The position numbers and the translations under genes are program-made. The notes beneath the pieces are model-generated. The model was not told the DNA's origin. It worked only from the letters and a program-made list of their open reading frames with translations, and did not search any database. DNA of 64,000 bases from Saccostrea echinata (taxonomy: Eukaryota). Below, piece after piece: positions 1-64,000 of the stretch; within the stretch, counting starts at the first letter, position 1; each line of letters begins with the position of its first letter. Location: contig NW_026889758.1 of the NCBI RefSeq assembly GCF_033153115.1, forward strand, positions 7,502,001 to 7,566,000, read 5' to 3'.

Positions 1-36660: not shown

Positions 36661-39600
36661 TCAAGTCTTTTGTTCATGTTTCTCTTTCCTTTTCTTCTTT
36701 CTTTCTAGATTTTTTGCCTTGATGTATTTCTGTTTCTTTCTGGCCTCTTCATCTGGATCCTGTAAATATTTCAGATACAGGTAATTGTTTTCATAATGAG
36801 AATTACAGGTACAGAGTCCAAATTAAAACTAATGAATTTAGCAGGTCAGACACTTTATTTCCCAATGGCAGGGGCACAAGATTCAGATGATGAGAGATCA
36901 ATTAAAAATAAAAACCTAATACTAATACCAATACTGGTACGTTGTAAACCAAGTGTCTTAATCCTGATTCTGTGTGGGAGGGGGTGCTTTTTACACACTT
37001 TAAAGATACTATTGATATTTCTTGCACATACTTGCTAGACTAAACTGCTGAAATGAGGGAGGGTGCTATTTACACTGCCTTCTCACTTGTTACCTTTTAC
37101 ACTGAAGCTTACTATGGTCAAAAACTAACTAAGATCCAATTTTAAAAGTACATCAATTCAGGAATGGTTGTCTGTTTCTTTATTGGGAAAAGTATGAATT
37201 GCAAATACTTGAGCAGATTTGAATAAAAATTATATACATGTACATATAAGATACTTGCTTTAAATAGTAACAGGGTGAAGGAGAGGAGAGGAATTTTAAT
37301 CGTAATCTTTTTTGTATTCTTGAGCAAAACTCTGAACCCCCTTGTGGTCTTGCTCTAGTATTAAAGCCATGATAAAAACAAACCTCAACCTAAAACAAGT
37401 GGATCTGCCTGCATACTGATTTAACTAATTGAAGCTTTCATGCTTTTTCCTTTGAAAGGGAAATAACTCTTCAAAAAAAAAATGGTTTGAAATTAACCAG
37501 TGGTATTAAAGAAGTGAATCATGTGAAAGACTTACAGTAAACACACACTTTAAATCAGAAAGGCTCATTTGAACCCTAAACTCAGTTAGCCATGACCAAA
37601 ACCCTTCTCATCTTATATCTTTAAACCCTACCCTATTGGAATTTATACATGTGTATGATAGCATCTGAATTCAATCTGTCTGTCCAAATTAACCACATTG
37701 CTCCGCTTATGCACCATCAAACAGTTCTACAAGAATCTATATTTGATTACAACCTGTATGTAATACAGTATATTAAAAATCTTAATACTTAAACATCAAA
37801 CAGTCAAGAATTTCTCAGTGACTGACAGTTTGCAATACTATGATGGTTTTTGTTCCATTGACTTTGTCTCAGATTTTTATTCTTACCTGTTTAACTATTT
37901 TGGTTTTATGTTTACTAAAGCTTTTCTTTATATAATGTCTCATCATTATTGTATTTTACAGAAAAGCTCCAGTACTTTACAGAGTATGCTCTACTTGAGT
38001 AGCAAAACAAAATACCTCGTTATACAGCTAAAGAATGGTTACCTTTCCTTCCATCAGCAGTCTCTTCCTTTTGTTGATCTCCTTTTGGACCCCAAAGTCT
38101 CTTTCATCCAATCTCTATAAAGACATGAAAGAAAAATTAATATAAATACTGGTGGTTAATTAACAACCATTAAAGTAGAAATACATTACATTACTCGGAT
38201 TCAAAAATACGAAGAATATTTTTTTCTACTCAGTATCAGAAGTACAGATTACAAATACATGTATACAAGAACAATATGTTCCTCAGCAAAAGAAATAAAG
38301 GGTATTTAGTACAAAAAACATCACTTAGTTAAAATTAAAGGTAAATACTGACTACATGGTATGTTAGTTTAGGCCAGAAATACAATGTTCTGTGGTTTCA
38401 TCATTTTTCATTGAACACCAATTTTCATTGTTTTTGTGGTAGAGCTGGACCACAAAATTAGGTGGTAGAATAGGGTAAGATAAATATTCATCAATTTACA
38501 TATTCAAAACCATGAAATCTAATCCCCATAAAAATACATGAAGCCATAGAATACTAAGGACCAAAAATACTGCTTAATACAGTAAGTTACTGAGGGTTAC
38601 AAATAAGTATATAGTATATTAGTCAGTGTCAGAAATACAGTAAATATGTAAGGGATACAAGACAAAGATGGTCTAATATGTCAGATACAGGACTGAGACA
38701 AGGTGCGACAGAGTTTACATTACCCAGCATCAAAAATAGTGGTACTAGCATACAGTTTGTTATGCATGATCAAAAATACAGTGTATAGGAATTAAATCTC
38801 AAAATGAATGTACAGCATACAGCTGAACTTTGGTATCTCGAACGCTGATATCTCGAATACCATGGATATGTCAAACTAATTGGGAAGTCCCAACCACTTA
38901 TTCTTTAAGTATATTACTCTCGATATCTCGAATCCTTGGACATCTCGAAGTTTTTTTTCTCGGTCCCATCGAGTTCAAGATAACGAAGTTTGACTGTATG
39001 TTAATCAGTATCAGAAAAGCAGAGTACATGATACATGATCAGTGTCAGAGAGACTGGCTTTCTACTATAACTTACAATCTCTGCCTCTCGTTTTGCAGTA
39101 GCAACTTCTACCAAAATTTTCATTACTTCTTTTTCCTTAGTATCATACTCATCCATTTTGGAATCTGTTTGAAATTACATCAGTACAAAGTTATACCCAT
39201 ATTCAATCAAAAATGTTTGTAAAAATGCACAAAGTATTAATTACAAATACAGACATACTGACAAACTCCTCAATGGCATGAACTAGCTTGACATCAAACT
39301 GGGTTACCAAGGTAATAGCTGTTCCATGACGACCTGAAAATATATTTACATTTATTCAATCTATTATCATATCTAATCTCTTTTGACATTATGTAATCTG
39401 AGTAAATTAAATGGACATTCATAAGAATTTGTTTTTAAGAATTTTGTTATCTAAAAGTAACATAGGAGGTGCCCAAAATATAGCACCATGTAATGAAGAT
39501 TCTGTTAAGTAAACAAAACAAGAGGCCCAAGGGCCTTGAATCACTCTTCTGATAAACTGTACAACCTATCACTTCTATCTGAAGCCTCTAAGTATCCTGT

Positions 39601-41555
39601 ATACATGTATTTAGATAAAGCCTTGAAATTCCAAAGGTAGGTCATCATGACCTACATTTTAGATGAAACACTCTGAGAACCCAAGATGATTCTAAGCCAA
39701 TTAGTACCTTAGAGTAGGTCATGGTGACCTACTTATCACTTGTCATTACCATGAGGACCCAAGATGCATCAACTAAGTTTGATGATTCTAAGCCAATTAA
39801 TACCTAAAATATTTTTAAAATTATAACCATAAAATTTTAAAAGTAGGTCACAGTGACCTACTTTTCAGATGACATACTTTGTGGACCCAAGATGCATCAA
39901 CTGACAAAGTTTGATGATTCTAAGCCAATTAGTACCAAAAATATTTCATTATAGCCATATAAATTGAAAAGAAGGTCACGGTGACCTACTTTTCAGTCGA
40001 CCTACTCCGAGGACCCAAGATGCATCAGCTGACAAAGTTTGATGATTCTAAGCCAACTAGAAAACTGATCAGTCAGTAAGGGCCCAGCCGAGGGGTAGAA
40101 ATATAAGGGTGCAGTTTACAGAATGAGAATTTTACTTATTACAAAAATTAAAAAATATATGAAGAAGAATATGCAACAACAACTGTGTTAATAAAATTTC
40201 AAGATAATTCCTAAATATCCAACAACCTGTAAATAGTATACCTGTATTTACACAAGGCAGTAAAAAACACCATATCTATAATATCTCAGTTAAATGTATT
40301 TAAACAAAAAATAAAGCATGTGTTTTATAAAATGCCAGCCTTCAGTGAATGCAAATAACACCCAAGCTTGACCTTAACTTCAAAACAAACATCAGTTGCA
40401 GACAAAGGTGTTAAGGAGGTTGGATCCTGCCATCAAAAGTAATGAGAATTTTTTAGCAAGTATATTTTTAGTATTTAGACACATAGCTTAATTAAAAATC
40501 AAAACAAAAAATGGGGGTCAATGCGCTTCTTTTGACGCTACAGAGCATTTAGTTTGACCTTTTTGCACTGTAAACACGTCTTATACATAAATCAATTTTT
40601 AAAGTTTTTCCTCCAAATTTTTTATTCAAATAAATTATGGGAACAAACACAGTCTTATTTCATCGTGAATAGACACATTAAAATTTGTGACAATGAAAAA
40701 AATTTCGAATGACTCCGCATGTATAATTATTTGACCTTTTTGCACTCAAAAAATTTCATTTTGCTGGAATTAAAAATTTAACAAGCAAAAAAATCTTTGA
40801 AAGTAATGACATTTTACTGAATTTAAGAAGAATGGTTAAAAGTATGATATATATTCAGAAAATAAAATTAAAAGTGGGGGTCTGTGATGTTAATTTTTAG
40901 ATATTACCAAAATAGTGCTATTTTTAAGCTTAAATTAGGGCTATTTTTTCTTGTTTTTTCACAGTATATTTGCTATATTTATCAAATATGATGATAGAAT
41001 TCATGACAGTTAATTCCATATATATAATTAAGGACCAGTATAAAACAGTTCACTGCACAAAATAACTCTGTGTGCAGAATGCTTGTAAAAATAGGAATCC
41101 AAACTTAACATACTTTAAATACTTCGAAAGAGAAAAAAATGATCAAATTCTTCTAAAAACTCTTCCGCCACAAAATATAGTTCCTCACTAAATGCCTTTG
41201 GTATGGAGTTTAATCATGGAGTTTTAACTTAATATAGTTTAAATGGCATTGTAGAATCCAAATTTATTGTAAGAATTAAAACATTATGCATAATTTTTAA
41301 AATATAGGTTAAGATAAAAATCTGCTCAAAAGCTCAGGAGCGAACCTCGTTAATTTATCTTAAAGTGACAAAGAAAGATGAGCCTCTAAAATATTCTGCA
41401 CTAGGCAAGATAATTAATCCCAGGGGACTAATTGTACTGCTCTCTCATCCTTTTCTTCCAAGCTTACAAAGAGAACTTTTTCAGTAATGATAGAATAAGG
41501 TTATTATCAGACTACCTGTTAAAATTAATAGTGTTCTTGAATTTACATAAGGCAG

Positions 41556-41631
<76 letters not shown>

Positions 41632-44600
41632 TAATTCATTAAAAAAATAAAAAAGATATCATCATGTATATCTTGTTTTTAGAATTCAATAAAATCATAA
41701 CTCATTGTGTATTTTACCAAAACAAAGGATAAACATTTTTTATTCCACATTTCAGAGAATGTAAACATCATTCAGAATTGACCTTAACTACAAAACAAAC
41801 TTCATTTGCAGACAGAAGTGTTAATTAATCTCATTTTGACAGAAACAGATAATGCTTTAGATTTTGTTCAAGAGGAAAGTTAATTAATCCCTTGGGACTA
41901 GTTGAAGCTTTCACAGTTTACAATAAGAACACTGTCAGCAGTTATCTCTCTTTGCCCTGGAATTCATTCTAATGTAAAGTTAAGGAATCTACCCCCACCA
42001 CCCCAGCTCCAAACTGGATGAAATAGAGAACCAAAATTAGCTTCAAAATATGTCTTACTGCCTATTCAACCAACATACCAAATTTGAACCTAATTGGTCA
42101 ACTAAAAAAAAAGTTATTAGAAAAAAACAGAAAATTTGTGGACGGAAGAATGACAGACGGACGGAGAGACAGACAGAGAGAGTGATTACTATAGGGCATC
42201 CGCAAATTCTTGCAGGGCCCTAATTAGTACCTGAAATATTTGATTAAAACCATAAATTTTCAAAAGTAGGTCAAGGTGACCTACTTTTCAGTTGATTTAC
42301 TCCGAGGACAAGAGATGCATCAACTGACAAAGTTTGATGATAATAAGCTAATTAGTACCCGAAATATTTCATTGTAGCCATATAAATTGAAAAGTAGGTC
42401 ACGGTGACTTACTTTTCAGAAGACGTACTCCGAAGACCCAAGATGCATCAACTGACAAAGTTTGATGATTCTAAGCCAATTAGTACCCGAAATATTTAAT
42501 TACAGTCATATGTATAAATTGAAAAGTAGGTCACGGTGACCTACTTTTCAGTTGACCTACTCCGAGGACCCAAGATACATCAACTGACAAATTTTGATGA
42601 TTCTAAGCCAAATAGTAAATGTCATTTTTGGTCAACTTTGAAGTGACCTTGAGACCACGCCCTTTGCCCCAGGGTTAATCTACAACATATCCTCATTCTT
42701 TTGTGTAAGTTTGGTGTTAATCTGCCCAATGGTTCTTGATAAGAAGATTTTTTAGCAACCAGTACTTTTGTTTCTATTTTCCTAATTATCTCCCCTTGTT
42801 TAAGGGTCACAACCCTAGTTTTAGTACAAATGGGAGCCCTTGGGCCAAGGATACCCTGTGACAAATTTGTCAATAATTGGCCAAGGGGTTCTTGAGTTAT
42901 GGCCCATATTCTAAAAAAGTTTACGCACACACACAAATGGCCATAGCATTAGCTCTTTGAGACTTGGGCTCAGAAGAGCTAAAAATTACAGCATCTAAAT
43001 TTTCTACAATCTACAGTCTTTGTGTTTGTCTGTAATGGTAAGGAATTACTCAAAAACTCAATGGTTTTTTTTTTAATTTCAAGGTACCATTAATCAAGGA
43101 GTGTGTATATAAATAAAAAAAATCAAGTATTAGGAACTTAATGAAAATATCATGACATTAAAAAGTAATCTTTAAATGCTAATATACCGGTACATGTAAA
43201 TACCGTACATGCATTCATAAATACTTTTTCCCCATTTAATATACTTTTGTGCATGTACATGTATTTGTTGAATTTGAGCCTGCTTTAATGTTACATTATA
43301 GACTGTAATGTCATGCTTGTTGAACACTGACACAAGAAATGCAAGTAGTTTAAAAGGAGTTTACACCAAAACCACTGGACATTTATTAATTATTTAAATT
43401 TTTTGGATTTCCTAATGCCCTTGTTTTACCTGCCCTGGCTGTACGTCCCACACGGTGTACATAATCCTTCGGTTTGTTAGGAACATTGTGATTGATAATC
43501 AGGTCCACTGTGGGAATGTCCAAACCTCTAATAAAATTATCAATCTTCTATGAATTTTTTTTGATTTAAGAAATATTGCTCTAGAGAATTTGAGAAATGT
43601 GTGATGATATATGTACATGTAACTGATATGTGTTTCTTACATCTTTCACTGTTTGTAAAATTTATATGGTATGTGCAGAATATTTGCATACAGATTTTCA
43701 TCTTATAGAGAATATAATTTTCAAACTCATGAATACTAAACACGAAAATTTGTGATCAACTGATTCAGTAAACAAAGCCTTGGAGTCTCATACCTGCTGG
43801 CTACATCAGTAGCAATTAGAATGTTGATCTGGTTAGATTTAAATTTAGCCAATGCAGCTAATCTCTCCTTCTGTCTAATCATCGAGTGTAAAACTACACA
43901 AGGAAGGCCCAGCTGTGTACAGATCATTCCTAAAATCTGGGTGTATCTAAAACACATAAAACATACACCAACCTTATCATGATATTCAACAATCATCAGT
44001 TATGCATACCAGTATATACAGAAAAGGGTCTCCCTCTTGATATATATATGTATAAGCATACAATTTTTTTTTTTGCCAAATGCAGTGATTGGGAAGACCA
44101 TGAAGGTTAGTGGGAACTATGAAATGTTTAAAAGAAGAGGTGCTTTTTAGTTAACAGAAACATACATGAATATTACATATGTAATCTAAGGATCTTACTT
44201 GCATGTGTTGGTAAAGATCATAATAGAACTTTTCTTGTTAGCCTCTGTATACTTGTCCAGGATGTGTATAAGGTAGGCATCTTTAATATCTGCTGGCATC
44301 AAGACATAGTACTGCTTCAAACCCTCAACAGTAGCTACCCTATTCAAAAGTATTTACCAAGTTGAAATGTACTAAATTGGACACAAAGCAAGAGCATGAT
44401 CATTGCAGGACATGGAAATGGTCAATGTTTGTTGCTTAATGGGGATGTTTCAAAATTTCCAATTTCTATGCTTTGTCATCACTGTATGAATTCAGTGAAA
44501 AAAGTCTACATTTTAAATTAAAAATTGCAGAGAAATTAGCAATAAAGCATGTTTCTTAGGATATTCATTACTCACACATTTGGTTAACAAAAATAAGTCA

Positions 44601-47600
44601 CTAAACTTATTTAAGGTATATTACCTTGAATTTTTTATTTTACCTCTAACAATTTTTTTTCTTTGTTAACTTGTTTGTTATCTGTTCATTCTTATGAAGA
44701 ATACACAGGTAAACAACAATTACTCTGATTTTTGTTGCCAGAAGAAAGGTTTGTTCATTGCCACATCCTGTAAATCTTTCAGATGTTTTGTCATTGTAGC
44801 ACTAAACAGAAGTGTTTGTCTCTTTTTGGGGAGAACTTTAAATATAGTCTCTAGCTGCTCTCCAAAATCATCTTCAATCAAACGATCTGCCTCATCTAAT
44901 ACCTACAGAAAACCAAAATCATCTTCAATCAAATGATCTGCCTCATCTAATACCTACAGAAAATCACGAGTAACACATGTAGAAAAACTGAAAGATATTA
45001 AACTTTGTATGCAAATGACAAAAATTAAGTATTAAACATTAATTTGTCTTCTCGTTGGTAACTAACCAGAAACTTGATTTTGCGTAAGCTGAATGTATCA
45101 CAGCTCTGTAGGTGGTCAGCCAATCGTCCAGGTGTGGAAATCACTATATGGGGTTTTACCTGTAGATCAATACCCTGCTGCATCATGTCTACAAGTAAAT
45201 ATAATCATTAACTTTGGTAAATATGATTGTCAATTATTGTAGATACGATCATTAACTATTGTAGATATGACAATTAACTATTGTAAGTATGATAATTAAC
45301 TATTGTGGATATGATAATTAACTACTGTGGATATGATAATTAACTATTGTGGATATGATAATTAACTATTGTAGATATGATAATTAACTATTGTAGAGAT
45401 GATAATTAACTATTGTGGATATGATAATTAACTATTGTAGATATGATAATCAACTATTGTGGATATTGTAATTAACTATTGTGGATATGATAATTAACTA
45501 TTGTAGGTATGATCATAAACTTTTCATATAGAAGTATGGTAGATATGATTGTTAACTATTCTTAAAGAATTATGATAGGCAACAACTTTTTGAACCATTC
45601 TTTCAGATTTAATACTGATTTTAACTAGGGCTTTGTTGATATATCGATACATACCAATATTCAAGAATGTATCGTATGAAAAAAAAACTTCCAATATGTA
45701 TCGAGCAGGCAGTTTTTCTCATAATTCTTTGAAAAAGTTGGGAATTTCAATCACCAAAGGATACATTTAAGTGTTTTGAATGAAAAATGATCAATAATGA
45801 TATAAACATTAAGGAGATAGCACATCTTAAATAATTATTACAAAATACATGGACAACTATATTTTAACATTTTGAAGTGTATTTGAAGTGTATTTTGTAA
45901 TGACAGTGAGTGAGACAAGAACTTTGAAATGGTTTATGAAACACTCAGTTTTTATAAAGTTTATGCATTAAATGATTAACAAGACTTTTTTGATTGACTT
46001 GTTAAAGAATCCAATATATCGCATATTGCTTTATAAAAAATCATATTGTATCAAAATTTTTTGCTCAATACGCAGCCCTAATTTTAACCCAACAACAGTT
46101 CATGATTCTTTTTGACTCAAAATAAATTAATTTTTCCATTCTACATGTAGTATTTAATGCATTATCATTGATCTTCATGCTTCTGATTTAAAAAAAAAAA
46201 TCTGAATTTTTTTTTAACATTGTGTTACACCTGTGATGACAGTAACTCTGTACATATATAGATCTTACCCAGTCCTCCTGTGATGACAGTAACTCTGTAC
46301 ATATATAGATCTTACCCAGTCCTCCTGTGATGACAGTAACTCTGACATTGATTGGTTTACCAAGGACATTAAACTGCTCTGCTATCTGGAAGGCCAACTC
46401 TCTGAATATACAAACACACACTTGTTATGTAATATTGACTGAATTTTAACCTGTCAAGATCACCATCATTTTTAGTGAATGGTCAGATTTTTATTTTTAA
46501 GCAATTACATCACATTGTACTAAAATCATTTCAAAAATTATGAGAGATACACAAGAATCACAAACCTTGTTGGAGTCAATACCAATGCAAAAATGCCAAA
46601 AGGGTCCTCTGAAAGTTTTTGTAGAACTGGTAAAGCAAATGCTGCTGTCTTGCCACTTCCTGTTTTAGCACAACCAATACAGTCCCTCCCTAAAAAAAAA
46701 ATATGAAAAATGGAACAATTTTGAAATAAATTGTAATGGAAGGTAAATACATATGCAAAAGTTTCCCTAAATTACAAACATACAATTCGTTACAATTAAT
46801 AAGATAAATTAGGTAGGTAATTCACTCAGGCAGTCCTAAAATCTAGATGCATCCCTATAAATTAACTAATGGTTATATATAAATTTCTCGGGATGCATCT
46901 AGAATTTAAGACTGCCTGAATAATAGTGATGAGACATCGGTTAATTTTCATAATCGATCATCGGTTGGAATCGGTTACTGCTTCCGATGCGATTTTACCG
47001 ATTATAATCAGATTTCATAGTTTTGTATACAAAAAGCAGAGAAGAAATTACTGAAAGAGAAAATACACAAAAGAAAAATGAAGAGAAAATTAGCATGAAA
47101 TTTAGATGGAATAAAACAATACCAGAGTAATTTTGAAATTTCAATATATTTTCAAGGTTATATATATAACTATTTGAAAGTACATAGAGGCCAACTCATA
47201 TAAACACTTTTTTATAGTATTATTATACTATAGTGGTATACTAGCTAGCCAATATGACTTACACTACAAGAAATGAAAAAAAAATTGTAGAAAAAAAAAA
47301 TAATAATGACTGCTGATTTGCTCGATTCTGTAAAGATAACATGACTATGTGATAATTTCTGGCTGACATCTAAGGTATGTAATTTTTAGGTAAATGTTTT
47401 TTCACACAAAAATCAAACTTAAATTATTTTGATATTGCTAGTTTTGTTTATCAAAGATAGATCAAATAAATGAAACTATATATAATCTGACCTGACATAG
47501 AACAGTTACTAAAAAATTCTCCAGCAATAATATCAATTGTTATGAAAACAACACTGATCACAATGAATAGTACACATACATTATAATTATTATTTGATAA

Positions 47601-49336
47601 ATGGGTTTGTGTATAGTGTACATCATCAGACACTGTGAGTTTGTGTTTGCCAATCAGAGTGGGGTCACAGGTAAATGATATGTGATAGGTAGCAGGTGGC
47701 CAGTGTAGCATGCAATGCTGAAGTCAATTGAATACAGGTAATCATTTTAAGAACATTGGACTATTATTATTAATCATAATTAAATGTCAGGTAAGGAGCT
47801 GAAATTTTACACTTTAAAATTTGCATTTAATATATCCTTTGGGTCTCTTATACTGTGCTATGTATGTTTGGTTGTGACCCTTTGTTTCCAAAGCTTAAGG
47901 TCAATAGGAAACTTGGTTGCTGCGTGCCATAGGTCATACAATATGTCAACAGGGACCTAAATACTAAGTCCCTGATGTCAATAATTTAAAATTTTAGAAA
48001 TGTAAATCATGTAGCCATAGTAGCTTCTGTACCCTGGTTACATTCAGAATCCAGATAATATATATAATAATAAAAGTAGAATTTGTATTATTAAGTAACA
48101 CTGTACCCGGAACGACTTTACTTTACCGGTCCCCAGAAAAACGCGCTAAAATATAGTGTCGCCGTAGGCGACTTCAATATATACGAGATCGCGTGAGCGA
48201 TCGAAAAAAATAAAAAATATGAGGTTTTAAGCCTCTTTGACCCCAAATTCGAATTTTACGGTTAAAAGTTTAGTTTAAAACTTCGTTTATAAACGAAGTT
48301 TTTAACCTCGTTTTCTGAAAAAAAGTAAGAAATGTTGTTTATTCAGTGGAAAGGAGACAAAAAATAATTGTGAACGAAGCGCGTGCGGCGCATGCTTAGT
48401 GCCGTTTCTTTCGTACTTAGCCATTTTTTTCATGTAAACAAACCAACGAGATGTCGTTGAAGCTGAATTAAGATCTTGCAAAAAATACAGATGCAACTGA
48501 ATTTCTTAATTAATCTAAAAGAACAAGACACTAACCCTTATCTCTCGGATGGTATGCGAGGCCTAACCCAAATCTCCCAGGCGGATGCTAGACCATGCTA
48601 GACTAACCCATGTGCGAGGACTAACCCTAATCTCTCGGATATATGCGAGACTAACCCTAATCAGTCGAAAACTTATGCAAGGACTAACCCTAATCTTTCA
48701 GGTGGGTGCAAGACTAACCCTAACCAGTCGAAAAATGTGCAAAACCAACCCTAATCAGTTGAGTGACGTAAATCTTACGTCATAGTGCAATGAGCGCGCG
48801 GATCTTGCGGATCTGGGGACCGGTAAAGTAAAGTCTGTAACCAGGTCACGTCAACAGTCCTTCAGAAATTTTCTACTTTCATTTTTCAATGCTTTTATAC
48901 TGAAACCTTTTTGTAACCTTATTGCTAAAGGATAAATAGGGGATGTACCCTAGGGTACAAAAGTATGACCTAAAAACACAGTACCAATTTCTTGCCATAT
49001 ATGGTCAATGTTTGCAAACGGTTTGTACTTTTATTAATTAAGGTTTAAAATTTGGCAGTATACGGCACCAAAAAAAAATACATGGTAAGAAACAAAACTT
49101 ATAAACAAACGGGGGGTTCCCCACTTTGAGGTGCCTGTGGTTGTATGAACGAGTCCCAATTTTTCTATATAAATCTTACCTTCTAAAATTGGTGGAATAC
49201 AGTTGACTTGAATTGGAGTGGGCTGACGAAGTCCCATTGTATGACACTGTGCCCATAGCCATTCATTAAGTTCTAACTTCTCAAACTGTTCTCCAGACTT
49301 TAATTTTTGTTTACTCGAACTTGCCATCGCAGCCAT
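36661..49336 (-). CDS. DDX49: DEAD-box RNA helicase DDX49 (Dbp8 ortholog), 12 exons
   Basis: Exons 49336-49180, 46689-46566, 46401-46316, 45188-45067, 44902-44724, 44339-44199, 43946-43794, 43527-43430, 39333-39259, 39164-39076, 38114-38043, 36759-36661. Q motif [54 protein letters not shown], and the DDX49-type tail [16 protein letters not shown]. Alternative ATG at 49327. Confidence 0.95.
38820..38996. mobile_element. Tc1/mariner (pogo/Tigger-like) MITE
   Basis: TA|CAGCTGAACTTTGGTATCTCGAAC ... GTTCAAGATAACGAAGTTTGACTG|TA, with internal ATCTCGAA repeats. Confidence 0.8.
40415..41349. mobile_element. Kolobok-type non-autonomous element (third nesting level)
   Basis: TTAA|GGAGGTTGG ... CGAACCTCG|TTAA. 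The empty-site paralog at ~41778-41830 has a single TTAA. Confidence 0.75.
41558..41628. repeat. (TA)n microsatellite
   Basis: About 35 TA units. Confidence 0.98.
45225..45560. repeat. 22-bp minisatellite next to the DDX49 exon 4 acceptor
   Basis: About 15 copies of TATTGTGGATATGATAATTAAC. Confidence 0.92.
45626..46080. mobile_element. hAT-type MITE
   Basis: ATTTTAAC|TAGGGCT ... AGCCCTA|ATTTTAAC: perfect 8-bp TSD. Confidence 0.85.
47950..47974. mobile_element. 25-bp TIR remnant with 7-bp TSD (probable P-superfamily excision footprint)
   Basis: ATGTCAA|CAGGGACCTAAATACTAAGTCCCTG|ATGTCAA. Confidence 0.7.
48114..48835. mobile_element. TIR element with internal telomere-motif repeats (DDX49 intron 1)
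   Basis: Perfect 24-bp TIR GACTTTACTTTACCGGTCCCCAGA; CTAACCCTAA motifs at ~30-bp spacing in 48530-48760. Confidence 0.8.
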
Positions 49337-50034
49337 GCTTGTGCTAAAATTGTCAATGTTAGGTATACGCTTCCATTCTATTTTGAGATGTTTCCTACCT
49401 TCAAACACAGTATTGACGAAGAAACAAGAGAGATGTAAAAGAGAAAATTTATTCTCGAAAGGATAAAATTTCCCGGTTTAGAAAGGTATCGTTTGTGTGT
49501 AAATGTTCATAGCGTTTCTTATATAAATAATTCTTTGCAATATCCCAACATCCACTATTGCATATAATAAAATCCAAAGCCCCTCCCCTTCCCCCTTTGC
49601 TGCTCCTTCAACTGTTCAAGTCCCCAAAACTTTCTGTATTCTCAAAAATGCTTAGAAAAAATTAATAAATGATTTGGCATCCAAACTTTGAAATTGCCTC
49701 ACTCACTTGAAAATCGTGGTGTTGGCCTGGTTAACCAACTGACTTTGGAAAAAAAAAGAACGCTGTGATAATTTGATTTTTTTACAAAAAAAATCTTTTG
49801 ATATTGATCCATTCATCAGCTCTTAATTCTGTTAATAACTACGATAATATTGTCTAAAAGAGGTTATTTTCTTGGCCGTCAAAGTAAATTTTGGAAAAGT
49901 TGATCTGGTCATCTTGTAAAAAAAAATTATCATGTGATACTCATCCTTTTTGTGTTCCCTTGGATGTATGAAACATCTATATGTATATATATTTATTATA
50001 AGTAAAATATTCACGCATCATTTCAGATTGGTAA

Positions 50035-50872
50035 TTAATGGCAGGGGCTAAATATATCTTAGTTTGATTATAGCAGGGCTGGGTACAAATCTCAGATCAA
50101 TATTAAATAATGGCAGGACTGGGTACATCTCAAATCAATATTTCATAATGGCAGGACTGGGTACATCTCAGATCAATATTTTATAATAGCAGGACTGGGT
50201 ACATCTCAGATCAATATTTTATAATGGCAGGACTGGGTACATCTCAAATCAATATTTTATAATGGCAGGACTGGGTACATCTCAAATCAATATTTTATAA
50301 TGGCAGGACTGGGTACATCTCAAATCAATATTTTATAATGGCAGGACTGGGTACATCTCAGATCAATATTTTATAATGGCAGGACTGGGTACATCTCAAA
50401 TCAATATTTTATAATGGCAGGACTGGGTACATCTCAAATCAATATTTTATAATGGCAGGACTGGGTACATCTCAGATCAATATTTTATAATGGCAGGACT
50501 GGGTACATCTCAGATCAATATTTTATAATGGCAGGACTGGGTACATCTCAGATCAATATTTTATAATGGCAGGACTGGGTACATCTCAAATCAATATTTT
50601 ATAATGGCAGGACTGGGTACATCTCAGATCAATATTTTATAATGGCAGGACTGGGTACATCTCAGATCAATATTTTATAATGGCAGGACTGGGTACATCT
50701 CAGATCAATATTTTATAATGGCAGGGCTGGGTACATCTCAGATCAATATTTTATAATAGCAGGACTGGGTATACATCTCAGATCCATCATGGCAGGACTG
50801 GGATACATCTCAGATAGATGCAATGGCAGGGCTGGGTACATCTCAGATCAATAAAGGCAGGGCTGGGTACTT
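50035..50872. repeat. 38-bp minisatellite upstream of DDX49
   Basis: About 18 near-identical copies of TATTTTATAATGGCAGGACTGGGTACATCTCA(G/A)ATCAA plus degenerate flanking copies. Confidence 0.97.
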
Positions 50873-50941
50873 GCATTTACTTAATAGAATACGTGACACT
50901 AGATAACTGAAAAATGAACTGCTCTATCTTATGTATTGGTT

Positions 50942-51759
50942 AACTAGAAATATGTCCATAGGACATGAATGCCCCGCCGAGGGTATATTAGTAATGCAAC
51001 ATTTTAACACAAATTGAGAAAAGTGAGGTCAAGGTCAAAGGAAAGGTCAAGGTGAAAAAATATTGATGCAGTTGAATAGCTTACAGTATGTATCAGCATA
51101 TGAAGTTTGACACTAATTTAAGAAAAGTGAGGTCAAGGTCAAAGGAAAGGTCGAGGTAAAAAATTGTTGATGCAGTTGAAAAGCTTACATCAGTATGTAT
51201 TAGCATATGAAGTTTGATAAAAATATTATGAATGGTTTCTATAAAACTGAGCTAAACACTAATTTAAGAAAAGTGAGGTCAAGGTCAAAGGAAAGGTCAA
51301 GGTCAAAAAATATTGATGCAGTTGCATAGCTCTTGTCAGTATGTATCAGCATATGAAGTTTGACACTAATTTAAGATAAGTGAGGTCAAGGTCAAAGGAA
51401 AGGTCAAGGTCAAAAAATGTTGATGCAGTTGCATAGCTTACATCAGTATGTATCAACATATGAAGTTTGATTACACTATCTTGAATGGTATCTTTAAAAC
51501 TGAGCTAAACACTAATTTAAGAAAAGTGAGGTCAAGGTCAAATGAAAAGTCAAGGTCAAAAAATGTTGATGCAGTTGCATAGCTCTCATCAATATCTATC
51601 AGCATATGAAGTTTGATAAAAATATCTTGGATAGTTTCTTTGAAACCGAGTTTTGAACAGAGCTAAACGCAAAGCGTGACGGAAGGACAGACAGAAGGAC
51701 GGAAGACGGACATGACAAACACTATATGCCCCGGCCATATTCATGACGGGGCATAAAAA
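50942..51759 (+). mobile_element. HINE with GAGGTCAAGGTCAAAGGAAAGGTCAAGGTC tandem repeats
   Basis: 5' AACTAGAAATATGTCCATAGGACAT, five repeats, GACG/GACA microsatellite and 3' hairpin TATGCCCCG...CGGGGCATAAAAA. Confidence 0.8.
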
Positions 51760-54572
51760 TATCTCATTATATAGCCAATCCACTAAAAGTGCACAAACAT
51801 GCATTTTTGGAGACATGTGACTCAACTGGTATAGGCAGTAGTAAAAAAAAGAAAAAAATTCCAAATATTTTGCCAGGTTTGCCTCAAATTGAACCATGTC
51901 TTCAACATTCTAAGGTTCAACTTTTCCTAAAATTTTATAAGAGTCATAGGCCGGCTGATCTGTAGCTCATTGGTGTGAAAAAATTGACAGTTGCCCATCC
52001 TAATGTTTTCAGACCAAAGAGATAGAGATCTGCTGAAAAAATTAATTCTCAAGTTTTTTTGAGATCTTCTACAGTCAGATGGATGGACAGATTGACATCA
52101 CGGGCAAACATTAAAGGTCACTCCTTACATTCTTGGCAGGGGTAATAACAATATACACATTGTACGGTATTCTCTTGATCAATTTTACATGTAATGATTT
52201 TATTGAACAATATAATTTCTAACTGTTACAAAATTTAACATTTGTATCAATGCTTATTCTCTAACAGTGAATGTAACATATACTACTAGACACACATGTA
52301 TATATCAGTATAAGATTAATCAGATTTGTTAATCCCTATAAATAAATATAGAACACAAATACATGGAAAGATTAATTGGATTTCTTAATCTTTACAGTAC
52401 ACATTAAACAAGACATGAAAACAGTTTGTGTATCAGAATTACATTTGCTGCAACTGAAAAAAAATTGCATTTTTTTTTTAAAGGAAAGTCAATTATGCAC
52501 GGTAAAACACACTTACAGCAAAGTGTCAGGGATGAACAATATTGATTCATTATAAATGTAATTTGTTATATCCAATAAGAATATGTTTCAAATCCACAAG
52601 GAATGTAAATCACTTCGCAGTAAGCATGAATTTATTATGAGTGTGTTTGCTATAACCATGTTGTTCTGTACTGATTCATTCACCAACAGTACACCAATAA
52701 TCAAAAGTTTTAAATTCAAGGAACAGGATATAAAATAACAGAGGTTTGAAGTTATACCTTAACAAATGTACACTGCACGTTATTCTACATGTAATACATG
52801 TATATAAACTAAACTATACAACATGCATGGAATTAGTTCTTGATAATCCATGAAGAAAGGAGCTGTGCCTGGAGTTATTTTTTTTTTCAATAGATGATGT
52901 TACCATACATGTACACTGGCACAAGCTAGCTACATGTACATCTAATGATATCAGATATCTAGCTATTCACACGTATACACATACATTACTCATGATGCAT
53001 GAGAATTTCTCTTTCCTATATTAATCAAATTGTAATTTATTTTGAAGTACATGCAGGTTAAATAATGGTGGGAAAATAAAAATTTCTTAGAATACATACC
53101 CATGTCAAATGATCAACAAACTATACAGTGCATGAAAATTAATATTATGCTGCAATACAGTCATCCAAAAACTAACAGTATCAAACAATACTGGCCTTAT
53201 ATTCAGATTAATATATCCACATCTCAATACAGGATTATGCTCTGGAATCACCAAATGAGTCAATTCTATTTTCTCAATGCATTTCTGTCACATTAAATTG
53301 TAGTACAGTTAACTATTAATTTCATTCTTCATGCACAAGCACTGAAAGTTTAGGTTTCCTTTGTGTAAATTTTGCTGTACAGGAATTTACTGTATGACAA
53401 AAACTAAATATACTGTACTTGTATAATTTAATCTATCAATTTTTATGGAAAAGTTTCCAAGAATAAAAAGACTCATACTTAGCCATTAAATATAATCTAA
53501 CAAAATGACTACCATGAGATTTCTGAGACAAACAATCATATTAAAACTGTGTAATAACTGATTTATACACACGCATCCTACATTGTATATTGCACATTAG
53601 TATTTTAAAAACGTAAAAGGACTAGGTGTTAGAACAAATACATATACTGTATACTCATAATATAGCACCATAAAAAAATCAAAATTAAAAAGATACAATT
53701 ATTAAACAATTCTTGTGCAAAAAATAAAGAAATCTGAGATACACATAAAAAAGTTAATCTGACTGATGAACTGGTTATTAAAAATATCAGTAATTGCCAA
53801 TAAATGTGAACACTAAATCAACAAGATCTTTGAATTTTATTCACAATGAGAACCCTCATATCTGCACAGCTTCATATGATGTTATTCACACCGAATTAAC
53901 CAGAATATTTATTTAGAGAAGTTTTCTATTACTTTATCAGATTTGAAGGGAGTGGACCAAACATTGGAATTAATTATCCTGGTTTTTTGCACTAAAATTT
54001 GACAAGTATGCAATTATAAAAAGAAAAGGAAAAAGTTTCAATAACAATTTATAAACAACAAAAATTAAGTTTTTTTTACAGTGAGTACTTGTAAAAGTAC
54101 AACAAACTTATACATGAAGCTCCAACTCCCTCCACCTTTCCACAACTGTTGCCTTGTGATGAAGGTGTCTTGGTGTCACACTTGTGATGAAAGAAATTTT
54201 TAGCATTTCAGAAAAAGTGCAATAACTATCAAATACTGCTATTTTAAAGTAACAATGCTGAACATAGATGAATTGCCTATCCCTATGCCTTCTCATACAT
54301 GTACAATGATATATTGTATAGTGAACATGTAGCTTTCAAACATGTAGAAATGTGATATAGTTTTGACTCATTGCTATGTTTAAGTACTGTGACATAAAAG
54401 TTCATAACATTATCAAGAAATACTTGTTTTCAACAGTGATACTGAATATCATGTTCCATGGAGTAACATATACATGTATATACAATTTTTTCATTGTTGT
54501 TAAAATAAAATTTACAGAATAACATAGAGTTGGTCCTTTTTAATTGTACCTTTAACAATTCCCTGTATAGTA

Positions 54573-54789
54573 CTGTGGAATCATTTTAATTCGTGGGGGT
54601 CAATGTTCGTGGGCCAGCAAAATTTTACTTGTTCGTGGGGACTTAATTTCGTGGGTTACTCGTTTATACGGAAGATTTAATGAATTAATATGTTTGCAAA
54701 AAACGTTCGTGGGGATGTTAATTCGTGGGTACGGGTGACCCACGAAATCCACGAACATTGGTCCCCCACGAACAATGATGATTCCACAG
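54573..54789. mobile_element. Tc1/mariner-type MITE in the probable GNB5 3' UTR
   Basis: TA|CTGTGGAATCAT ... ATGATTCCACAG|TA, with internal TTCGTGG repeats. Confidence 0.85.
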
Positions 54790-55439
54790 TATGACATGTA
54801 GTTAAAATATTCTGCTGTGTATAGATGAACTGTATTGAACAGAACTCATATATAAAATTGTACTTCCAATTGTACATGGTGAGTGAACTATATTGAATAG
54901 AATTCATACTAAATTGTGCTTACATCATGATATGGTGAGAAAACTTTATTAAATAGAAGTCGTTCTCTGCCATGTGTACTATTGATACCTCACAGGCAGG
55001 TTTGACTATTTCTTGGTTATGTGTTGTATTTTCAAAAAAAAAATGTAGCGCTACTGCACACAAGAAATCAAGGTGAAAAGTAGCAGTAATGAGTTGTTAT
55101 TTCTAGCAATGTAGTGGTAATGTGCTGCGCTCCTTTCCCAAAGAGTATATCCTTTCAATTTACCCCATTCTGCACTACTTCTACAATGTATATCATACAT
55201 TTACCTATTACACTTTTCACATCCATACATCCTTACACTGCAGGAAAGTAAAAATTTTCCTGAACACCTACACACTGAATGCAACACATGACAAAAACTC
55301 TAAATACAATATGTCTGAAGATAAAACAGTACAAAAATGTTGCTCCTATAAAAAATGTGGTCCTTTCTTGAGACATGGAAAGCATTCCTACTTCACATAA
55401 TTCTGGATTTCACATGTGCTCTATATATGCTGGTAATAA

Positions 55440-58400
55440 TTATGCCCATATCTGAAAAGAGAAAGAAGAATAAGATACATTACAAGTAATGGCTTTATTA
55501 ATACACAAAATATACGTTGTTAATTCATGTCAAACCAAATATTTCAAAACAAGAACTAAAATCATTGTATATCGTGGACTTCCAAATTGACCAAATGCAA
55601 AGACTGAAATGAAAGGCAGAAAATCATTCCCTGATCTTAATTAAGGAAATATGATAAAACAAAAGCTGCAGGTAACAATACAGAACATTCAGAGTCATAG
55701 AGTCAAGTCATAGTACCAGATGACTTTTCCATCAAAATCTGACCTTTAGTGTGTAATCCCAGCTTCCTGTACATAGAGCTGTCCCATCAGGAGACACTCC
55801 CAGACAGCTGACTCGGTTCTCATGAGCATACAATATGGAAACTCGGTGACCTTTGAGAACATCCCAGATGTTGACAGTGTAGTCGTTATATCCTCCAAAC
55901 AGAAGACGTCCTAGGAAACAAAGGTAAAGGTATACGTAAATCATTTGTTAATACAATGTTCATGTAATCAGATGTTAATGCTTTCTACACAATGAGGTTA
56001 AACATTTACATGTACACTTGAATGTACACAAGTAATAAAACTTGCAAGCCAAAGATATAAACAAAAAATTTGGCTAGCCTTTACACAGTCTTCAAAACTG
56101 TTAACTCTGTTTACATGAGTATTCTGGTACTTGATCACATATTTCACTACTTTTGAAGAAGTAATCAGAGGTCTGACTTGTACAAGTACTTACTGATGGA
56201 AAAGCAATTTGAAACCTGATTTTTTACTTTCTGAGTTATGTGTCACTGATTTGAGGTCTGATTTGTATTAACTACTGATGGAGAACTGATTCAGTCTGAA
56301 TTGTGTGTTCCATAGATTTGAAGTCTGACTTGTACTTACCACTGATGTAGAAGTGATCTAATGTCTGACTTGTACTTAACACTGATGGACAGGTGATCCA
56401 ATGTCTGACTTGTACTTACCACCGATGTAGAAGTGATCTAATGTCTGACTTGTACTTACCACCGATGTAGAAGTGATCTAATGTCTGACTTGTACTTACC
56501 ACTGATGGAGAAGGATATGACATCTGACCTTTACTGAACACTAATGGCGAAATGACTATCTTACTTGTACTTACCACTCATGGAGAAATGACTGAATGTC
56601 TGACTTGTAATCTCCACTGATGTAGAAGTGATCTAAAGTCTGACCTGTGTGGGCCCTCTTATATGAATCTGACTTATGTGGACTACAGATATGAATTCTG
56701 ACTTACCACTGATGTAGAAGTGATCTAATGTCTGACCTGTGTGGGTCCTTTAATATGAATTTGACTTATGTGGACTACAGATATGAAGTCTGACTTATGT
56801 GGACTACAGATATGAAGTCTGACTTACGTGGACCACAGATATGAAGTCTGACTTACCACTGATGGAGAAGTGATCTACTGTCTGACCTGTGTGGGCCCTC
56901 TTATATGAATCTGACTTATGTGGACTACAGATATGAAGTCTGACTTATGTGGACCCCAGATATGAAGTCTGACTTATGTGGACCCCAGATATGAAGTCTG
57001 ACTTACCACTGATGGAGAAATCCACAGAATTACAACCAAAGATCAGACTCTCCTTCTTATAACAGTTCACCTCCCTGTCAGCTCTCAGGTCAAACAACCT
57101 GCACTGTAATCAATTATTTAAAATTGTAATGCAATAACTGCACTTATTGACAGATTTAGCCTATATTTAAACTTATTTCTGACAATTACTAGTTAGTTCA
57201 CAATATTATGCTGGTTAAACCAAACTTCATGATGCAACAAGAGATGTTTGTGAAACACTTATGCCCCCCAATAATTGGAATTTTTGTAAGTCCAAGGGGC
57301 ATAACTCTGTCAAAAATTGCTCAATCATACCCAGAACAGAACTTGACTTGATATTTTTATGATAAATCTGTAAACCAAATTTCATTTCAGTGTGTGCAAC
57401 CTCTGTAAAGAAAATGAACGGAAACTGCAAATAATTGGAATTTTCTTAAGTCCATGGGGTATAATTCTGTCAAAAATTGCTCGATCATACCCAAAACAGA
57501 ACTTGACCTAGATATTCTTATGATAAATCTGTATACCAAATTTCCTTTCAGTATGTGCAACCTCTGCAAAGAAAATAAAGAAACTGTTGGTGGACCAACA
57601 GACAGACTGACCGACAGACAGCAGCAAAGCAATTCTTTAGAGCTTATACATGTATATAGGTTATGGTGAAAATACTGAACATACAGTGGCGTCATCAGAT
57701 CCTGTGGCGAAGGCATCTCCACTAGGATAAAACCTGACGCTGTTGATATCTGAGTCATGGCCCTCAAACATCTGTACACACTCTCCAGTCCGCATGTCCC
57801 ACACATTGGCCACTTTATCACAACCCTATTCACCAAGCAGACTTTATTATCTTTACTAATCTTTCTAAACATAACATTACAGTTGAAAAAAAAAAAAACC
57901 CAACAGTTTTCTAAATATTTCCCACTTTAAGTTCATTTATATGAGGAGGAACAAAACATACCCCAGACACAAACATATTTCCAGTCTCTGATGGGGAGAG
58001 ATCAATACTCATGACATCACCAGCATGTCCATGGAAACTCTGTATCAGCTGACCACTCTCCACATCCCATAATGCACATGTGCTATCTCCACTTCCTGTT
58101 AAAATCTGTAATGATGAAAATATTTGTCTACTTACAAAATTTATGTTAAACTTGACACAGGAGAATTCATATACATGACTACCCTAGCAGGATTCATAAA
58201 ATCATACATGTATTTGAATGCACACATAGTAATGAATGCATATATATATGATGTACTATATATATACCTATAAAACAAGTCTTATGTTCATATAAAATAT
58301 TTTGGGTATTCCCCTACTTGTATGTCTTTTCTATCAATCAAGCAATTCTTTCCCTCTTATGTATATGTATATTGTATTTCGTGTGTATGATCATAATCAT

Positions 58401-61400
58401 TATATACATTTTAACAATGTACTTTCTTTTTGCCGCATGAGGGCCCTTAATTGGTCAATAAACGAATTGAATTGAATTCAATATACATTACATGTAAAAA
58501 ATAATTACAATGCAAATGGCACATGTATGTTGATATTTGACTCTATGTTTACAATTCACTGTAAATGTAAATTAATTTTAAATTAGAACAAATGAAAAAT
58601 TAGCTACCAATGATAACAGATCTTATAATAATACAGTTCTGATGACGACCGTCTCTGGTCGAAACCGGTCAACTAAATAAATTCACTTATGCATTCTCAC
58701 AAAGTGTTGGAGATCTGTTTGTTCCGTTAAGATCTTATAATAGTTAGAATGTCTTGCTGCTTGTCTGTTGATCTGAGAAGGCAAACACACAACAATAAAA
58801 GTTTCATATTAAGTGAATGGCAACATTTTATCCATTTGATTGATTACCTGTTTGTCTGAGGTGGTAAAGATACAATGGGACAGGCAGCTAGTGTGGCCGG
58901 TAACTGATTACCTGTTATCACAGGTGGTAAAGGTATAAAAGGACATGTAACTAGTGTGGGTGGTTACTGATTACCTGTTTATCACAGGTGGTAAAGGTAC
59001 AACAGGACATGAAACTAGTGTGGGTGGTTACAGATTCTCTGTTTATCTGACAAGGTAAAGATACAACAGGACATGTAACTAAGTGTGGGTGGTTACTGAT
59101 TTCAAGTTTACCAGAAGGGGTAACATACAACAAGACATGTAACTAGTGTGAGTGGAAACTGATTACCTGTTTATCTGAGGTGGTAAAGGTACAACAGGAC
59201 ATGTAACTAGTGGGGTGGTAACTGATTACCTGTTTATCAGTGGTTGTTAAAATACAACATGTATCCATTGTGGGTGGTTACAGATTACCTGTTTATCTGA
59301 GGTGGTAAAGGTACAACAGGACAGGTGACTAGTGATGTGGGTGGAAACTGATTACCTGTTTGATTGACTGATTACCTGTTTGTCTAAGGTCAATAAATGT
59401 ACAAAAGGACATATGAATAGCACAGATGGTAAATGATTATCTTTTTATCTGAGCCTTTAAAGATACAAGACAGTTAACTGATTACCTTTTTTGACTTATT
59501 GATCAGCTGTCTTAATGGTCAATAGGATAGATAACTGATTACCTGAATGATTTATTGAGTTGTGTGATGTAGTAAAGGTACAAAAAGATTGTAATCAGTG
59601 TGAGTTGTAACAGATTTCCTGTTTGTGTTTAGGTGGTAACAGGTGAATGGTGTGGGTGGCAACTGATTACTTATTGGATTGGTTGATTTCCTGATTGTCT
59701 GAGGTGGTAAAGGTACAACAGGACAGGTAGTTAATGTGGGTTGTAACTGACTATGTTTGTCTGAGGTGGTTAAGGTACAACAAGACCGATAACTAGGTGA
59801 GAGAGTAGGTGGTAGCTGATTATCTGTTTGTCTGAGGTTGTTAAAGTACAAAAAAAAGATAACTAGGTGGGAATGTGGGTGTTAACTGACTACCTGTTTG
59901 TTTGAGGTGGTTCAGGTACAAGAAGACAGATAACACAGTGGGAGAGTGGGTGGTAACTGATTACCTGTTTGTCTGATGTGGTTTAAGCACAACAGGGCAG
60001 GTAGCTAGTGTGAGTGGTAACTGATTACCTGTTTGTCTGAGGTGGTAAAGGTACAACAGGACAGGTAGCTAGTGTGAGTTGCAACTGCTCTCTTTTTGGT
60101 TGCTGGGTCATCATCCATACTCAGAGGGTAAATTGTACATTTATTGTCTAACCCTCTACAATGTAAATAACCAGTCTGCAAGATTTTGAATTTTATATAG
60201 ATAAATTATACAGGACTATTATTTGTTTGCACCACACATGTTTGGGATAAGTGACAGTATAGATCTTTATCACAACTATTGCTGCAATTGTTCTCAACTG
60301 TACATGTAAAGTAATGCATAAGTTATGACATGTCATGTTTAACTCACCTAAAAACAATAACAAAATATTACCACACAGCACTGTCTTCACTCACTACCCA
60401 TCAATTATTTTTCACTTGTAGTTTCTGAACTGTTAAAAGCCTAGAAGCTTATCTTAAATTCTGATATGAACATACAGAAAAATTAACAGATTTTACTTTG
60501 CTCATAATTATTTTCACATTTCCTTTCCAAAATATATTAATCAAATTGAATTGACAGAACTTAATCTATTATTTAATTTACAATGTTAATTTTGTATATC
60601 TATCCTGCCTAAATGCTTGGAAAACAAACTGCAACAACAATATAGCTGTATATTTTTTTCACTAACAATATAGCTGTATCTATATTATATTCACTAACCC
60701 ACAAGCAACAACCTCTCCAGTCGGTCCGTACGAACAAGCCATCACCCATGTTGTTGGCATAGTAACTGCATGTTCCTGTAAAAAAAGAAAGTAAAAAAAG
60801 AATATACCATGCCTTTAACTGTTTTGTGCCTAAATATCTTTAACTGTTTTGTGTCTAAATATAAAGCAATGCAAAGGTTAAAAAAATACAGGCTTCTGTA
60901 CCTTGTTTGTTGTGAATGCATCCCAAACCAACATCTTTCCATCCTGAAATAATCAGTGATACCGAGCTTAAGACAAACTTTCTTAAAAATCACATACATG
61001 TATCCTAGTATACCTCAAGATTCTTGTTTTAATTCAACAATAGTATCTACTTACAAGAATTATATTGATATATATTGGATAAACAAGTATCTGTAATTAC
61101 ATTCATGTCTAGACAACTATGCAAAATTTGACACAAAATTTTCCCAAAAAATTGATTAAAAAGTTATATGTATTTTTGGACTAAACATAAAAACCCTTTG
61201 TTTTGCATGTTTAAGCCACAATTTGTACTAATGTACACATCTGACACTGCAAAAGATGAAGTGCCCCTACCAAACAATATAAATTCAATTTTGAGAATCA
61301 TTATTTAGGACCACTAGTCCTTGAATGTCTTTGGAATAACATATCAAAAGATTTGGACATCCCCTTTCCCATACATGACTTAGAAGTAGTTGCCTAGATG

Positions 61401-63794
61401 TTCTACCTTGATATATATTTAACTCATGGCCTATAGTTGCATATTTTTGTCATGAAAGAGATTTGTCAACAATCATTTGTTTCACAGGAGTCGTAAATTC
61501 TTTGCATTTCCCCATGTTTACATTCACAAGACCTTTTCGTGTTCAGCTGACATAACATTTTACAAATGGTGCCATTGATCGAAAATGGAAATTGCTTTAA
61601 TAGCTACTCTATGTGTACTTAAAAAAAGTGGGCTTCATATTTTAGCGGCTTTGGCACAGACAACGATGCACTAATTCATGAATACCGCAAAGAAATCATT
61701 TATAAATACAATATACGGCATGGACATGTAAAGTGCTAATTCATGATTTCGCCAACATCTCCATACCCAGTGATTGCGCTAAATTTTGAATGTGCCAATT
61801 TATGAACACGTACAGTATTTATAGAAGCAAGACACTTGTATGGTATGACTATGAAATTTCGAGGAAACATGTATTTTTTTTTTTATGATTTTTCTCAAAA
61901 ATCATAACATAATTTTTACATTTGTTCATATTAAATATATGACACAATACTGTAGATCATTCATTGTGGCACAGTTAATTTTAAGGCACATTAAAATACC
62001 CCTCAGTATTGTTAAAGAATTACCTGTGAAGAACTGACAATATGCCGTTTGTCTTTGGACCAGTCCATACATAACACTTTTCCATGATGTCCCTTTAATA
62101 CCTTTCTGGCTTTCATATTAAATTGTGTTATGCTATCTATCTTCTTTGTAACTTCACCCACTGTAATAAAATTCTTGTAATGAAAAATCAGATGATCACA
62201 AAAGATAAAAGAGAGTGAATTTTATACATTGATGACAACAAATGTATCAGAACTTGTACTTATCATTGTATAGCAAAGAATGAATAAATAAAAATGTACA
62301 AATGTTGATTCTATAAATTTATACAATTCAGATTACAATCTGAATAAAACTATAGATCTAAAATTTTGCCAGAAGCCTCACAACAACTCTAACTTCAAAG
62401 TTCTTTTCAGCTTTCTCTCATAGTACTTGTCTGCTAGCCCATCGTTTTTTGGTGAACTTCATTGCAGAGACATATTGCACAGAATTGATTAACTTACAGT
62501 TTTAATTACAATCAACAGATTATGTCAGAAAGTTCATGCAAAGTTTTTTGGTGCAGTTATAAGAATTTTAAATCTCTAGGTGTTTAAGGATCTGGCAATT
62601 TTAGGGATGTTTGGTGTTTAAGGTCTCAGGGTGGGTTGATAGTAAGATTCTGAAAGGGGGGTATTTCTTCTTAAGGCCATAGACATAGATTTATTAATAC
62701 AAATTCTGAGATCTAACGAATGATTTTAAAAGCTTCCATGTAGGACTTTATCCTAAGACCTCAGACCAAACAAGGCATAAGGGCTTGGTTTCAGGATGGT
62801 GTTTTTGTGTATTGTGTGTGTTTTTCCCATCTAAAAATTGAAAATCGCTGAAATTAGCAGTTTTTAAAGAAAAATAAATTGTATTTCAATGTACATAAAA
62901 AATACAAGGTTGACATTCGCCATCTTGGATTCAGATTGCCATTGAAAAAGTTATGGTACCCATGTCTGTCTAGAGAAAAAAACAAGTTTAGTGTGGTTTC
63001 TGTTCTCTATAGACATTCTATGTACCTCTGGAAGACATCTGTATTTTACATATTAGAAATCCGTTGTTTTCAATCTTATGTGCTAGCCTGCTAGGGATGT
63101 TCTGATTCACTTTGTTTTAAACAGCATGTGCAAATCAGCCAAATTAATATTTTCCAAGCTTGATCTTGCCCAACATCAGAAAGAAATGTGAAGATATTGA
63201 TTTATAAATCAAGTGTGAATCAAGACACCCCCTGGAATCCATGACTCTGAGTGTTGTCCCTTGTATTTTCTTTTATGTACATTTAAATACAATTTATTTT
63301 TAAAAAAACTTCTAAATTCTAAAGTTTAATTTTAATCAATGTATTAAGACAGACACAAACACACAATATACAAAATTAACCATCCTGAAAACTGAGTTCC
63401 TATGCATATAAGCAGGGACCTATATACTAGTTTATAGGTCCCTGATATAAGCTACTCAATCTCTCCCTTCCTATTTATGTCTGACACTCAAAGTAAATTG
63501 AACAGTATAATGTGTGTGTTTGTGCAGTATGCGTGTGTGCATGTGTATGTCCATACATCTGTGCATCTCATCAATCAATCACTCATTTCATTACTTCCCT
63601 TTTCTCTGACATTGAGCGACATTTTCCTCAGAAGCCCTTACCGCATCCCCATATAAACCAAAATCCCACCACTTACTGTCCATATCTGCTAGCTTTGCCT
63701 TTTCTTCTTCTAACTTTTTCTTGAGATTCGCAGCCTCGGCGCTCAGTGCATCCACAGTGTCCTGATTATCAATCCTCAGAGCTTCTGTTGCCAT
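55440..63794 (-). CDS. GNB5: Guanine nucleotide-binding protein subunit beta-5 (10 exons)
   Basis: Exons 63794-63677, 62160-62024, 60943-60902, 60775-60699, 60155-60029, 58105-57962, 57825-57685, 57103-57007, 55910-55744, 55451-55440. N-terminal coiled coil and WD40 repeats with Gbeta5-type sequences ([44 protein letters not shown]). Confidence 0.96.
56170..57020. repeat. Compound minisatellite built from the GNB5 exon 8 end plus donor
   Basis: ~40-bp ACTTACCACTGATG(G/T)AGAAGTGATCTAATGTCTG units interleaved with ~30-bp GACTTATGTGGACTACAGATATGAAGTCT units. Confidence 0.88.
57236..57632 (+). mobile_element. HINE fragment in GNB5 intron 7
   Basis: AACAAGAGATGTTTGTGAAACAC start, two ~160-bp repeats and a GACA microsatellite. 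Confidence 0.7.
58635..58674 (+). ncRNA. Minimal type I hammerhead ribozyme (Penelope-like), inside a 99-bp TSD-flanked insertion
   Basis: AGTT-CTGATGA-C-GACC(GTCTCT)GGTC-GAAA-CCG-GTC-AACT: conserved core, stem I AGTT/AACT, stem II GACC/GGTC, palindromic stem III ACCGGT and GUC cleavage triplet. 13-bp direct repeats AGATCTTATAATA at 58618 and 58730. Confidence 0.8.
58840..60080. repeat. ~62-68-bp minisatellite made of the GNB5 exon 5 end plus donor
   Basis: About 18 copies of CTGATTACCTGTTTGTCTGAGGTGGTAAAGGTACAACAGGACAGGTAGCTAGTGTG. The terminal copy is the coding exon. Confidence 0.9.
63413..63444. mobile_element. 32-bp (16+16) TIR remnant with 7-bp TSD (probable P-superfamily excision footprint)
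   Basis: ATATAAG|CAGGGACCTATATACT-AGTTTATAGGTCCCTG|ATATAAG. Confidence 0.75.
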
Positions 63795-63817
63795 TTTCAC
63801 GGCAAGTTTCCCTCCAC

Positions 63818-63826
63818 CCGGAAGTG
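63818..63826 (+). promoter_or_regulatory. ETS/GABP-type motif just upstream of the GNB5 start codon
   Basis: CCGGAAGTG ~25 bp upstream of the ATG. Motif match only. Confidence 0.35.
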
Positions 63827-64000
63827 TTTACTGTTGCTTGGGGTTTTGCCGATGGGTCGTAAAATTCCGAACAGGGATGTTAATCATATACTTTCAGGTT
63901 TTACTGAGAAAAAAACACATGTACATATTCACTGCTTATCATTGAGAATTCTTACTAGCAAGGAAAGTTTCTCAGACAGATCGTCTGATGTAAACAAATC

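What the first reader, a model, noticed from the sequence alone, without database searches (positions are those of the whole stretch)
58618..58742. 99-bp retro-insertion that is essentially a minimal hammerhead ribozyme plus poly(A) signal
Seen: an intact hammerhead core (CUGAUGA, GAAA, GUC cleavage after 58670), stems I and II, and a palindromic ACCGGU stem III, followed by AATAAA, all between perfect 13-bp target duplications. It is antisense to GNB5 intron 5. Known: minimal type I hammerheads with palindromic stem III mark Penelope-like element termini and retrozymes, and can act as dimers. Inference: a recent, extremely truncated Penelope-like insertion or a tiny ribozyme-bearing mobile RNA family; the antisense orientation spares the GNB5 pre-mRNA.
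Basis: partly seen in the sequence, partly recalled or inferred. Interest (0 to 1): 0.7.

Follow-up and report, generated by a model that had tools for sequence, protein, structure and literature searches.

The report
Cap-bounded stub of a Penelope retrotransposon
This 99-base insert is a recent stub of a Penelope-type jumping gene, not a mobile RNA family of its own; many sister stubs begin at the very same base, often with one extra G, which likely marks the capped start of the element's uncut RNA and so likely records how these poorly understood elements copy themselves.

Summary
Observation confirmed: 13-bp TSD, minimal hammerhead (plus an unmentioned extra C), palindromic ACCGGT, AATAAA, antisense in a GNB5-like intron. 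The insert is the end of a Penelope-like element (RT + GIY-YIG, Neptune/Nematis-type linker) with at least 123 end copies in this genome. It is not a separate RNA family: short copies track four parental subfamilies. Nor is it randomly truncated: 17 of 102 arms start exactly 35 nt before the hammerhead cut site, and 11 of those 17 carry a non-parental G (13 of 85 elsewhere; p=7e-5), the signature of a copied cap. 3' ends fall at two fixed sites (about +60 and +170), and 38 of 39 inverted insertions use one of each. Best reading: target-primed cDNA starts internally about 95 nt from the RNA's start and runs off the cap of uncleaved RNA. Five arms (four events) start exactly at the cut site, a weak hint of in-vivo cleavage. 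Self-cleavage, poly(A) use and orientation bias are untested. The scan's own notes report the same cap run-off idea in other genomes (unchecked AI notes); I found it in no paper searched.

The parts
58618..58630 (+). left target-site duplication, 13 bp
   Evidence: chance level
58631..58635 (+). 5-nt junction addition not matching the parent; this copy has A, not G, before the element start
58636..58638 (+). fixed element 5' boundary (position -35) and 5' arm of stem I; inferred transcription start
   Evidence: 17 of 102 arms start here, 11 with an extra G; subfamily identity rises from 71-80% to 97-100% here
58639..58670 (+). minimal type I hammerhead: CUGAUGA, extra C, 4-bp stem II, GAAA, palindrome ACCGGU, GUC; predicted cut after 58670
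   Evidence: matches the min-HHR description in PMC4209133; no Rfam hit
58671..58673 (+). 3' arm of stem I; 58671 is position +1, where 5 arms elsewhere in the genome begin
58676..58681 (+). AATAAA; use as a poly(A) signal untested
   Evidence: kept in 78 of 93 arms that cover it
58682..58731 (+). rest of the pseudo-LTR end up to the proximal fixed 3' end (about +60, inferred priming site 1); the last 2 nt (AG) are shared with the TSD
   Evidence: 70 of 153 arms end at +45..+75
58730..58742 (+). right target-site duplication, 13 bp
57960..58110 (-). GNB5-like coding exon 6, downstream of the host intron (approximate bounds)
60030..60160 (-). GNB5-like coding exon 5, upstream of the host intron (approximate bounds)

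Best explanation
The insert is a 94-nt piece of an endonuclease-bearing Penelope-like retrotransposon, likely made when the element's reverse transcriptase started inside the RNA about 95 nt from its 5' end and ran off the capped start of an uncleaved transcript. Shown: parent family, two fixed 3' ends (about +60 and +170 from the hammerhead cut site), a fixed 5' end at -35 with a frequent extra G, 13-bp TSD, and intact sequence across the cut site. Inferred steps: (1) Pol II starts at the G 35 nt before the cut site, so the hammerhead is the first thing in the mRNA and has only a 3-bp stem I there. (2) GIY-YIG nicks AT-rich DNA on both strands about 13 bp apart. (3) One nicked strand primes at +60 and the other, when used, at +170, which builds the head-to-head insertions. 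(4) The +60 cDNA reaches the cap after 94 nt, often copies it as an extra G, and is joined to the target; here five other bases were added instead. The stub is a recurrent by-product, comparable to a retroviral strong-stop cDNA that integrated. As a lone antisense monomer it is likely inert for GNB5.
For: Parent: PF00078 (36.1 bits, cutoff 29.6) and PF01541 (28.4, cutoff 22.6) in L032; partial tandem in L068. 5' pile-up: 13 of 66 arms (10 of 53 in the anchor-unbiased set) at -35 against a simulated 0.6-1.2%, p<1e-9; 17 of 102 with all loci. Held-out loci L119-L130, fetched after the idea was formed: 3 of 9 arms at -35 (2 with G) and 1 at -34 (L124 read from the printed flank). Extra G: 11 of 17 versus 13 of 85 elsewhere, Fisher p=7e-5; the parent has T there. 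An untemplated G is attributed to cap copying for L1/SVA (PMC3287187, passages). In S2 stem I could extend to -40, yet S2 stubs still start at -35. In another species' run (X11) 3 contigs have loose ends before -35 whose consensus ends in G. 3' ends: 70 of 153 arms at +45..75 and 76 at +149..171; 38 of 39 inverted pairs have one arm of each, none two of the same, 1 unclassifiable (p=4e-12). Some distal arms stop at +59 to +63, next to the proximal site (L052, L131, L127). Internal initiation at two sites, extension of both strands and use of uncleaved RNA were shown in vitro for Anolis Poseidon (PMC11167929); the Drosophila Penelope transcript starts inside the pLTR (PMC2377424).
Against: No RNA ends could be seen: only assembled contigs were served. 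This copy lacks the G; 6 of 17 arms at -35 have A, which is unexplained. A TATA-like block lies at -26 to -16 from the inferred start (a perfect TATAAA only in S4), closer than usual, and I found no correctly spaced downstream promoter element by eye. -35 is also the 5' foot of the conserved stem I. Arms of one insertion are not independent, one likely duplicate pair (L087/L107) survived the filter, and copies found by hammerhead patterns favour 5' ends at or before -32 (the unbiased subset still shows the peak). No empty site was found.
Confidence: 0.72

Rival explanations
1. Penelope stub whose -35 boundary is set by RNA structure or processing (an exonuclease stop or cut at the foot of stem I, or a preferred joining point), not by the cap.
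For: -35 is exactly the first base of the conserved GTT/AAC stem; conservation starts there; 6 of 17 arms, including this one, lack G.
Against: The G excess is specific to -35; S2 has a longer possible stem but the same boundary; the parent has TT, not AG, before -35, so it is no splice acceptor; similarity of this copy's flank to the parent's upstream DNA is at chance level (1111 of 6632; 693 of 1548).
Confidence: 0.16
2. Member of an independent, self-propagating ribozyme mini-RNA family (retrozyme or SINE-like) mobilised by Penelope proteins.
For: Shared 5' and 3' ends, TSDs and about 95-nt length in several copies; retrozymes are proposed to derive from pLTRs (bioRxiv 10.64898/2026.07.22.740005).
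Against: The 13 arms at -35 tested split among S1 (5 arms, 0.92-0.98 to S1), S4 (1) and S2/S3 (7) and match long copies of the same subfamily; junction bases differ; no tandem units among the 145 loci; some end at +170 or sit in inverted pairs.
Confidence: 0.06
3. Ordinary random 5' truncation that happens to stop just before the hammerhead.
For: Scattered 5' ends occur all along -100..+63.
Against: 17 of 102 arms at one base against about 1% expected, with or without microhomology weighting.
Confidence: 0.06

Closest known systems
Endonuclease-positive Penelope-like elements, Neptune/Nematis type (PMC8557442, passages; PMC3846280, passages)
   Same: RT with DKG motif, C-x3-C-x2-C linker, C-terminal GIY-YIG with two cysteines between GIY and YIG, pseudo-LTR, inverted 5'-truncated arm, tail at one end only, short TSD.
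   Different: The tail is about 110 nt rather than 30-40; a second ORF with two C2H2 fingers follows the RT-EN ORF; a fixed cap-like 5' boundary is not described in the passages read.
Minimal hammerheads (min-HHR) of metazoan PLEs (PMC4209133, parts 1-2 of 4)
   Same: Type I core, extra nucleotide between 9 and 10.1, G10.1-C11.1 pair, short helix I, palindrome at stem III, mostly single motifs in truncated copies.
   Different: Helix II is 4 bp here (7-8 in Schistosoma); the paper gives no in vivo cleavage evidence and does not map insertion ends to the motif.
Poseidon of Anolis, internal initiation of reverse transcription (PMC11167929, parts 1-2 of 4)
   Same: Two internal start sites bounding the tail, both strands extended, AT-rich targets, uncleaved RNA as template.
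   Different: There the ORF starts inside the hammerhead; here the first ATG of ORF1 is about 240 nt downstream. Here many proximal junctions match the element a few bases beyond +59 (mode +61; no null test run), whereas that paper reports no homology. It saw no reads ending at the cut site; here 5 arms begin there.
Non-LTR retrozymes (PMC7229834, passages; bioRxiv 10.64898/2026.07.22.740005, parts 1-3 of 5)
   Same: Small, non-coding, type I hammerhead, related to pLTRs.
   Different: Those are tandem repeats of about 150-400-nt units with mostly canonical hammerheads and circular RNA; this is a single copy with a TSD that tracks its autonomous parents.
Untemplated 5' G of full-length L1/SVA insertions (PMC3287187, passages)
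   Same: Extra G between the TSD and a fixed 5' end, read as a copied cap.
   Different: There it marks full-length copies primed at the poly(A) tail; here it marks 95- or 205-nt stubs primed internally.

Membership tests
EN+ Penelope-like element | RT and C-terminal GIY-YIG in one ORF | tested here: met
   L032: PF00078 E 7e-9, PF01541 E 2e-6, both above cutoff; same frame in L067 and L068
EN+ Penelope-like element | Pseudo-LTR in partial tandem, inverted 5' arm, tail at one end | tested here: met
   L068 partial tandem; 39 inverted pairs, 38 with the tail on one arm only
EN+ Penelope-like element | Single ORF | tested here: not met
   A second C2H2-finger ORF follows ORF1 in S1 and S2; I read this as a variant, not an exclusion
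EN+ Penelope-like element | RT phylogeny in the PLE clade | not tested
   No reference RT set held; assignment rests on domain order and motifs
Neptune/Nematis clade | Zn-finger-like linker between RT and EN | tested here: met
   CYENCKIC between RT and GIY-YIG; criterion from PMC8557442; Neptune versus Nematis not resolved
PLE minimal hammerhead | Core CUGANGA/GAAA/NUH, extra nucleotide 9-10.1, G10.1-C11.1 | tested here: met
PLE minimal hammerhead | Palindromic stem III kept by covariation | tested here: inconclusive
   Invariant among S1-S4; in X10, C>A in 35 contigs and G>T in 36 keep a palindrome, co-occurrence inferred from counts
PLE minimal hammerhead | Self-cleavage as dimer or with protein | not testable with these tools
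   Only a dimer fold and 5 arms starting at +1
Rfam hammerhead families | Score above threshold | tested here: not met
   No hammerhead hit at E<=1 in 57500-60000
Non-LTR retrozyme | Tandem units each with a hammerhead | tested here: not met
   Single copy with TSD; the only tandem arrays near it are unrelated; no tandem hammerhead units in the loci
Non-LTR retrozyme | Own lineage apart from the autonomous element | tested here: not met
   Stubs follow S1-S4 parents
Non-LTR retrozyme | Circular RNA | not testable with these tools
   No raw RNA reads served

The most novel reading that the evidence does not exclude
The genome preserves footprints of three forms of one Penelope RNA: capped and uncut (stubs from -35 with an extra G), hammerhead-cut and linear (stubs from +1), and cut then ligated into a circle or crossed by a template jump (long copies that read through -35 and rebuild the pseudo-LTR and tandems). 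Priming happens near the RNA's 5' end, one target strand at each of two fixed sites. This would give in-vivo evidence that a minimal hammerhead cleaves and a mechanism for pseudo-LTR regeneration, which PMC2377424 calls unexplained.
Probability: 0.25. Interest if true: 0.8.

Novelty: new variant of a known kind. Interest (0 to 1): 0.52.

Why it matters
Penelope-like elements are a third class of retroelement related to telomerase; how they rebuild their ends and what their hammerhead does are open questions (PMC2377424, PMC8557442, PMC11167929). If the reading holds, insertion junctions alone map the transcription start (35 nt before the cut site), show that uncut capped RNA is a template in vivo, show a strict one-strand-per-site priming rule, and hint that cut RNA is also copied. 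Each gives a single-base prediction testable by 5'-end sequencing. The insertion itself is likely without consequence for GNB5.

Tried and rejected
Rfam: no hammerhead model hits. Empty site: no second haplotype in the assembly among the 40 candidates scored; the four DNA runs laid are from related organisms (exons about 89-95% alike) and do not cover the site. RNA ends: no raw reads offered; RNA-guess run X1 holds 7 diverged pieces only, no evidence on expression. Run X10 looked like a 205-nt SINE bounded at -38/+172, but its loose-end consensus resembles diverged parent DNA, so I dropped that idea. A second hammerhead family for replication: a generic pattern gave 39 matches, all this family. 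BLAST extended this copy's left flank into the parent's upstream DNA; the similarity is at chance level. Splice acceptor at -35: parent has TT. Poly(A)-tailed insertions after AATAAA: none clear among the arms printed. The +1 peak was not replicated in the held-out loci (0 of 9), and +19 holds as many arms (5, next to a TGCA palindrome, two likely duplicates). The atlas look-up of ORF2 was unavailable. Orientation bias was not attempted: no annotation.

Full report
Coordinates: +1 is the first base after the predicted hammerhead cut (window 58671); -35 is window 58636.

1. Observation. The TSD, the 99-bp insert, the core, the palindrome and AATAAA are at the stated places. Unlinked flanks share a 13-mer in 9 of about 200,000 draws. 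It is the only such core in the window. Rfam misses it. The monomer fold is unremarkable (z -0.74), and the dimer pairs through ACCGGU. The host is a GNB5-like gene on the minus strand; the insert is antisense in its fifth coding intron, counted from the coding exons I found.

2. Family. The 99-mer has 42 matches in the 923-Mb genome; the core has 54 at up to 3 mismatches; an anchor at +20..+50 has 123, of which 100 were listed. I held 145 loci in all; some of the 23 unlisted matches were probably never fetched. Long copies carry RT and GIY-YIG in one frame, with a DKG motif, a C-x3-C-x2-C linker and two cysteines inside GIY-YIG. By the criterion in PMC8557442 this is Neptune/Nematis-like; no tree was built. 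L068 is a partial tandem whose upstream pseudo-LTR runs through the hammerhead and the tail into ORF1. Four subfamilies are 97-100% identical over -35..+3 but 71-80% over -100..-36 and 75-95% over +4..+60. The window copy differs by 1-3 of 94 nt from four S1 arms, so it is young.

3. 3' ends. Of 153 unique arms (201 before removing repeats of the same place and segmental duplicates), 70 end at +45..+75, 76 at +149..+171 and 7 elsewhere. The reference stopped at +171, so arms that run on into the ORF, such as L068, fall in that bin. Of 39 head-to-head pairs, 38 have one arm of each kind, none has two of a kind, and 1 could not be classed (p=4e-12). Whole-event TSDs are often 13-15 bp. Several distal arms stop at +59 to +63, beside the proximal site (L052, L131, L127), as expected if two primers work on one RNA. 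This fits the two internal start sites and two-strand extension shown for Anolis Poseidon (PMC11167929), with a tail of about 110 nt here.

4. 5' ends. In the first set (115 arms; 106 after dropping six duplicate loci L049, L066, L086, L089, L107, L115), 13 of 66 arms with 5' ends in -100..+15 start at -35, and 10 of 53 in the subset found without reference to the hammerhead. Simulated junctions called by a like procedure give 0.6-1.2%, with or without microhomology weighting (p<1e-9). With all loci, 17 of 102 arms in -100..+40 start at -35 and 7 at -34 (two of these 7 are likely duplicates). The base before -35 is G in 11 and A in 6; the parent has T; elsewhere G precedes 13 of 85 (Fisher p=7e-5). 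In TSD-flanked cases the G lies outside the TSD (L024: G alone; L007, L019, L023, L070: longer additions ending in G); in L008 it could be templated by the partner arm. Twelve loci fetched after the idea was formed gave 3 of 9 arms at -35 and 1 at -34 (L128 dropped as duplicate, L129 as internal deletion, L130 out of range). In another species' run, three contigs have loose ends before -35 with a consensus ending in G. An untemplated G is the accepted mark of a copied cap in L1/SVA (PMC3287187), and the Drosophila Penelope transcript starts inside the pseudo-LTR (PMC2377424). The window copy has ATACA instead of G.

5. The +1 class. Five arms in four events (L080, L081, both arms of L088, L103) start exactly at the cut site, and 5 more at +2..+4. 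Against local density p is 0.001-0.004; against the simulation 5e-4 to 1.6e-3. Against it: +19 has as many arms, the held-out set had none, and stalling at stem I or AT-rich microhomology could add ends near here. I give in-vivo cleavage about 40%. PMC11167929 found no RNA reads ending at the site, and PMC4209133 notes the lack of in vivo evidence.

6. Not a separate family. The 13 arms at -35 tested match S1, S2/S3 or S4 as their long relatives do, have different junction bases, and are never tandem. They are repeated by-products of several masters.

7. Mechanism. Shown: boundaries, G excess, strand asymmetry, intact cut site, TSD. Inferred: transcription start at -35, internal priming at +60 and +170, run-off at the cap. 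More speculative: long copies that extend upstream of -35 need a circle, a template jump or read-through RNA; PMC2377424 says no mechanism for pseudo-LTR regeneration is obvious, and PMC4209133 proposed circles. A transcript starting at -35 would leave the 5' hammerhead only 3 bp of stem I, while the read-through 3' copy can extend it (S2 fold), which could set which copy is cut.

8. Literature. Read: PMC11167929 and PMC4209133 parts 1-2 of 4; bioRxiv 10.64898/2026.07.22.740005 parts 1-3 of 5; passages of PMC8557442, PMC3846280, PMC2377424, PMC7229834, PMC3287187, PMC8782182. No supplements were opened; Fig. S2 of PMC11167929 may bear on junctions. Searches for a cap G, template switch, twin priming or C2H2 ORF in Penelope elements found no paper reporting them (hits seen as listings only, except PMC8782182); subscription papers and Repbase are not covered. 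'Strong-stop' and 'twin priming' are terms recalled from retroviral and L1 work. After my reading was fixed, the scan's notes showed eight similar cap run-off readings on other DNA, none on this sequence; they are unchecked and not counted as support.

9. Verdict. Real feature; a stub of a known class of element; a likely cap-bounded insertion class with a strict two-site priming rule. Interest 0.52; new variant of a known kind.

Noticed in passing
L067:5396-5965 +, L031:3172-3681 +, L032, L068: A second ORF with two C2H2 zinc fingers (PF00096, E 1e-7) follows the RT-EN ORF; in S2 its ATG overlaps the last codons of ORF1. Between S1 and S2, 109 of 167 aligned residues are identical, 50 of them through different codons, which suggests selection. 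PLEs are described as single-ORF; search found nothing.
   Followed up: partly
window 58841-59361 and 59733-60087: Tandem arrays (period 64-71) in the same GNB5 intron are copies of the 3' end of exon 5 with its 5' splice site, i.e. a run of more than a dozen possible decoy donor sites.
   Followed up: partly
run X10 laid on L026:1531-1532: Two adjacent changes (35 and 36 contigs, near-equal depth) turn the stem III palindrome into another palindrome in a related organism.
   Followed up: no
L027, L034, L069: An internally deleted S2 derivative joins the start of ORF1 to about -387; it recurs at several loci, so it is likely a non-autonomous subfamily.
   Followed up: no
L087, L107: About 90 nt of foreign sequence sit between the two arms of an inverted insertion, with a short motif repeated at both junctions.
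   Followed up: no
L045, L129; run X10 joint 1542 to 1503: Small duplications or deletions with one edge at -38 to -33, possible imprecise template jumps at the RNA start.
   Followed up: no
window 58230-58480 and 57600-57633: Other high-copy repeats flank the site and are shared with related organisms.
   Followed up: no
window 8731-10824 (-), 5534-6343 (-), 22221-23093 (+), 24588-32762 (-), 49034-49477 (-): By eye only: a long nucleotidyltransferase/Mab-21-like frame, a DEG/ENaC-like exon, an ankyrin/SOCS-box gene, ClpX-like exons and a DEAD-box helicase exon. Names are recalled, not tested.
   Followed up: no
L074:3-2012 (-): A frame resembling the N-terminal part of a Polinton/Maverick-type DNA polymerase lies near one copy (name recalled, not tested).
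   Followed up: no
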